A stretch of 64,000 nt of DNA from the NCBI GenBank assembly GCA_040755995.1, contig JBFMAF010000032.1, positions 193,306-257,305 on the forward strand, in the 5' to 3' direction. Below the pieces are notes generated by a model, which saw only the letters and a list, made by a program, of their open reading frames with translations, was not told the origin of the DNA and ran no database searches. Below, one piece after another: positions 1 through 64,000 of this stretch. The translations under genes were made by a program, and so were the position numbers. Source of the DNA: Acidobacteriota bacterium. GTDB taxonomy: Bacteria; Acidobacteriota; CAIWXX01. Position 1 is the stretch's first letter. Each line of letters begins with the position of its first letter.

Positions 1-285
1 GTGGAAAAGCAACTCGCGCCCTCCGTAGCGTACTGGCGGCAGCAGACCACCCCTGACCCGGCACGGTGCCCGAGCTGCAAGCGGCGCAGTGAGATGACGT
101 TGAGCCGGTCCAGGCAGGAGCTGGACGACCAAGAGGGAGCGGTCCACTACGGACGCTGCTGTCGCGAAGGGACGATCTGGGGCTCGAACGTGGATCTAGG
201 CTGGTTCACTCCCGAAGGAGAACAGCTCGAAGGGCTCCGTAGGGCTCTTGCCGGCTCCTGGGATCCGTGCAACCGAAAGGACTGA
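1..285 (+). CDS. 3' part of a hypothetical protein (window edge)
   Basis: Open frame from the window start to TGA at 283-285; contains CPSC; no recognisable family. Confidence 0.35.
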   Translation: MEKQLAPSVAYWRQQTTPDPARCPSCKRRSEMTLSRSRQELDDQEGAVHYGRCCREGTIWGSNVDLGWFTPEGEQLEGLRRALAGSWDPCNRKD

Positions 286-320
286 GCTGTCTTGATCCCG
301 ATTGTGGGATTGTGGTTGTG

Positions 321-349
321 GTGCATTCTGATGCCAAATGGTGTATACT
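321..349 (+). promoter_or_regulatory. Putative sigma70 promoter of the RHH/toxin pair (likely leaderless mRNA)
   Basis: GTGCAT(321-326)-17 bp-TATACT(344-349); the ATG at 356 follows after 6 nt, with no Shine-Dalgarno. Confidence 0.45.
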
Positions 350-355
350 TGTGAC

Positions 356-613
356 ATGGCCATGATTGAAAAAGCGATCCGCCAGAGCGTCTCGCTCCCT
401 TCTCCACTGGCGAAGCGGGTGAAGGCCCTGGCAAGGCGTCGAAAAGTCAGTTCCAATCGGATACTTGTTGAACTTGTCGAAACGGGGCTGCGAACAAAAG
501 AAGACGAGAAGCGCAGATTCTTCGAATTGGCAGATAGGCTAAGCAAGTCAAGCGACGTGCGGGAACAGCGAGAACTGAAAGAACACCTTGCCCGAATGAC
601 TTTCGGGGAATGA
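356..613 (+). CDS. Ribbon-helix-helix (CopG-like) DNA-binding protein, putative antitoxin
   Basis: 85 aa; RQSVSLP beta-strand followed by two helices (LAKRVKALARRRKVSSNRILVELVETGL); abuts the next ORF (TGA-GTG). Confidence 0.7.
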   Translation: MAMIEKAIRQSVSLPSPLAKRVKALARRRKVSSNRILVELVETGLRTKEDEKRRFFELADRLSKSSDVREQRELKEHLARMTFGE

Positions 614-856
614 GTGCCGAAGATCCAGTGGACCGATCTGCCTCCCACTCTGCGCGATCACCTCTTTGAGCGGCTTCGAGAGCGTCGAATCACCGCCGAG
701 GATCTGTATCAGCTGAAACTCCGGCGAGAATCTGAGCCCGACGCCCCGAATGGTGATTGGTACAAGGATTTCGGATCATTCAAGGTCTGTGGCAGGGGGA
801 AATATCCCAAGACGTTCCTTCTTCGAGGGCAACCCGCCAAGGGCCAGGAACTGTGA
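614..856 (+). CDS. Small hypothetical protein, putative toxin partner
   Basis: 80 aa, starts immediately after the RHH stop codon; WYKDFGSFKVCG motif; function inferred from gene-pair architecture only. Confidence 0.6.
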   Translation: MPKIQWTDLPPTLRDHLFERLRERRITAEDLYQLKLRRESEPDAPNGDWYKDFGSFKVCGRGKYPKTFLLRGQPAKGQEL

Positions 857-1020
857 ATCGCGTCGTCTAGATCTGACAGTCACAAGTTCGTTTGCACGAA
901 GTGCCGGCCGAATGCACTTCGAGAATCCGCGGTCGCACTCGAAACGCGGCGAAAGGGCATAGGGCCGAGTTGCGATCGGCATGAGGCCTCGCGTAAAATT
1001 CATGGCAGCGGGGACGCGAA

Positions 1021-1290
1021 ATGGACCTGAAGTCTCGGTACTCAAAGGATGAGTTTGCCCGACGCGGCGACGCGCTATACGAGCAGGAGATCGGTCCGCA
1101 AGTAGAAGCTAGGAACCAGGGCAAGTTCGTTGCCATTGATATCGATAGCGGTGCCTACGAGATCGATGCGGACGAACTGGCTGCATCCGACCGACTCCTT
1201 GCACGCAAACCCGAGGCGCAGGTGTGGCTGCGGAGGATCGGCTCCAGGCACGTGCGTCACTTCGGTCCGCGGCAACGCCGCGTCGCATGA
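1021..1290 (+). CDS. Small hypothetical protein (DUF5678-like partner of a clan AA protease)
   Basis: 89 aa with GKFVAID and VWLRRIG motifs; ATGA overlap with the protease gene. Confidence 0.65.
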   Translation: MDLKSRYSKDEFARRGDALYEQEIGPQVEARNQGKFVAIDIDSGAYEIDADELAASDRLLARKPEAQVWLRRIGSRHVRHFGPRQRRVA

Positions 1291-1658
1291 TCACGGGTTT
1301 CGTTACTCAGGATCTCGAAGCCATCGTGCGCGTGACCGTCCACGATCGTGACGGAAGAGGCCACGAGATGGAGTCGGTCGTGGATACCGGCTTCGATGGC
1401 TCCTTGACTCTCCCGGCCTCGGTCATCGCTTTGTTGGGGCTGCGCTGGTGTCGACGTGGCCGACCCCTGCTGGCAGACGGCCGTGAGAGCGTCTGCGACA
1501 TCTTCGAAGCAACCATCAGCTGGGATGGAAGTACTCGTCGCATTCCTGTGGACGCGGCAGAAACCGCACCCCTGATCGGCATGTCCCTTCTGCACGGCTA
1601 CGAGCTGATCATACGGATCGTGGATGGTGGCGACGTGACAATCACCGCGCTCCCATGA
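1287..1658 (+). CDS. Clan AA (retropepsin-like) aspartic protease
   Basis: VVDTGFDG catalytic motif and PLIGMSLL C-terminal motif; start at the ATGA overlap (1287). Confidence 0.85.
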   Translation: MITGFVTQDLEAIVRVTVHDRDGRGHEMESVVDTGFDGSLTLPASVIALLGLRWCRRGRPLLADGRESVCDIFEATISWDGSTRRIPVDAAETAPLIGMSLLHGYELIIRIVDGGDVTITALP

Positions 1659-1736
1659 GGCGGAGACGCCTAGAGCGGATTCTGCCATGACGAACGAGTC
1701 GAGTGTGACAATACCAGCCGGACAAGACAGCGATCC

Positions 1737-2048
1737 ATGTTCGACCAATCTCTTGTGAAGAAATCCGGGCAAGTGTGGAAGCTCCACTTATTCTTGGTCC
1801 TACCTGTCGCAGGCTTTCTACTTATCCTGTATGCGCTCCGAAGCACCACAGACCACTTCCCCGCCGTCCTTCTGTTCTCAGGCTTCGCACTAGCCCTCCT
1901 GGGTGTGGCATTTCCCTCCGTCTCAATCGCCTGCCCCGAATGCAGAACGCGCTTGCTGTGGAAAGCCCTCCGTGAGCGGCCTGTACATGCCTGGTTGTTC
2001 TGGCTTGTCGGGCTTCGCCAATGTCCGAAATGCGGGAGGGGAGGTTGA
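1737..2048 (+). CDS. Small membrane protein with Zn-ribbon
   Basis: Two hydrophobic helices followed by CPEC and CPKC. Confidence 0.6.
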   Translation: MFDQSLVKKSGQVWKLHLFLVLPVAGFLLILYALRSTTDHFPAVLLFSGFALALLGVAFPSVSIACPECRTRLLWKALRERPVHAWLFWLVGLRQCPKCGRGG

Positions 2049-2141
2049 CAGGCAGCCGGCCCACACGTCGTACAAGGTGTGTGACCCGGGGTTCGCTAGC
2101 AGGCCTCGCGCCATCGGTTGTGCAGATCGCACCCAAACGAC

Positions 2142-5100
2142 CTACGGCCCACGGGCGTTCCGCGGCGGGCGCGGGAACTTCAGGTAGGGCACGATCACGT
2201 CGTTCTTGAAGGCGCCGGTGCCGTCGTAGGTCAGCGTCACTACCGGCACGCCGGTTGCGCGGCGGATCTCGTTTGCCATCGCTTCGGTCACCAGCGACGG
2301 GCAGCAGAACACGGGGTTGGTCTGCACGAACAGCGCCACGTCCGGGTGCGCCTTGAGAATGTGCGAGATCTTCAGAAGATTGTCGAACGACTCGCCTCCG
2401 TGCTCCAGGCGCACGTGGAAGCGATCGAGGATCGCCTCGGTCTCGGCGTCGCTCGGCAGGCTCAGCGGCGGCAGATACTTCTCGTAGCGCTGCCGGCAGC
2501 GCTTCTCGACCGCGCCGATTGCGGCGAGCAACAGGCGGTTCTTCGCCAGGTCACCGTATCGCCTCTCGATGACCCACCGCCTGAAATACGCCTTCGAGAT
2601 GATGCGCAGGTAGTGGCTGTAAGGCGTGGTGATCACCTGCCCGCCGGCCGCCTCGATCGTCTCGATGAGGTTCTGGTTCATCACATCGTTGTCGCGAACG
2701 TACAGGTCGCCGAATATCGCCACCTTGGGACGCGTTCCGTCATGGCGAGGGATCGCGTCGAAGAGGTCCATCGCCCGCTCCAGCGCATCCTCCTTCGAGA
2801 GCCCGTTCTCGAGCGCCTGAGCAAACATCGCAAGGGCCTTGCTGGTCGCAGCGGTCGTAGTTCCTGGTGTCTTCTCATAGGGCCGGATGGCGCAGCCGAT
2901 GCGGCGGAGCAGCCCGCCGAAGAGGTACGCGAAGTAGGTGTTTACGGCTGCCACCAGCGATATCTCCATGTGTGAGAGATCGCCGCGATACACGCTCGCC
3001 TTCTCCATCCCCTCTCCGTGCGCCTCGAGAAGGGTCTTGATGTAGTACGGGTACATCCGAAGACCGCAGGCGACACGACCGCGCGCGATCCATAGTGCCG
3101 TTCGCGCCGGGTCGAGGTCGTGCTTCCGGACGTAGTCGATGAACTCCTGCGTCATCGCATTGATCGGGATGCACTGGCCCGAGTTCTGCCGCATGCTGCG
3201 CTGGATCGTCAGGGGATCTTCCTCGAGCACCCGCGCGTCCACACCGGCACGCCGCAGGTTGGCGACCAGCAGCGGAGCGGTCAGGGGGTCCCAGTTGGGG
3301 TAGAGCAGCGTCATCCCGTCGAGACGATTCGCCAGTCGGGGATTGACAGGGAGGGCGCGGGGGGGTGATGGGCGAGTGCCGACCAGCGCGGGGCGGCTCG
3401 ACTGCGCCGCATAGTGGTTCGCAAACGCCCGCACAGCAGCTTCGATCCGGGTCTCGTAGCCTGCGTTCGAGTCGTGCTCGTCAATCTGCAGGATCAGGTA
3501 GGGCTTGCCGTGAGAGTCGAGAATGCGGCAGAAGTACTCGCTCAGGAAAGAGTCTGGCGCGCACTTGAACGATGTGACGAGCACGGGATAGAGCTGCTCG
3601 GATCGGGCACAGGTCTGCGCCGTCTCGAGGATGCGCGCGCCGTAGCTCCAGTTGACCGCGTCCAACAACGGATCGATCTCTGCGCGCGACTCGGGACTCG
3701 ACGGAATCATATCCAGGAAAAAGGCCTTGACGCCGAGCGCCGAGAAGAGGTCCGGAATGCTCTTGTTCATGTGCGGCGAGAGCACCACATATGGGCGGCC
3801 GCTCAGCACGACACAGAAGCCCTCCGCTGCGCGCACTTCTCGTTGTACCACGCCGGCCAGCCTGCGCTGCCCCTCTTGCTTGAACCTGAGTGCCTGCCCG
3901 TAGGCCCGTACAACACCATCGAGCTCCACCTGGACGCCTCGGATCCGTTGCAGAGCCTGATGGAGCTCCCGGCAGATCTGCTTCCGCGACCTCCAGTGGT
4001 CGAGCAGCGGCAGGAGACACCTTGAACGAACTTCTGCGTCGTCGATCATGGCCACCAGCGATGGCGCGTATTGCGTGTAGTAGCAGTAGTCGCGGAGGCG
4101 CGCACGGTCGTGCGGCTGCCGCACGGCGTGGAGGACCACCGGTACGAACACGTAGTCTGCGCGCGACGCGAGATGATGAACGTGGCCGTGCAGCGCCGTG
4201 ATGGGCGCGCAGAATTCGGCCCCGGCCAGCCGCCGGCCCAGCTTCACCCCATCGCGACAGTCCTCGCTGGTCACCGTACGGATGTCGAGCGCACCGAAGA
4301 ACCGCCTCCACATCGCCAGGTCCTCGAAAAGATGCAACGCCGCGGGAATCCCGACCGTGGGGCCGGACGCTGGCCTGGGTCCGGGCAGCTGAAAGCACTT
4401 CTTGTGCTCGCGAATCAGATCGAATCCGCTTCGATTGGCGCTCACGTGGTGATGCACGTCGTAGTCGCGCCCGCACATGAAGCCGAACGCAACCGCTTCG
4501 CCGTGCACATCGGCCACACGGATCCGACATCTGTTGGTGCACAGCTCGCACACCTCCGCCCGGATCGGGATCTCTACGCGATGCAGGCCCAATCCCCGGA
4601 AGCGGCTCTCGCCCCTGTGATCGCGTGCCACGAGGATGGCTGCGCCGATGGCGCCGCTGAGATGGCAGTACCGAGAGACCAGGATCTCCCGGCCCAGATC
4701 TTGTTCGAATGCCGCCACGAGCGCCCTGTTCTTCGCCGTGGCCCCCTGGAAACAGACTCGCTCGCCGATGGCCGGCCGGTTCGCCACCTTGTGGAGGTAG
4801 TTCTCGCGCACGGAGAAAAGCACGGCGGCGAGGATCTCCTCGACGGAATGGCCGAGGCTCATCAGGTGATTGATGTCACGCTCCATGAACACAGCGCACC
4901 GATCGCTTGCGAGCGGCGCCCTCACCCCCTCGGCGCGGCGCGCGACCTCGCCGAGCGGCACACCCAGCCGCGCCGCCTGCTCCTCGATGAAGCTCCCCGT
5001 GCCGGCAGCGCACACGGTGTTCATCTGCGCGAAGGTGACGCGGCCGTCGCGCAGCGTCGTGAACTTCGCGTCCTGACCGCCGATCTCGATGATCGTATCG

Positions 5101-6377
5101 ACGCGAGGGTCGAGCTCGCAGGCCGCTCGAGCGTGCGCCGTGATCTCGTCCACGATCAAGTCGGCGCCGATGAGCTTCCCGATGAACTTGCGGCCCGATC
5201 CGGTCGTGCTGACGGCCGCGATCGAGAACGACGCGAGCTCGGGTGTAGATTCGATCGCCTCGAAGATTGCCTGTGTTGCCGCGAGAGGCCGGCCAGCAGT
5301 GCGAGTGTAGTATCCGGAGAGAACTCGGCCCTGTGCATCGACCAGCGCCGCCTTCGTGCTGGTCGAACCGACGTCGAGACCCAGGTATCTGGGCGCGGGT
5401 GCCTCGCGCGGGCTCTCGACGAAGATGTCGACTTCGACCGGGTTGGCGGGTCCGGTATGCGCCGAGACGTGGATCCGGCGCGGGTGATCTTCGAAATCTG
5501 GGAAACGAGATCTGACGAGCTTCAGGGGCTCGTAGAAGGACTGCTTCGACTGAGCGGTGGTGGTGAGAAGATCCCGTGCTTCCAGGCGCCGCAAGCGCGA
5601 GGTCCCGAATTCGTCGAGGTAGGCCAGGGCCGCTCCGATGGCGCCGTACAGGTGCGATCGCTCGCCCACTGTCAGGGGCTGCGCGAGAAGTTGCTCGAGG
5701 TGTCTGCCGACGGCGCGGTTGCGCGAGACTCCGCCGGCGAACACGATCGGCTCACGGGCCGTCGCTCCGCAGAACAGCGCGCCCGCGATGTTTCGCGCCA
5801 GCCCCTGGCAAAGCCCATCGCAGATCTCCTTGATGGAGTAGCCCTCTTGCTGAGCGTGGATCAGGTCGGTCTTGGCGAAGACGGAGCAGCGCGAGGCGAT
5901 CGGCGGGATCGGGCCTGCATTGAGAAGAGCGATGTCGCTCAGCTCGGCGCTGCTGGATAGCCCGAGGCGCAGGGCCTGCAGATCGAGGAAGCTTCCGGTG
6001 CCGGCCGCGCAGCTCGTATTGCCTCGCATGCCCTCGTAGTGCCCATCGGCATCGAATGCGACCAGGCCGAATTTCTCGCCACCGACAACGAGCAGCGACC
6101 CGGTGGGCGAGTGTAGGCGTTTGGCCGCAGTGATGTACGCAACCACTGTGTCGACCTGGTGCGCGTCCCTGAGCGCGGGGGCGGCGGCCGTCGTTTGCGC
6201 GACGGCCCCGAGGCTCGCGACAGGCAGCCCCGACAGCATCTCTCGGAGTACAGGGCCGACCGTCCCCCGGTGAAATCGGTAGCTCGTCCACAGAACCCGT
6301 CCTTCTCGGTCCACCACCGCAATTGAGATCGCCACCGATCCGATATCAACTCCACAGATGCCGTCGTTGTCTTTCAT
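2142..6377 (-). CDS. Acyl-CoA dehydratase activase fusion (two BcrAD/BadFG ATPase domains + DUF2229/HGD-D-like domains)
   Basis: Two ASKHA ATPase starts (GVDIGS, GLDVGSTSTK), two CAAGTGSF [4Fe-4S] motifs, GGQDAK, and C-terminal FKCAPD, IDEH and FCCPS motifs. Confidence 0.9.
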   Translation of the reverse strand: MKDNDGICGVDIGSVAISIAVVDREGRVLWTSYRFHRGTVGPVLREMLSGLPVASLGAVAQTTAAAPALRDAHQVDTVVAYITAAKRLHSPTGSLLVVGGEKFGLVAFDADGHYEGMRGNTSCAAGTGSFLDLQALRLGLSSSAELSDIALLNAGPIPPIASRCSVFAKTDLIHAQQEGYSIKEICDGLCQGLARNIAGALFCGATAREPIVFAGGVSRNRAVGRHLEQLLAQPLTVGERSHLYGAIGAALAYLDEFGTSRLRRLEARDLLTTTAQSKQSFYEPLKLVRSRFPDFEDHPRRIHVSAHTGPANPVEVDIFVESPREAPAPRYLGLDVGSTSTKAALVDAQGRVLSGYYTRTAGRPLAATQAIFEAIESTPELASFSIAAVSTTGSGRKFIGKLIGADLIVDEITAHARAACELDPRVDTIIEIGGQDAKFTTLRDGRVTFAQMNTVCAAGTGSFIEEQAARLGVPLGEVARRAEGVRAPLASDRCAVFMERDINHLMSLGHSVEEILAAVLFSVRENYLHKVANRPAIGERVCFQGATAKNRALVAAFEQDLGREILVSRYCHLSGAIGAAILVARDHRGESRFRGLGLHRVEIPIRAEVCELCTNRCRIRVADVHGEAVAFGFMCGRDYDVHHHVSANRSGFDLIREHKKCFQLPGPRPASGPTVGIPAALHLFEDLAMWRRFFGALDIRTVTSEDCRDGVKLGRRLAGAEFCAPITALHGHVHHLASRADYVFVPVVLHAVRQPHDRARLRDYCYYTQYAPSLVAMIDDAEVRSRCLLPLLDHWRSRKQICRELHQALQRIRGVQVELDGVVRAYGQALRFKQEGQRRLAGVVQREVRAAEGFCVVLSGRPYVVLSPHMNKSIPDLFSALGVKAFFLDMIPSSPESRAEIDPLLDAVNWSYGARILETAQTCARSEQLYPVLVTSFKCAPDSFLSEYFCRILDSHGKPYLILQIDEHDSNAGYETRIEAAVRAFANHYAAQSSRPALVGTRPSPPRALPVNPRLANRLDGMTLLYPNWDPLTAPLLVANLRRAGVDARVLEEDPLTIQRSMRQNSGQCIPINAMTQEFIDYVRKHDLDPARTALWIARGRVACGLRMYPYYIKTLLEAHGEGMEKASVYRGDLSHMEISLVAAVNTYFAYLFGGLLRRIGCAIRPYEKTPGTTTAATSKALAMFAQALENGLSKEDALERAMDLFDAIPRHDGTRPKVAIFGDLYVRDNDVMNQNLIETIEAAGGQVITTPYSHYLRIISKAYFRRWVIERRYGDLAKNRLLLAAIGAVEKRCRQRYEKYLPPLSLPSDAETEAILDRFHVRLEHGGESFDNLLKISHILKAHPDVALFVQTNPVFCCPSLVTEAMANEIRRATGVPVVTLTYDGTGAFKNDVIVPYLKFPRPPRNARGP

Positions 6378-6426
6378 CTGGTGGCCTCAGGTCCCTTCAC
6401 CGGGGGGCTCGGAGAGCGATTCCGGC

Positions 6427-6999
6427 TCAGGGCTCATCCAGTCGACGTCGTGGCCGGTCATGCTTCAGTTGCGCGTAGCTGCGTTCGAGGTAGAACTCGT
6501 GGGGCACGACCAGCGGCGTATAGTCGAGGGGCAGGCGCAAGTTCGGCTCGACGTACCAGTCGGCGGCAGCGGCCTGCACCACGTGCGCGGCGTCGAGGTT
6601 CACGAGCTCCCACGCGATGATGCGCTGGAGCCTGCAGAGCGCCTCGATGACAGTGTCCCCCGAAGACGTCCGCGTCCAGAGGCAGACGAAGCCGTTGCGA
6701 GGATCGACGTTCGGGTGGAAGATTGGGTCAGTCAGGTAGGCTTCGGTGGGCATTGCTGGGTAGAACCGCGGGAACAACAGTCTCACATCGTGTTCGTGTG
6801 AGAGCGCGCACGGTGGACCCAGGCTCGTGATGCCGCACGTGCGGCGGAGGGAGACTCGAACGGCGTCCGCGGACTGCTCCGCCCCACTGAAAGCCAGAGT
6901 CTCCGGATTGAGATCGATCAGGCGCCAAAGCAGCTCGCGTTCGCTCCGCAATCGCCGCCCGCGTACGCTCAGGGCCGAGGGCCGGTCGGGATCAACCAT
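6427..6999 (-). CDS. Ubiquitin-conjugating enzyme E2 (UBC fold)
   Basis: LFPRFYPAMPTEAYLTDPIFHPNVDPRNGFVCLW matches the UBC signature FPxxYPxxPP...IFHPN(V/I)xxxGx(I/V)CL, including the catalytic Cys; start overlaps the Ubl stop. Confidence 0.85.
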   Translation of the reverse strand: MVDPDRPSALSVRGRRLRSERELLWRLIDLNPETLAFSGAEQSADAVRVSLRRTCGITSLGPPCALSHEHDVRLLFPRFYPAMPTEAYLTDPIFHPNVDPRNGFVCLWTRTSSGDTVIEALCRLQRIIAWELVNLDAAHVVQAAAADWYVEPNLRLPLDYTPLVVPHEFYLERSYAQLKHDRPRRRLDEP

Positions 7000-7252
7000 T
7001 GATGGCGATCGTCGATACCCTCAGGACATCGTTCGGGCGGACACCTTGCTCCGGCAGCGCCCGGCCGAACTCGAGCATCTGCCCGCTCCAGATCACCTGC
7101 GGCTCTCCGTCCCCGCGCAGCACGTCGCCGCGTTCGCGGAGCTCATAAAGGATCTCGCCGATCACCGTCTCGAGAGCCTCGTTCTCGTCGATGTCCACGT
7201 TGTAACGCTTCTCGCCGCCTATCGTGTCGAAGTAGATCTGGTACTTGGGCAT
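6992..7252 (-). CDS. Ubiquitin-like beta-grasp protein ending in Gly
   Basis: 86 aa from ATG 7252 (GAGGGA Shine-Dalgarno); WSGQMLEFGRALPEQGVRPNDVLRV resembles ubiquitin [25 protein letters not shown]; C-terminus STIAING*. Confidence 0.8.
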   Translation of the reverse strand: MPKYQIYFDTIGGEKRYNVDIDENEALETVIGEILYELRERGDVLRGDGEPQVIWSGQMLEFGRALPEQGVRPNDVLRVSTIAING

Positions 7253-7259
7253 GCGTCCC

Positions 7260-8009
7260 TCACAGGCGATATCGAGCCTGCCGGCGTTCCGCGCGGCCGG
7301 GCCGTTCACCGCCGTCATCACGGATGATATAGGGCTCGAGCTGTGGAGGCAAGTCGTCGATGACCCAGTTGCACCGGCTGCAGGCGCCGTTGTTGAAGTC
7401 CCAGCAGCCCTTGCACTGCGGGCGGCCGCATTGCCCGCACGCGCGTAGGTCCACCTCGGCGGCCACGGCGAGACAGATCTGGCAGCGGCCGGCGTGCACG
7501 CGCGGGCCCAATTGAGCCTCCCACCAGCGGCTGTCTGGGCTGAATATCGGGACGCGATTCTCGGCGCAGAGCCGGCAGCGGCACTGCTCGAACACCCAGC
7601 ACTCCCGATCGCAGACCCGCAGCCCGCACCGCGGGCAGTCGAAGATGAGGTCGCGGTCGAACCCGCGGTTGCACAATGCGCACCGCGGCCTCTGGATCAT
7701 GAACAGCACCACGATGCCCGCCGTCGCCGCGGCGATCAAAGGCGATGTCCACGCCAGGTGCATCACGCTCGCCGGATCGCCAAGGTATCGCACGCCCAGC
7801 CCCGCGAGCGACGACAGCGCCGCAAGCAGCATCGGTGACCACCATCGCTGTAGCCCGAGGTGGAAGAGCCGAGCCAGAGCGAATACGAGGAGACCGATTG
7901 CCGCCGCAGCGCCGAAGGCCGCGCGCGGATCGAGGTATGATCCGAGGAGTTGGAGGATCCCCAGCAGGAACCAGCAAGCTACAAGAGTCGCGGGCTTTCT
8001 GATGCTCAC
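7260..8009 (-). CDS. Membrane protein with two C-terminal RING-like binuclear Zn fingers (candidate E3 ligase)
   Basis: About 4 hydrophobic helices, then CxxC-x11-CxxC-x4-CxxxCW-x4-CxCxxC and CxxC-x11-CxxC-x4-CxxCW-x6-CxxC; lies between the E1 and Ubl genes. Confidence 0.7.
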   Translation of the reverse strand: MSIRKPATLVACWFLLGILQLLGSYLDPRAAFGAAAAIGLLVFALARLFHLGLQRWWSPMLLAALSSLAGLGVRYLGDPASVMHLAWTSPLIAAATAGIVVLFMIQRPRCALCNRGFDRDLIFDCPRCGLRVCDRECWVFEQCRCRLCAENRVPIFSPDSRWWEAQLGPRVHAGRCQICLAVAAEVDLRACGQCGRPQCKGCWDFNNGACSRCNWVIDDLPPQLEPYIIRDDGGERPGRAERRQARYRL

Positions 8010-8018
8010 GAGCGCATC

Positions 8019-9191
8019 TTACCAGAAACGGAACGTGTGGAGGTGTCGATCGGGGAGGTCTAGCTGTGCCAACGTCGAAGCGGCCCACGCGGAGGTCCGT
8101 TCGACCTCGCGGATGACCTGCTCCGGGCGTATGTTCACAGACGCGCAGCCCGGGCAGACTCCCGATTCCCGCAGAGCAGCGAGCCTGCGCATGGGCGCCC
8201 AGGTGTGGCCGCAGGCGGCGCACCGTGCGCGCGTGCAGATGGGCCAGTCGAGCACGAGCGCGGCGCGCCTGGCGGACGTCGCTTCAGCGGACTGTATGAG
8301 ATCCACCACGGTTACCCGATCGGAGGGACCCGGAGATGGTAGCATGGTGTCGGCGGCGTCATGAAACGGGCAGAAGGAGCTGAGCGCCAGACCGATCGTC
8401 TCCATCTTCGGCTGCGCCTGACTCAGGTCCACTTCCGCGCTCCACGCGACACTCGGCGGGTCTCGGCGTCCCTCGTAGAGCCACCGAAGACCGATCTCGA
8501 CTTGCATGGCGCCGACGATGGCGGACATTGTGGGGGTGCTGGGATAGGCCGGTGCATGCGGGCCGGCAGGCTCGATCCAGCACGGGTGCGATTCCGATTC
8601 CCACCGAGTCAGCAATTCCCGCCGGCGCCCTTCGGTCAGAAGACAGCAGAAGCAGGCCGCGTCCCTGCCCGGGAATACCGTCACGCGGCCGCGCGAGTAG
8701 CTGCTGCCGCCGAGTCCGCCGTCTACCTGCGGCACGTTCAGCTTGGTGACGATGTAGGCTATCTCGAGGCGCGCGAGATCGCTGTCGACGCAGCCGAACA
8801 AGAGATGCGCCTCGGCGATGTCCTGAAAGCCCACGCCGGCAACCTCGCGCGGAATCGCCGTCCATCGAGTATCCGGGAAGAGCCGCTCAGCGGACTCAAC
8901 GATGGCCAGCGCCTTGTTGCGGCCGATCGCATCTTGCGCACGGAAAAACAGCGAGCGCGTAAGGTTGCTCGGCTCGACGGCGTCGTGATCGATGACGAGC
9001 ACTCGCGCCGCACCCAGCAGCCCCAGCGCTCTCACCACTTCGTTGCCGAGCGCCCCGGCGCCGACGACGACGGCGTTCAGCTGCGAGACACGCTGAGGAG
9101 CGAAGATGGTGCCGTCGAGACGCGAGTAGTCGACCGCGGGAGCTTGAATCGATTCACCAGGGGACTCTGGCTGCATTTGGGCCGGCGACAC
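8019..9191 (-). CDS. ThiF/MoeB-family E1 ubiquitin-like activating enzyme with C-terminal extension
   Basis: VVVGAGALG, DHDAVEPSNLTR, CVDSDLAR, Zn ligands CFCC/CPFH, candidate catalytic Cys in ESHPC, extra CAAC/CPGC ribbon; start GTG 9191 or ATG 9176. Confidence 0.9.
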   Translation of the reverse strand: MSPAQMQPESPGESIQAPAVDYSRLDGTIFAPQRVSQLNAVVVGAGALGNEVVRALGLLGAARVLVIDHDAVEPSNLTRSLFFRAQDAIGRNKALAIVESAERLFPDTRWTAIPREVAGVGFQDIAEAHLLFGCVDSDLARLEIAYIVTKLNVPQVDGGLGGSSYSRGRVTVFPGRDAACFCCLLTEGRRRELLTRWESESHPCWIEPAGPHAPAYPSTPTMSAIVGAMQVEIGLRWLYEGRRDPPSVAWSAEVDLSQAQPKMETIGLALSSFCPFHDAADTMLPSPGPSDRVTVVDLIQSAEATSARRAALVLDWPICTRARCAACGHTWAPMRRLAALRESGVCPGCASVNIRPEQVIREVERTSAWAASTLAQLDLPDRHLHTFRFW

Positions 9192-9302
9192 CTCGAGACG
9201 AGTCTATCACACGACGCGTCACGTGAAGGGAATCCGTGATCCGGCGGCCCGAAAGGTGAATGGAGTTTCACTTTCATCGTAGTTGTCAGTTGTCAGAGAG
9301 AG

Positions 9303-9902
9303 TTATGCACATCCGATCACCATCACTGATACGCGTCGCTCTTTCGGCCGGTCCAGCTCCAGCAGGAATATCCGCTGCCATCGCCCGAGGTTCATTCTGC
9401 CCTGGACGATGTTGATCACCTCGGAGGTGCGCAGGAGCGATGCCTTGCAGTGCGCGTGACCGTTCGGGCGCTCGTCCGGGGTCATGTTGACAGTGCGGAT
9501 GTCGAATCGGTCGTGACGATAGCCCCGCCGGCGAGGGGCGAACACCTCCAGCGCCCAGCCGATGTCCTCGAAGAGCAACGGCTCGGCCTCGTTCACGAGC
9601 ACCGCTGCGGTCGTGTGCATGCTCTGAACGTTCGCCATCCCGCTTCTGACTCCGGATGCAGACACGATCGCACGTACCTCGTCCGTGATGTCGACAAACT
9701 CGTGACACCGGCTTGTCTCCACACGAATGGTGTCGTGCAGGCTTCTGAATTCGGCCCGCGCCAGCCGGCGCGCACGACTCCGGCCTCTTGGGATGCCGCG
9801 AGGCGGAATGAGAGGAAAAGGCGCGACGGGCGGCGCGATCACGGGCCCGGTCGAGGTCGGATCCCTGCGCGCCCATGTTGTCTGCGCGTTCACTTCTGAC
9901 AT
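9303..9902 (-). CDS. yjbQ: YjbQ/UPF0047 family protein
   Basis: HTTAAVLVNE, NGHAHCKASL and LGRWQRIFLLELD motifs; GGAGG Shine-Dalgarno before ATG 9902. Confidence 0.88.
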   Translation of the reverse strand: MSEVNAQTTWARRDPTSTGPVIAPPVAPFPLIPPRGIPRGRSRARRLARAEFRSLHDTIRVETSRCHEFVDITDEVRAIVSASGVRSGMANVQSMHTTAAVLVNEAEPLLFEDIGWALEVFAPRRRGYRHDRFDIRTVNMTPDERPNGHAHCKASLLRTSEVINIVQGRMNLGRWQRIFLLELDRPKERRVSVMVIGCA

Positions 9903-9961
9903 ACTCTGACCTCCATTTGCATGCCATGCGTCATTTCGGAGAAGGACAGGTCCAATTACGA

Positions 9962-9984
9962 CAAGTACTTTGTGACACAAAGTA
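9962..9984. promoter_or_regulatory. Palindromic operator, copy 1
   Basis: Perfect 9-bp inverted repeat TACTTTGTG-A-CACAAAGTA upstream of yjbQ. Confidence 0.75.
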
Positions 9985-10010
9985 TACCCGCAAGAAAATA
10001 GAGGGCATTC

Positions 10011-10385
10011 TCACCGCCTGCGGATTGCACGAATGACGGCTTCCATGTGATCGAGGTAGCGTTCCAGTGCCTGCCGGCCAGCGGCAGTCAGGCGAAAGGT
10101 GGTCTGCGGGTAGCGTCCCGCGAATGCCTTGTTGCATAGGATGTAGCCGGCCTCCTCGAGCTTACGCGCGTGGATGCTGAGGTTGCCGTCGCTTGTCTGC
10201 AGCAGCCGCTTGAGATCGGGGAAGGTCATCGAGTCTGTAGCTGCCAGCGCGCTCACGATGGTCAGCCGCACGCGTTCGTGGATGAGCGGGTCGAGAGCGG
10301 CTGGCCGTCCGTTCGATGGCTCCCTGCGAAGACCGCGCAGCGCGGCTGGCCTTCTTTCGATCATGCGCGCTCCAGCTCTAGCCAC
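10011..10385 (-). CDS. Winged-helix (MarR-like/HTH_34) transcriptional regulator
   Basis: LDPLIHERVRLTI...TSDGNLSIHARKLEEAGY...FRLTAAG; start GTG 10385 (or ATG 10364). Confidence 0.88.
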   Translation of the reverse strand: MARAGARMIERRPAALRGLRREPSNGRPAALDPLIHERVRLTIVSALAATDSMTFPDLKRLLQTSDGNLSIHARKLEEAGYILCNKAFAGRYPQTTFRLTAAGRQALERYLDHMEAVIRAIRRR

Positions 10386-10992
10386 CGTGCCTCCGCGCAA
10401 TGAGCAGTCCGAATATGATGTGCAGGCCGCCGAAGCCGGCCGCCATGAAGTAGTCTCCCCAGGCCGGCGGAGCAAGCAGAAAGAGGGCGCCCAGAATCAT
10501 GAAGCAGACGCCCATCAACGGAAGCGTCTTCACCGAATAAGCGCCGCCGGTAATGACACCGGCTCCGTATAGCAGAAGCCAGCCGGCCGGAAGTACGCCG
10601 ACCGAGCCGTCCCTGTAGACTGGAACCGTCAGGAGTGCCCCGGCGACCAGCGGTGGAGCCAGGCTCAGCACGAACTTGCGCCCGGGCGCCGACACAAGGA
10701 GATGCAGGGATGATCGAGACTTCCACAGAATCGATCCCACGCCGATCGCCATTGCGAGCACGGCCTCGCCGATCCAGACCGCCATCCACTCGTGCGGTGC
10801 CGTCCGTGTCCACGCAATGAAGGATGCCACGATTGCCGTAAGGCCGACCAGAGCGATCCCGCGCCCGGAGACCGCGGTGAATGACGACGCCCGTTCCATC
10901 GTATCGCGGATGAACCGCAGGTTCTCGGCCGCGTGAGCATGCAACGACTGCGGCTCCTCGCGCGGCTGCCGGATCGGGTGCACCGTACCCAT
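10378..10992 (-). CDS. Integral membrane protein coupled to the regulator
   Basis: About 6 transmembrane helices; AENLRFIRDTMERA N-terminus; overlaps the regulator start. Confidence 0.8.
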   Translation of the reverse strand: MGTVHPIRQPREEPQSLHAHAAENLRFIRDTMERASSFTAVSGRGIALVGLTAIVASFIAWTRTAPHEWMAVWIGEAVLAMAIGVGSILWKSRSSLHLLVSAPGRKFVLSLAPPLVAGALLTVPVYRDGSVGVLPAGWLLLYGAGVITGGAYSVKTLPLMGVCFMILGALFLLAPPAWGDYFMAAGFGGLHIIFGLLIARRHGG

Positions 10993-10998
10993 GCGTAC

Positions 10999-11047
10999 AA
11001 TATAGAGCACGACTTCATTTCTGTCAAGTACTTTGTGATACAAAGCA
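10999..11047 (-). promoter_or_regulatory. Sigma70 promoter (TTGACA-17-TATATT) with operator copy 2
   Basis: -35 at 11027-11022 and -10 at 11004-10999; CAAGTACTTTGTGATACAAAGCA (11025-11047) is 21/23 identical to copy 1. Confidence 0.8.
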
Positions 11048-11272
11048 TGGCTGCCCCTCAGCCGGTCTCAGTGGTCTGTCCCGGCCTTCTCGCCCGCCTG
11101 CTGCGCCTCCACCGGCCCCTCCACCTCCATCATGCTGGCCTCGGCGCCATCCTTTGCGTGGTAGCAGACCATCGAGCGCTCCAGAGCCTCCCGATCGCAT
11201 CACTCCGCCGTCGCGGAATCCCAGGTTAGGCAGGCGAGCGGCGAGGCGAGTGGGCGCGCGGGCGCAGAGACC

Positions 11273-11320
11273 TTGACCCGTGCATGGGACCTTGGTAAGG
11301 TATGTATAATATAAAAGGAG
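11273..11320 (+). promoter_or_regulatory. Putative promoter and RBS of the HEPN-like pair
   Basis: TTGACC(11273)-17-TAAGGT(11296); TATAAT also at 11305; AAGGAG at 11315. Confidence 0.5.
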
Positions 11321-11325
11321 TGACG

Positions 11326-11679
11326 TTGCCTAAGGGGAATGCGGCTTTGCTCACGAGAGGCGTGAGAGATGTAGCCATCCTATTGGCCAGGATGCACGTC
11401 CAATCTGCACCGGAGATCACCGAGATATATCTGTTTCCGTCCGGGCCGGCAAGAGAAGAAATCCGTCTGATAGAGATAGATCCCACTACTACACCCAGCG
11501 AAGGGATAACTCCTTACTACTTCAAACCTGACTTGGCCAATGGAATTCCGTACGTCTCTGCGATCGCCCTGATCCGTCCCGAGGAAAGAAAGCGCTTGCC
11601 ACTGCCCCGCGACTGGGGAAGTTGGCAGGACGCCGAGAAGATCTGGCCCACTCGATCTCCAAGAAAGCACGGCGACTGA
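11326..11679 (+). CDS. Hypothetical protein, upstream partner of the HEPN-like gene
   Basis: TTG start 5 nt after AAGGAG; EIYLFP...EIRLIE pattern; visibly more AT-rich than the flanks. Confidence 0.65.
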   Translation: MPKGNAALLTRGVRDVAILLARMHVQSAPEITEIYLFPSGPAREEIRLIEIDPTTTPSEGITPYYFKPDLANGIPYVSAIALIRPEERKRLPLPRDWGSWQDAEKIWPTRSPRKHGD

Positions 11680-12169
11680 CTGGCGGAGTGCATACGCCAA
11701 GCAGGCCCAGTCTGATTTCGGCATGCTGAAACGGCTTCTTGATGATTACCCGGTCCGCTCGAAGCAATGCGATATTCTCCACTACGTTCAGACGGTGACG
11801 GAGAAGATCTCCAAGGCTCTCACCACGCCCCCGGGTTCGCCAGACCCGCCCCAGATGGTGCACAGGGCATTTCTTGATTTCATTCGGCGGGCTAGAACGA
11901 ACATGCAACTCCAGAGGGTTTGTGGATTTGGCGGGCATCGACAGTATGGCCAGTACCTGCAGTCCCTCGATGCCATTGCCCGCGAGATCGAGGACTTGAT
12001 GCCAATCAAGGATCGCTATCATGCAAACCCGGAATACCCGTGGGAAATCAAGGCAAGTCACAGGGTGATTGCGCCCTCCGAGCACTACTTCGGTGATCTC
12101 TGGAATCCAGCATCGCCGAAAATGAGGAAGCTCCGGACGTTCATTGAGAGCTGTATCGATATCCTCTGA
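11669..12169 (+). CDS. HEPN-like domain protein (homology extends back to an ACG codon)
   Basis: WRSAYAKQAQSD...LHYVQTVTEKISKAL...H...NPEYPW follows the HEPN pattern (A..D / Q..EK..KA / H / (R)YP); first in-frame ATG is at 11723. Confidence 0.6.
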   Translation, partial: TATDWRSAYAKQAQSDFGMLKRLLDDYPVRSKQCDILHYVQTVTEKISKALTTPPGSPDPPQMVHRAFLDFIRRARTNMQLQRVCGFGGHRQYGQYLQSLDAIAREIEDLMPIKDRYHANPEYPWEIKASHRVIAPSEHYFGDLWNPASPKMRKLRTFIESCIDIL

Positions 12170-12343
12170 CTTAGTCCGCTACGCCGAATGTCCGCGGGGG
12201 CGTCTCCGCCGGATTCCGGTGTTCTGGTGAGCATCTACGATTCACACAGGTCAGACGCCTGCCCCGCTCACCACTTGACCGTGCCATAGCGCCCCTATGC
12301 CAGTGGCGGTGAGGCACGCACGGATCAGCAGCAAGGAGGCCGA

Positions 12344-13030
12344 ATGCACAAGATCAAGGCGAAGGGATATGCAATCGAACGGTGGTCAGACGCTGAGAGG
12401 CGACTCCTCTGGTCGCTCCGTTCGCCGGTCGAAGTGCAGGCTTTCCTCGACGACATTCCATACAGCACGGACTCGAGATATCGGTGCCCGAGGAGTGTCG
12501 TTCAGGATCGCGTGGCGCACTGCTTTGACGGAGCCGTGTTCGCCGCGGCGGCGCTCAGCACGACCGGTCACAGGCCACTGCTCATGGATCTATTCGCTGT
12601 GCGCGACGACGATCACGTCGTGGCGCTCTTCCGAAAAAACGGGCACTGGGGGGCCGTCGCAAAGTCGAACTGCAGTGGCTTGCGATTCCGCGAGCCGATC
12701 TTTCGGAGCCTGCGCGAGCTTGCGCTGTCGTACTTCGAGTTCTACTTCAACCTGGATTCCGAGAAGACGCTCAGGTCATACTCTGTGCCCGTCGACCTGC
12801 GATCGCTCGACTCGGAGCACTGGATTTCTCGCGATGAGACGATGAAGCTCATCGCCGAGCGTCTGAACGCGGCCCGCCACTGGCCTCTCCTCACGCGCTC
12901 GATGGCCCGCGCGCTCAGCATCACTGATCCGCGCACCTACGCCGCCGGATTCTACGGCGCAGACGAAAGAGGGCTCTACAAGCCCGAGCCGACGAGTAGG
13001 CTCCGCGGCGGGGCAGCGGGAGTACCGTAG
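12344..13030 (+). CDS. Transglutaminase/papain-like hypothetical protein
   Basis: AHCFDGAVFAAAAL (Cys at a helix start) and DDDHVVALF (His on a strand); AAGGAGG Shine-Dalgarno. Confidence 0.65.
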   Translation: MHKIKAKGYAIERWSDAERRLLWSLRSPVEVQAFLDDIPYSTDSRYRCPRSVVQDRVAHCFDGAVFAAAALSTTGHRPLLMDLFAVRDDDHVVALFRKNGHWGAVAKSNCSGLRFREPIFRSLRELALSYFEFYFNLDSEKTLRSYSVPVDLRSLDSEHWISRDETMKLIAERLNAARHWPLLTRSMARALSITDPRTYAAGFYGADERGLYKPEPTSRLRGGAAGVP

Positions 13031-13213
13031 TTTCTACCCTCCGGCTTCTGGACTCGGAACCGAAAACATCATATACTCGCCGCGTTGGAGGAGGAGCGCT
13101 CATTCGGAAGAGTGCATTCATACAGATCGGCCCCGATCGGCTGAGTTCGACACTGTCTATACCATTCCTCCAGAACCCAGTCCGGCCGCATCGCCGGAGC
13201 ATGAAAGGGCGTC

Positions 13214-15991
13214 ATGCAGAAGCTGTTGGTGTGTCTTCTCTACGCATTCATCCTGTTGCCATGTTGCTCGCCCGCTATTGCCACGGAGGTCAGCGCGAAT
13301 GACAGGGTCGCTGGCGCCCTGAGCGCACTCTGCGCTCCTTCGGATCCACCTCCGGACGAGTCGCTCTACCACCGGCATCTAGCGGGGATGACCGCGGATG
13401 ATGTCCCGGCGCTGGTCTCGGCTCTGGCCGATTCGGAGCCTTGCCGGCGCGTCTATGCCGCCGCTCTCCTGTGGCGGCTGGATCGATCGCGTGCGCCCGA
13501 TCTGATTCCCGTGCTCACGGACGGAATCACGCAGCCGGACGAGCGGCTCCGCCTGCGCTCGCTGCGTACGATCGCGGAGATCGGTCCGGCCGCCTCCTCG
13601 CTGGAGGCATCGGTCCGCGAGGTGGCCGAGAAAGACCCGAGCGGGGCGGTCAGGGATGCAGCCGCCAACGCCCTGGCGAACATCAGCAAGAGCAAAGAAG
13701 CCGCCAAGAAGGACAAGCTGTTCCTCATGGGTATCGGGATGGTCCGCCTCAACTGGACCAACGTGAAGGGCGACGAGATCCGCTTCCGCTACAGCGACCT
13801 CGGGCTTCCGGCCGAGTTCTCGACGCGCGAGCGCGCATCTTTCTTGCTGGACGGTACCTTCGGGCAGGGGAAGTACAACCTGGACGGGCATCTGGACTAT
13901 GATCCCGAGAACCGCATCACCGAGCCGCCGCTGGACTTCTTGATCACCGCCGGCAACGAGGAAACGTACGCATCGGTGGGCGACTTCCGGACGGGCGTTT
14001 TTCTCAACTCGATCTTCTCGCAGTACTACCACCCGTTCCGCGGCGGAGTCGTCGGCAAGAGGTGGGAGACGTTCGGGGCTGAGGTTGTCGCGGGGATGGC
14101 GCGCGGCGAATCCGGGATAGACGAGTTCCCGGCCGATAGCGGGGCCGGGCCGTACTACATCAAGGACTCGCCGATTCTGCGCGGCAGCGAGGTAGTGTTC
14201 CTCATCACGAAGAGCGCGATCGACCCGTCGGTCGAGCTGAAGCGCACGCAGCTTACGCGAGGCGCCGACTACTTCCTCGACTACGACCGCGGAGCGATCC
14301 TGTTCAGCTACCCGCTCCTCCCGACCGACGACCTGGGGAACCCGAACTACATCTTCATCACGTACCAGTTCGAATCGCTCTCGGGACGGTTCACGCGGGA
14401 CCTGCTTGGGTTCAGGGCGTTCGTCACGCCTGTGAAGCCTCTGACCGCCACGCTGGCCTACATCGCCGATGCCGATAGTTCCCTCGACTTCGGCGAGGCC
14501 TTTGACCAGCGACGGGGCATCACGACTCTCGGGCTGACGCTCGACACCGACCGCGTATTCCTCCGCGGCGAGTTCTCCACCAGCGACGGCCCGGCCGTAA
14601 GCCGCAGCAAGGGGCTCTTCGGCGGCGGGCGGATCAACATCAAGGATTCTCTTCGACTCTATGTCAACTCCTGGAACGTCGACACGGAGTTCTCTACGTT
14701 TGCCAACACGCAGCTCCAGTACGGCTGCAGCCTGCAGCAGGTCTTCCCAGCCTATGCCGACAGAAACATCTTTCTGTCGCCGTTCCAGTTCAGTCGAAAC
14801 CTCGGGACCGAGCTCTACCCGTTCTCGCTCTCCCAGGTCTCGGTCGACGAGAAGGAGGCCAACGGATTCGTCGAATGGGAGCACGGGGTGACGAGGGTGA
14901 GCGGCGGCTACGGTGTCGACGATCGGACATCTTCCGATCTCCGCGATTCCATCTCTTATGCATCTGTCTTCCACGACGGGGATCGGACGAAATACTGGGG
15001 ACTGCTCGATGTGCACGACGCCACCGGCACGGGCACCGTCGATCGCGACTCGCGCGATATCGAGATGCTGCTCGGCGCGCGCCGCAGGCTCTGGACGGGT
15101 TCCTCAGGCGATCTGTGGGTCCAGGGGGACTACGACACTCAGTCATTCGACGATTTCCTGGATCTTACGTCAGACACGCGTTCGCACTCGTTCTCGCTCG
15201 CCGCCGAGTATCTGACCGGCCAGGAGGGCTACTTCGCGGGGTACCGCGGTGAACGCCTGATCGACCGCGACAGCGACGAGACGATCCGCAACATCGACAT
15301 ATTCGAGGCGGGCATCCGGAAGCACTTCCGCACGATCTTCTTCGTCGACTCGAGGATACGCGAGGAGCGGGGGAGAAGCGGCGAGCTCAGGAGCGACAAT
15401 CAGCTCATCTCGATCGGCGGCGGCATCGAGCGCAAGGACTTCCGCGCGCAGGCCCGCTACGAGATCCAGCTCAACGACTCGGGCGCCGACGAGGGCCGCC
15501 GGCAGCTATGGTCGATTTTCGTTTTCGGCGCGCCGATCCAGGCGATGAACTTGAGCCTCCGGTACTATCAGCAGAAGGGGAGGAACGAATCGGATTTTCT
15601 GGTGACGGAGTCGGGAGAGGAGGAGCTGAATTTCCGGCTGCTCTGGAAGTTGACCCGCCGCTCGTCGGTTTACTCGCAATGGCGCTACGACACGAATATC
15701 GAGATCTACCCGCCGCTCGACCGCACTAAGAGCAACACGCTTGCGTCGGTCCAGGGCCTGGACCTGAAGCTCACCCAGAAGCTGGATTTCTTGGCCAACT
15801 ACAAGCTGCTCAAGGTCTACGGACCGATTGACAACAGGAAGGAGTCGGCCACCGGGGAGTTCGGCTACCTCGTGTTCCGGCATTTCCGATTCGCGGTCGG
15901 GGGCGAGTACATCGACTTCCGCGACCCGCAGAACCCATCCGAGAACTACACATCGCGGGTGGGGTACTTCAAGCTCGTGGCTCTCTTCTGA
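13214..15991 (+). CDS. Secreted protein: N-terminal HEAT repeats + predicted outer-membrane beta-barrel
   Basis: Signal peptide, HEAT-like helices (aa ~55-160), alternating amphipathic strands, C-terminal GYFKLVALF (Bam-type Phe). Confidence 0.7.
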   Translation: MQKLLVCLLYAFILLPCCSPAIATEVSANDRVAGALSALCAPSDPPPDESLYHRHLAGMTADDVPALVSALADSEPCRRVYAAALLWRLDRSRAPDLIPVLTDGITQPDERLRLRSLRTIAEIGPAASSLEASVREVAEKDPSGAVRDAAANALANISKSKEAAKKDKLFLMGIGMVRLNWTNVKGDEIRFRYSDLGLPAEFSTRERASFLLDGTFGQGKYNLDGHLDYDPENRITEPPLDFLITAGNEETYASVGDFRTGVFLNSIFSQYYHPFRGGVVGKRWETFGAEVVAGMARGESGIDEFPADSGAGPYYIKDSPILRGSEVVFLITKSAIDPSVELKRTQLTRGADYFLDYDRGAILFSYPLLPTDDLGNPNYIFITYQFESLSGRFTRDLLGFRAFVTPVKPLTATLAYIADADSSLDFGEAFDQRRGITTLGLTLDTDRVFLRGEFSTSDGPAVSRSKGLFGGGRINIKDSLRLYVNSWNVDTEFSTFANTQLQYGCSLQQVFPAYADRNIFLSPFQFSRNLGTELYPFSLSQVSVDEKEANGFVEWEHGVTRVSGGYGVDDRTSSDLRDSISYASVFHDGDRTKYWGLLDVHDATGTGTVDRDSRDIEMLLGARRRLWTGSSGDLWVQGDYDTQSFDDFLDLTSDTRSHSFSLAAEYLTGQEGYFAGYRGERLIDRDSDETIRNIDIFEAGIRKHFRTIFFVDSRIREERGRSGELRSDNQLISIGGGIERKDFRAQARYEIQLNDSGADEGRRQLWSIFVFGAPIQAMNLSLRYYQQKGRNESDFLVTESGEEELNFRLLWKLTRRSSVYSQWRYDTNIEIYPPLDRTKSNTLASVQGLDLKLTQKLDFLANYKLLKVYGPIDNRKESATGEFGYLVFRHFRFAVGGEYIDFRDPQNPSENYTSRVGYFKLVALF

Positions 15992-16002
15992 AGGAGGAAG
16001 AG

Positions 16003-19000
16003 ATGAGACGTCCGCTCATTCATGCCGCTTTTCTCGCAGTCTTCATCGCGTGCCTCGCCGGCGGCGCCTATGCAGCCGACGAGGTCCTTTGCTATACGGA
16101 GCGCATCACGGGCGTTCCGTCATTCGACATCTACACGGGCAGGCACGATCCCAACAATCCCATCCTGTGGACCCACACCGTTCCGCCGGGGATTCTCGAC
16201 TCGGTCGTGCGGGTCGGCCTGTTCATCGAGGCCTATGACGTGGACTACCCGGCAAACGACGAGCACGACAGGGTCTACTGGAACGGGCACGATCTCGGAC
16301 TGCTGGAGGGGCTCAACAACCAGTGGGGAACGGTCGAGAAGACGGTGCCTCCGGAGTTCATTATCGAGGGCGTCAACCAGCTGAAGGTGGACGTCGACGA
16401 GCTTGACCACGGGTGGAAAGTCACGATCCGGGCGAGCGAGATCCGGTTCTACTGCTCGACGGCCACACCCGACTTCTCCATCGGTGCGCTCCCCGAATCC
16501 CGCACGGTGACCGCAGGCGACTCGACCGAATACACCGTCTCGCTCACTGCATTGAATCGATTCAACTCCCCGGTCACGCTGGCGGTCTCCGGGCTCCCGA
16601 ACGGGGCCACCGCGGAGTTCGCTCCAAATCCTGTCACTCCCACGGCGGAGTCCACCCTCACGGTGAAGACATCGGAGCAGACTCCTTCGGGCGAGTACAA
16701 GCTGACGATAACCGGCACGAGTGGTGACCTGTCACATTCGACCGATGTCACGCTGATCGTCCGGCCGGCACCGGATTTCACGCTTACCGCAGAGCCCGAA
16801 AGCCAGACGGCGCCGCAAGGGACGACCGTGCAGTACGACGTCGTGATCGAGGCGCTCAACGGTTTCGAGTCATCCGTCGATCTCTCGGTCACCGGTCTGC
16901 CGCCCGGCGCGAATGCCGACTTCGCCGAAGCCCCGATAACACCGCCTGCCACGACGAAGCTCGAGGTCACGACCTCCACTGAGACGCCGGTCGGTGTCTA
17001 CACACTCTCGATCGCGGGCAAGGGAGGCGGCAAGACACACACCGCCGAAGTGACGCTCGAGGTGACCCCCGAGCCCGACTTCGAGATATCGGTTTCGCCC
17101 CCGAGCCAGACGATCATGCGGACGGGGACGGCATCGTACACGGTGACCATCGCCCCGATCGGCGGCTTCGCGCTCCCGGTCGACCTCGCAGCCGGCGGCC
17201 TGCCCGCTGGCGCCGCGCTCGCCTTCTCCATCGACCCTGCGACCGCTCCAGGCGAGAGCATCCTCACAATCACGACGGTCGCGGGAACACCGGTCGGAAC
17301 TTTCACGATTACGATCAACGCAGCGGGTGGAAACAAGCAGCACTCTGCGAGCGTGACACTCGTGATCACGGCCGAGCCCGATTTCTCGATGACAGTGACT
17401 CCGGCAAGCCGGGAGTACGTTGCCGGACTGCCCGCGGTCTACGACGTCTCGCTCCTACCTCTCAACGGTTTCGACTCATCGGTCGAGCTTTCGGTGACAG
17501 GATTGCCCGAGGGTGCCGAGTCCGAGCTCACCAGGAAGCGGGTGACGCCGCCCGGCAAGTCGACTCTCAGCGTAGTCGCGGCGGTCCCGCCACTTGCGGG
17601 GACGTACACCTTGACCGTGGTCGGCGTCGGCGGCGGCAAGTCGCACACGGTTCCTATCGAGCTCATCGTCCCAGAAGAAGCCTGTCCAGGCTTCACCGTC
17701 ATGGCTGTCGCCCAGCCCGCGTCAGGCCCGGCGCCGCTGGAGGTGCGATTCAAGGCGGTGATCACCGAGGATGCTCCGTACGCAGGCGAGTATCGCCATG
17801 CATGGGATTTCGGAGACGGGCAGACCTCGACGGATGCGGCGCCGTCGCATTCGTTCAAAGATCCTGGAACATACAACGTGAGGGTGCGCGTCACCAACGT
17901 GTGCGAAGCTGCCGAGGACGCTTCCGTGGTCGTCGACGCCGGCACGTTCCGGGCGACGATCGGCAAGTTGTTCGAGCCGGCAGAGGCACTTCCCGGCGAT
18001 GAGGTCAAGATGAGAATCGACCTCAAGAACGAAGCCGGGATGGTGTTCAGCGATGTGTCGGTCTGGGACGAGCTTTCGCCGCATCTCGAGTACGTGAGCG
18101 ATACGGCGCCGGTGACGCCCGTCTGGAAAGGGAGGAGGATCGAATGGACCTTCCCCGCCATCCAGAAGAAACAGCGAGTCGTCTTCGACGTGACGCTCAG
18201 GGTCTCCGAGAAGGCGCCGGCCGGAAAGATCGTGAACACAGCTTTCATTGACCATGAGAGCCTGCGATCGCCGATAGCATCCAACCGCGCAACGCTCGAT
18301 GTCTCCAGGATCAAGGCCACGATCCGGAAGAGTGTCGACCGGACGGAGGCGAAGCCGGGAGACAGAATCGTCTATCGAATCGTAGTCAAGAACAGATCCA
18401 CGGTCCCGCTGACCGGGGTGCAGGTGGAGGACGAGCTCAGCCCGTACCTCGACTTTCTGTCTCAGAAGAGCGATCTCACATTTTCGCAGTCGGGCGGGAA
18501 GCTTCTCTGGAAAGGGGCGCTCGACGAGGGCAAGGACGCGGCAATCGAGGTCCACGCGACGATCAAGGAGACGACTTCTTCCGGCGTGCAGATCGTGAAC
18601 AAGTCATCGCTCGCAGCCCGGGAGCTCGTCCAGCGCATAGAGTCGAACGCCGTCGCTACGCTCGTGCAGTCCGAGCCCATCCCGGCAACGCAGGTCGTCT
18701 TCCGGAAAGAGGCCGAGATTCCGCAGGCCGACGTCGGGCACATAATCCGGTTCCGGCTGACCGTCGAGAATCGGTCCAGCTCGGTGCTCCTTGCGCCGCG
18801 CGTCGAGGATTCTCTCCCGCAGGGGTTCTCCTATGTTGCCGGATCGAGCCTGCTCAACGACCGGCATTTCGCCGATCCCGACGGCACCAGAACGATCACC
18901 TGGTCGCTGCCCGGCATCGCGCCGCGCCAGACGATGACGCTGCGCTTCGAGATCGTCATCGGCGCCGACGCGCGCCGCGGCAAGAACGTCAACCGCGCGG

Positions 19001-19695
19001 TCCTGCGAACGACCGACACGTCGGGGCAGACGATCGTACTGCAGGCGGAGGACTTCGTGAACGTCTCGGCGTCGAGCTTCACGTTTTACAGCGGGGTCGA
19101 AGGAACGGTCTTCCTCGATCGCGACGAAGACGATCTGCTCACGCCGAGCGACACGCCTCTTGACGGAATCGAGGTGCGGATGTCGAGCGGCCAGCAGAGC
19201 TACACCGACACGGCCGGCCGCTACTCGTTCGAGGGTCTCTTCCCGGGCGACTACGCGGTCGGCGTGAACCGTGCCACGCTTCCCGAGAAGTACACCCTCT
19301 CAGATCCGCTCCCCAGGGTCGTCGTCCTGATGGACGGGCTCACGGAGACAGTCGACTTCCCTGTCCGGTTCTCCGGCGATGATACGGAATCGGCGCGCCT
19401 CGAGGGGCGCGTCTTCTTCGATGTCAATCTGAACCAGGCGTGGGACGACGGCGAGCCGCTTGTGGGCGAGTTCAAGGCCGGCCTGGACGGCACGATAGTT
19501 ACCGGCGGCCGCGACGGCGTCTTCGTCATGACTCATCTCCAGCCGGGACCCCACACGCTGGAGATCTCCTACGAGTCAGGATCAAGGGTGCTGGCGCGGG
19601 AGATCCAGCTGAGCAAGGGCGACAACAAGATCGACATACCGCTGCGGTTCACGGGCATCAAGGTTGTCATCGACACGGACCGGCAGAGGCCTTAG
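16003..19695 (+). CDS. Secreted multidomain surface protein (4 Ig-like repeats, PKD, 3 DUF11, 2 SdrD-B-like domains)
   Basis: AGGAGG Shine-Dalgarno, signal peptide, PDF repeats, WDFGDG PKD motif, K...PGD...Y/DxL DUF11 motifs, GxVFxD C-terminal domains. Confidence 0.85.
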   Translation: MRRPLIHAAFLAVFIACLAGGAYAADEVLCYTERITGVPSFDIYTGRHDPNNPILWTHTVPPGILDSVVRVGLFIEAYDVDYPANDEHDRVYWNGHDLGLLEGLNNQWGTVEKTVPPEFIIEGVNQLKVDVDELDHGWKVTIRASEIRFYCSTATPDFSIGALPESRTVTAGDSTEYTVSLTALNRFNSPVTLAVSGLPNGATAEFAPNPVTPTAESTLTVKTSEQTPSGEYKLTITGTSGDLSHSTDVTLIVRPAPDFTLTAEPESQTAPQGTTVQYDVVIEALNGFESSVDLSVTGLPPGANADFAEAPITPPATTKLEVTTSTETPVGVYTLSIAGKGGGKTHTAEVTLEVTPEPDFEISVSPPSQTIMRTGTASYTVTIAPIGGFALPVDLAAGGLPAGAALAFSIDPATAPGESILTITTVAGTPVGTFTITINAAGGNKQHSASVTLVITAEPDFSMTVTPASREYVAGLPAVYDVSLLPLNGFDSSVELSVTGLPEGAESELTRKRVTPPGKSTLSVVAAVPPLAGTYTLTVVGVGGGKSHTVPIELIVPEEACPGFTVMAVAQPASGPAPLEVRFKAVITEDAPYAGEYRHAWDFGDGQTSTDAAPSHSFKDPGTYNVRVRVTNVCEAAEDASVVVDAGTFRATIGKLFEPAEALPGDEVKMRIDLKNEAGMVFSDVSVWDELSPHLEYVSDTAPVTPVWKGRRIEWTFPAIQKKQRVVFDVTLRVSEKAPAGKIVNTAFIDHESLRSPIASNRATLDVSRIKATIRKSVDRTEAKPGDRIVYRIVVKNRSTVPLTGVQVEDELSPYLDFLSQKSDLTFSQSGGKLLWKGALDEGKDAAIEVHATIKETTSSGVQIVNKSSLAARELVQRIESNAVATLVQSEPIPATQVVFRKEAEIPQADVGHIIRFRLTVENRSSSVLLAPRVEDSLPQGFSYVAGSSLLNDRHFADPDGTRTITWSLPGIAPRQTMTLRFEIVIGADARRGKNVNRAVLRTTDTSGQTIVLQAEDFVNVSASSFTFYSGVEGTVFLDRDEDDLLTPSDTPLDGIEVRMSSGQQSYTDTAGRYSFEGLFPGDYAVGVNRATLPEKYTLSDPLPRVVVLMDGLTETVDFPVRFSGDDTESARLEGRVFFDVNLNQAWDDGEPLVGEFKAGLDGTIVTGGRDGVFVMTHLQPGPHTLEISYESGSRVLAREIQLSKGDNKIDIPLRFTGIKVVIDTDRQRP
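16468..17670 (+). repeat. Four tandem 101-aa Ig-like coding repeats
   Basis: PDF codons at 16468, 16771, 17074 and 17377 (303-bp period). Confidence 0.8.
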
Positions 19696-19764
19696 ACCAT
19701 GCAAGAGAGAGAAAGAATCCGCGTGTTGGTTCCATCCGCTGTCTTTCGGGGAGGGCGTCCGGCG

Positions 19765-22700
19765 ATGATCTCAAGAAAACCCGCACTGATCCTTGCATGC
19801 CTCCTTGGGCTCACCCGCATTCTGCCCGCGCAGGGCGTGAGTGTCGGAGGTGACAGTACGATCAACAAGTGCGAAACCAAGGCGTACTACATCGAGATCC
19901 AGAACAACTCGGGCAATCCGCTCACCAGCATCGTCGTGACTGCCCGCCTTGGGAACCTCACCGGTTTCTCCTACGTGAACGGCACATCCATTCTGCAGAT
20001 CAACGGCGGCCCGGCCTTCTGCACCGTCGATCCGACGCCCTCCGGCACCAACATCGTCTGGGACATCGACACGGACTGCGGAGGCGGCCCCTACACTCTG
20101 AACAACGGCGACAGCCTTCGGGTGACGTTCGGCCTCGCAACCGACTGCACCGCCGTATCGGGCTCGCTCAACTCGCGAATCGACTACGAGATCTCGGGCA
20201 CGCCGATGTTCGACGAGACCGGTGTTCACAGCATACAGGTGCTGCCGGGCGGCGTGACGATCAAGAAGACGCCGAACGTCATTCCTCAGCGAGTCGGCCA
20301 GAACGTCACGTGGACGTTGACCGTCGAGAACTCGGGCCTCGGCATGATCGAAAACGTCGAGGTCACCGACGTGCTCGGCGCCGGCCTGCTCTACGTCTCG
20401 TCCAATCCCGCGGGCGTCAACGCGGCGCAGACGACGATGTGGAGCTCCACCGAGATACCCGGATTCGCATCGATGACGCCCGGGGAGACGATCACAATCG
20501 ACATCACGGCCACGGTCATTGCCTGCGAGAACCTGGACAACACGGCCGACGTGCGTTGGGGCTGCAGCTCCAGCGAGATCTGCTTCGACACCGCCACCGA
20601 CGGCGGAACGGCGACGGCTTCTGTGCAGCGGATCCCGCAGACGCCGAACCTCAGCTTCACACCGCCCGACATCACCTTCACATATTGCGAGAACACCAGC
20701 GCCGACAGCGTTACGATCACCAACGTCGGAGACGGTGTCGCCTACGACGTGCGCCTGTGCGTCGATTTCAGCCCGCTGACGGTCGTCGGCTCCTCGGCTC
20801 CGTACAACATAGGCTGCTTCGAGATCCCGGATATCCCGGCGGGCGGGAGCTACGTCCTGGATTTCACGCTCGGGTACTCGACCTGGTGCGGCGGCGCCAC
20901 GATCGCCAAGACGCTGATCTGGATACCCACCTACGCCGACGAATGCGGTAACGCCTTCTACCCGCCGATTGCGATCAGTTCGGTAAACTCCGTGGCCGAC
21001 CAGCCCAGCCTGTCCGTGACGAAGACCGGCGGGCCCGCCGAGATCCAGATAGGCGCCCAGGTGACATACACCATCACCTCGGCGTACGCGGGCCCGCTGA
21101 GCTGCGGGACCGGCGGCTCGGTCGGTATCGTGACCGTTGTCGACACGGTTCCGAACGGATTCACGGTTGTGGATGCGGGCGGCGGCACGTGGGTGCCCGG
21201 AGGGGGAGGGACCGGCGGGACGATCACATGGACTTACATGCCCCCGGCGTCGCTCTCGACGTCGATCACACTACAGGCGCCGGATGTCACCCAGTGCGAG
21301 ACTTACTGCTTCACGACGTTCACCAACTCCGTCACAGCCACCGTGGTCGACTGCTGCGGCTGCACGCTGAACGCATCGGCCTCACAGACGACGGCCATCG
21401 AGTGCGAGGAGCAGGTCGACTCGAACAAGACGGCCAACCCGGCCACGGTCGAACGCTGCGACGAAGTCCAGTACACCAACACCTACGACTTCTCTGCCGG
21501 GGCGACGATGAATCTGAACACGCTCGTGTTCGAGGAGCATGCCGAGAACCAGCAGGATTACGTCCCGGGTTCGCTGTCGGTCGTCTTCGACGGGAGCGAC
21601 ATCACAGGCTGTGTGAGCATCACCGACGCCACTCCGGGCGGCTACCTGCTGCTGGACTTCTCCGGGTGCGCGGCGAGCGCCGTGGCGGGGCGCAATCTGA
21701 CTATCGTCTACCGGCTCGCCATTACGGAGGCGACGGTGGGAGCGTGCAGCGGGACGAGCTTCTACAGCTGGTCAGGCTTGGACATCGGCACGTCAGGCAA
21801 CCAGTGCCTGCAGGACGGCGTGATCTATGAGACGACGGTTGTCAACGTGGAAGCGCCGGCGATGTCGGTCGCGCTCAGCGGGCTCGACGCGATCATCGAC
21901 AAGTGCAAGACCGAGTCGGTCACGCTCACGCTGAGCCAGACATCCGCTGTCGCCAATCCCCGCGACGTCCGGCTCGTGCTCTCCGGGCTGAACTACTATA
22001 TCGTCAATCCAGCCGCGGTCATTTGCAGCGGCGCGGTCGCTCCCACCTCATGCACTCCAGCCATCGTAGGCGACGACTACGTCTGGTACTTCGCAGACGG
22101 CTTCACGGGCTCGGGACAGTCTGCCACACTCCAGATGGACGTCCAGAAGCGGTGCACGGGCGGCGGCGATCTGACGGCGACAGCCTACTTCGACGACCAG
22201 TGCAACGACGACGCCACCTACGACGACATGTGCTCGGTGTCGGGCACCGATTCGCCGCTGGTCCTGCTGAGCGGAGACCTGCTGATCGAGAAGACCCCCG
22301 AGGTCTACTACGCGGCCACGAACACGATCGTGTGGAAAATCTATCTCACGAACCGCGGGACCGGTGTCGCCTACAACGTCTGGGTGGATGACGTGCTCGG
22401 CTCGGGACTCGATTACGTCAGTGCGGTCGTCGACAACATGACCGGTGTGACGATCACGGCCGACCAGGATCACAATGGGGGCGCGATCAACGGGGCGACG
22501 ATTTCGATCGCCCAGATTACGGCCGGCGCCCGGCGCGAGATCACCTTCACGGCGCTCCTCATCGACTGCGACAACCTCACCAACGACGTCACCTCGTCCT
22601 GGGGCTGCGGCGGCCTGGATTGCCAGACGGCCGTTAGCGACAGCTCCACGGTCGAAATCCCGGCGCCGCTCCTTGTGAACACCAACGTCGTCACGACACC

Positions 22701-25700
22701 CGCCGACTCCTGCTCGAGCCCCAGCGGCATGATCACCGTGAAGAACGCAGGGCAGACCACCACCTACAACGTCCAGCTCACGGAAACCCTCCCGGCGGGG
22801 CTCCTCTACGTATCGGGTACGACCCGTTGGCGGCTCAACGGCGGCGCCTGGAACGGCCCGGATCCCGCATACGACCCCGATCCGACCACCTCGCCTATCC
22901 TGTGGACGCCGGCGGAGATCCCCGGGCTGGCCGAGCTCGACGCCGGCGACACGGTCGAGATCGACTACGACCTGCTGGCATCCTGTCTTTTCACCGGCGG
23001 GAACACCGTGCTCTCCACATCCTACGAGAACCCCTGCGGCCAGGTCTTCACGAACGCGGACAGCGTCTTCACCGTCGCGCTTCGCGCGCCGCAGATCACG
23101 GTCACCAAGACCCGCGTCGACGAGCCGATCGATTGCGGGCAACTGGTCGAATGGACCATCACGGTCCAGAACACCAGCGGCTACACGCTGCCGATCATCT
23201 GGGTTGAAGACACGATGGACGCCGCGTACACATACAGCTCGTCGGTCGGCGACCCGCCGTTCACGTCGGACGACGGCACCTTCGACGGCGTCAACACAGT
23301 GGCGTGGGAGCTGCTGAACGTCAATCACAACGATACGGTCACGCTGATTCTGCGCGCTACATCGGATTCGTCGCCCTGCAGCCCCGACCTGGACAACACC
23401 GTCCTGGCCTGGTGGGGGTGCGGCGCCGCCGACGGATCGTCGGCGACCAAGCCGGGCGCGGATCCGCCTGACGACAACCTCTGCCTCACTTCGACCTCCG
23501 TCAGCGCGGTGCGCACCGAGACGCGCGAGCCCGATCTGGCCGTCCTGAGCGTGCAAATGACTCCTTCCGATATCGACTCCTGCAATGACTCGACAACGGT
23601 GAGGATCGTCATCGAGAACTCCGGGCCGACCGATGCCAGCGACCTCGACCTCGTGACGACACTCCCCGCCGGCCTGTCCTACAACGCCGGCAGCTCTCAG
23701 ACGTGCATCGGCACGGACGACACTTGCGCGCTCGCCCCTGTCCTCGATCCTGCCCCCGCGGGGAGTCAGCTCACATATTACAACTTGGGTGACAAGAGCA
23801 GCGATATCGCGAACGTCCTCCAGGCCGCCGGCGGCAACGACACGCTCGTCCTGGAGCTCGACCTCAGGTCGAACTGCTACACAACGGCCAACATGGGCAT
23901 TCGCCTCTACTACTACGACTGCTGCGGCGATACGCAGTACAACACGAACCTCAACCAGACCATCACCGCCGTGCAGCCATCGCTCACCATCACCAAGACC
24001 CCGCTCACGTCCCAGGTGGACTGCGGCGATCCTCAGACCTGGACCATCACAGTCACTAACACAGGAACCGGGAATGCGCAGGTGATCCGCGTCGAAGATA
24101 CCCCGGGAGACTGGATCGACGTGAACATCGGTGCCTCATCGCCGGGCCTCTACGACATGGGCGGCGGTGTATATGGATGGGAGTTCAACAACCTGGCCGG
24201 CGGCGCCAGCCAGTCGTTCAGTCTCGTCGGAGCCCTCAACCCTGACGGCTTCCCCAACCAGGCCGACTGCGCGGCCGCACTGAGGCAGAATGTGGCGGCC
24301 ACGGTCTGGGGCTGCGGCACCAGCGGTGACGCCACCGACGGCGACCCGAGAACTCAGGGCTACGACTGCACGTACGGGACGGCGACATCGGCCACGGCGA
24401 CGCTGCAGATGCCCGACCTGGTCATGGATTCCATATCGCCGTCGATCTCCTGCACGAGCGACGGGACGTTTTCGGGCAGCATCTCCGTCACGGTCCGCAA
24501 CTCGGGCGACGGCATCGCTTACGGCCCGTTCACGGTCCAGGTCACCGACGGAACCGGCTGGACGGGCACGGGGACGTACGCCGGGAACCTCGGCTCCGGT
24601 TCCTCGGCAAACGTAACGATCGACACCAGCACCTGGAACCCGGACTGCTCCCCCTGCACCTACAACATCACCGCCACTGCCGATAGCGCTGCGGACGTGT
24701 GCGAATGCAACGAAGCCAACAACTCGCTCGGGCCGCAGGCCTACACGCCCTCGGTCCCGGACGTGCAGGTGGACGGCGACACCCTCGCCATGACCTGTGT
24801 AGTCGACGGGCAGTACCGCATCTCGGGCCAGGTGACGCTGCGGAACGCCGGCTGTGCCGGCACTCTGACTCAGAACGTGCCGATGCGGTTCACGTTGCAC
24901 AGTGGCGCCGGCTGCACCGGTGCGCAGGTCGCCCAGTGGACCGAAACCTTCACAGGGGTCAGCATCGCCGCCGGCGCGACTCAGGCCTTCACGATCACTA
25001 ACTACACGATCACCGGCAATGCATGCACGAGCGCCACGGCATGCGAGATGTCCGTCCTTGCCGAGGCGGATTACACGAACGCGATCTGCGAGAGCGACGG
25101 CACGAACAACACGCGGTGCAGCGACAAGACCTTCACCATACCCGACCTGCGTGTGGACAGCGACACGCTGGCCATCTCCTGCTCGGCCGACGGCCAGATC
25201 CGCATCCAGGGCAACCTGGTCATCGCCAACGACGGCTGCGGGGCCAATCTCGTCACCAACATTCCGATCCGCATCCGTGTGTACAACAGCGACGCCGCGT
25301 GCAGTGGAGCCAACGGGGTGATCACGTTCACCCAGGCCGGCGTCAACATCCCGGCGGGCGGAACACAAGCCTTCGCCATCAACAGAACGCTGAACCGCAA
25401 CCTGTGCACCAACTCGACAGGTTGTCAGGTGGCTGTCGGCGTCGAGCTCGACTACACCGACGTCATCTGCGAGTGCACCAACACGAACAACAATTACTGC
25501 TCCCCCAACAAGACGGTCTCCATTCCGGATCTGCAGGTGACCGGCGACACGCTGGCGGTCTCATGTCTGCAGGATGGGCAGGTTCGCGTGTCCGGGGACG
25601 TGACAGTGGCCAACACCGGCTGCAACGCAGCCGTGGCCGGAAACCTGCCCGTCCGGTTCACGCTCTTCTCCAACATTAACTGCGGCGGCGCTCAGCTCGC

Positions 25701-28700
25701 CCAGTGGACCGAGACCTTCGCAGGCGCGAACATCGCAGCCGGTGCCAGCCAGGTGTTCACCATCACCAACCGCGACATCATCACCAACATCTGTGCCAAC
25801 TCGACCGGCTGCCAGGTGTCGCTGCGGATCGAGGCGGATCCGGCGCCGAGCACAATCTGCGAGTGCAACGGCGGGAACAACTCGCGCTGTGCCAACAAGA
25901 ACGTGAGCGTGCCCGACCTGCGGATCACTGCCCTAACGCCGCTCGTCAGCTGCGCCTCCGACGGCAGCCTCAGCGGCACCGTGCAGGTGACGGTCAACAA
26001 CAACGGATGCGGCGCCGCCAACAACGTGCCAGTCCGGCTCGTTTCCGACTGCGGCTACACGTTCACCGACCAGACGGTCGTCGCCCTCGCCGCCGGCGCT
26101 TCCACAACACTGACCTTCGCATTCACACCGGATATCTCGCGCTGCACATGTGCATTCACCGCGACGGCAGATCCTGACAACGTCGTATGCGAGTGCGACG
26201 GTACCGACAACAGCCTGGCCTCCGCGCCCTACACGTCACCAGTCCCCGACCTGACGATCACCGATATCGACTTCAGCGGGATCATATGCGCAAACGACAA
26301 CGTCTCTGGCAGCGTGTCCGTGACGGTGCGCAACGAGGGCTGTGGGACGGCCGGCAACTTCCAGGTCGCCCTCGCGACCGACGGCTGCCTGAGCTTCTCG
26401 AACCAGGTCGTCGGCTCGCTTGCCGCCGGCGCGTCGACTACGCTGACGTTCAACGTGAGCGGGTCGTGGGCCGACTGCGCCGACGGCTCGTGCGACTTCA
26501 CGGCCACGGCCGACTCCACGGGCACCGTGTGCGAATACGACGGCACGAACAACAACCGCACCGAGACTTACTCATTGTCGCTGCCCGACCTGGTCGTAAG
26601 CGATATCGATTTCAGTGGCATCGGCTGCGCCAATGACAACATCTCCGGCAGCGTCTCGGTCACGGTCGAGAACCGGGGGTCCGGCGCGGCCAACAACTTC
26701 CAGGTCGCCCTGGCGACCGACGGCTGCCTGACCTTCACCAACCAGACCGTGGCCGCGCTCGCGGCCGGCGCCTCGACGACGGTCACGTTCAACGTGAGCG
26801 GCTCGTGGCCGGACTGCACGGATTGCAGCTGCGACTTCACGGCCACCGTGGATCCCACTAACGCCGTCTGCGAGTGCGACGGGACGAACAACAGTCGCAC
26901 GGAGACTTACAGCTTCGATCTGCCCGACCTGACGGTGAACAGTGTGACGCCGCAGGCGAGCTGCACCAGTGACGGCAGTCTCAGCGGTACCGTGACCGTC
27001 AACGTCTCCAACATCGGCTGCGGCGCCGCTAACAGCGTAGTCGTGCGGCTGACGTCCGACTGCGGCCACACCTTCAGCGACCAGACGATCAACCTGGCCG
27101 CTGGCGCCGGCACCAACGTGGTCTTCAACTACACGCCGACCGGCACGGCCTGCACGTGCACATTCGCCGCTGCGATCGACCCGGATAACGCGATCTGCGA
27201 GTGCAACGGGACCAACAACTCCGCATCGGCGGCTCCATACACGCACACCACCCCGGATCTGACAGTGACCGACATCGACTTCAGCGGGATCACCTGCGCG
27301 GCCGACAACGTCGCCGGCAGCGTCTCGGTCACGATTGCCAACCAGGGCTGCGGCACCGCCGCCAACTTCGAGGTCTCTCTCGGCACCGACGGCTGCCTGA
27401 CGTTCTCGAATCAGGCCGTGGGTTCGCTGGCGGCCGGCGCGTCGACGACGCTGACCTTCAACGTGAGCGGGTCGTGGGCCGACTGCGCCGATGGCTCGTG
27501 CGACTTCACGGCCACCGTGGATGCGACCGGCGTAGTCTGCGAGCTAGACGGCGGGAACAACGCCCGCACCGAAACGTACTCGTCCACGATGCCTGACCTC
27601 GTGGTCAACGACATCGACTTCAGCGGAATCGCGTGCACCAACGACAGCATCTCCGGCAGCGTCTCCGTTACGATCCAGAATCGCGGCTTCGGCCCTGCGA
27701 ACAATTTCGAAGTCGCGCTAGCGACCGACGGTTGCCTCACGTTCACGAGCCAGACCATCAGCCTGGCGGCGGGCGCCACAACGACGCTCACGTTTCCCGT
27801 GAGCGGCAGCTGGAACGGATGCAGCGATTGCGACTGCGTGTTCACGGCCAGCGTGGATCCCACCAACGTTGTCTGCGAGTGCGACGGAACGAACAACACG
27901 CGCACGGAGACCCACACCTCCAACCTGCCGAACCTCGTAGTCAGCGCCGTTGCCACAAACGTCATCTGTCTTGCGGACGGCTCCGCCACAGGGACCAACG
28001 TCACAGTCGCCAACACCGGCTGCGCCGGCGCGAGCAACGTGGTCGTGCGACTCTTCTCCGATTGCGGCCTCACGTTCGCCGATCGGGTCGTCAACCTGGC
28101 CGCAGGCGAGACGCGGGATGTGATCTTCTTGTTCACACCGGGGATTGTGAGCTGCACGTGCAACTTCACGGCGACAATCGACCCGGACAACACGATCTGC
28201 GAGTGTGACGGCACTGACAACACCCTTTCGGGCGCGGCCGCCATGGAGATTCCGGATATCGAAGTCCAGACCGAGGCGATCACGGTCGCGTGCGCCGGCG
28301 ACGGGCAGTACGAGGTCTCGGGCACGGTCAGCCTGGTCAACAACGGCTGCGGCCCGGCGCTGACCGCGAACATCCCCATCAGAATGACTCTGTTCGGCGG
28401 TAGCGGCTGCACCGGCACGGTCCTCGCGCAGTGGACCGAGACGCTCACATCCGTGAACACGCCGTCGGCGGGTGGAACGCAATCCTTCACGATCACACCT
28501 AGCGTCTTCTCTGGCGATTTCTGCGCGGGCTCGTCCAACTGCGGCGTGTCGCTCCTGATCGAGGCTGACTACAACGAGAGCATCTGCGAGTGGGACGGCA
28601 CCGACAATACGCTCTGTGTCGAGAAGACTATCTCGGTGCCTGACGTAGCGTTGACGAGCCTCGTGCCGTCGATCGCTTGCAACACCGACGGTGACGTGAG

Positions 28701-31700
28701 CGGGACCCTGACGGCTGTGGCTGCCAACAACGGCTGCGCGCCGGTCACGGACGATTTCCGGATCAGTGTGGACGACGGCCAGGGGTGGACCGCCTCCTTG
28801 TGGTACAACGCGCAGCTCGGCGGCCCACTGCCGCTCGCCCGGGGTGCCTCGGCCACGCTCACGATCGACTGGGCGAGAGACTGGACCCCGCAACCGTACG
28901 TATGCAGCTTCCCGTCTGTCACCGTCACCCTTGACTCGGAGAGGACCCTCTGCGAGTGCACCGATGACAACAACACTGCGACAACCTCGATCGCGGTCGC
29001 CCTGCCGGACCTGGCCGTCCAGGCCATGTCGGCCGAATGCCAGTCCGACGGGATGCTCGATCTTCAGATCACGGTCGCCAACCTGGGGTGCGCCGACATC
29101 ACATCCGATTTCGACCTGACGATCGCCGCGTCGCACCAGTCGAAGACGGTGTCCTTCAAGAGCCTCGGCGGGGCTCTACCGCTGCGCGCCGGCGTCCCGC
29201 AAACGCTCACCGTCACGAAGTGGGCGTTCGACTGCGGCGCCGCGCGACTCGATTTCACCATCACCGCCGATCCGGACGAAAGCGTCTGCGAGCTCTCGTC
29301 GGCAAACAACGTGCTCAGCTGGACGTACCCGATCGGATCCCCCGACCTTCTCTTCGGTGACATCAGCTGGACCTGCAATGCCGACGGGTCGATCAACTTC
29401 ACGATCGTGGTGAAAAACGACGGCCACGCCGGGGCCCCGGGGGCCACCCTGAGTGTCTATGACGAGCGCGGGACGCTGATCCATTCCGAGAAAGTCAGCC
29501 CCAACGGCGGCGGTCAGAGCACCGTGACATTCACGACACCGCCCTATTCCCAAAACCAGGGCCACACATTCAGGTTCCGTCTCGACGGATCGGACGATGT
29601 CTGCGAGTGCGACGGTGCGAACAACGAAGAATCGACTGTCGTCAAGTGCCCGTACACGCCGGAGCCGGTGGCACTGATCACGGGCAAGACGACATCGGGC
29701 GGGAGCAACGTCAACGCGTGCGGCGAGGTCGAGTTTGTTCTGACAGTGCAGAACGTGGGCTCGGGGTACGCCTATGATGTCGTCATCACCGACATTCTCC
29801 CCCCAGGGTTCGAGTATGTCCTCGGATCCACGCGGGCCGAGTGGCCGGCCGGTTCGAGCACTGCCGACCCGTCGACCAGCGGCCGGCAGCTCGTATGGAA
29901 GACCGGCGCGGATCTCGCCGGGGGTGTCCCGGTCGGCGACACGCTCACGCTGCGGTTCAGGGCGAAGGCGCCGTCGTGCGGATCCGGAGGCAGGGATCTT
30001 ACCGACACCATCAAGGCGACTGCGAATGACGCAGGCGGCGATCCCGTTCCGCCTAGAACCGATGATCCCGACGACGTGGACCCGGACGATTCGTCGTCAT
30101 ACACCGTGCACCTCCTCTGCCCGCACCTCAAGGTCACGCGCCAGTGCCCGCCGGTGAGCGAGATAGGGGATGGCGGTGTCGTCGAGTACACGATCGTGAT
30201 AGCGAACGACGGCGATCCGGGCTCCGAGCTCACCATGATCGAAGTGATCGACCGGCTGCCTGCCGGTTGGACGCTGCAGTCCTTCACCAGCGACCCGGCG
30301 CAGCCGGTCAGCGCTCCGTCGCCGGGCAGCGCGGGAACGCTCCATTGGGACTACGGCGACTACCGCCTGCAGCCCGGTTCGCCGATCCGCCTCACCGTCC
30401 GCATAACCGCCGGTTCGGCGGCATGCGGGACCACGCTGGATGACCCGGTCACCGTCACGGCCAGGGATGACTGCGGGACGACGCCGTACTCGGCGGAGCC
30501 CGCGACGTGCCCGGTCCGTGTAACCTGTGGCGAGCCGCTGCTCGAGTTCGGCAAGATCTGCCCGGTCGCCGAACAGCCCGGCGGGATTTTCGTGTTCGAG
30601 CTTGTCGTCAGGAATCCGGGTGATGCCGCGCTGGATGACGTTCGCGTGCACGACAACCTGCCGGACAACTTCCAGTACGTCCCCGGATCGACGGCCGTCG
30701 ATGGATCGGCCGCAGCAGACCCGACGATCGACGGGCAGCTGCTCAAGTGGAGCCTCGGGCGTCTCGACGCACACACCGAGATCCATCTGATCTTCAGCGC
30801 CGTCGTTCCGGCGGACACCGATCCGGGTCGGTACTGCAACCTGGGCTGGGCCGAAGGGACCTGGTCTGCAGGGAAGAGACTGGTGTCCGACCAGAAGGAG
30901 TGCTGCGTGATCACGCGGCGGGAGTCCGTCGAGTGCTGCATCGAGGTTGACCAGACGCCGATATCATGGGACCAGCCGCCCGACAACTACATCTCGATGA
31001 TCGACCCGTACTTCCGGACAGAACCGGCCATGCTAGCTTCCTACGCCGCACTCGACCTTTGGGAGAAGATCGCGGCAGAGCCCGAGACGCCGGCCCACTT
31101 CGTGAAAGAACGCCTGCGGAACTACGCGCTGGCCACCGTCGAGGAGTTCTATCTGCGGTCGAGGCTTGGTGTCGTTCTCGATGACGGGACACTCCGCCTG
31201 TCGGCCGGCGGCGCGTACCCGGAGAGTGGGGACGAAGGCTGGACAGCTTCACGCGAGGATTCGGAGATGACCGCCTCGCAGATCGCAATCGAGCTCCTCG
31301 CCCTCAATCGCGCGGTGCGCGCGGAAGAGGAGCCGGATGCCAGGACGAAGCTCGATAAGCTCATCGAGGAAAGGCTCGCCTTCGTGCGCGCCGCCATCTC
31401 CGACCTGCCGCATTCCTGGAAGATCGACCGCGAGAAGGCGGACCGGCAGGACGAGGACGCGACGCTACACGACCGAGCAGTGCTCTATCTGAGCATGTCT
31501 GAGCTGAGCCGGGCGGGACGCGCGGGTGCAGACCTGCTGGCCGGAGAACTGCTGAAGAGCCTGAAGCCGGTCGACACGGAGGGCTTCGACCGGGAGAGGC
31601 CGCTCGAGGAGCTCTTCTTCACGCTCGCCCTGCTTGAAAACGGGCGCGCAGAACAGGCGGCTCTCAAGATCCGCGAGTTCGAGAAACTGTACGCGGCAGG

Positions 31701-34101
31701 CGAGGTCAAGCCCGATACGATAGGCACGCGAGCGCTCGCCTCGTTTGTGGATGCTCGCGCGGGCGGGACGCTGGCACGCGAGATCCTCTCGCGCGTGGAA
31801 AAGGACTTCCTCGTGCCGGACGCAGGGATACTCGCCGAGCCGCAGTCAGACATGACCTACTCGATCAGCCTTCGCGACTACGCAGCGCTGCTGCTGGCCT
31901 ACCAGACTCGGTTCGGGGACCGCCCGGAAGAGACGGCCGGGATCCTCTACCGGATGACCGAGGACACCGGCCTGTTCCTGAGAGAGAAGAACCTGGCGGT
32001 CGGCCGCACGCCGCTGGCGCTCATCCGGAATGACCGGTACGGCGACGAGCGGCCGCCTGTGCTGCCGATCGAGCGAGGCACAGAACGGCTGGCATCGGTG
32101 TTCACAGAGTCCGTGTCGGTGCGGTCGCCGCGCATGCCGGCCGGCGAAGAGAGTCTCTTCCCGAACAAGTTTGCGAAGATGCTTTCGCCCCGCTACGAGG
32201 AATCCACGTCGCAGGCGGCGGCGCTCTCGCACGAAGCGCAGTTTGTCGGGCGGCTGTTGATGAAGAGTCCGGAGCGGGTGGTGCGCGAGGCCGGGAGAAG
32301 CCTCGACGAGTTCGGCAAGTCCTACGTTGTGGCGCTGATGGACAGCGGCGCCGGGGCACGGCAGAACGGGACGCTGGTCGTGCCCGAGAGGGACGTGGCT
32401 ACGAAGGGCTCCAAACAGGGGTTGCGCGACCTCGAGCCGCTGCGGACCGGCATCCGGTACGATACGGAGTCTTTCGCGGACTACGCACTGGCGAGCAGGA
32501 TGTACGTGGACGCCCCGGGCAAGAGGATCGAGGATGCACAGGGGGTCCTCCTCTTGCAGCGGAAGATCCTCGATCGTTTCGGCGAAGCCGGCTACGTGCC
32601 CGAGAGCTTCGAGGCGTTTGTCGACGGCGATGGTACTGCGGTCACGGTCTTGCCGTCTTCCGAGAAGGCGCGCAAGATGGCCGTGGCCAAGCTTGCAGCG
32701 GTTTTCACCGAAGCCTCGATCAAGAAGGCGCTCGAGCCGGAAGGCGAGCCGCTGATTTCCGAGGATCTGCTGTTCTTGGCCATGAAGCCTGAGCTGGCGA
32801 AGTACTTCCAGAACGAACTGCGGGCTGTCGTGGACCGCGATGAACGGGGAGCGTGGGAGATCGCGGCTGATGTGGTGGCGCGCCGGCTTCTGGGCTTTGA
32901 CCCGAGCGACTCGATGAAGAAGCTGCTCGATGTTTGGGACGCGGACGTGGCCTTGCCGCCGGGCGAGCCGCCCGCCACATCCAGCATCGGGCCGGTGCTG
33001 CGCTATGATCCGCCGGCTCTGCTCCTCTACCTGCTCGCACGGCACGACGCGAACGACTTCAGGTTCAGGCGCACATTGAGTCTCTTCGGCACGCTCATCG
33101 AGAGCGAATGGAGCCTGAGATGGGAGAAGACCCACGCGATGCTGCCTCCGTCAGAGTTCTGGCTGCTGAAGGAGGGACCGAAGAGCAGGCCCGAGGACGG
33201 CGATCTCGTCACGTTCGGTGTGCGGGTCGAGAACCGGTGCCCAGTGGCCGAAGCGCGGGCGCATGACATCCCGGCGCTTCTGTTGAAGGCCGAGTTCCTG
33301 CCGTCGCCGTTGTACGCGGGCACCGAGCCGGCCGAGGGCCTGAACGTCCTGAAGGAGTTCCTGTGGTCGTACCGGGACTTCGTGGAAGGCGACCTGTTGA
33401 GCTACCGGTACCAGGTGCTCCTGCCGAGGGACCTGCGCGGAAGATACGTCGAGGGCAGGCTGTGGGCGCGGGGCTACTCGGGATACGAGCAGTTCGGCCC
33501 TGACAGCGCCGCGGGCCTCCTGTGCGAAGACGTGGATCCGGTCGAGCTACTGCCGATTGTGCCGTTGAAGCCGATCCAGGCTATCGTCTATCACGACGTC
33601 AACGTCAACGGCATCCTAGACGCCGGCGAACGCGGGATCCCGGGAATCGCGTTCAAGGACACGCTCGGGCGAGTCTACCTGAGCGACGCCGAAGGACGGT
33701 TCGATGTCGCGGCGGGCGACCAGCACGTGGGCCTACAGATCGAGCTCAAGTCGGTGCACGCGACATACGTGCTCACGACCGCTCCCACCCGTCTGCTGAA
33801 CCGCGACACCGGGGGTCCAGTGCAGTTCGGCATGGTCTCCTGCGTGACGCTGCGCGGAGTAGTCTACGAGGACGCCAATGACAACGGCGTGTACGACGAC
33901 GGCGAGCCGAGGCCGCAGGGTGCGGTGCTAAAAGCCGGCGAGAAGCACGCGGTGACCGGACCGGGCGGCACATTCGAGCTCAGGAACCTGCCAGAGGCGT
34001 GGATAGACACTCTCGACATCGACTCGCGCCAGCCGTTCCTGCATGCCGCACTGGGCAAGCTGAGGATCGTGACGAGCGAGCTTGTCGGGGCCCGGGATTA
34101 G
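19765..34101 (+). CDS. Giant (~4780 aa) Cys-rich DUF11/CARDB repeat surface protein with a helical domain and C-terminal SdrD-B-like domains
   Basis: Uninterrupted ORF; GGGAGG before ATG 19765; signal peptide; many DUF11 and PDL...D..N.(V/I)CEC...NN repeats; two terminal VYxDxNxNGxxDxGE motifs. Confidence 0.9.
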   Translation: MISRKPALILACLLGLTRILPAQGVSVGGDSTINKCETKAYYIEIQNNSGNPLTSIVVTARLGNLTGFSYVNGTSILQINGGPAFCTVDPTPSGTNIVWDIDTDCGGGPYTLNNGDSLRVTFGLATDCTAVSGSLNSRIDYEISGTPMFDETGVHSIQVLPGGVTIKKTPNVIPQRVGQNVTWTLTVENSGLGMIENVEVTDVLGAGLLYVSSNPAGVNAAQTTMWSSTEIPGFASMTPGETITIDITATVIACENLDNTADVRWGCSSSEICFDTATDGGTATASVQRIPQTPNLSFTPPDITFTYCENTSADSVTITNVGDGVAYDVRLCVDFSPLTVVGSSAPYNIGCFEIPDIPAGGSYVLDFTLGYSTWCGGATIAKTLIWIPTYADECGNAFYPPIAISSVNSVADQPSLSVTKTGGPAEIQIGAQVTYTITSAYAGPLSCGTGGSVGIVTVVDTVPNGFTVVDAGGGTWVPGGGGTGGTITWTYMPPASLSTSITLQAPDVTQCETYCFTTFTNSVTATVVDCCGCTLNASASQTTAIECEEQVDSNKTANPATVERCDEVQYTNTYDFSAGATMNLNTLVFEEHAENQQDYVPGSLSVVFDGSDITGCVSITDATPGGYLLLDFSGCAASAVAGRNLTIVYRLAITEATVGACSGTSFYSWSGLDIGTSGNQCLQDGVIYETTVVNVEAPAMSVALSGLDAIIDKCKTESVTLTLSQTSAVANPRDVRLVLSGLNYYIVNPAAVICSGAVAPTSCTPAIVGDDYVWYFADGFTGSGQSATLQMDVQKRCTGGGDLTATAYFDDQCNDDATYDDMCSVSGTDSPLVLLSGDLLIEKTPEVYYAATNTIVWKIYLTNRGTGVAYNVWVDDVLGSGLDYVSAVVDNMTGVTITADQDHNGGAINGATISIAQITAGARREITFTALLIDCDNLTNDVTSSWGCGGLDCQTAVSDSSTVEIPAPLLVNTNVVTTPADSCSSPSGMITVKNAGQTTTYNVQLTETLPAGLLYVSGTTRWRLNGGAWNGPDPAYDPDPTTSPILWTPAEIPGLAELDAGDTVEIDYDLLASCLFTGGNTVLSTSYENPCGQVFTNADSVFTVALRAPQITVTKTRVDEPIDCGQLVEWTITVQNTSGYTLPIIWVEDTMDAAYTYSSSVGDPPFTSDDGTFDGVNTVAWELLNVNHNDTVTLILRATSDSSPCSPDLDNTVLAWWGCGAADGSSATKPGADPPDDNLCLTSTSVSAVRTETREPDLAVLSVQMTPSDIDSCNDSTTVRIVIENSGPTDASDLDLVTTLPAGLSYNAGSSQTCIGTDDTCALAPVLDPAPAGSQLTYYNLGDKSSDIANVLQAAGGNDTLVLELDLRSNCYTTANMGIRLYYYDCCGDTQYNTNLNQTITAVQPSLTITKTPLTSQVDCGDPQTWTITVTNTGTGNAQVIRVEDTPGDWIDVNIGASSPGLYDMGGGVYGWEFNNLAGGASQSFSLVGALNPDGFPNQADCAAALRQNVAATVWGCGTSGDATDGDPRTQGYDCTYGTATSATATLQMPDLVMDSISPSISCTSDGTFSGSISVTVRNSGDGIAYGPFTVQVTDGTGWTGTGTYAGNLGSGSSANVTIDTSTWNPDCSPCTYNITATADSAADVCECNEANNSLGPQAYTPSVPDVQVDGDTLAMTCVVDGQYRISGQVTLRNAGCAGTLTQNVPMRFTLHSGAGCTGAQVAQWTETFTGVSIAAGATQAFTITNYTITGNACTSATACEMSVLAEADYTNAICESDGTNNTRCSDKTFTIPDLRVDSDTLAISCSADGQIRIQGNLVIANDGCGANLVTNIPIRIRVYNSDAACSGANGVITFTQAGVNIPAGGTQAFAINRTLNRNLCTNSTGCQVAVGVELDYTDVICECTNTNNNYCSPNKTVSIPDLQVTGDTLAVSCLQDGQVRVSGDVTVANTGCNAAVAGNLPVRFTLFSNINCGGAQLAQWTETFAGANIAAGASQVFTITNRDIITNICANSTGCQVSLRIEADPAPSTICECNGGNNSRCANKNVSVPDLRITALTPLVSCASDGSLSGTVQVTVNNNGCGAANNVPVRLVSDCGYTFTDQTVVALAAGASTTLTFAFTPDISRCTCAFTATADPDNVVCECDGTDNSLASAPYTSPVPDLTITDIDFSGIICANDNVSGSVSVTVRNEGCGTAGNFQVALATDGCLSFSNQVVGSLAAGASTTLTFNVSGSWADCADGSCDFTATADSTGTVCEYDGTNNNRTETYSLSLPDLVVSDIDFSGIGCANDNISGSVSVTVENRGSGAANNFQVALATDGCLTFTNQTVAALAAGASTTVTFNVSGSWPDCTDCSCDFTATVDPTNAVCECDGTNNSRTETYSFDLPDLTVNSVTPQASCTSDGSLSGTVTVNVSNIGCGAANSVVVRLTSDCGHTFSDQTINLAAGAGTNVVFNYTPTGTACTCTFAAAIDPDNAICECNGTNNSASAAPYTHTTPDLTVTDIDFSGITCAADNVAGSVSVTIANQGCGTAANFEVSLGTDGCLTFSNQAVGSLAAGASTTLTFNVSGSWADCADGSCDFTATVDATGVVCELDGGNNARTETYSSTMPDLVVNDIDFSGIACTNDSISGSVSVTIQNRGFGPANNFEVALATDGCLTFTSQTISLAAGATTTLTFPVSGSWNGCSDCDCVFTASVDPTNVVCECDGTNNTRTETHTSNLPNLVVSAVATNVICLADGSATGTNVTVANTGCAGASNVVVRLFSDCGLTFADRVVNLAAGETRDVIFLFTPGIVSCTCNFTATIDPDNTICECDGTDNTLSGAAAMEIPDIEVQTEAITVACAGDGQYEVSGTVSLVNNGCGPALTANIPIRMTLFGGSGCTGTVLAQWTETLTSVNTPSAGGTQSFTITPSVFSGDFCAGSSNCGVSLLIEADYNESICEWDGTDNTLCVEKTISVPDVALTSLVPSIACNTDGDVSGTLTAVAANNGCAPVTDDFRISVDDGQGWTASLWYNAQLGGPLPLARGASATLTIDWARDWTPQPYVCSFPSVTVTLDSERTLCECTDDNNTATTSIAVALPDLAVQAMSAECQSDGMLDLQITVANLGCADITSDFDLTIAASHQSKTVSFKSLGGALPLRAGVPQTLTVTKWAFDCGAARLDFTITADPDESVCELSSANNVLSWTYPIGSPDLLFGDISWTCNADGSINFTIVVKNDGHAGAPGATLSVYDERGTLIHSEKVSPNGGGQSTVTFTTPPYSQNQGHTFRFRLDGSDDVCECDGANNEESTVVKCPYTPEPVALITGKTTSGGSNVNACGEVEFVLTVQNVGSGYAYDVVITDILPPGFEYVLGSTRAEWPAGSSTADPSTSGRQLVWKTGADLAGGVPVGDTLTLRFRAKAPSCGSGGRDLTDTIKATANDAGGDPVPPRTDDPDDVDPDDSSSYTVHLLCPHLKVTRQCPPVSEIGDGGVVEYTIVIANDGDPGSELTMIEVIDRLPAGWTLQSFTSDPAQPVSAPSPGSAGTLHWDYGDYRLQPGSPIRLTVRITAGSAACGTTLDDPVTVTARDDCGTTPYSAEPATCPVRVTCGEPLLEFGKICPVAEQPGGIFVFELVVRNPGDAALDDVRVHDNLPDNFQYVPGSTAVDGSAAADPTIDGQLLKWSLGRLDAHTEIHLIFSAVVPADTDPGRYCNLGWAEGTWSAGKRLVSDQKECCVITRRESVECCIEVDQTPISWDQPPDNYISMIDPYFRTEPAMLASYAALDLWEKIAAEPETPAHFVKERLRNYALATVEEFYLRSRLGVVLDDGTLRLSAGGAYPESGDEGWTASREDSEMTASQIAIELLALNRAVRAEEEPDARTKLDKLIEERLAFVRAAISDLPHSWKIDREKADRQDEDATLHDRAVLYLSMSELSRAGRAGADLLAGELLKSLKPVDTEGFDRERPLEELFFTLALLENGRAEQAALKIREFEKLYAAGEVKPDTIGTRALASFVDARAGGTLAREILSRVEKDFLVPDAGILAEPQSDMTYSISLRDYAALLLAYQTRFGDRPEETAGILYRMTEDTGLFLREKNLAVGRTPLALIRNDRYGDERPPVLPIERGTERLASVFTESVSVRSPRMPAGEESLFPNKFAKMLSPRYEESTSQAAALSHEAQFVGRLLMKSPERVVREAGRSLDEFGKSYVVALMDSGAGARQNGTLVVPERDVATKGSKQGLRDLEPLRTGIRYDTESFADYALASRMYVDAPGKRIEDAQGVLLLQRKILDRFGEAGYVPESFEAFVDGDGTAVTVLPSSEKARKMAVAKLAAVFTEASIKKALEPEGEPLISEDLLFLAMKPELAKYFQNELRAVVDRDERGAWEIAADVVARRLLGFDPSDSMKKLLDVWDADVALPPGEPPATSSIGPVLRYDPPALLLYLLARHDANDFRFRRTLSLFGTLIESEWSLRWEKTHAMLPPSEFWLLKEGPKSRPEDGDLVTFGVRVENRCPVAEARAHDIPALLLKAEFLPSPLYAGTEPAEGLNVLKEFLWSYRDFVEGDLLSYRYQVLLPRDLRGRYVEGRLWARGYSGYEQFGPDSAAGLLCEDVDPVELLPIVPLKPIQAIVYHDVNVNGILDAGERGIPGIAFKDTLGRVYLSDAEGRFDVAAGDQHVGLQIELKSVHATYVLTTAPTRLLNRDTGGPVQFGMVSCVTLRGVVYEDANDNGVYDDGEPRPQGAVLKAGEKHAVTGPGGTFELRNLPEAWIDTLDIDSRQPFLHAALGKLRIVTSELVGARD
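25912..27927 (+). repeat. Duplicated three-domain CARDB-like block (A-B-B' twice)
   Basis: PDL starts at 25912/26245/26584 and 26923/27253/27592 (period 1008-1011 bp), with long stretches of near-identical DNA. Confidence 0.8.
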
Positions 34102-34409
34102 CAGCGGCTGACTTCATCTGATATCTCAGCAGACTCCAGTCGAGATTCTGAAAACTGAAGAAAAGGCGTCACAGCCTGATGAGCCTGACGAATCTGCCAA
34201 TGGGCCAGCGTCTGGCCGTTTTCCAGGAAGTGGATGAACGATTCGATCTTTGCAGCGTCCGCCTTCGACCCCGGCGTGCAGAACTGCTGGAAGCTCTGCA
34301 CCCATTTGACGTAGTAAGGTGCCTGGTTTTCCGGGACCAATCGGCGGCTTCTCAGATGGTTCTGAAATTGCTGGAGAAGCTCATCTTGCCGCGTAAGAAT
34401 CACCGCCAT
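34098..34409 (-). pseudogene. Truncated integron integrase: N-terminal SAM-like domain only
   Basis: FQNHL...VP...APYYVKWVQSF...FIHFL...WQIRQAHQAV pattern of integrase SAM-like domains; divergent from attI and the cassettes; no catalytic RHRY domain. Confidence 0.7.
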
Positions 34410-34528
34410 TGCTGGGCCAGCCTCAATACGCCGACCACCGCATACCACAGTATCGAAGAGTGGTCCTCAATCCGTCCACCGGCCGAACGGATCGAAAGCA
34501 GGAATCCAGAGAAACACTCAATTGAACG

Positions 34529-34557
34529 TTGACAGAACGCTGTCCCCGAACTACGAT
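34529..34557 (+). promoter_or_regulatory. Cassette promoter (Pc-like)
   Basis: TTGACA(34529-34534)-17 bp-TACGAT(34552-34557), pointing into the array. Confidence 0.75.
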
Positions 34558-34652
34558 CCCAGCAGATCAGCGGGACGAGCTGGGATAGGAGGAACTCCTC
34601 GAGACGAGCGACACCGTTCGATAGGGGCCAACATGGGAAAGCCGGGGCTTCC

Positions 34653-34670
34653 GTCTAATAATTGTTAGCC
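34653..34670 (+). other. attI recombination site
   Basis: GTCTAATAATT-GTTAGCC; GTTAGCCCTCA is the exact complement of TGAGGGCTAAC at attC1. Confidence 0.75.
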
Positions 34671-34691
34671 CTCATCGGAAGGAAGAGACCA

Positions 34692-35135
34692 ATGATCCAG
34701 AAGAGGAACGCCAAGAAGCAGGCAGCGAAGAAGCCCGCCGCGCAGAAGGCGAGCCCGGAGTCACCCTCCGGGCTGATCGAGGCCAGGATCAAAGAGCTGG
34801 GCGACTGGCGGAGCAAAGCTCTCTCCCGCGTCCGCGCTCTCATCAAGCAGGCCGACCCAGATGTGGTCGAGGAGTTGAAGTGGAGAAAGCCATCCAACCC
34901 GATGGGGGTCCCAGTGTGGTCTCACGACGGGATCATCTGCACCGGTGAAATATACAAGGGCCGCGTCAAGCTGACCTTCGCCAAGGGCGCCGCGCTCAAG
35001 GACCCTTTCCGCCTCTTCAAATCGAGCCTGGAGGGCAACGCCAGGCGGGCCATCGACATCCGCGAATGCGACAAGATCGACGAGGAGGCGTTCAAAGCAC
35101 TGGTCCGCGCCGCCGTGGTCCTTAATACATCGTGA
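34692..35135 (+). CDS. Cassette 1: DUF1801 (YdhG-like) protein
   Basis: LGDWR...RALIKQADP.V.EE.KW...GVPVWSHDGIICTGE...KLTFAKGAAL.DP signature. Confidence 0.85.
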   Translation: MIQKRNAKKQAAKKPAAQKASPESPSGLIEARIKELGDWRSKALSRVRALIKQADPDVVEELKWRKPSNPMGVPVWSHDGIICTGEIYKGRVKLTFAKGAALKDPFRLFKSSLEGNARRAIDIRECDKIDEEAFKALVRAAVVLNTS

Positions 35136-35148
35136 GTTGGGCGGTGAG

Positions 35149-35220
35149 GGCTAACAACGGGTTCCAGCCGACGGTCCTCGCGCTGCACGCTCGGCCTGTG
35201 GCTGAACCCGAGCGTTAGGC
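35149..35220 (+). other. attC1 (72 bp)
   Basis: GGCTAAC...GTTCCAGCC / GGCTGAAC...GTTAGGC imperfect palindrome with an extrahelical base. Confidence 0.9.
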
Positions 35221-35347
35221 GCCCAGGGGGCGAGCAATGGCCACTAGCAAGCGGAAATCGGCTGGGTCGTGTCCCTCTTGCAAGTGCGCTTACTGAACGG
35301 ACGCCCGCGAACGACATTTGAAGCAGATCTAGGGTTCGGAGTACACG

Positions 35348-35773
35348 ATGGCGAAGAACTCACAATGGGACTGGCGCGCAATTGGGTTCGGAGTCCTCAT
35401 CGCTGTCGGTGTGTTGGGCTTCATCGCGGCGACCGCTTGGAGTATCTATCGCGCTTACGCTAAACCCGAAGCAGCTCAATCATCCGGTGTTACGAATGTA
35501 ATCCTAGTCGTGGCGGGTTTGCTAGTAACCGCGTGGGCGCTACTTTCCACAATCGCGTCTGCGGTGCGGTGGATTCGGCGTTGGCGTTGGCAGTCGCGAT
35601 GGAGAGCGCAAAAGCACAAGGAAAACCTCAGTAGGGCGATCCATGGCGAGGGAACTGTCCTTGTGTCATGCCCAGGCTGTGGGAAGTTCCTCAATCATTA
35701 TCGCGAGATTGTGTGGAAGGATGGCACCCCGTGCGTCAAATGCGAATGCGGCCAACTCGTTCGCGCCTGGTGA
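35348..35773 (+). CDS. Cassette 2: two-TM protein with C-terminal Zn-ribbon
   Basis: GGAG Shine-Dalgarno; 2 transmembrane helices; CPGC and CVKCEC. Confidence 0.65.
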   Translation: MAKNSQWDWRAIGFGVLIAVGVLGFIAATAWSIYRAYAKPEAAQSSGVTNVILVVAGLLVTAWALLSTIASAVRWIRRWRWQSRWRAQKHKENLSRAIHGEGTVLVSCPGCGKFLNHYREIVWKDGTPCVKCECGQLVRAW

Positions 35774-35857
35774 AAGTGCCTGCACTCAGTCGCCCACGGT
35801 TCAGCGTCGTCTACCATCGGGACGCTTCGACGCACTGCGACGGCGTCGTGGCTGGGC

Positions 35858-35936
35858 GCCTAACACGTCGTTTCAGCGGACGTCAGGTCTGGCCTGCGGC
35901 CAGCCCTGCCGCCGCTGAACTCCATAGCCGTTGGGC
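35858..35936 (+). other. attC2 (79 bp)
   Basis: GCCTAAC...TTTCAGCGG / CCGCTGAA...GTTGGGC; CTGGGCGCCTAAC is complementary to the cassette start GTTAGGCGCCCAG. Confidence 0.9.
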
Positions 35937-35938
35937 GG

Positions 35939-36523
35939 ATGCGAACCGGAGGTGCTATGTCAGCCCGATCGATAGGCTCCTGTGACGCGCGGCTGTCCTG
36001 GAGCCTCCTATTGGCGGCCGCGTTGGCGGCAATCGGCCTGCTTAGGCTTTTCAGCGATTTTCTTACGGACATCGACCCGACTTGGGTGTCGATCCTCGGC
36101 GACTCGCCCATACATTTCTTGGCACGCACCACCGACGGCTCGCTTGCAGGCAACCTCAATGTCCAGTACTTCAAGGTGATGGCGATCCCTTGCGGACTAG
36201 CCGTTCTCTTCCTTGTCAACGGCGGCCTGACCGGCGGTATTGCCGCGGCGGAGCAACGGTGGGCAAGTCCTCGGTTTCGCTGGACCTGCATTTTCGCCTT
36301 GGCAGCGGTGTGTGCATTTTGCGAAGTCGAGAAGGCCACGCACCTCCTGGGCCTCCCGACCGGGGTCGTGGAGGGCGAGCGAGCCTGGCTAAACCACGTG
36401 GTTCATACCGTTGGAGGTATCTTGTCCTACCCGCTGTCATTTCTGTTTCGGTATCGCGTGCGAACAACCGCGGAGACCCCAGTTCTTTCAGTCCAGAATG
36501 ACCCAGAGTGCCCTGGGAACTAA
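35939..36523 (+). CDS. Cassette 3: hypothetical membrane protein
   Basis: About 4 hydrophobic segments; fills the cassette; the start may be ATG 35957 after GGAGG. Confidence 0.6.
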   Translation: MRTGGAMSARSIGSCDARLSWSLLLAAALAAIGLLRLFSDFLTDIDPTWVSILGDSPIHFLARTTDGSLAGNLNVQYFKVMAIPCGLAVLFLVNGGLTGGIAAAEQRWASPRFRWTCIFALAAVCAFCEVEKATHLLGLPTGVVEGERAWLNHVVHTVGGILSYPLSFLFRYRVRTTAETPVLSVQNDPECPGN

Positions 36524-36562
36524 CCCCCACTCCAGAAGTGTAGGCCCGGAAGGAAGGGCACC

Positions 36563-36743
36563 GCCCAACAACTCGTTCGAGCGGACGCCTCCTGCACCTC
36601 GCTTGGTCATGCCGCCTGCAATCATTCTTTCGGCATCGTTGTAGGAACAGTTCCTTCTGCTATCATGGTTGAGCCGGGCCAGGTGAGCAAGGGGCACGCC
36701 CTCGCTCGGCGCAGATCGGCGCCGCTCAACTCGGGCATTGGGC
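36563..36743 (+). other. attC3 (181 bp, unusually long; R' reads ATTGGGC)
   Basis: GCCCAAC-AACTC-GTTCGAGCGG ... CCGCTCAAC-TCGGGC-ATTGGGC. Confidence 0.8.
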
Positions 36744-36823
36744 GGACCCGCTTCCCGGGCCGCCGCGTGTGAATATGAGGGGAGCTATAGCTTCGGTACC
36801 GGTTGTGGAGGCAAGATGAGGTA

Positions 36824-37282
36824 ATGAAGCCCAGGGTCTACGTAGACGCGTCAGTTGTCGGCGGGTGCGAAGACGACGAGTTTTCCGAGCATTCCAGGCG
36901 GCTGATGGAGTGCTTTACCAAGGGGGACTTCGACCTCGTGGTGTCCACTCTCACAATACAGGAGCTGGCGGGCGCTCCGGACGAGATGCGAAGGCACCTG
37001 TCGTCAGTGCCCGAGGAGAATATCGAGACCCTCCAGCTCAACGCCGAGGCAAGTGAACTCGCCGATGCCTACATCGCCGCAGGGGTGATCACGATCGCGA
37101 TGCGGGCCGATGCCCAGCACATTGCAATGGCCACTGTGGCCCGCGTCGACGTGCTGGTGAGCTGGAACTTCAAGCACATCGTGAACCTCTTCCGGATCCA
37201 CGGGTTCAACTCCGTGAATCTGCGGAGAGGATATCCTACGCTCGAGATTCGAGCGCCGTGGGAGGTATTGCCCGATGAGTAG
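36824..37282 (+). CDS. Cassette 4: PIN-domain toxin
   Basis: VYVDASV...E...DAQHIA.A....D.LVSWNFKHIVN acidic PIN signature. Confidence 0.9.
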   Translation: MKPRVYVDASVVGGCEDDEFSEHSRRLMECFTKGDFDLVVSTLTIQELAGAPDEMRRHLSSVPEENIETLQLNAEASELADAYIAAGVITIAMRADAQHIAMATVARVDVLVSWNFKHIVNLFRIHGFNSVNLRRGYPTLEIRAPWEVLPDE

Positions 37283-37481
37283 AACCGAGAAGAAGTTCGA
37301 CGCTGTTGCCATGATGCGGTCGGCTCGAGACAGAATCTCGGCCGAGATCGAAGGCATGACGCTAGACCAAGAGCTTGCGTGGTTCCCATCGCAGGAGATC
37401 AAGGATCCCTTCTTGAGGCGGCTTCGAGAAAGGGCTGCCCAACAAACCGATTCAGCGGCTCGGCCTTCGGCCGGCCGCTGA
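37275..37481 (+). CDS. Cassette 4: small antitoxin partner
   Basis: 68 aa with KFDAVAMMRSARDRIS; overlaps the PIN stop; its 3' end runs into attC4. Confidence 0.75.
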   Translation: MSRTEKKFDAVAMMRSARDRISAEIEGMTLDQELAWFPSQEIKDPFLRRLRERAAQQTDSAARPSAGR

Positions 37482-37498
37482 TCGGCAGGGCGTTGGGC
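37437..37498 (+). other. attC4 (62 bp)
   Basis: GCCCAAC...GATTCAGCGGC / GCCGCTGATC...GTTGGGC. Confidence 0.9.
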
Positions 37499-37650
37499 GA
37501 CCTGAATCATCATTGTCGGCGTAGCATGCATGCAATCTTGACAGCACTTGGTCTCGTGGGCATCGTTTTAGATCCATCTCTTGCTTCGAACCCTGCCGGC
37601 ATTCGGAACGCCGACAGGGAAGGAGCCTCCGGACCAAGGAGGGTTGGGAA

Positions 37651-38472
37651 ATGAACAAGCTCGATTCCGTGATTGGCCTTCTTGCTGTGTCTGCGCTTAC
37701 GGTCCCTGCGCTGCCAGGCAATGTTTCAGCTCAACAAACCGGCAAGATCACCGAAACCGTCGAGTCTCAAACGGCAATGATCCCGGCGGGTTCGTTCCTC
37801 ATGGGCCGGGAGAGAAGCGCCCTCCCTGCGTATGTTGACGATTCGCCGCACAAGGTGGTACTCGACTCCTTCTACATGGATAAGGTGGAAGTCACCAACG
37901 CTAGGTATCAGAGCTTTTGTCAGGCCACCGGGCACAGGCTTCCGATCTTCTGGGGGATGAAGGAGTTTCACAGCGGCCCCGATTTTCCCGATTATCCGGT
38001 GGTCGGTGTCTCGCATGCCGACGCCGAAGCCTACGCTCAATGGCGGGGATGCCGCCTGCCCACCGAGGCTGAGTGGGAATACGCCGCCCGCGGCGGACTG
38101 AACGGCAAAGACTTTCCCGGCGGCGATTCGCTGGAAACCAAGGACGCCAACATCGGTCATGAGAGCACGGGAACAGCCAGGGTCGCCGGCTACGCGGCCA
38201 ACGGTTACCGATTGTTCGACATGGCCGGCAATGTCGGCGAGTGGGTGGCGGACTACTACGACAGGGACTACTATCGCAGCAGCCCGGAGAAGAACCCACC
38301 CGGACCGGCGGTTGGCCGCTTCCGGGTCGTCCGCGGCGGTGGTTGGTACTCAGGAAAAAGCTGCAATGCCGTTCACTACCGGAACGCTCTGCCGGCGAGC
38401 TGGGTCGATTTCAACGTCGGTTTTCGTTGCGCATGCGACGCCGGCCGACCGGACAACACCGGTCAAGAGTGA
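37651..38472 (+). CDS. Cassette 5: secreted FGE-sulfatase (SUMF1/EgtB/PvdO) family protein
   Basis: Signal peptide; EVTN, RLPTEAEWEYAARGG, LFDMAGNVGEWV, RGGGW and GFRC motifs; lacks the paired catalytic Cys of true FGE. Confidence 0.9.
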   Translation: MNKLDSVIGLLAVSALTVPALPGNVSAQQTGKITETVESQTAMIPAGSFLMGRERSALPAYVDDSPHKVVLDSFYMDKVEVTNARYQSFCQATGHRLPIFWGMKEFHSGPDFPDYPVVGVSHADAEAYAQWRGCRLPTEAEWEYAARGGLNGKDFPGGDSLETKDANIGHESTGTARVAGYAANGYRLFDMAGNVGEWVADYYDRDYYRSSPEKNPPGPAVGRFRVVRGGGWYSGKSCNAVHYRNALPASWVDFNVGFRCACDAGRPDNTGQE

Positions 38473-38551
38473 CGAAGAAATATATGCTGCCTCCAAGCGA
38501 GCTCTTTCCGACTCAAGAAGACGAGATGGACGCGAACGAGTAGCACAGGTC

Positions 38552-38713
38552 GCCCAACATGTCGTTCAAGCGGACAGCGCCTGCGGATCGGCTCTGAATC
38601 ATTCATTTCAGTTGTGTGTCCTTTCGGCTATCATTGGTGATTGGCCGGGGCAGGTGAGCAAGCGCGGCGCCTTCGGTCGTGCGCAGCGCTGCCGCTCAAC
38701 TCCGGCGTTGGGC
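38552..38713 (+). other. attC5 (162 bp, unusually long)
   Basis: GCCCAAC...GTTCAAGCGG ... CCGCTCAAC...GTTGGGC; CAGGTCGCCCAAC is complementary to the cassette start GTTGGGCGACCTG. Confidence 0.85.
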
Positions 38714-38770
38714 AGACAAGAGGGCCAGTCGAGTGGATCAGTGTCGAGCGACGCCACCAGGAGGGGACGC

Positions 38771-39301
38771 GTGGCACTCGTGGTTCTTCTGAGAGGGATC
38801 AACGTCGGCGGTCACAGGACCTTCCGACCCTCCATATTGGCCGAACAACTGAAGCACCTCGATGTCGTCAACATCGGCGCGGCGGGCACCTTCGTGATCC
38901 GGCGGCCAGTGACCCGCGCGCAGCTCCGCGCAGAATTGGCCCGCAGGCTTCCCTTTACCGCCGAGATCATGATCTGCCAGGGCCGCGAGATTGTCAGGCT
39001 GACGTCTCAGAATCATTTCGTGGACCAGACCCCACGAAACGACATCGGCCGCTTCGTGAGCGTCCTATCCAAACGCCCCCGCTCGATGCCATCGACACCC
39101 ATGAGCTTTCCCGCCAGCGGCAAGTGGCTGCTGAAGATCCTCGGGACGGACAACCGCTTCGTCTTCGGCGTGTACCGACGCCAGATGAAGGTCATCAGCT
39201 ACCTCGGTACGTTCGACCGGATCTTTGGAGTCCCGGTCACCACGCGCAACTGGAATACCATCACCGCGATCGCCAGGGTGCTGGGGAACGAAGGGTCCTG
39301 A
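38771..39301 (+). CDS. Cassette 6: DUF1697 protein
   Basis: LLRGINVGG N-terminus and TTRNWNTI C-terminus; AGGAGG Shine-Dalgarno before GTG. Confidence 0.88.
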   Translation: MALVVLLRGINVGGHRTFRPSILAEQLKHLDVVNIGAAGTFVIRRPVTRAQLRAELARRLPFTAEIMICQGREIVRLTSQNHFVDQTPRNDIGRFVSVLSKRPRSMPSTPMSFPASGKWLLKILGTDNRFVFGVYRRQMKVISYLGTFDRIFGVPVTTRNWNTITAIARVLGNEGS

Positions 39302-39315
39302 TGGCGGGGGCTGCT

Positions 39316-39360
39316 GCCCAACAACCGCCGGCAGGCGACGGCGGGCGGGTCGGGAGTTGC
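39316..39360 (+). other. attC6, left arm only
   Basis: CTGCCCAAC matches the cassette start GTTGGGCAG; no complementary L'/R' arm follows. Confidence 0.65.
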
Positions 39361-39603
39361 GCCGAGGTGGACCTTCTACTCGAGCAACATGGGGAGCTCA
39401 AGTTGGCTGTCGAAATCAAGGGCAAGAAGCGCGTGAGCGGCGCAGACCTCTCCGGCCTTCGATCGTTCGCAGAGGCGCACCTCAGTGTCCCACGATATGT
39501 CGTAGCGGAGGTACCGGAGGGGTTCGAGATCGAGGGCTGCCGAGTTCTACCGTTTCGGGTATGGCTGAGTGAGATCGGCTCGGTGCTACGACGGTCGCGC
39601 TGA
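39361..39603 (+). pseudogene. C-terminal fragment of an AAA-ATPase/DUF4143 protein (PD-(D/E)xK-like tail)
   Basis: EVDLLLE...AVEIK......D..GL..F pattern with no N-terminal ATPase domain. Confidence 0.65.
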
Positions 39604-39643
39604 CCGGGTCCTCCTGACGCAGTACATGCAGCAGATCCGTCCT

Positions 39644-39728
39644 GAACGCGGGATCCCGGGGACCGCGTTCAAGGACACGCTCGCGAGAGTCTGCCTCAGC
39701 AACGCCCAAGGACGGCTCGATCTCGCGG
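39644..39728 (+). repeat. 85-bp diverged copy of 33628-33712 (3' part of the giant gene)
   Basis: Ungapped manual alignment, 75/85 identical. Confidence 0.9.
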
Positions 39729-39772
39729 ATCTTGCCACCGAGAATCCGCCCAGTTCCACACTTCTCCGCCTG

Positions 39773-39801
39773 TTGACATCAACGCACCCAAGGGCTATTC
39801 T
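39773..39801 (+). promoter_or_regulatory. Sigma70 promoter
   Basis: TTGACA(39773)-17 bp-TATTCT(39796). Confidence 0.65.
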
Positions 39802-39977
39802 CCGGTCGTGATCGACGGCCGATCTCCACAACTTCGCTGTCGAGCGCACCTCTCCTCCCTCCCTCAGGACGGAGGGCGGGACGATGTGCCTCCACTTCCA
39901 TGTTGGATTTTCTACTTCTGTAGTAGTTCCGAGGCGCAGTCCGAAAAGCAACTTCTTATCTCTCATCGGAGGAATCC

Positions 39978-40487
39978 GTGAAGCCGGGAGTACTGCGAGC
40001 GTCGCTATTCGCCTTCATATCGGCACTGGTCGTTGCGGGCATCTGGTTCCAGTCCTCGTTCGGCCCGAGCGGCCTGCGCGTGAGCGCAGCGCCAGAATCC
40101 CCAGGAGCGCCCCAGAACACTGGCAACCATCCGGCGTCTCCGCGGCTGGGACAGGGTTACAACGTCCGGGCCTGGTACGATGAGAAGGATGATCACGATG
40201 CAGAGCTCCACTGCGTTGTGACAAAGGACGGAGTGCCTGTCGCCGGCACTCTCATCGAGTTCGGAGTGCTCTCGGGTCCTCACAGAGGAGAGTGGACCGC
40301 GAGTGCCGTGACGAATTCCAAGGGGGAAGCGGTCGTATTGTTCAAGGGGGACGGCAAACAGGGTCTGGACACGTGTTACTTCTACCCGAAGGACTTGGGG
40401 ATCGATTCAGTGGAGAGAACTGTCGACTGGACCAAGATACTGACGGGCAACCCCTACCGGAGGTATGAACCCAGCAGTTGTGGCTAG
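39978..40487 (+). CDS. Exported protein with an Ig-like (Big_1-type) domain
   Basis: GGAGG Shine-Dalgarno, N-terminal hydrophobic helix, G.PV.G..I.F...TNSKGEA motif. Confidence 0.65.
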   Translation: MKPGVLRASLFAFISALVVAGIWFQSSFGPSGLRVSAAPESPGAPQNTGNHPASPRLGQGYNVRAWYDEKDDHDAELHCVVTKDGVPVAGTLIEFGVLSGPHRGEWTASAVTNSKGEAVVLFKGDGKQGLDTCYFYPKDLGIDSVERTVDWTKILTGNPYRRYEPSSCG

Positions 40488-40524
40488 AGAGCGGCAGTGG
40501 GGATTATCGCCCGGCCATTGACGT

Positions 40525-40560
40525 TCAGAAGCTACACCGCGGTCAGAAGCCACACCGCGG
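40525..40560 (+). repeat. Tandem 18-bp direct repeat
   Basis: TCAGAAGCTACACCGCGG / TCAGAAGCCACACCGCGG directly before the RBS of the gene at 40576. Confidence 0.8.
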
Positions 40561-40575
40561 AAGGAGAGGAGCACC

Positions 40576-41883
40576 ATGCGCTACTTCAAGTCTGACCCCG
40601 GAGTGACACGAAAGCGGCCACGTGCGATTCATGTTGTCTTGGTCTTCTCCTTCATGGCTGCACTGGTCTTCGCCAACGCGCTTGTGAAGCCTCGCACGAC
40701 GGATGTCGTCAAGACCGCCGTTAGCATTTCGGCCGACAAGACCATCAACTTCGACTTGCCGAACGGCTACCTCGTCTCCGGCAATGTCAAGAATTCTGCG
40801 GGAAACCCCGTTCGTGGCGCCGTGATCCAGGCGACGTGCTCAGATGGCAACCCCAGCCAGCGCACGATCACGAACAGCTCCGGCGGCTTTCAACTCGCGG
40901 TCCGGTCCGGGACGCATCGAGTCGATATCTGGCCGCCGCCGACCAACAGCATCGATCCGACCACGTATCCAAAGCTGGTGCCGGCGAGCGCCGGCACCTA
41001 TGACGTGACGAGGGACACGTCCATCGGTTCGGTCACTCTGCCTGATGGGAATATCGTCAGCGGCGAGCTCAAGGCGGCGTCCGGCAATCTCTGGTACGTG
41101 GCGGGCTTCATCTTTGCGATACCCGCAGGCGGCGGTTACACGGGCCCACCAATCATGGCCACTCAGGGTGCAGATCCCAACACGACAAAGTACGCCGCGG
41201 CACTTCCAGCGGGCAAGTTCACCATTCTCGCGACTGGAATCCAGGGGTTCTCGCGCGAATCGGACCACGTCGATGCGGCATGGGACCTGCTGCCTTGCAC
41301 TTCTTTCTACGCCCGCCGCGTGAACATCACAAAGTCCATGGCCCTCAATCTGAAACTGCCAAGCGGGGGAATGCTCAGTGGCAGCGTCAGGGACACCACC
41401 GGCCAGCCGCTACATGGCTATCTCTTCATCCAGAAACAGAATGGCAACCCGATGAAGGATGGCCAGATGACTTTCATGCCGGTTGCGAACGGGAGCTTCA
41501 TAGGGCATCTGCCGGCGGGACGATTCGACGCCACCTTTGTCCCGGAGATGCCGGCATCCTACAAGGGCCGCGCCACCAAGACTCATGTCGCGTTGGCGAT
41601 GACTTCGGTGGACAAGACTCTGAACATCGTTGCCGAGAACGGGGTCGTGCTGACCGGGCGGATCGCCGCCGTGGGAGGCGCGGCCTTCAAGGCATCCTCG
41701 GCGATTTTCACTCTGAGCGGGGCGACCCCTGGCTCAGCCGACGCCCTGCCACTCGGCGCGAAGTCAGATGACGCCGGGAAGTACCGCCTGTGCGTGCCGC
41801 CTGGGACATACGACATCCAGGCGCTGCCATCGGGTTTCGGGTTCCTTAGCTATCTCGAGAGGCTGGCGAAACGCGCGGGCTGA
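40576..41883 (+). CDS. Exported protein with carboxypeptidase-regulatory-like (prealbumin-fold) repeats
   Basis: Four repeats starting (V/L)(S/T)GxV, with G.Y/F...LP.G.Y motifs; strong Shine-Dalgarno. Confidence 0.75.
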   Translation: MRYFKSDPGVTRKRPRAIHVVLVFSFMAALVFANALVKPRTTDVVKTAVSISADKTINFDLPNGYLVSGNVKNSAGNPVRGAVIQATCSDGNPSQRTITNSSGGFQLAVRSGTHRVDIWPPPTNSIDPTTYPKLVPASAGTYDVTRDTSIGSVTLPDGNIVSGELKAASGNLWYVAGFIFAIPAGGGYTGPPIMATQGADPNTTKYAAALPAGKFTILATGIQGFSRESDHVDAAWDLLPCTSFYARRVNITKSMALNLKLPSGGMLSGSVRDTTGQPLHGYLFIQKQNGNPMKDGQMTFMPVANGSFIGHLPAGRFDATFVPEMPASYKGRATKTHVALAMTSVDKTLNIVAENGVVLTGRIAAVGGAAFKASSAIFTLSGATPGSADALPLGAKSDDAGKYRLCVPPGTYDIQALPSGFGFLSYLERLAKRAG

Positions 41884-42760
41884 GTCGCCCTGAGAGCAAC
41901 ATTCCCGATCCGAGCGCAACGAAGACGCTCACGATCTGGCTCGCGGAGAGCCAGAAACAGGAGGACGCCGTCGGGCTGTGTGACAGGTACTCGCTGAGAC
42001 TCATGTCGATCCACAGAGCGCGGTATCGAGTGCCCTGGTCGATGATGATGAGCAACTGGCCGCGCGGATCGTCGCGTAGCGTCTCGATGCCGAAGCGCCA
42101 GATTGCGTATGCAATCAAGAATCCGAAGAAGATCGCTCCGTCCCGGCGACTCGTGCGACGAAGGACCGCTGAAAGCACGATGAACATGACAACGCCGAAG
42201 AGTGATTCATAGAGCTGCGTTGGATGCCTGAAAACACCGGCGACATCAGTCGGTCCGAATCCCCGAAACATTCGCCAGTCCGCGAAGGGGTCGGTCACGA
42301 ACCTGGGAAAGAGCACTCCCCAGGGCATCGACGTGGGCGCGCCGTAGCAACATCCCGCCGCGAAGCACCCGATTCGATAGATGCAGATCGCCAGCGCGAT
42401 GGATGGCGCCGCCACGTCAGCCACGTGCCAGACGGGCGCGTGAAGGCGTCTGAGGTACCAGATACCTGTCGGGATCGCCAACAGGGCCCCGTAACCTACA
42501 AGGCCGCCTTGCCAGAGGGCGAGGACCAGCCACGGGTGTGCCATGAAGGTTCGGATGTTGACCAGAACGTGAAGCAGCCTGGCACCTATGAAGCACGACG
42601 TGAGAAGGAGCGGGGCGAGTGCGAAGAGCCGCCTCGCATCCAGGCCCTCCCGGTAGGCTCGCCTGTACCCGACCACGAAAGCGCACAGAAACGCCACGCT
42701 TGCGACGGCGTAATACGTGCTGATCGAGACTGTTCCGAAAGTGATCAGAACCGGGTACAT
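41846..42760 (-). CDS. lgt: Prolipoprotein diacylglyceryl transferase family protein
   Basis: MYPVL, GARL, WQGGL..YG, RIGCF..GCCYG, HPTQLYES and E.LR motifs. Confidence 0.88.
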   Translation of the reverse strand: MYPVLITFGTVSISTYYAVASVAFLCAFVVGYRRAYREGLDARRLFALAPLLLTSCFIGARLLHVLVNIRTFMAHPWLVLALWQGGLVGYGALLAIPTGIWYLRRLHAPVWHVADVAAPSIALAICIYRIGCFAAGCCYGAPTSMPWGVLFPRFVTDPFADWRMFRGFGPTDVAGVFRHPTQLYESLFGVVMFIVLSAVLRRTSRRDGAIFFGFLIAYAIWRFGIETLRDDPRGQLLIIIDQGTRYRALWIDMSLSEYLSHSPTASSCFWLSASQIVSVFVALGSGMLLSGRLSPRVSPASRDS

Positions 42761-42822
42761 CTGTCTTCTGCGCCGCGTATCCTCGGCCACATCATATCAC
42801 CGCTCCCCACAGCGACGGAGAC

Positions 42823-44334
42823 GTGCACGTGAGGGTCCTGCTCATTTCGATGCCCGATTCGATCTGTCTCTATCGATGGGCACAGGCCTTCATGCCCAAC
42901 CTGGGCATCAGCTCGATAGCCGCCAATGTCGATCGGACCGTCTTCGAGGTGCGACTCCTGGATCTCCTGATGGAACCCTACGGAGTTCGGCGGACCGTGA
43001 AACAGATTGTCGAAGAATACCGGCCCCACATCGTCGGCTTGACGGCGATGAGCTTCCAGATGCGGTCGGCAGTACAAATCGCCGGACTGGCGAAGTCCAT
43101 CGACACGTCGATTGTGACCGTCCTGGGGGGCTATCACGCGACATTGGCCTACGAGGATATTGCCCCGGGGAGCTTCGATTTTCTCGTCCGCGGCGAAGGC
43201 GAAGCCACAGCGCGAGAGCTGTTTGAGATGGTGGAGTCCGGGGGACGCGCATTCGAGCAGATCGCGGGGTTGTCGTTCAGGTCGGAGGAACGCTGGGTCC
43301 ATAATCGCCCGCGCGCCCTCCTGGATCCGTCCTCTATTGCACTTCCTGACCGCGAGTCACGAGTATTCGGGCACCGCGACGGCCTCAACGGCAACATCGA
43401 CTCGATCGAAACCTCCCGAGGCTGCCGGCTGGCGTGCAGCTTCTGCTGCATCAGGCAGATGTACGGGCAGAGCTTCCGTACGTTTCCGATTCCACGCGTG
43501 ATCGAAGACATTCGCCGTGCGAGATCCCTCGGGGCGCATCGCATCTTCTTCTCAGACGACAACATCACGACGGATGTGGAGCGATTCAAGTCGCTGTGCC
43601 AGGCGATCGTCGACACCGGGCTGAACAACATCCGCTACTCGACTCAGGCCAGCGTGCTCGGCATCTCATCAAGCGAAGATCTGGTTCGGATGATGCGCGA
43701 CGCCAACTTCACGCTCGTCTTCATCGGGATCGAGGGATTGAGCGAGCAGAAGCTGAGATTCGTCAAGAAAGGGAACATACTGGATCGATCGCTCCGGGCG
43801 ATCGAGCTGCTCCACAAGCACGGTATCCAGATCATGGCGGGCTTCATCACGGGGCTTCCCGATGACCGCCCCGAGGACGTGCGTGATGTGTTTCGCTTCG
43901 TTCAGCGGAATCGGATCGCAGTTCCCTACGTGCTGTGCTCGACACCCTACCCGAAGACTCCGTTTGGAGATGAGCTCGTCCGGGAGAGACTCGTCATCGA
44001 TCGTGACAACTACGACCTCTACAACTGCTGGGCCACCAATGTCCGGACGCGCCACATGTCCCGGCTACGGCTCAGCTTCGAACGGAGCCTGGGATACTTC
44101 AAGTTCGTTTTCAGAACTGCGGTGTTGGGGGACAATCACTACGTTCGGAAGATCAGAGAAGAGGACTACTTCGCCATGGTCCTCTACCGCCTTGCCTCGA
44201 TCGTTGTCTTCTGCAGGCTGATCACGGGAACGTGGCAGACCGTTCGCGGCACCCACTTCTATTCGTGGTGGGAGTGGCCGCGGGCTCTACATGATCGTCT
44301 GGGCGGTGTGTTCCGGCGCACAACGACGGAGTAG
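42823..44334 (+). CDS. B12-binding radical SAM protein
   Basis: PNLGI...GGYHAT...RGEGE cobalamin-binding domain; TSRGCRLACSFC; DDN and GIE motifs. Confidence 0.9.
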   Translation: MHVRVLLISMPDSICLYRWAQAFMPNLGISSIAANVDRTVFEVRLLDLLMEPYGVRRTVKQIVEEYRPHIVGLTAMSFQMRSAVQIAGLAKSIDTSIVTVLGGYHATLAYEDIAPGSFDFLVRGEGEATARELFEMVESGGRAFEQIAGLSFRSEERWVHNRPRALLDPSSIALPDRESRVFGHRDGLNGNIDSIETSRGCRLACSFCCIRQMYGQSFRTFPIPRVIEDIRRARSLGAHRIFFSDDNITTDVERFKSLCQAIVDTGLNNIRYSTQASVLGISSSEDLVRMMRDANFTLVFIGIEGLSEQKLRFVKKGNILDRSLRAIELLHKHGIQIMAGFITGLPDDRPEDVRDVFRFVQRNRIAVPYVLCSTPYPKTPFGDELVRERLVIDRDNYDLYNCWATNVRTRHMSRLRLSFERSLGYFKFVFRTAVLGDNHYVRKIREEDYFAMVLYRLASIVVFCRLITGTWQTVRGTHFYSWWEWPRALHDRLGGVFRRTTTE

Positions 44335-44463
44335 CCGCAGAGGCACGCTATCCCAGACGACACTCTGCATTATGATCTGCCCTGACAGCGCAAGGGCGAC
44401 GGAGCCGCGGCGGGTGTCGAGGGAGGAGCCGTGCTGGCAGCCAGCCGCCAATTGAGAACTCCC

Positions 44464-45792
44464 TCACGAACCGGATCGTTCGCAGAGCGGAGCGGTGCGC
44501 ACGGTGAGCGGAAGTCGTCTCGCCTTGGTAGGCATGTGAGTGACGGCCAGGCTTGAGGCGCGGCATTCGAGATCGCGGACAGTCATCTCGATTGGGGCCG
44601 AACCGCCTTGGACTCTGGTGTAGAGCTTGGGGCATGCGGTCAACTCGCCCGTGAAGGAATGCAGTGTGAAGGTGATCTTGTTTCCGCTGAGCACCCCGGC
44701 GGTGATGAACCCTCCGCCTGGAATCGCGCGGACGGCCTGTGCGCTCCCCAAGATAGCGGGTCCGCTGTAGATCCTCTGCCATATGGCCGTCCCGTCGTCC
44801 GCGATCTTGAGTAGCCATGGGCGGAACCAGCTCTCGAAGGAGGATGTTGTGCCTGCGAGAACGAAGGCTCCGGTATCCGCCTGATCGAGCGAGAATAGCC
44901 AGTCCTCCGACCGCCCTCCGACCAATGTCTGCCACTGGGGATTGCCTGAAGGATCGAGCTTCAAGATCACCCCGTCGGCAACTTCGCCCACACGACTCAG
45001 GTTTTCCCCCCAGACAAGATAGCCGCCTTCCTTTGTCTTGCGAATCCCCCTGAATACCTCGAGTCCCGGTCCATCATACCTCCTCGCCCAGGTGATCTCC
45101 CCGTGACCATCGACCCTGAGCACCCTGTTCGTTGCGACAACCACGAAACCTCCATCCGCGCCCAAATCCACGCACCGGCCTTCGCCGGCATCGAGATACA
45201 CCTTGCTCCACAGGGGCTCGCCTGAGGTGTCCAATTGCACAAGCCATACCTCCATCACCTCGATATTCTCAGTCGCGTCGAGATTCTGGCTGTACACCGT
45301 ACCACCAGTCAAGACAAGTCGGCCGCCATCCACCACCTTCACATCTTCGAACCCACCGCACTCCCCGACGCTATAGCCTCTCTGCCATTCGATAGCCCCG
45401 CCGGGGGCGATCTTCATTACCCATCCGTGCGACAGGTCCGATTCTCCGACGTTGGCAAGACCGGCAACCACCGCACCGCCGTCCCGCGTCTCCTGCAACC
45501 CTCGAACATTGTAAGCGTGCCCTCCGTCCCCGTACATGGCGCGCCACTGCGTTCCGCCGAAGGCGTCTAGCTTCATGCACCACGCCCGCTCATGGTAGGC
45601 CTTGCCGATGCTGCCTGCCAGAAGAAAGCCCCCATCCGCGGCCTTCTCCATGAGCACTGATTCTGACAACCCGGGCCTCAACGAAAACCGCAGTGCGATC
45701 TCATCTGCAGAGACGCTGCGCGCTGCACTGGTCACACAGCAGACCATCATCGCACACACGATCACCGCTCCACCACCTCGCCTCATCATCAT
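44464..45792 (-). CDS. Secreted beta-propeller-like repeat protein
   Basis: Signal peptide; repeated W..KLD..G...W...Y / DGG.V.AG blades; AGGAGG Shine-Dalgarno. Confidence 0.75.
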   Translation of the reverse strand: MMMRRGGGAVIVCAMMVCCVTSAARSVSADEIALRFSLRPGLSESVLMEKAADGGFLLAGSIGKAYHERAWCMKLDAFGGTQWRAMYGDGGHAYNVRGLQETRDGGAVVAGLANVGESDLSHGWVMKIAPGGAIEWQRGYSVGECGGFEDVKVVDGGRLVLTGGTVYSQNLDATENIEVMEVWLVQLDTSGEPLWSKVYLDAGEGRCVDLGADGGFVVVATNRVLRVDGHGEITWARRYDGPGLEVFRGIRKTKEGGYLVWGENLSRVGEVADGVILKLDPSGNPQWQTLVGGRSEDWLFSLDQADTGAFVLAGTTSSFESWFRPWLLKIADDGTAIWQRIYSGPAILGSAQAVRAIPGGGFITAGVLSGNKITFTLHSFTGELTACPKLYTRVQGGSAPIEMTVRDLECRASSLAVTHMPTKARRLPLTVRTAPLCERSGS

Positions 45793-45823
45793 GCCTCCTG
45801 AAAAGTCGGGTCCTGCTATCTAT

Positions 45824-45839
45824 TGCAACCGACGTGCCA
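45824..45839 (-). promoter_or_regulatory. Sigma54 (-24/-12) promoter
   Basis: TGGCACGTCGGTTGCA is an exact TGGCACG-N4-TTGCW consensus, about 30 bp upstream of the ATG at 45792. Confidence 0.75.
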
Positions 45840-46009
45840 ATTGTCGCGTTGTTTGGAACTTGTTGAATTCTCTGGATTGTCGTGTGCACCGGGCGCCACT
45901 CATCCTGGTAATGCTGTCCGTCCCAGGGGACAGTCGTCGTAGCAGGAGTAGGCACAGAGCCCGTCGGTCCTCTGGGCCTGGTCTGGTTCGACCTCGATGC
46001 GGCGGCCCG

Positions 46010-47377
46010 TCAGCTTGGTGGTGCGCTCTTTCGCGCGAGCAGAGCCCAAGCCCGTTCCTGCAGTTCTTCCTGGGTCATGTGGTAGCGCGCGCGGAGAGCT
46101 TCATCGAAGGGTACTCCGTCGCCGAGCATCCTCAGGAGCCGCGTCATCTCAGTCATCCCGTACGCATCGAGCAGAGTCGTGACGAGGAGCAGTGACTCGG
46201 AGTAGGCCACCGTCGCTACAGCACCTGAGAGCTGCTGGAAGGAGGACGCCAGACTGCTGAGCGGGATCAGGCCCGAGTAGGCCTTCTGCGCGGCCAGTTC
46301 CGGGATCCGTTGGTCGAGCGACTCCCCGGAAAGATGCATGGCCAGCCCCTCGTTCAGCCAGATCGGTATGTTTCTCTTGGTGAGGGAGTGGATGAAGGAG
46401 TGCGCGAGCTCATGCCGAACGATCCGCTCCACCACGTCGTCTACGACGACGAGCCCGCCGATAGGCAGGTAGATTCTTCCGTCGTTCGTCCCGCCGGCCC
46501 ACTCGGGGGCGCCTGTTATGTCGAAGAAGTTCCTCTCGGACGTGAGAGTCACCAGGATGTCCTGTGGGGGCGCGTGTCCGAGGGCCCGCTGGTCCTCGTC
46601 GTAGGCGCGCACAAGAAGCTCCATGATGTCGTTGACAACCTTCTCTCCCTGAGGCGCGTCCGATTTCAAGACGAAGTGGGACCAGCGTTTCACATCGCCC
46701 TTCAGTGCCCCTGCCTGTCGCTCCAGCCGCTCCAGCCTCTCCTTCGCATCTGCAGGCCCGTTCAACTCAACCGACTTCCTGAACGAGCGAATGGCCCACT
46801 CGTCGTTGCCAAGGTTGTACTGGCAGAGTCCGATCGCATAGTGCAACGTCGCGTCATCGTCGCGGCTCGACTCGAGAGGCTGCAGTGCGGCGAGCGCAGC
46901 CTTCCACTCCTGCAGTCGCACGCGGGCGTAGCCTAGGGCGAGCCGTGCCTCGTCGTCGTTCTCCTTGAGCGTCTCGAGAATCTCCGCTGCCTTCCTGTAG
47001 TCGCCGCTCTCCAAGGCGGCGTTGGCTTCCTTGTACATGGGAGCCCTCAGAAGCGCCGGGGGTTCGGGGAGTGGGGAGGCGACGGTAGGAGAACTCCCGC
47101 GAGACTGTGCCTGAGGGGCTGCGACCTTCGTTTCCGGTGGCGGCGTCTTCTTCTCGATGCGATCTACCACCGACTTGGGGAACCCGAGCACACCGCCATC
47201 GATCTTGTAGTAGACCATGTCATCCTTGATCCAGGCATCCAGACACTCGATAGTCCTGCCGCTCTTCAGATGGATCACATCGGCGACGGCAAAATGCGCC
47301 ATGCCTGCCAGCGCGGCGGCGCAGATGAGCACACTGCGAACGCAGTTCCACTCAAACTCGAAGCTACCTTCTCGCAT
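46010..47377 (-). CDS. TPR-repeat + peptidase MA (gluzincin) protein
   Basis: TPR helices, RHELAH and WLNEGLA motifs; ATG 47377 overlaps the upstream TGA (TGATG). Confidence 0.85.
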   Translation of the reverse strand: MREGSFEFEWNCVRSVLICAAALAGMAHFAVADVIHLKSGRTIECLDAWIKDDMVYYKIDGGVLGFPKSVVDRIEKKTPPPETKVAAPQAQSRGSSPTVASPLPEPPALLRAPMYKEANAALESGDYRKAAEILETLKENDDEARLALGYARVRLQEWKAALAALQPLESSRDDDATLHYAIGLCQYNLGNDEWAIRSFRKSVELNGPADAKERLERLERQAGALKGDVKRWSHFVLKSDAPQGEKVVNDIMELLVRAYDEDQRALGHAPPQDILVTLTSERNFFDITGAPEWAGGTNDGRIYLPIGGLVVVDDVVERIVRHELAHSFIHSLTKRNIPIWLNEGLAMHLSGESLDQRIPELAAQKAYSGLIPLSSLASSFQQLSGAVATVAYSESLLLVTTLLDAYGMTEMTRLLRMLGDGVPFDEALRARYHMTQEELQERAWALLARKSAPPS

Positions 47378-49584
47378 CACAGAGGGGGAAGGATCCATCG
47401 GTGGGGCGGGATGCTCGACGGCCGCTCCTGCGCCCCGGCAGCGCGCAGAATCCATCTTGGAACATCAGCCTTTCCACGGATTTCATTGTTACGCCTGGAG
47501 ATCATGTTGGTGGGGTAGGAAACGCCGTTCTCTGAGTATGGGCAGATGTTGAAGAAGCTCGGGCTAAGCCAATAGTTGCCCGTGAATCTGATGTCGCCGT
47601 ACGTTCTGCAACCGCCTCTGTCGCTGCCGTACGGGATGCCGTTGAAAGCGCTGGGGATGGGTGAGTAAGGTAGCGGATCACCGGCTCGAGGAGGCGGGCC
47701 GAAGTCGGTGACTCCCACGGGATTGTCGACGGAAACATTGCTATTCAGCTCGATGTAGCGACTTCCTCCATCGGTGTAGAAGGTGTTGCCGCCGGCCGTC
47801 GCGCGTTTCCCTGTCGCGACGTTGCCTTCTATCAGGAGTCCTTCGTCCAATGAGGTTCCCTGGTGACCGGTCGTGTAGATCGCACCGCCGTCCCAGAGCT
47901 CGCCCAGGAAAGCGTGTATGCGGTTGTTGAGTATCTTGTTCTGGCCGTTGGGCGTCGGTTTGTCGTAGACACCCCACTCTCCTCTTTGCGCGTTCGGCAC
48001 TCCAGGGAAGCCACCTGGATCGAGCAGGCCCCAGCCCCAGCCCACGGCGATTCCGGACCAAGGGACATCGACGATCGTGTTGTGGCTGATGGTCGTTCGC
48101 CGGGTGAAGCCTACGAAGATCCCGGCTGCGTCAACATACTCCCGCCCGGCCATTCGTACGAGGTTGTTCAGGATCACGTTGTCGCGCGTGACCTGTCCCC
48201 GACGATCAGGGTGATGATCGATCCGGGAGACTCCACCGAGCTCGATTGCGGCCGATGAAATGTCCTCGAACAGATTGCTCTCGATCGTGTTGCCCTGGCT
48301 CCCAGTATCGAAATCGAGAGCCACTCCCCCGAGGTGCTCGAAGATGTTGCCGGATAATGTGATCTCTCTGGCGAATCGAAAGCGTACATTGCCGGCTGTG
48401 CGCACGACATTCTTGTCGTGACCTATGATGTTGGGGGCGTGATCGGCGCCGACGAGGTGGAAGCCGCTCTGGTCCGATACGTATCCATCGCTGCCGGAGG
48501 GGCCGAGCCATGTCGAGTAAGAGAAGGTCAGATCCTCGAAGCGGATACTCGACACCGGACGCGAGATTTCCCCGCGCCCATCCACCAGCACCTCCAGAAT
48601 CGGCAGCTCCACCTCGGCCGTGGCCAGGTCTTCGCCATGACGCGGAATGTAGTAAAGCCATCCGGTGGCTTCGTTCAAGTACCATTCACCGGGTTCGTTC
48701 AGGAACTCGTATGCGTTCTCGAACCGCGTCACCTGCCAGAAGCTCCATATGCCCGGCTCGATCGTCAAACTATCGAAGTAGACGTTCGCGTTTGGCCAGC
48801 CGGGTTCTTGGAGCATCAGCAGTCCGGTCTTGAAGGACGGATCGAGCGGATCCAGAGTGTAACCTGGATATGGAATAACGGAGTCCAGGGGGACACTCAT
48901 CATCTTCCATTGCGTGACGATCACTGCTTCGATGTCTCGCGGGCTAGTCCACGTGGAAGGATCCCTCCACTCGGCCGGGTTCAGGTTGGTGGGTATGAAA
49001 GCAATGCCGCCCTTGAAGGGAATGCCAAAGATCTCGAAATAGAGCGGAAGGAACCCTGCGGGATAGGGTTCGGTTCGCGCCCGCGTAGCGCGGTTTCCGT
49101 TTACATACAGCTGGCGTGACTCGACCTGGCCGACGTGGGCCTTGTAGATGCCCGAGCCCCCATCGTGCAGCGACCAGTCGCGCACCGGAATCGATCCGGA
49201 GATCACAGGATGCTCGCCCGGCGCGGCGCGGTATACCACATCGCCGCCGTTCCGCCCGGAGTCACGCCAATCGAGCAGGAGGGGCTGCTCGAGCCTGTAC
49301 GTGCCGTCGTTGAGATAGACGACGATGTCCGTGCCAGCCTCCTGCTTGCCATTAACGGCGCGCACCGCGTCCCGCGCCCGCTCCAGCGTGCGGAACGGTT
49401 CAGTCCGCGTCCCCTTCGAGGCATCGCTGCCATCCGGCGAAATCCAGAAGGTCGTGGGCGAACAGTAGGCGAGCGGCGAGCGTGCGAATGACAAGCCGAT
49501 CACAAGCAAGACGATAAGAATGCGATGCACTATGCCTTTGTACCACAGGCCGACACCCAGTGGAACCTCTCCGATTCGCGCCAC
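47377..49584 (-). CDS. Secreted right-handed parallel beta-helix protein (putative glycoside hydrolase/lyase)
   Basis: SPDGSD...GT..EPF.TLERA N-terminus; L.EPGEWY, ISHNTI...PWSGI.VGWGW and DGGAIYT motifs; exact start uncertain. Confidence 0.85.
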   Translation of the reverse strand: MARIGEVPLGVGLWYKGIVHRILIVLLVIGLSFARSPLAYCSPTTFWISPDGSDASKGTRTEPFRTLERARDAVRAVNGKQEAGTDIVVYLNDGTYRLEQPLLLDWRDSGRNGGDVVYRAAPGEHPVISGSIPVRDWSLHDGGSGIYKAHVGQVESRQLYVNGNRATRARTEPYPAGFLPLYFEIFGIPFKGGIAFIPTNLNPAEWRDPSTWTSPRDIEAVIVTQWKMMSVPLDSVIPYPGYTLDPLDPSFKTGLLMLQEPGWPNANVYFDSLTIEPGIWSFWQVTRFENAYEFLNEPGEWYLNEATGWLYYIPRHGEDLATAEVELPILEVLVDGRGEISRPVSSIRFEDLTFSYSTWLGPSGSDGYVSDQSGFHLVGADHAPNIIGHDKNVVRTAGNVRFRFAREITLSGNIFEHLGGVALDFDTGSQGNTIESNLFEDISSAAIELGGVSRIDHHPDRRGQVTRDNVILNNLVRMAGREYVDAAGIFVGFTRRTTISHNTIVDVPWSGIAVGWGWGLLDPGGFPGVPNAQRGEWGVYDKPTPNGQNKILNNRIHAFLGELWDGGAIYTTGHQGTSLDEGLLIEGNVATGKRATAGGNTFYTDGGSRYIELNSNVSVDNPVGVTDFGPPPRAGDPLPYSPIPSAFNGIPYGSDRGGCRTYGDIRFTGNYWLSPSFFNICPYSENGVSYPTNMISRRNNEIRGKADVPRWILRAAGAQERPSSIPPHRWILPPL

Positions 49585-49690
49585 CCGATGCGGCCTCGGC
49601 CGACCTGATCTGCGTAGCGCTTTCTTCGTTCGAATTCCGGGCCATCCCGCACCTGGTTGACACTGCGGCCGCGCAAGGTAAGTATCAGGC

Positions 49691-52180
49691 TTGGGGGTGA
49701 GATGTATGCGAGAGCTGCCGGTGCTACCACATCATCGCCGCTCTCCGGCCGCGCTCCTTGTGCCGCTCTGCCTCCTGCTCTGGACTCCGGCCCGAGGTCC
49801 AGTAGCAATGCCAGTCAGACCGGCCGGAGCGGATCACCACCAATTCGGCGAGGGGTTTCTCGTGTGGGAATCGAACCGATCAGGGACGTGGCGGATCTGG
49901 ACGGCCCGGCTCGACGGGACCGGTCTGAGGCAGCTCAGCCCGAACGAGCCCCGTTCACGGCACTGCTGCCCGCATATCTCGCCTGACGGCAGCAGAGTCG
50001 CTTACGTGAGCTTCCCGCAGAACGTGGATCCATACGCGGACACCACGGCCGCCGGGAGGCTCCGCCTGATCACCGCAGGCGGTTCGCGCGACGAAGTCAT
50101 TGCCGGGGCCGCGAGAACCTACGGCGAGGGCGACCGCGCTGCCGTCTGGCGAAGCCCAAACGAGATCATCTTCATCGCGGGAGACGGCCACACGCAGCTG
50201 CTCGACCTGAAGTCACGGAACGCGACGCGTCTCACGAAAGCGCCGGCCGCCGCTAATGGGTGGCTGTTGAACGCGACTCTGGACCATGCCACGACGGGCG
50301 TGCCGACCTTCTCGCTCTACGATCGCGACCGGCGGACCATCGTCGAGCGCCAGCGGCAGGGCGGCTGCGAACCGTACTTCTCGCACGACGGGCGGTGGGG
50401 ATACTGGATCGCCGGCGCCGGCGGCCCCCTGGACAGGATCGATCTGGCGACTGGCCGTGTGTCGACGATGATCGAGAAGAACGATGCGCGACTGCCTGCC
50501 GGCATCCGCTACATGTATTTCCCGATGCTCTCGCGCTGCGGCTTGCTGCTCGCCTACGGGGCTTCCGCCAACCAGCACGACCACTCCCGATCCGACTACG
50601 AAATCTTCGTCGTCGAAACCGACCCGCGGACACTCGAGCTCATCGGCCCGCCCGTACGACTGACGCACGATCCTGCGACCGATCGGTACCCCGACGTGTA
50701 CTTGGCTCCCCTGCCGCTCGGCAGGCACTTCGGCGAGGTGCCGTTCACGGTCAGATTCCCTGGAGCCACGGGAGAAGCGGAATGCGACTTCGGCGACGGG
50801 TGTCGAGAACGATCTTCGACTCATACGTACACGCGGCCCGGCACTTTTGCCGTACTGGTGCGACAGGGATCGAGCGAGCTGCGCGGAATGGTGAATGCGT
50901 ATGCGGCGCAGTGTCCGCGCCCGCTGGACGTGTCGGTCCGCGGAAACCGTCAGATCATCGTGACGTTCGACGAGCCGGTGGATGTCTCAACAGCCAGGCT
51001 GAAGCTGGAATCCGGAGCAGCTCTGAGCACACCGTCCGCCGGCGAGTCGGACCGGACTCTGGTTGCGACGGTCGCGCGTGACATCAGCACAGGCGACTGG
51101 CTGCTGATCGAAGGCGTGAGAGACCGCGCGCAGCGCCCCAACACGATGGCGCCCGCACGCCTCAGGGTGCCGCCGCCGACGTGGCCGTCCGTCCGCAACG
51201 ATCTCGTGTTTCTGTGGGAGAATGCGAAGCAGCCCAACCTGGTGACCGATGAGGAAGGAAGCACTGAACGGGCCTGCTCGGTGACGGCGCACGGGCCGGC
51301 TCGCTACGACCGCAACTACGCAATGCAACCCGCCGGAGGCTCATTCGATGTGCCGGCGGCTCTCGTCGAGCGTGTCCTCGATGCCTGCGCAAGAGCGAAC
51401 CAGTTGAGCTTCGAAGCCACGATCTGCACGCATTCTGCCGCGCAGCGCGCAGCGATGGTGGAACTGACGGCCGGGAGCGGCGCGCGCAAGCTCGACGTCT
51501 TCCAGGACGGCGACGCCCTCTTTGTGCATCTCCGCACGACCGGGCGCGGGCCGGATCAGGAGCCACTCTTCGGCGGAAAGCTGCGCGCAGGTACGCCTCT
51601 GCATGTCGTCGTGACGTACGCCCCCGGGCAGTTGGTAGTCTATGTCGACGGAGAGAAGGCAGCCGAGAGATCGCTCGTGCGCGGAGATCTCTCGGGCTGG
51701 AAGTCGGGCACGTTGGTGTTCGGAGGCGCGAGGATGCCCGGGTGGAAGGGGACGATCGAGGGCGTGGCCGTGTACAGCCGCGTGCTCGACGCCACAATCG
51801 TCAGGGAGAGCGCGCTGCGGTACTCGACCAAACTGAAAGCGCGCCCACAGGTAAACCAACTCCAGCTCCAGGCGCACCTCGTGGCGAAGTCGAGGATTCC
51901 GACGCTCGATGAGATCTCGCCCTACCGCCAGGCACTCGCCGTCTACGAGTACAAGGTCGAACGAGTAGCTTTGGGAATGTATGATCGCCCGACGATCCGC
52001 ATTGCTCACTGGGTCGTGCTCGACGGCGCGGCCCTGCCGGCAAGCCGGCTGCGCGAAGGCGAGTCGTCACGACTCAGGCTCGAGCCATTCCAATCCAACC
52101 CCCAGCTCGAGAGCGTCTATATCTCGGACACGCTTCCGGCTGATTACGAACAGCCGCTGTTCTTCGACACAGCGGAGTAG
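49691..52180 (+). CDS. Secreted multidomain protein (TolB-like propeller, PKD, Ig-like, LamG-like)
   Basis: ESNRSG.W.IW, P.ISPDG, DFGDG and HVVVTY....L.VYVDG motifs. Confidence 0.75.
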   Translation: MGVRCMRELPVLPHHRRSPAALLVPLCLLLWTPARGPVAMPVRPAGADHHQFGEGFLVWESNRSGTWRIWTARLDGTGLRQLSPNEPRSRHCCPHISPDGSRVAYVSFPQNVDPYADTTAAGRLRLITAGGSRDEVIAGAARTYGEGDRAAVWRSPNEIIFIAGDGHTQLLDLKSRNATRLTKAPAAANGWLLNATLDHATTGVPTFSLYDRDRRTIVERQRQGGCEPYFSHDGRWGYWIAGAGGPLDRIDLATGRVSTMIEKNDARLPAGIRYMYFPMLSRCGLLLAYGASANQHDHSRSDYEIFVVETDPRTLELIGPPVRLTHDPATDRYPDVYLAPLPLGRHFGEVPFTVRFPGATGEAECDFGDGCRERSSTHTYTRPGTFAVLVRQGSSELRGMVNAYAAQCPRPLDVSVRGNRQIIVTFDEPVDVSTARLKLESGAALSTPSAGESDRTLVATVARDISTGDWLLIEGVRDRAQRPNTMAPARLRVPPPTWPSVRNDLVFLWENAKQPNLVTDEEGSTERACSVTAHGPARYDRNYAMQPAGGSFDVPAALVERVLDACARANQLSFEATICTHSAAQRAAMVELTAGSGARKLDVFQDGDALFVHLRTTGRGPDQEPLFGGKLRAGTPLHVVVTYAPGQLVVYVDGEKAAERSLVRGDLSGWKSGTLVFGGARMPGWKGTIEGVAVYSRVLDATIVRESALRYSTKLKARPQVNQLQLQAHLVAKSRIPTLDEISPYRQALAVYEYKVERVALGMYDRPTIRIAHWVVLDGAALPASRLREGESSRLRLEPFQSNPQLESVYISDTLPADYEQPLFFDTAE

Positions 52181-52230
52181 GCAGAAGCTTCGTCTGATGT
52201 GAGCGACGGAACTCAGCTCGCTCGCAGGCG

Positions 52231-52581
52231 CTATCGTTCGTGCGCGTTCAAACTGTCGCCAGAGGCCGGTTCGACAATGGCACAGACGGGACGGCCCGGA
52301 CCGAAAACGGTCTGGCCGTTCTCACCGTGGGACCGGCCGAACATGAAGAACCAGGCGGCTACGGCGAACACTACGAGGAGGAAGAAGAGTGCAAAGAACA
52401 CGATGGCGAAAGTGAAGAAGGGCCGGAAGAACACGCGCCAGTACTGGGCGGCCTGGCCGGGCGTGGGCGCCGGGCGGCCGAACAATGCCGGCGCGGGCGC
52501 CGGCGTCAAAGAATGGCCGCAGGCGCGGCAGAAACGATCGCCTTCACCGACATCGGCCCGGCACGACGGGCAATAGACCAT
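52231..52581 (-). CDS. Zinc-ribbon membrane protein
   Basis: YCPSC...FCRACG N-terminus plus one long TM; GGAGG Shine-Dalgarno; TGGTAGAAT extended -10 upstream. Confidence 0.75.
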   Translation of the reverse strand: MVYCPSCRADVGEGDRFCRACGHSLTPAPAPALFGRPAPTPGQAAQYWRVFFRPFFTFAIVFFALFFLLVVFAVAAWFFMFGRSHGENGQTVFGPGRPVCAIVEPASGDSLNAHER

Positions 52582-52734
52582 GAGGCAACACCTCCCGCAG
52601 CGGTCGTCCTTGCAACCGCCACGCGGGCGATTCTACCACGTCCGGCGATCGACCGGACTCTGCCATTCGGCTTGTCGGCTCGGGCTGCATCGATGAAACG
52701 TGGGGGGCTTCAAGGTGACGGGCCGGAGGATAAT

Positions 52735-52831
52735 CCGCAGATCGCGCGGATTCATGGAGATTTCGTAGATGAGGATTGGTGTTCAGGGTTTGTATGATCC
52801 GCGAAATCCGTTTGATCCGCGCAATGTGCGG
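52735..52831. repeat. REP-like imperfect inverted repeat with 9-bp periodic arms
   Basis: CCGCAGATCGCGCGGATT versus the reverse complement of GATCCGCGCAATGTGCGG (15/18); GATCCGCGA/AATCCGTTT/GATCCGCGC periodicity. Confidence 0.55.
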
Positions 52832-52962
52832 TTAGGCCAGCCAACCGTAAGTATCAAGGCCGGATCACGTCCGCTGCTCTCAATCCCACAATCCGTGGAT
52901 GCACCGTTAGGCTCGCTGTGGATCCGCCGGCTGACCCGCGCGGCCGCCTCCCGAAGCTGTGG

Positions 52963-54387
52963 TTATGCTCCTGCGTTGACGCCTACTGCCCGGCTGACCC
53001 AATCGACTTCGGTGCGCATATAGTCAGGGTGAAATCCGGTAATGATGCGCTCCCCCTTATCTTCGCGGAAAACGACCCCGCCGTGATCCGTGGCGGGAAA
53101 TACCACGACATCGAGAGGCTTGCCCTTCTTCTTGAGGACGTCCAGACGCGCGAGTGTCTCCCGGTTTGGGGCTTCCCGATCCTCGCCGCCGAGGAGCCAC
53201 AGCATGGGGACCTGGACCTTCTCGAGGACAGGCCTCGGGTCGTAATCCCAGCTCAGCCCATACAGCAGTATGCGGTTCCGGGCGAAGATGCGCAGGCACC
53301 AGCCGGGCCACTTGATGAAGGCTTCGGTGATCCCACCGTCCATGTGTTTCATCCAAGGTTCGTTCCGACATTCCTTTTTCACGGCTTCGAGTTCATCCCA
53401 ACCGCCCTTGAGGCCTTGGCGGATGACTTCCTGCGTCGCCCCGATCACACGGCGGGCTCTGGCAAGGTCCGCGTCCTTATACCCTAGGTCGCGCAGGGCA
53501 TTGAGCGTCTCTTCCCTGTCCTCGTCGAACGGCGAATCAGCGAGGCCGAAACCGACGTGCACGAAGCGGATGTCGCTCCTCTGTGAAGCCGCGAGTGGGC
53601 CGATCCAGCCACCCTGGCTGTATCCGCCCACGCCGATCCGGTCCGGGTCGATGGCCTTGTGCTGCTTGAGACATTCCACAGCCGCACACATATCGGCCGC
53701 CAGTTTGTAGAAGTCCATGGTGAACTTGCCTTGCGAGCTTCCGACACCTCGCTTGTCGTAGCAGAAGGCAGCTATGCCGTTGGCGGCGAACAGGTAGCCA
53801 CTGCCGTTGTAATCCTTCCAGGAATCATGCTCCGAGCCCTGGTGGAGCACGATCGCCGGGTGGGGGCCCGGTTCTTGCGGCAGGTAAAGGCACCCGGTCA
53901 GCCTGATTCCCTCGCTCTCGAATTCCACGGTTTCGGATTCGATGGGCATACGCCTGCCTTTGACGGGCGCCTTACCGGCTTCCTCGAAGCTGATCGTGGG
54001 CGCGATCGCGGCGGCCCTGTGGAGCTCCACGAAGAGCACGGCAGGTTCCTTCACGGACCAGCCGTCTCCAGTCTGGTATCGGACCGTGGCTGCATCCAGG
54101 TTCGCGCCTGCCACGGGATAGAGCCTGCGGCTCAGACCGTTCGCGGTGTTGTAGAGGCGCAGCGTGTTTTTCTCCGCGCTCGGTACGATGACCAGGACTT
54201 CGCCGTTGTCCAGCTTGTAGGCCCCATAGAAGTCTGTGCGCGGCTTGTCACCACAAGCGACCGTACAGAGAACCAGGCAGACGAGAAGGCATGCGGAGAG
54301 AAGGCGTCCGTACACGGAGTACGAGCCCCCTGGAGGGGAGGCCCGCAAGCGGGAAACGGCGTGCTCTTGGCGCAGATGACGAATCAT
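52963..54387 (-). CDS. Alpha/beta-hydrolase (S9/S15-like), probable lipoprotein
   Basis: YDKRGVG.S.G, GYSQGG nucleophile elbow, G.ED and DH; TVAC lipobox-like segment; true start uncertain. Confidence 0.85.
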   Translation of the reverse strand: MIRHLRQEHAVSRLRASPPGGSYSVYGRLLSACLLVCLVLCTVACGDKPRTDFYGAYKLDNGEVLVIVPSAEKNTLRLYNTANGLSRRLYPVAGANLDAATVRYQTGDGWSVKEPAVLFVELHRAAAIAPTISFEEAGKAPVKGRRMPIESETVEFESEGIRLTGCLYLPQEPGPHPAIVLHQGSEHDSWKDYNGSGYLFAANGIAAFCYDKRGVGSSQGKFTMDFYKLAADMCAAVECLKQHKAIDPDRIGVGGYSQGGWIGPLAASQRSDIRFVHVGFGLADSPFDEDREETLNALRDLGYKDADLARARRVIGATQEVIRQGLKGGWDELEAVKKECRNEPWMKHMDGGITEAFIKWPGWCLRIFARNRILLYGLSWDYDPRPVLEKVQVPMLWLLGGEDREAPNRETLARLDVLKKKGKPLDVVVFPATDHGGVVFREDKGERIITGFHPDYMRTEVDWVSRAVGVNAGA

Positions 54388-54979
54388 GAGCTCGGATCTC
54401 CTTTCTCACCCGGGCAGACAGTGGCGCCGCAAGCGCCCGACTCCGGGTCTGGCTGACAAATATGAATGCGCTATCCGATCGCTTTGGACGCGGGCGGCAG
54501 CCGCCATTCTGAGCGTCGCCCCATCCAGGGGCTGGACGCTCGAGACGCCCTGCAGCCCCGACGCACATACGAACCCTCCAAGTATCCATCTTCGCAATCA
54601 ACTCAACAGAGTCATCCATTCTCATCGCCTAGGACGGAAATCGAGGCCGGAATGTTCCCTTCGGAGCCGGATTCGGGCCGTGGTGTTGTGGCCCTTGCGC
54701 GCCACCGAGAGACTCAGTGGATCGGAAGCCCGCCGCTCCCACGATCCCGGCGCCTTTGCGCCTTCGACTTCAATCTGTAATTGTGCCTCATATGGCGCAT
54801 CGCGTCATTCATTCCCCCCAGAGGACTCGCCCGGCCTGCGCTTGTCGAGCGTCAGAGTCCTGCCCGGCAGGACGCGCGATCGCCCGTGCGCGATCAGACG
54901 CCCGGCCGAGGCCGGTTCGACTACGGCGCTGACGGGACGGTCCGCGCCGGGCACTGCCCGTCCGGTCTCCCCGGTGGTC

Positions 54980-56116
54980 TCACACCGAGATCAAATGGTC
55001 TTCGAGGTAGGACATGAGGGGATATGTCGAATTGTAGTGTTTCTGCATGAACATTGGGGAGCGCTTCCTGAAAAGCCTCTCCCCTAGCCGATCGACGATC
55101 GGGGTCAACACGCGCTCGCTCTCGCAGAGAGCCGGTGACACGCGCTCGATTGAGCCAGTAGCCTGCCAGTTCAGGCAGGCACAGCGGTGTTCACAGCGAG
55201 ACCGGATCGCGCAATCGCTGCACTGCTCATCCTCGGCCTGCGAAAGCTCGTATAGCTCTCGCTGACGGGCTGAATCGATGCCGCTCCAAACGTCCCCGAT
55301 CGCATAGGCCGTGTTACAGATTCCATCCTGGACGAACTGGACACACGGATAGATAGCGCCGTCCGGACCGACGGAGATCTGGCGGACACCCAGGTGGCAC
55401 TGCGAACAGAGTGCCTTCTCTCCGTGGATGTAGGTGGCGAATTTCTTCTCGAACGGGCTGAAGTAGAATTTCTCTTCGGCAAGCGTCTTCCGCTCGTACC
55501 AGCTGCTGAGTCGCCTATATTGAGTCCTCAGTCGCTTCATGTGATCATCAGTCCAACGGCCGCCGTAGTTCAGCGAAGCGATGATGTACCGGAAGCCTTT
55601 GTCGAAGAGAAAGCTAACGGATTCGGCATATCCGTCGACGGCCTCCGGCGCCACAGTCATGAATACACTGGCATATGGCTGCGCTTGCAAGAGCGGCCCG
55701 ATCTTCGGCTCAACGAGAGCAAAAGTGCCTTGCGCCGTGGCGGAGCGGCGATGCAGATCGTGGCTCGCCTGAACTCCATCAAAGCTGAGTGCAATCCGCA
55801 CGTGCTCTCTGGCCGCGAAACTGAGGAATTGCGCATCCAGAAGTAACCCATTAGTGGTTGCCTTGAAGTGAAAGCTTGCAGGGACTCGCCTCTCGTGCTC
55901 GCGACAGAAGCGGACCGTGTGGACAATCAGGTCCTTCATGAGCAGCGGCTCGCCTCCGAAGAAGATGATCCCGGTGTTGCCCGAAGACTTGGACCCGAGG
56001 ACGACAGCCCGCTCGCATATCTCCTCGGTCATGTCCAGATTCCGGGCGGCTGCCGGCGCATAGCAGTAGCCGCATCGCATGTTGCAGCGATTGGTGAGAT
56101 GCAGCGTGATATGCAA
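54980..56116 (-). CDS. Radical SAM/SPASM domain protein
   Basis: CNMRCGYC, FFGGEP, TTNG; SPASM Cys pattern C...YPC...CxxC-x5-C-x3-C...C. Confidence 0.92.
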   Translation of the reverse strand: MHITLHLTNRCNMRCGYCYAPAAARNLDMTEEICERAVVLGSKSSGNTGIIFFGGEPLLMKDLIVHTVRFCREHERRVPASFHFKATTNGLLLDAQFLSFAAREHVRIALSFDGVQASHDLHRRSATAQGTFALVEPKIGPLLQAQPYASVFMTVAPEAVDGYAESVSFLFDKGFRYIIASLNYGGRWTDDHMKRLRTQYRRLSSWYERKTLAEEKFYFSPFEKKFATYIHGEKALCSQCHLGVRQISVGPDGAIYPCVQFVQDGICNTAYAIGDVWSGIDSARQRELYELSQAEDEQCSDCAIRSRCEHRCACLNWQATGSIERVSPALCESERVLTPIVDRLGERLFRKRSPMFMQKHYNSTYPLMSYLEDHLISV

Positions 56117-56124
56117 CCGGAGGT

Positions 56125-57585
56125 CTACCGTGCCTGCTTACGCAGGCAATAAATGCCCCACTCGGCGTAGGCCCGAACGCGACTGTCGGGACTGGCGAGC
56201 TCCGTTTGGAGGAGTGGAATCAGGCCTTGGTCTCCAGTCTTCACCATGACTTTAATAGCGCCGGGCTTGACGTAGGTTGGCAGGCTCTTGAACGTGTCAA
56301 CCAATTGCTGGCAAAGCGACGGTGAATCAAGCTCGTCCATGGCGCTCACCACAGATGCCATGACCCAGGCTTTGTCTTCCCCCATCTTCAGGCTCCTATC
56401 GAGCTGCCGGCACAGAGCCTCGCGCACCCTCGGGTCAGAGCAGTGTGCGAGAATCTCGAGTACGCCTCCAGTTTGATATTGCGAGCATTGATCCAACAGG
56501 GACAGCCCGAGATCCACGACTTCGGGGGCGTCCACTTGCTGCAGGCGACCTAGTACTTCCAGGCGGACCCACGAGTCAGGATTCTTCCACGCCTCCATGA
56601 GAAGAGGCACGGCTGCGTCCGCAGGCAACCTCCGGACGGCATCGAGGCACGGCAAGACCGCGGCGGCATCGCAAGACTTCATGAGAGTGCTGACCAGGGA
56701 TGGGTTCGGCGAAACGCCAATGGAGACCAGGGCATCCAACGCTGCCGCACGGATCTTGGGCTTGCGGCGCTCGTCCGGGACCACCTGAACGAGAGCGGGT
56801 GCTGCTCCCTTGATCTGAAATGCCTTCACCAGGCCGATCGTGTCTTCATCCATTGCGCTGGTCAGGCGAGGCCCAAGTCGTCTCACGGCATCCAGCGCGC
56901 ATCGCGCCCGGCGCCATTCCGGGTCTATCTGGTCCAGTGCTTCCACGCACTCTCCCTGACTGTACGACTCCGCGGCCAGGAGCCTCTCGACTATGAGCGG
57001 CACAGCGCGCGGGTCCTTTGAGGTGGCGAGGTGTTCCATGGCATTCGAGTGGAAGCCGCTGCACCCATCGGACTCCCCAATCCGATTCTCCAGAATCCCG
57101 AACGCGACCTCTTTGGCTTGAACCGGGAACAGCTCGAAGAGCGCAAGCAGCGAGTAGAAGCGGTCACCCCAGTCGGCCTTTGAAGCGAGGAAGGCTTCGA
57201 GGAACCGCGGATAGGTGTGGGTGACCTCATTCCTGCTCCTCCAGTCCAGATCGATGCGGCCTAGTGCCCTGGAGCCGGAATAGCAGTCTTGGGGTCTGCT
57301 CAGCAAGTGTTCCATGATAGCCGGGATGGCCTCTCGTTGTCTCAACCTGCCCAGAGCCTCGAGTACTCCTCGCTTGTCACATCCCGGATCCTTCAAAGCC
57401 TCCAGCAGAACGGGCAGTCCACGCTTCTCTCCGGTCAGGCCTATCTCTTCCACCACCAGATTGCGGTCCCGATGGTCCTTCCACATCTGCGCCAGGCGCT
57501 CGAAGCGCGATGGATCCACTCCAGACGGGCCCGAAGAAGCGGGTGGAGGCGCGAGAAGCAATGCCAGTACAAGCCCGATTCTCAT
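56125..57585 (-). CDS. HEAT-repeat protein with N-terminal signal/TM segment
   Basis: Repeated L..AL...A.P.L helical pairs; AGGAG Shine-Dalgarno. Confidence 0.8.
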   Translation of the reverse strand: MRIGLVLALLLAPPPASSGPSGVDPSRFERLAQMWKDHRDRNLVVEEIGLTGEKRGLPVLLEALKDPGCDKRGVLEALGRLRQREAIPAIMEHLLSRPQDCYSGSRALGRIDLDWRSRNEVTHTYPRFLEAFLASKADWGDRFYSLLALFELFPVQAKEVAFGILENRIGESDGCSGFHSNAMEHLATSKDPRAVPLIVERLLAAESYSQGECVEALDQIDPEWRRARCALDAVRRLGPRLTSAMDEDTIGLVKAFQIKGAAPALVQVVPDERRKPKIRAAALDALVSIGVSPNPSLVSTLMKSCDAAAVLPCLDAVRRLPADAAVPLLMEAWKNPDSWVRLEVLGRLQQVDAPEVVDLGLSLLDQCSQYQTGGVLEILAHCSDPRVREALCRQLDRSLKMGEDKAWVMASVVSAMDELDSPSLCQQLVDTFKSLPTYVKPGAIKVMVKTGDQGLIPLLQTELASPDSRVRAYAEWGIYCLRKQAR

Positions 57586-57591
57586 CTGATA

Positions 57592-58413
57592 TCACTCCTG
57601 CGCGGATTCCCGTCGGGACCACTCGACGAAATCCCGGACTTGCTCCTTGAGTAGCTCCCTCGCCTCCGCCTCGCATTCACCACGACGGCAGCCATCTCTC
57701 TGGATAATGGGATCATAGAATACAACCGCCGACACCGGCTCCCCTGCTAGACGTTCCCGTATTTCCTGAGCAACCGCGACCATGTCGTAGCTCATTACAG
57801 TGGAGTCTGACGATGGTCCGCCGAGCTTCTCGTAGTTCTCAGAGGACACGAACTTGAATCCGATTCCACGGTTGCTATCGTAGCCATCCAGGTAGAACAG
57901 ATGTTTCTGACCCTTCTCATATTCGGCAGCGCGGCCTGCCTGCAGTCGATCGCGGTCGTATTTCTCCCTCCTTTCTTCCGTAAGGACGCCATCGAGGAGC
58001 AACGGCTTGTCGGAAGGTGAGAATCCCGAATTCCTCAATTCGTTGATGATGAGATCGATCGCCTCGTCCTCGGAGAGAAACACCGGCGGTGTCACCACCA
58101 CGCAACCAGTGGCGCCGTGGCCATCTCCGTGAATGAAGAGCGGTGGCATCTTGAACTCGTGAGCGCGGCCCTCATGCCGGGCCTGATGATCGAGCGAGCT
58201 CGGATCGCGTTTCGTCTGTGGCCCGCCCCCCTGAGTTGCCGCGTGCCAGCCCTGGTCGCATGACCCTACCAACATCAGCAGGGTTCCAGTCGTCAGGCCC
58301 TTCTTCAGCCATCGTTGGGGAACAGCTCCGTTGATCAGTTGGGGATTCGAACGGAGTGTCGACCGGTCGGGATAGTTCGCGTTGCGATACTTCTTGACCG
58401 ACTTCAATTTCAT
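57592..58413 (-). CDS. Hypothetical protein, candidate radical SAM substrate
   Basis: GGAGG Shine-Dalgarno; basic leader MKLKSVKKYRNANYP, hydrophobic stretch ending VGSC, PLFIHGDGHGATGCVVVTPPVFLSEDEA motif. Confidence 0.75.
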   Translation of the reverse strand: MKLKSVKKYRNANYPDRSTLRSNPQLINGAVPQRWLKKGLTTGTLLMLVGSCDQGWHAATQGGGPQTKRDPSSLDHQARHEGRAHEFKMPPLFIHGDGHGATGCVVVTPPVFLSEDEAIDLIINELRNSGFSPSDKPLLLDGVLTEERREKYDRDRLQAGRAAEYEKGQKHLFYLDGYDSNRGIGFKFVSSENYEKLGGPSSDSTVMSYDMVAVAQEIRERLAGEPVSAVVFYDPIIQRDGCRRGECEAEARELLKEQVRDFVEWSRRESAQE

Positions 58414-58583
58414 GGCTGCCTCCGTGACATCCAACCGTACATTCGCACTCCGGTCAATGTGTCAGGGAACGTTGCTGTTCCCCGGGTCAGGCCTGGTGAG
58501 TCGGGGACGCAGGTATCCGAAAACCTCGAGCGCCCCATAGAGAAGTCTAGGCGCCGGAAAGAGGAGAGTCAAGCCCGAGCCGG

Positions 58584-60191
58584 CTAGTCGCGCGCGGCCC
58601 GGCGGCGTTCCAAGAATAGCGCCAGCGCGATGAGAACGGCGGCTGACGCGAGATATGGGAGCGGCACGGCCAGTCGCTGTTCCGGCGTGCTGATGCCGCA
58701 GAAGTCGACGGCCTTCACCTTCTGAAGCGAAGCGTACCAGAGGCCGACGTAGATCCCCGAGAAGAGCTTTCCGCCTCGAGTGAGCGCTCCGGCCCCGGTG
58801 GCGAACGCAGCCACGAAGAGAAGGCCGACGAGGAACACCAGGCCGCGCTGCGGGGAGGAAAGAGCGGCCCTCATGGCGGCCGGCAGACCGAGGACAACGA
58901 CGAAGAGCATCGTCGAGAAGAGCTTCCAGATGACCGTCGATGACGGAACGGCGGGCTGGCAGTGGACAAGAGCCCGCGTCCCCGTGAGCTCCTCGCGCGC
59001 CGCGACTTCCGAGAGCAGCGGTGCCAGAAGAATGAGGAGGGCGGCGGCAGCTCCGTTGATTTCGCCGGCCGGGATGACGGCAGCCAGCACCGCCGAACCC
59101 AACAGTGGCCACTTCAGGAATGATCCGCTGTCCCAGATCATGCGGGCCTCCGCTGCTACCGCTCTCCACCTCGCCGGCGAAACCGCAACGGGTGCGAGGC
59201 GCACGGCAGAGGGAGATTCGCCGAGCGTGCCGTTCTCTTCGACGTCGCGCCGGAAGCGCTTTGCCAGGCGTGCGAATGCGCCCGGCCGGTCCGCCCGCCT
59301 CTTCTGTCGTGCCGGATCGAACCGGTCAAAGAAGAAGACCGCCAGTGCGAACGGTGCGAGCAGCCAGAGCAGGGAGGCAACGCGCACAAATAGGAGCCCA
59401 CCGAACAAGGGAACCCCCTCCCACATGACTCTACGAAAGGGTTTGTCCGAGTATTCGAGCCCGACATTCACTGAATGAGCCTTGGCCTCTGGAACGTGCC
59501 GCTCGATGATGCTGGTGACCGCCCCGATTCCGGCGGGATCGTCGATGGGATACCCGGCCACGTTGATGGGCATGAAAAGCGGCGGCAGTACGAGCACAAA
59601 GGACCAGAAGAAGAACCAGAGTATGAGCCCCCCGCGGCTCCGAAGCCCCGGCGTGACGTCGAAGAGGAGCGCGCAGGCGGCGGTAATGGCCAACCCTGGA
59701 ATCGCGAGCAGGAGCGACGGTGCGACAAAGCGCAGCACACCAAACGAGCCCGTTCCGTATCGCAGGAAGACCGCGAACCCCGAGACCAGGCACAGCAGGG
59801 AGAGCACCAGCAGGTACGCGAAGTGCGCGGTTAGCTTGCCGAGGAGGTAGCTGGTCTTCGACATCTGAGTGGCGGCGAGAATGGCTCCCACCCCTTTTTC
59901 GCGATCCTTCCGCACGGAACCCGCGATCAGATAGAAGCCGACGAGCGTCAGGAAGCTCGAGACGAGGATGCCGATGGCGAGCCCGAGGTAGGCCGAATTG
60001 TAGGCGCCTGAGGTGCGCACGCCGTCAACGGAGGTCCACGAAACCGACGCGACGTTCTTCTTGGGATCGGGAAGCCAGAGAAACGACAGGACGATCGATG
60101 CCAGCACCGTCAGGACGGTTGCTGGGGCCCGAAGCCGTTCGGTGAGCTCCACCTCCACCTGCGCGCGCACCAGGTGCCAGAGCGCGCTCAT
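58584..60191 (-). CDS. ABC-2 type exporter permease (duplicated membrane domain)
   Basis: About 12 TMs; DRE.G...IL.AT..S...YLLGK; ATGA overlap with the ATPase gene. Confidence 0.85.
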   Translation of the reverse strand: MSALWHLVRAQVEVELTERLRAPATVLTVLASIVLSFLWLPDPKKNVASVSWTSVDGVRTSGAYNSAYLGLAIGILVSSFLTLVGFYLIAGSVRKDREKGVGAILAATQMSKTSYLLGKLTAHFAYLLVLSLLCLVSGFAVFLRYGTGSFGVLRFVAPSLLLAIPGLAITAACALLFDVTPGLRSRGGLILWFFFWSFVLVLPPLFMPINVAGYPIDDPAGIGAVTSIIERHVPEAKAHSVNVGLEYSDKPFRRVMWEGVPLFGGLLFVRVASLLWLLAPFALAVFFFDRFDPARQKRRADRPGAFARLAKRFRRDVEENGTLGESPSAVRLAPVAVSPARWRAVAAEARMIWDSGSFLKWPLLGSAVLAAVIPAGEINGAAAALLILLAPLLSEVAAREELTGTRALVHCQPAVPSSTVIWKLFSTMLFVVVLGLPAAMRAALSSPQRGLVFLVGLLFVAAFATGAGALTRGGKLFSGIYVGLWYASLQKVKAVDFCGISTPEQRLAVPLPYLASAAVLIALALFLERRRAARD

Positions 60192-61069
60192 GCGGCCTGT
60201 CCCGCGTCGAGGTTGGTGACGAGATAGGCGTCTTCGAGATTCGCCTCGGCCTCAAGCGCGGCTGAAAGGGCCGCTCCGTCGCCGACGTATCGAACGTGCA
60301 CCCCATCGGCTCTTCGCACAATCGACGACACGGCCACGCGCTTCTGGAGGCCGGCGAGTTCGGCGGATGGGACAACAGCTGTGAAGACTCGTCCTTCAGC
60401 CTTCTTGAGAAGCTCATCGGGTGTGGAGTGCGCCACCAGGCGCCCGCGCCGGATTATCGCGATCTTCCCGGCGACGGCCTCGACGTCCGAGACGATGTGG
60501 GTCGAGAGAATCACGATCCGCCCGTGCGCGATCTCCGAAAGCAGATTGCGGAACCGGACGCGCTCCTCAGGATCCAGCCCGACCGTGGGCTCGTCGACGA
60601 TTACGAGCCTGGGGTTGCCCAGCAGCGCCTGGGCGATCCCGATACGTTGCCGCATCCCGCCGGAGTAGCCTCCGAGCCGGCGATCGGCTGCATGATGGAG
60701 ATTCACGAGATCGAGCATCTCGCGCACGCGTCGTTCGAGATCCCTGCCCGAGAGCCCCTTGAGGCGCCCGAGATAGCGAAGAAACTCCCGCCCGCTCAGA
60801 CGGTCGTATACGCCGAAGTCTTGTGGGAGATAGCCCAGTTCGCGCCGCACAACGAGCGGCTCGGCAACGCCGTCCCGGCCATCCCACAAAAACGTGCCGC
60901 CCGTCGGCGACGTGATCGTTGCGAGCATGGACATGAGCGTCGTCTTCCCGGCACCATTGGGGCCGAGCAATCCCAAGACCCCTTCTTCGACTGACAGCGA
61001 GAAGTCTCGAAGCGCCTCCGTGCCGTCCGAGTACCGCTTCGTCAGATTTCGGATATCGAGCATGGCCAC
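60188..61069 (-). CDS. ABC transporter ATP-binding protein
   Basis: GPNGAGKT, YSGGMRQR, VIVDEPTVGLD, LSTH. Confidence 0.95.
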   Translation of the reverse strand: MAMLDIRNLTKRYSDGTEALRDFSLSVEEGVLGLLGPNGAGKTTLMSMLATITSPTGGTFLWDGRDGVAEPLVVRRELGYLPQDFGVYDRLSGREFLRYLGRLKGLSGRDLERRVREMLDLVNLHHAADRRLGGYSGGMRQRIGIAQALLGNPRLVIVDEPTVGLDPEERVRFRNLLSEIAHGRIVILSTHIVSDVEAVAGKIAIIRRGRLVAHSTPDELLKKAEGRVFTAVVPSAELAGLQKRVAVSSIVRRADGVHVRYVGDGAALSAALEAEANLEDAYLVTNLDAGQAA

Positions 61070-61165
61070 ACCTCTTCGTCATTCTACGACGACCGCGGGC
61101 GTGAAGTTCCGGCAAGTACAATGCAAAGGGCACACACGTGGACTGGTAGCGCACGCGTACGCGCC

Positions 61166-61194
61166 TTGAACCGCCGTCTTCCTGCGGGTACAAT
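61166..61194 (+). promoter_or_regulatory. Sigma70 promoter of the pilP-like gene
   Basis: TTGAAC(61166)-17 bp-TACAAT(61189). Confidence 0.6.
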
Positions 61195-61260
61195 GTGTCT
61201 ATTGCAAGGTGCAGCCGAAAGGGCACAAGGATTGATTTGGACTCTACAAGGGAGGCAGCG

Positions 61261-61662
61261 ATGCGCAGAGCAATACTGATCACCGTCATCCTCGCAGCCG
61301 TGAGCATTAGCGCGGTAGAGGCCGGTCAGACTCAGAACGGATACGCTTACGACCCTGCGGGCCGGCGTGATCCGTTCACGTCTGCGGCGGTCCCTCCGGG
61401 CAAGCCGGGATGTAGTCTGGGCCTGGCCTGCGTCGAGGTGTCGCAGGCCGCTCTGATGGGGATCGCGAAGGACTCGATCGGCTGGATGGCAATGCTGAGA
61501 GGGCCGGATGGCACGGTCTACCTCGCTCGCGTTGGGGCGAGGCTCTTTGACGGCTGCATTCTTGCCGTCAACGAAGACAGCGTGATATTCCGCGTCAAGG
61601 TCCAGGATGCTTTTTCGCCCAACAAAGAGCGAGATGTCACAAGGGCGTTGCTGCGAGGATAG
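61261..61662 (+). CDS. pilP: PilP-like type IV pilus assembly protein
   Basis: Signal peptide; Y.YDP.GRRDPF, L.GI......A....PDG..Y...VG..L..G.I..V motifs. Confidence 0.75.
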   Translation: MRRAILITVILAAVSISAVEAGQTQNGYAYDPAGRRDPFTSAAVPPGKPGCSLGLACVEVSQAALMGIAKDSIGWMAMLRGPDGTVYLARVGARLFDGCILAVNEDSVIFRVKVQDAFSPNKERDVTRALLRG

Positions 61663-61828
61663 ACGGTATACAGGACCCGCATAGAGCCGTCCAGCTCCCC
61701 ACCGGCCGACATGATCTCACTGCGACAAGAGGGAGTCTGCGGACCTCGATCGCTCTCGATCAGATTCAACCCCACTGGAGCGAGCTCTGTCGACGCCGGC
61801 CACGAGCTCCAACCAAACAGCAAGGACC

Positions 61829-62773
61829 ATGAACATGGACCTGTTTCAAGAAACCATCCGGTTCCTCAAACCCGACTGCACGCGCCCGGGTCACTTCCTC
61901 CTGACTGAACCGCACCTGCTCTATCTGTCGGACGACCAGGCGGACGCCTACCTCGATGCAATGAAGAGCGAGGCTTACAGCTCATCATTTCACGGGCCGA
62001 CGGTCCAGATCATCAAGTCGAACCTCGCAGCCATCTTCTCGGACATCGGAGCCGGTGTGTCATTGATAGACCTTGGGCCCGGCTATCCAGACAAGAGTCT
62101 GCCCATGGTGCGGTTTCTGAAGGACAAGGCGGTGCCATGCAGATATGTGCCGATTGACATCAGCCAGCCGTTTCTGGATCTCGCAGTGAGCCACATCGAA
62201 CCCTTTGTGGAGCGGGCCTACCCTGTACATGAACCATTCGAGACATGTGCCGGCCAGATCCCTGCAGAGATCTATCAGCACACCACCTACTGCATGATAG
62301 GATTGACCTTCATGAATTTCCCGCCCGAATCGCTGCTGCCTCTGTTGAAGCGCATTGCGGGCGACCGCGGGCGCGTTATCATCGCGAGTGAGTTGCTCAC
62401 CGCACAGAAGACCTCAGAGGCTGTCTTGATGTCGTATCGGACGAAGGAGGCCCAGGCCGTGGGCTTCGGACCACTGAGACACCTCGGCATCCGCGAGAAC
62501 GATGTGACGTATCGACCCATATTTGCGAACGGCCGTGTGGAGCTTCATTACAGGCTGGAGCGGGAGCCAGACCGGGCCCTGCAGGCTGCGGGTCTGACGT
62601 CCGGGCACACCATCGTGACTGCCGTGTCCTACCGCTATACCCATGAACAGCTCGAACAGCTGCTCGGGCAGTACTTCGATTCGTACAAGGTGTTTCCGTT
62701 CCATGACGGAGGCGAGGCGGTTGCCGTGGGTCAGAACCAGGCGAGACGCGGCCTCGGACCGGCCAGCTCCTGA
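61829..62773 (+). CDS. EgtD-like SAM-dependent methyltransferase (Methyltransf_33)
   Basis: LIDLGPG...K, YVPIDIS..FL, G.TF.NF, N..RVE.H and S.RY motifs. Confidence 0.75.
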   Translation: MNMDLFQETIRFLKPDCTRPGHFLLTEPHLLYLSDDQADAYLDAMKSEAYSSSFHGPTVQIIKSNLAAIFSDIGAGVSLIDLGPGYPDKSLPMVRFLKDKAVPCRYVPIDISQPFLDLAVSHIEPFVERAYPVHEPFETCAGQIPAEIYQHTTYCMIGLTFMNFPPESLLPLLKRIAGDRGRVIIASELLTAQKTSEAVLMSYRTKEAQAVGFGPLRHLGIRENDVTYRPIFANGRVELHYRLEREPDRALQAAGLTSGHTIVTAVSYRYTHEQLEQLLGQYFDSYKVFPFHDGGEAVAVGQNQARRGLGPASS

Positions 62774-63022
62774 CGCACCCGTGCCCGGGCCGCAGGCCGG
62801 TGCGCACACCCGGGCCCCCCGACAGTGGCCGCACGCCGGAACGGGTGCGCGCCCCCCGTTGGATACGGCCTTGAGGCACTGCTCCAACAACACGACTCAA
62901 TCGCGGCACGTTCTTCGCCTCAAGCCGCCTGGCTACGAATTGCCATCTCGGTGTGTCTAAATGTGGTAGAGACGACTGTCAGAAGGTGCAAAGCGATGGA
63001 ATCGAAACTCGGGTAGCGCGCA

Positions 63023-64000
63023 ATGGTATTCAGCTCGCAGCTCTTCGTCTTCTGCTTCCTGCCGCTGGCGCTTTGCGTGTACTACGCGTTGCCGGCGCGC
63101 GGCCGGCAGGCCGCGCTGACAATCCTGAGCTACATCTTCTACGGTTGGTCGAATCCCGCGTTTCTCCTCCTGCTGATGTTCTCCACGGTGCTCGACTACA
63201 CCGGCGGACTCGTCATCTCACAGAACGGTCTGCGATGGCCCTCGCTGCCTCCGCGCCAGCTCGACTCCGCCACCAAACAAAGCCGGCTCCAGCGATGGAC
63301 GTTGATTGCGTGCATGACGGGCAACCTGTGCCTTCTCGGTTTCTTCAAGTACTTCAACTTCGCCGTCGACAACTATAACGCTCTACTGGCCGCCCTCGGG
63401 TTCGCCGGCCTGCGCTTCGACGACGTCTTGCGCGTGACGCTGCCTCTCGGGATCAGCTTCTACACGTTTCAGACGATGAGCTACACGATCGACGTCTACC
63501 GCGGCAAGGCCTGTGCAATCCGCAACTTCGTCGACTTCGCCTGCTTCGTGTCGATGTTCCCGCAGCTTGTGGCCGGACCGATCGTGCGCTTCACGGATGT
63601 TTCCGATCAGCTGCGGCACCGATCGCACACGCTCGAAAGATTCGCGCGCGGCGCGGCGATGTTCTCGGTCGGGATGGCCAAGAAGATTCTGCTGGCGAAT
63701 CCGTGTGGAAAGGTGGCGGACACGGTTTTCAGCGCCGGATCGATCACCTCCTTCGACGCGTGGTACGGTGTCGTCGCTTACTCGTTTCAGATCTACTTCG
63801 ACTTCAGCGCCTATTCCGACATGGCCATCGGGCTTGGGCTGATGTTCGGGTTCGTCTTCCCCAAGAACTTCGACTCGCCGTACCGGTCGGAATCCATAAC
63901 CGAATTCTGGCGCCGGTGGCACATCTCGCTCTCGACCTGGCTCCGCGACTATCTCTTCCTGCCGGTCTCGTACGCGATCCTACGGCGAGTCCAGGGCGAC
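63023..64000 (+). CDS. MBOAT family O-acyltransferase (AlgI-like), runs off the window end
   Basis: MVFSS..F...FLP, FFKYFNF, LPLGISFYTFQ.MSY.IDVY, FPQLVAGPIVR, QIYFDFS.YSDMAIG and FWRRWHISLS.W motifs. Confidence 0.92.
   Translation, partial: MVFSSQLFVFCFLPLALCVYYALPARGRQAALTILSYIFYGWSNPAFLLLLMFSTVLDYTGGLVISQNGLRWPSLPPRQLDSATKQSRLQRWTLIACMTGNLCLLGFFKYFNFAVDNYNALLAALGFAGLRFDDVLRVTLPLGISFYTFQTMSYTIDVYRGKACAIRNFVDFACFVSMFPQLVAGPIVRFTDVSDQLRHRSHTLERFARGAAMFSVGMAKKILLANPCGKVADTVFSAGSITSFDAWYGVVAYSFQIYFDFSAYSDMAIGLGLMFGFVFPKNFDSPYRSESITEFWRRWHISLSTWLRDYLFLPVSYAILRRVQGD

What the first reader, a model, noticed from the sequence alone, without database searches (positions are those of the whole stretch)
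6427..9191. Compact eukaryote-like ubiquitination operon: E1, membrane RING-like E3, Ubl, E2
Seen: four tightly packed minus-strand genes (gaps of 9 and 7 bp, then an 8-bp overlap). They encode a ThiF/E1 with ATP-binding, Zn and candidate catalytic Cys motifs, a 4-TM protein with two 8-Cys fingers, an 86-aa beta-grasp protein ending in Gly, and an E2 with the canonical HPN-x7-C site. No thiamine or molybdopterin genes are nearby. Known: characterised bacterial E1-E2 systems (CBASS Cap2, Bil) work without a RING E3 and usually carry a JAB peptidase; RING-containing prokaryotic operons are known mainly from archaea and from sporadic computational reports in bacteria. Inference: a complete E1-E2-E3 cascade acting at the inner membrane, for membrane-protein quality control or anti-phage tagging.
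Basis: partly seen in the sequence, partly recalled or inferred. Interest (0 to 1): 0.92.

Follow-up and report, generated by a model that had tools for sequence, protein, structure and literature searches.

The report
Ubiquitin-like cascade of a secretion weapon
These four genes encode a ubiquitin-type protein-tagging pathway that in soil Acidobacteria travels with a type VI secretion system (a bacterial injection weapon) and most likely attaches the tag to the weapon's membrane anchor, a job that related bacteria appear to do by fusing tag and anchor into one gene.

Summary
The four genes are real: E1, a 4-TM double zinc-finger protein, an 86-aa beta-grasp Ubl ending in Gly, and an E2. Catalytic residues are invariant in about 65 relatives; the E2 site is HPN-x8-C, not x7.

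The proposed role (membrane quality control or anti-phage) is not supported. In relatives the operon lies back-to-back with a TM-FHA gene (54 of 58 loci), followed by vWA and type VI secretion (T6SS) genes. In 401 same-phylum genomes, Ubl, TssC and TM-FHA occur in the same 7; this genome's T6SS lies on another contig.

In six genomes of one sister family the Ubl is fused to TM-FHA. E2 was not found in any of the six, nor the operon's E1 in the four tested, while the zinc-finger gene and T6SS genes remain. TssK, E2 and a linked kinase share a C-terminal RxRL tail.

Best reading: E1/E2 attach the Ubl to the T6SS membrane hub as a baseplate docking site, like the Ubl domain of Bacteroidota TssN. 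No biochemistry exists, and the E3 role is uncertain. No paper describing this was found; this scan noted analogous Bacteroidales loci on other DNA.

The parts
8019..9191 (-). E1 (ThiF-family adenylation domain, structural Zn C180/C183/C274/H277, candidate catalytic Cys204, C-terminal domain with a second Zn ribbon C324/C327/C346/C349)
   Evidence: Pfam ThiF E 3.9e-26; conservation counts; profile hits to ThiF, SAE2, UBA7, UBA3 over the adenylation domain only
8580..8582 (-). E1 Cys204 codon, candidate thioester cysteine, 20 residues after the Zn CxxC
   Evidence: 64 of 64 aligned sequences; spacing counts; catalytic role inferred
7260..8009 (-). Membrane protein with four N-terminal helices and two tandem 8-Cys binuclear zinc fingers; E3 candidate and probable subunit of the T6SS membrane hub
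   Evidence: alignment A1, model pLDDT 91.8, 16-Cys pattern 65 of 68, kept beside the Ubl-TM-FHA fusion
7566..7682 (-). Zinc finger 1 (C110-C148), FYVE/RIM-like treble clef
   Evidence: Z 6.0 RIM ZnF, 5.9 RUFY FYVE, 5.8 Slp4: middling scores
7371..7484 (-). Zinc finger 2 (C176-C213), RING-like C4C4 with conserved Trp203 and Arg212
   Evidence: profile hits NOT4 E 0.021, Arkadia E 0.029; Prok-RING_2 over cut-off in 1 of 9 homologues scanned; aligns to the Prok-RING_1 of fusion protein P0147; W203 67 of 68, R212 61 of 68
6992..7252 (-). Ubl, 86 aa, acidic beta-grasp, ends in a free Gly (mature as translated)
   Evidence: fold; G86 68 of 68, length 86 in 67 of 68; median net charge -9.5; 63-77% identity across loci
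6427..6999 (-). E2 (UBC fold, HPN-x8-C, Cys106)
   Evidence: Pfam UQ_con E 1.5e-6; best solved relatives Ubc9, Ubc15, UBE2G1; H95/P96/N97/C106 67 of 67
6439..6450 (-). C-terminal R-x-R-L tail of E2, shared with TssK, the linked kinase and (less clearly) the vWA protein
   Evidence: R186 and L187 63 of 63; motif counts against a 3.1% background

Best explanation
The operon is a dedicated module of an Acidobacteriota type VI secretion system that lacks the usual membrane-anchor genes tested for (TssL, TssN). Shown: gene identities, invariant catalytic residues, linkage to the T6SS, and a sister lineage with a Ubl-TM-FHA fusion in which E2 and the operon's E1 were not found. Inferred mechanism: E1 adenylates the Ubl's terminal Gly and forms a Cys204 thioester, passes it to E2 Cys106, and E2, positioned at the inner membrane by the 4-TM zinc-finger protein, attaches it to a lysine of the TM-FHA hub protein (candidates K286 and the C-terminal lysines, close to where the natural fusion joins). 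The acidic Ubl on the hub then recruits proteins with a basic RxRL tail (baseplate TssK, the Ser/Thr kinase, E2 itself), so tagging licenses baseplate docking. The product mimics the fused form, and functionally the ubiquitin-like domain of Bacteroidota TssN. Confidence that the operon serves the T6SS: about 0.93; that it conjugates: about 0.8; the figure below is for the full model with TM-FHA as target.
For: Synteny: TM-FHA is back-to-back with E1 in 54 of 58 genome loci with enough flank; tssB and tssC in 52 of 67; hub/T6SS genes in 33 of 33 E2-anchored metagenome loci with 4 kb or more upstream. Family labels: TssC, TssG, TssK, VgrG, vWA, kinase over cut-off. Co-occurrence: Ubl, TssC and full-length TM-FHA in the same 7 of 401 genomes; TssK in 48 of 50 operon genomes; this genome keeps both although on different contigs. 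Fusions: of 88 longer Ubl relatives, 52 are Ubl+TM-FHA with no Gly at the junction (0 of 52) and 35 are Ubl+E2 with Gly-Gly at the junction in 29. Six of 351 genomes of one class carry Ubl-TM-FHA; E2 was found in 0 of 87 genomes of their family (control G000 E 2.6e-62); in the four tested there is one Ubl copy (the fused one), the same TssC, the zinc-finger gene directly upstream, and only short ThiF/MoeB-type E1 matches. RxRL tail: E2 60 of 64, TssK 30 of 31, small kinase 29 of 32, vWA 44 of 51, background 136 of 4443; the basic TssK tail persists in two fused-form genomes. TssN and TssL not found in G000, 99.8% complete. TssN's cytoplasmic ubiquitin-like domain docks TssK in B. fragilis (PMC10781749, passages).
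Against: No biochemistry or expression data. The fused-form genomes are kin (one family, three genera, 80-95% complete), so the fusion-with-loss pattern may be a single event, and the tree gives no direction. A fusion shows close association, not that the bond in the split form is covalent. The zinc-finger protein is kept without E2, so it is not simply an E3, and neither finger has the Pro in the last CxxC pair typical of E2-binding RINGs (hallmark recalled). The ATP-binding Arg of the E1 NLxR motif is kept in only 27 of 66 sequences (present in this window). Ubl-E2 fusions mostly lack the RxRL tail (5 of 35). The vWA tail motif may instead be a phospho-Thr site. Two genomes of 50 had no TssK match. 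Two related E2 loci with flank lacked a Ubl match and one lacked the zinc-finger gene (66 of 68, 49 of 50).
Confidence: 0.55

Rival explanations
1. The cascade conjugates and serves the T6SS, but the target is another part (the zinc-finger protein itself, the vWA tail, TssK, sheath) or the tag marks parts for recycling by the ClpV-like ATPase.
For: The same linkage data. TssK has invariant lysines K355 and K385. A ClpB/ClpV-family ATPase follows tssK. Ubl K3 is invariant, 68 of 68, so chains are possible.
Against: The only hub protein found fused to this Ubl is TM-FHA (52 of 88 longer relatives; the rest are E2 fusions and one chimera). The zinc-finger protein has no lysine column conserved at 40% or more.
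Confidence: 0.2
2. The Ubl acts non-covalently as a T6SS scaffold subunit (like YukD/EsaB or the EccD Ubl in type VII secretion); E1 and E2 only load, sequester or release it as a thioester switch.
For: Fold ties between SUMO/ubiquitin and EccD5; atlas neighbours are TmoB and YukD clusters; YukD is needed for secretion in B. subtilis (PMC3701619, passages); the fused Ubl works with no terminal Gly.
Against: Invariant terminal Gly, E1 Cys and E2 HPN-Cys in the split form; Gly-Gly at Ubl-E2 junctions; a RING-like finger beside them.
Confidence: 0.11
3. One reading: a stand-alone anti-phage or membrane quality-control ubiquitylation system.
For: Characterised bacterial E1/E2 systems (CBASS Cap2, Bil) are anti-phage (bioRxiv 2023.09.26.559546, passages). 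In this genome the operon stands apart from the T6SS.
Against: Fixed position in one T6SS locus rather than varied defence islands; identical distribution with TssC; only generic E1 hits in PADLOC and none for the other three proteins.
Confidence: 0.07
4. The Ubl is a cargo tag or the enzymes are secreted effectors acting in target cells.
For: Linkage to a secretion system; VgrG genes near 7 of 67 loci.
Against: The operon is conserved like a core component, not variable like effectors, and sits with hub genes, not next to vgrG; one member is a membrane protein.
Confidence: 0.05
5. A sulfur-carrier (ThiS/MoaD-like) system.
For: Best sequence matches of E1 are ThiF; a YjbQ gene is upstream here.
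Against: An E2 with intact HPN-Cys is always adjacent; YjbQ in 0 of 67 loci; no cofactor genes among conserved neighbours; all ThiF/MoeB NCBIfam scores far below cut-off.
Confidence: 0.02

Closest known systems
Prokaryotic E1/E2/RING/Ubl operons (Burroughs, Iyer and Aravind 2011, PMID 21547297; text not seen) and the Caldiarchaeum subterraneum ubiquitin operon (PMC5654768, passages)
   Same: Compact operon of Ubl, E1 with catalytic Cys, HPN-type E2 and a RING-like zinc finger; a review states that related operons occur in Acidobacteria (PMC4197634, passages).
   Different: No Rpn11/JAB, Ubl mature with a single terminal Gly, membrane-bound double finger, and fixed linkage to a T6SS. Whether the 2011 paper or its supplement lists this very operon could not be checked; Prok-RING_1 and _2 models did not match the G. 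mallensis genome at E 0.01.
Bil (BilABCD) and CBASS Cap2 anti-phage conjugation systems
   Same: E1-E2 thioester chemistry with a beta-grasp modifier (Bil).
   Different: Bil has an IAD-AAD-CYS E1, a JAB peptidase and no E3. Here the E1 is a single adenylation domain with a C-terminal Zn-ribbon domain, there is no JAB, and the context is T6SS.
Bub (6E/DUF6527) operons (PMC11601596, sections 3, 5)
   Same: Bacterial Ubl, E1, E2; Ubl-E2 fusions occur in both.
   Different: Bub enzymes lack catalytic cysteines, use oxyesters and carry BubE; here both cysteines are invariant.
Bacteroidota T6SS-iii membrane complex TssNOPQR (PMC10781749, passages)
   Same: A TM bundle plus a cytoplasmic ubiquitin-like domain docks TssK; a vWA-domain partner (TssR); TssC matches PF17541.
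   Different: TssN not found here; the hub is TM-FHA plus a membrane-anchored vWA, and the Ubl is a separate protein with E1 and E2.
T6SS threonine phosphorylation pathway PpkA/PppA/Fha (PMC13584744, passages)
   Same: Ser/Thr kinase and FHA protein linked to the T6SS; post-translational control of assembly.
   Different: The FHA is membrane-embedded, no phosphatase was seen among conserved neighbours within 8 kb, and a Ubl cascade is added; that 2026 review of T6SS accessory factors has no ubiquitin-like factor (its one 'ubiquit' hit is a reference title).

Membership tests
Thioester-type Ubl conjugation cascade (E1/E2/RING) | beta-grasp modifier with a free C-terminal Gly | tested here: met
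Thioester-type Ubl conjugation cascade (E1/E2/RING) | E1 with ATP-binding motifs, structural Zn and catalytic Cys | tested here: met
   GxGxxG, D68, K93, D136, Zn ligands, C204 conserved; NLxR Arg present here but only in 27 of 66
Thioester-type Ubl conjugation cascade (E1/E2/RING) | E2 with HPN and catalytic Cys | tested here: met
   67 of 67; Pfam UQ_con over cut-off
Thioester-type Ubl conjugation cascade (E1/E2/RING) | RING E3 that binds E2 | tested here: inconclusive
   weak RING matches for finger 2; no Foldseek match at E 0.001; E2 binding not modelled
Thioester-type Ubl conjugation cascade (E1/E2/RING) | formation of thioesters and an isopeptide | not testable with these tools
   needs biochemistry
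Bil | IAD-AAD-CYS multidomain E1 | tested here: not met
   390 aa with one ThiF domain; definition
Bil | JAB/JAMM peptidase in the operon | tested here: not met
   no JAMM motif in called genes of 67 loci; only an unlinked under-cut-off Prok-JAB match in G000
CBASS Cap2 | E2-E1 fusion beside a CD-NTase | tested here: not met
   separate E1 and E2; no such conserved neighbour
Bub | E1 and E2 lack catalytic Cys; DUF6527 present | tested here: not met
   both Cys invariant; no DUF6527 among scanned neighbour families
Prok-RING_1/Prok-RING_2 operons of Burroughs 2011 | RING scoring over the Pfam cut-off, in an operon with Ubl/E1/E2 | tested here: inconclusive
   window protein under cut-off; over cut-off in L020 and G288 only; paper not held
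T6SS core (linked locus) | TssB, TssC, TssG, TssK, VgrG, Clp-type ATPase | tested here: met
   TssC, TssG, TssK, VgrG over cut-off, TssB weak; ATPase; single copies in G000 except two VgrG
T6SS core (linked locus) | Hcp, TssE, TssF | tested here: inconclusive
   no family match for Hcp-like and TssE-like; TssF-like only TIGR02243 under cut-off; labels rest on position and size
T6SS-iii (Bacteroidota) | TssN membrane hub | tested here: not met
   PF17555 no match in G000 at E 1; no control genome is known to hold TssN
T6SS-iii (Bacteroidota) | TssO, TssP, TssQ, TssR | not tested
   not searched by family; a vWA protein is present
T6SS-i (Pseudomonadota) | TssL (DotU) | tested here: not met
   PF09850 no match in G000, control E. 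coli positive
T6SS-i (Pseudomonadota) | TssJ and TssM | not tested
   not searched by family

The most novel reading that the evidence does not exclude
Bacteria use a full E1-E2-(E3) ubiquitin-like cascade, not for defence or degradation, but to build a secretion machine: the T6SS baseplate docking site is made post-translationally by conjugating a Ubl to a membrane FHA hub and is read by a charge-reversed, SIM-like RxRL motif on TssK, the kinase and E2; lineages that fused the Ubl to the hub dispensed with E1 and E2.
Probability: 0.5. Interest if true: 0.95.

Novelty: new variant of a known kind. Interest (0 to 1): 0.86.

Why it matters
The characterised bacterial E1/E2 systems in the papers read here act, or are proposed to act, in phage defence. 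This one points to ubiquitin-like tagging as an assembly or control step of a secretion machine, with a named target, candidate lysines, a candidate reader motif and a natural bypass (the fusion), so it is directly testable in cultured soil Acidobacteria such as Granulicella mallensis (L046). It also defines a T6SS with a membrane anchor unlike TssJLM or TssNOPQR, and offers a bacterial membrane-bound RING-like factor and a possible Ubl-binding motif, relevant to how eukaryotic ubiquitin signalling arose.

Tried and rejected
Complex prediction of Ubl (A2) with the last 32 residues of TssK returned no answer, score 0.03 against a mark of 0.32; it is not used for or against binding.

No RNA holder was listed for the operon.

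No relative of the zinc-finger protein in viral contigs, of E2 in the phage collection, or of a Ubl-TM-FHA fusion in plasmids. No longer (fused) relative of the zinc-finger protein among 7999 candidates (weak evidence), although P0147 turned up by another route.

Foldseek gave no match at E 0.001 for the zinc-finger protein and the wide search was filled by helical bundles. The idea that the E1 C-terminal domain is a ubiquitin-fold domain was not confirmed by profile comparison with the Ubl or with solved E1s; it was not folded.

A promoter scan showed nothing directly upstream of E1. The tree of TM-FHA proteins separates split from fused forms (90/96) but has no root, so the order of events is open (44 chosen rows, long branches flagged). 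No ortholog of the small RxRL kinase could be singled out in G000.

Burroughs 2011 was not held. Rejected: sulfur-carrier role, Bil, Bub and CBASS membership (see membership tests).
Full report
1. Observation. The four minus-strand genes are as described: E1 9191-8019, a 249-aa membrane protein 8009-7260, an 86-aa protein 7252-6992 and E2 6999-6427, with gaps of 9 and 7 bp and an 8-bp overlap. Pfam gives ThiF (E 3.9e-26) and UQ_con (E 1.5e-6) over cut-off and Prok-RING_2 under cut-off. The E2 site is HPN-x8-C. The small protein folds as a beta-grasp (pLDDT 89.6; Z 10.8 to SUMO2, 10.4 to EccD5, tied with ubiquitin, ISG15 and others). The membrane protein has four helices and two tandem 8-Cys fingers. 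The upstream YjbQ and downstream CoA-activase genes occur in 0 of 67 related loci, so the window's flanks are incidental.

2. Conservation. A scan of one genome per species with the zinc-finger alignment confirmed 67 of 110 candidate loci, 63 of them labelled Acidobacteriota. Ubl is in 67, E2 in 66 and E1 in 65 of them, in the same order; the gaps are contig ends. An independent E2-anchored metagenome scan (80 of 140 confirmed loci kept, not dereplicated) found Ubl in 66 of 68, the zinc-finger gene in 49 of 50 and E1 in 39 of 39 loci with enough flank. The Ubl is 63-77% identical across loci against about 30-50% for the other genes, ends in Gly in 68 of 68, and is acidic. E2 Cys106 (67 of 67) and E1 Cys204 (64 of 64) are invariant. 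Against: the E1 NLxR arginine is kept in 27 of 66, though present here. No JAMM motif was found in the called genes of the 67 loci, which fits a Ubl that needs no processing.

3. The operon belongs to a T6SS. Clustering of neighbours showed one arrangement: E1-ZnF-Ubl-E2 back-to-back with a TM-FHA gene, then vWA, tssB, tssC, two Hcp-like genes, tssE-like, tssF-like, tssG, tssK, with a Ser/Thr kinase often next to E2. TssC, TssG, TssK, VgrG, vWA and kinase pass family cut-offs; TssB, TssF and FHA are weak; the Hcp and TssE labels rest on position. TM-FHA is back-to-back with E1 in 54 of 58 loci with flank; 59 of 67 loci hold a hub or T6SS gene; six of the other eight are cut short upstream, and the two with full flank (L021, L036) lie in genomes that have TssK. 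In this genome the T6SS cluster is on contig C28 (115581-128859) and the operon on C32, each single copy. In 401 genomes drawn from the phylum, Ubl, TssC and full-length TM-FHA are in the same 7 and none of the other 394 (13 more genomes had only short partial matches to the TM-FHA profile). TssK was found in 48 of the 50 operon genomes searched, of 66 held. These genomes are kin, so no p-value is offered. TssN and TssL were not found in G000; TssJ, M, O, P, Q, R were not searched.

4. Natural fusions point to the target. Prompted by earlier scan notes on a vWA-RING-TM-FHA protein, I searched the TM-FHA profile against 1.84 billion representatives (289 hits, 150 listed). They include vWA-RING-TM-FHA (P0147, Prok-RING_1 over cut-off, aligning to finger 2), TM-FHA-vWA, kinase-TM-FHA and Ubl-TM-FHA (five significant at library scale, E 3e-21 to 2e-6, five weaker). 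Of 88 longer relatives of the Ubl, 52 are Ubl+TM-FHA, 35 Ubl+E2 and one is a probable chimera. The E2 fusions have Gly-Gly at the junction in 29 of 35 and HPN-Cys in 34 of 35, as expected of a cleavable modifier; the TM-FHA fusions have no Gly there (0 of 52) and keep most acidic residues. In them the FHA domain is circularly permuted and the Ubl joins just before the strand that in the split protein carries K286 (Lys in 24 of 25). Six of 351 genomes of one class (Blastocatellia, inferred from a source name) carry this fusion. In the four tested (80-95% complete; G650 has 7 contigs) the order is ZnF, Ubl-TM-FHA, vWA, with T6SS genes following directly in three and about 30 kb away in G650; TssC is about 60% identical; the fused Ubl is the only copy; E2 was not found (control G000 E 2.6e-62) and E1 matches stop at residue 187, like housekeeping ThiF/MoeB. 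E2 was found in 0 of 87 genomes of that family. The zinc-finger gene is retained in all six: 16 Cys in three, 15 Cys with a nearby His in three, finger 2 intact in all (read by eye). This may be one evolutionary event, and an unrooted tree gives no direction.

5. A shared tail. TssK ends in RRRRLE in 30 of 31 after a Pro-rich linker. A [RK]-x-R-L motif in the last 24 residues is in E2 (60 of 64), the small kinase (29 of 32) and the vWA tail (44 of 51), against 136 of 4443 background genes. The motif was defined after seeing these tails, so the counts are descriptive. A basic tail persists on TssK in two fused-form genomes, so its reader is not E1 or E2. The Ubl (median charge -9.5, invariant acidic residues near strand 2 and helix 1) is the best candidate by charge; the zinc fingers are basic (+5). 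This is inference.

6. Mechanism. Shown: identities, conservation, linkage, fusions. Inferred from known E1/E2 chemistry: adenylation, E1 and E2 thioesters. Inferred from the fusions: transfer to TM-FHA. Inferred from charge and analogy: docking of TssK on the attached Ubl. In Bacteroides fragilis the membrane hub TssN has TM helices plus a ubiquitin-like domain that docks TssK, and TssR has a vWA domain (PMC10781749, passages); here that hub appears to be assembled by conjugation. The zinc-finger protein is probably both a hub subunit and the E2-positioning factor; finger 2 is RING-like at E 0.02-0.03 only. Probabilities: full model 0.55; other T6SS target 0.20; non-covalent scaffold 0.11; defence or quality control 0.07; cargo tag or effector 0.05; sulfur carrier 0.02.

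7. What is known. It works like the archaeal E1/E2/RING cascade (PMC5654768, passages) and is not a member of Bil, Bub or CBASS (bioRxiv 2023.09.26.559546, passages; PMC11601596, sections 3, 5, 22; PMC11601603, abstract only). RING-containing operons in Acidobacteria were reported computationally (PMC4197634, passages, citing Burroughs 2011, which was not held; its text or supplement may list this operon and some neighbours). Searches listed no paper that, by title, abstract start or the passages read, links such an operon to a T6SS; the 2026 review of T6SS accessory factors has no such factor (PMC13584744, passages); PMC3482391, PMC3701619 and PMC11354881 were seen as passages only. Most subscription papers are outside the library. 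That PF17541 is the Bacteroidota-type TssC model, the SUMO SIM-groove analogy and the RING proline hallmark are recalled, not from a call. This scan earlier noted Ubl/E1/E2/RING/JAB genes inside Bacteroidales T6SS loci on other DNA; I did not test those loci, and I reached the T6SS reading before seeing them.

8. Verdict. Real, conserved and more specific than first read: a ubiquitin-like cascade tied to an undescribed form of T6SS membrane anchor. The operon type is known from computation; its coupling to secretion, the fusion bypass and the shared tail were not found in print. New variant of a known kind, interest 0.86; if conjugation-built docking is shown, 0.95.

Noticed in passing
L220, L221, L222 (about 1-1962, + strand): A more distant system in another family of the same class: TM-FHA-like gene, then a Cys/His finger protein with a hydrophobic C-terminus, then an HPN-type E2. 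T6SS link not tested.
   Followed up: partly
P0225-P0261, P0301: A family of about 33 Ubl-GG-E2 fusion proteins of about 280 aa; genomic context unknown; they should need a peptidase.
   Followed up: partly
L214:2703-4958 (G543): TM-FHA-vWA fusion in a genome where TssC, Ubl, zinc-finger and E2 queries found nothing; a hub-like protein in a different operon.
   Followed up: partly
vWA protein (L069:4547-6064 and relatives), cytoplasmic tail: A conserved Thr motif in 43 of 51 tails, a candidate phospho-site for the linked kinase and ligand for the FHA domain.
   Followed up: no
L069:7974-8492 (G000 C28:119973-120491) and families F12/F13: Small, poorly conserved Pro/Ala-rich protein between tssC and the Hcp-like gene, ending in an amphipathic basic helix.
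   Followed up: no
L047 and L057: One MAG holds two copies of the operon on different contigs; L054 and L058 are labelled Janthinobacterium and L048 Verrucomicrobia but group with Acidobacteriaceae sequences (L058 in the tree), possibly mis-binned.
   Followed up: no
G000 C28:100649-113107 (L068): CRISPR repeats and cas-like genes plus a toxin-antitoxin-like pair lie just upstream of the TM-FHA gene, where the Ubl operon sits in relatives (labels by eye).
   Followed up: no
window 13214-34101 (+): Three large secreted-looking genes in a row: 925 aa HEAT, 1230 aa PKD/DUF11 and 4800 aa CARDB/DUF11 repeat protein.
   Followed up: partly
window 10999-11027 (-): Near-perfect sigma-70 promoter match (11 of 12) upstream of a membrane protein and a winged-helix regulator that precede yjbQ and the operon on the same strand.
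   Followed up: no
window 338-1658 (+): Several small toxin-antitoxin-like or aspartyl-protease-like ORF pairs (weak or no family matches).
   Followed up: no
E1 residues 280-390 (window about 8022-8354, -): C-terminal domain with an invariant second Zn ribbon and a conserved W-P motif; no match to solved E1 domains; fold unknown.
   Followed up: partly
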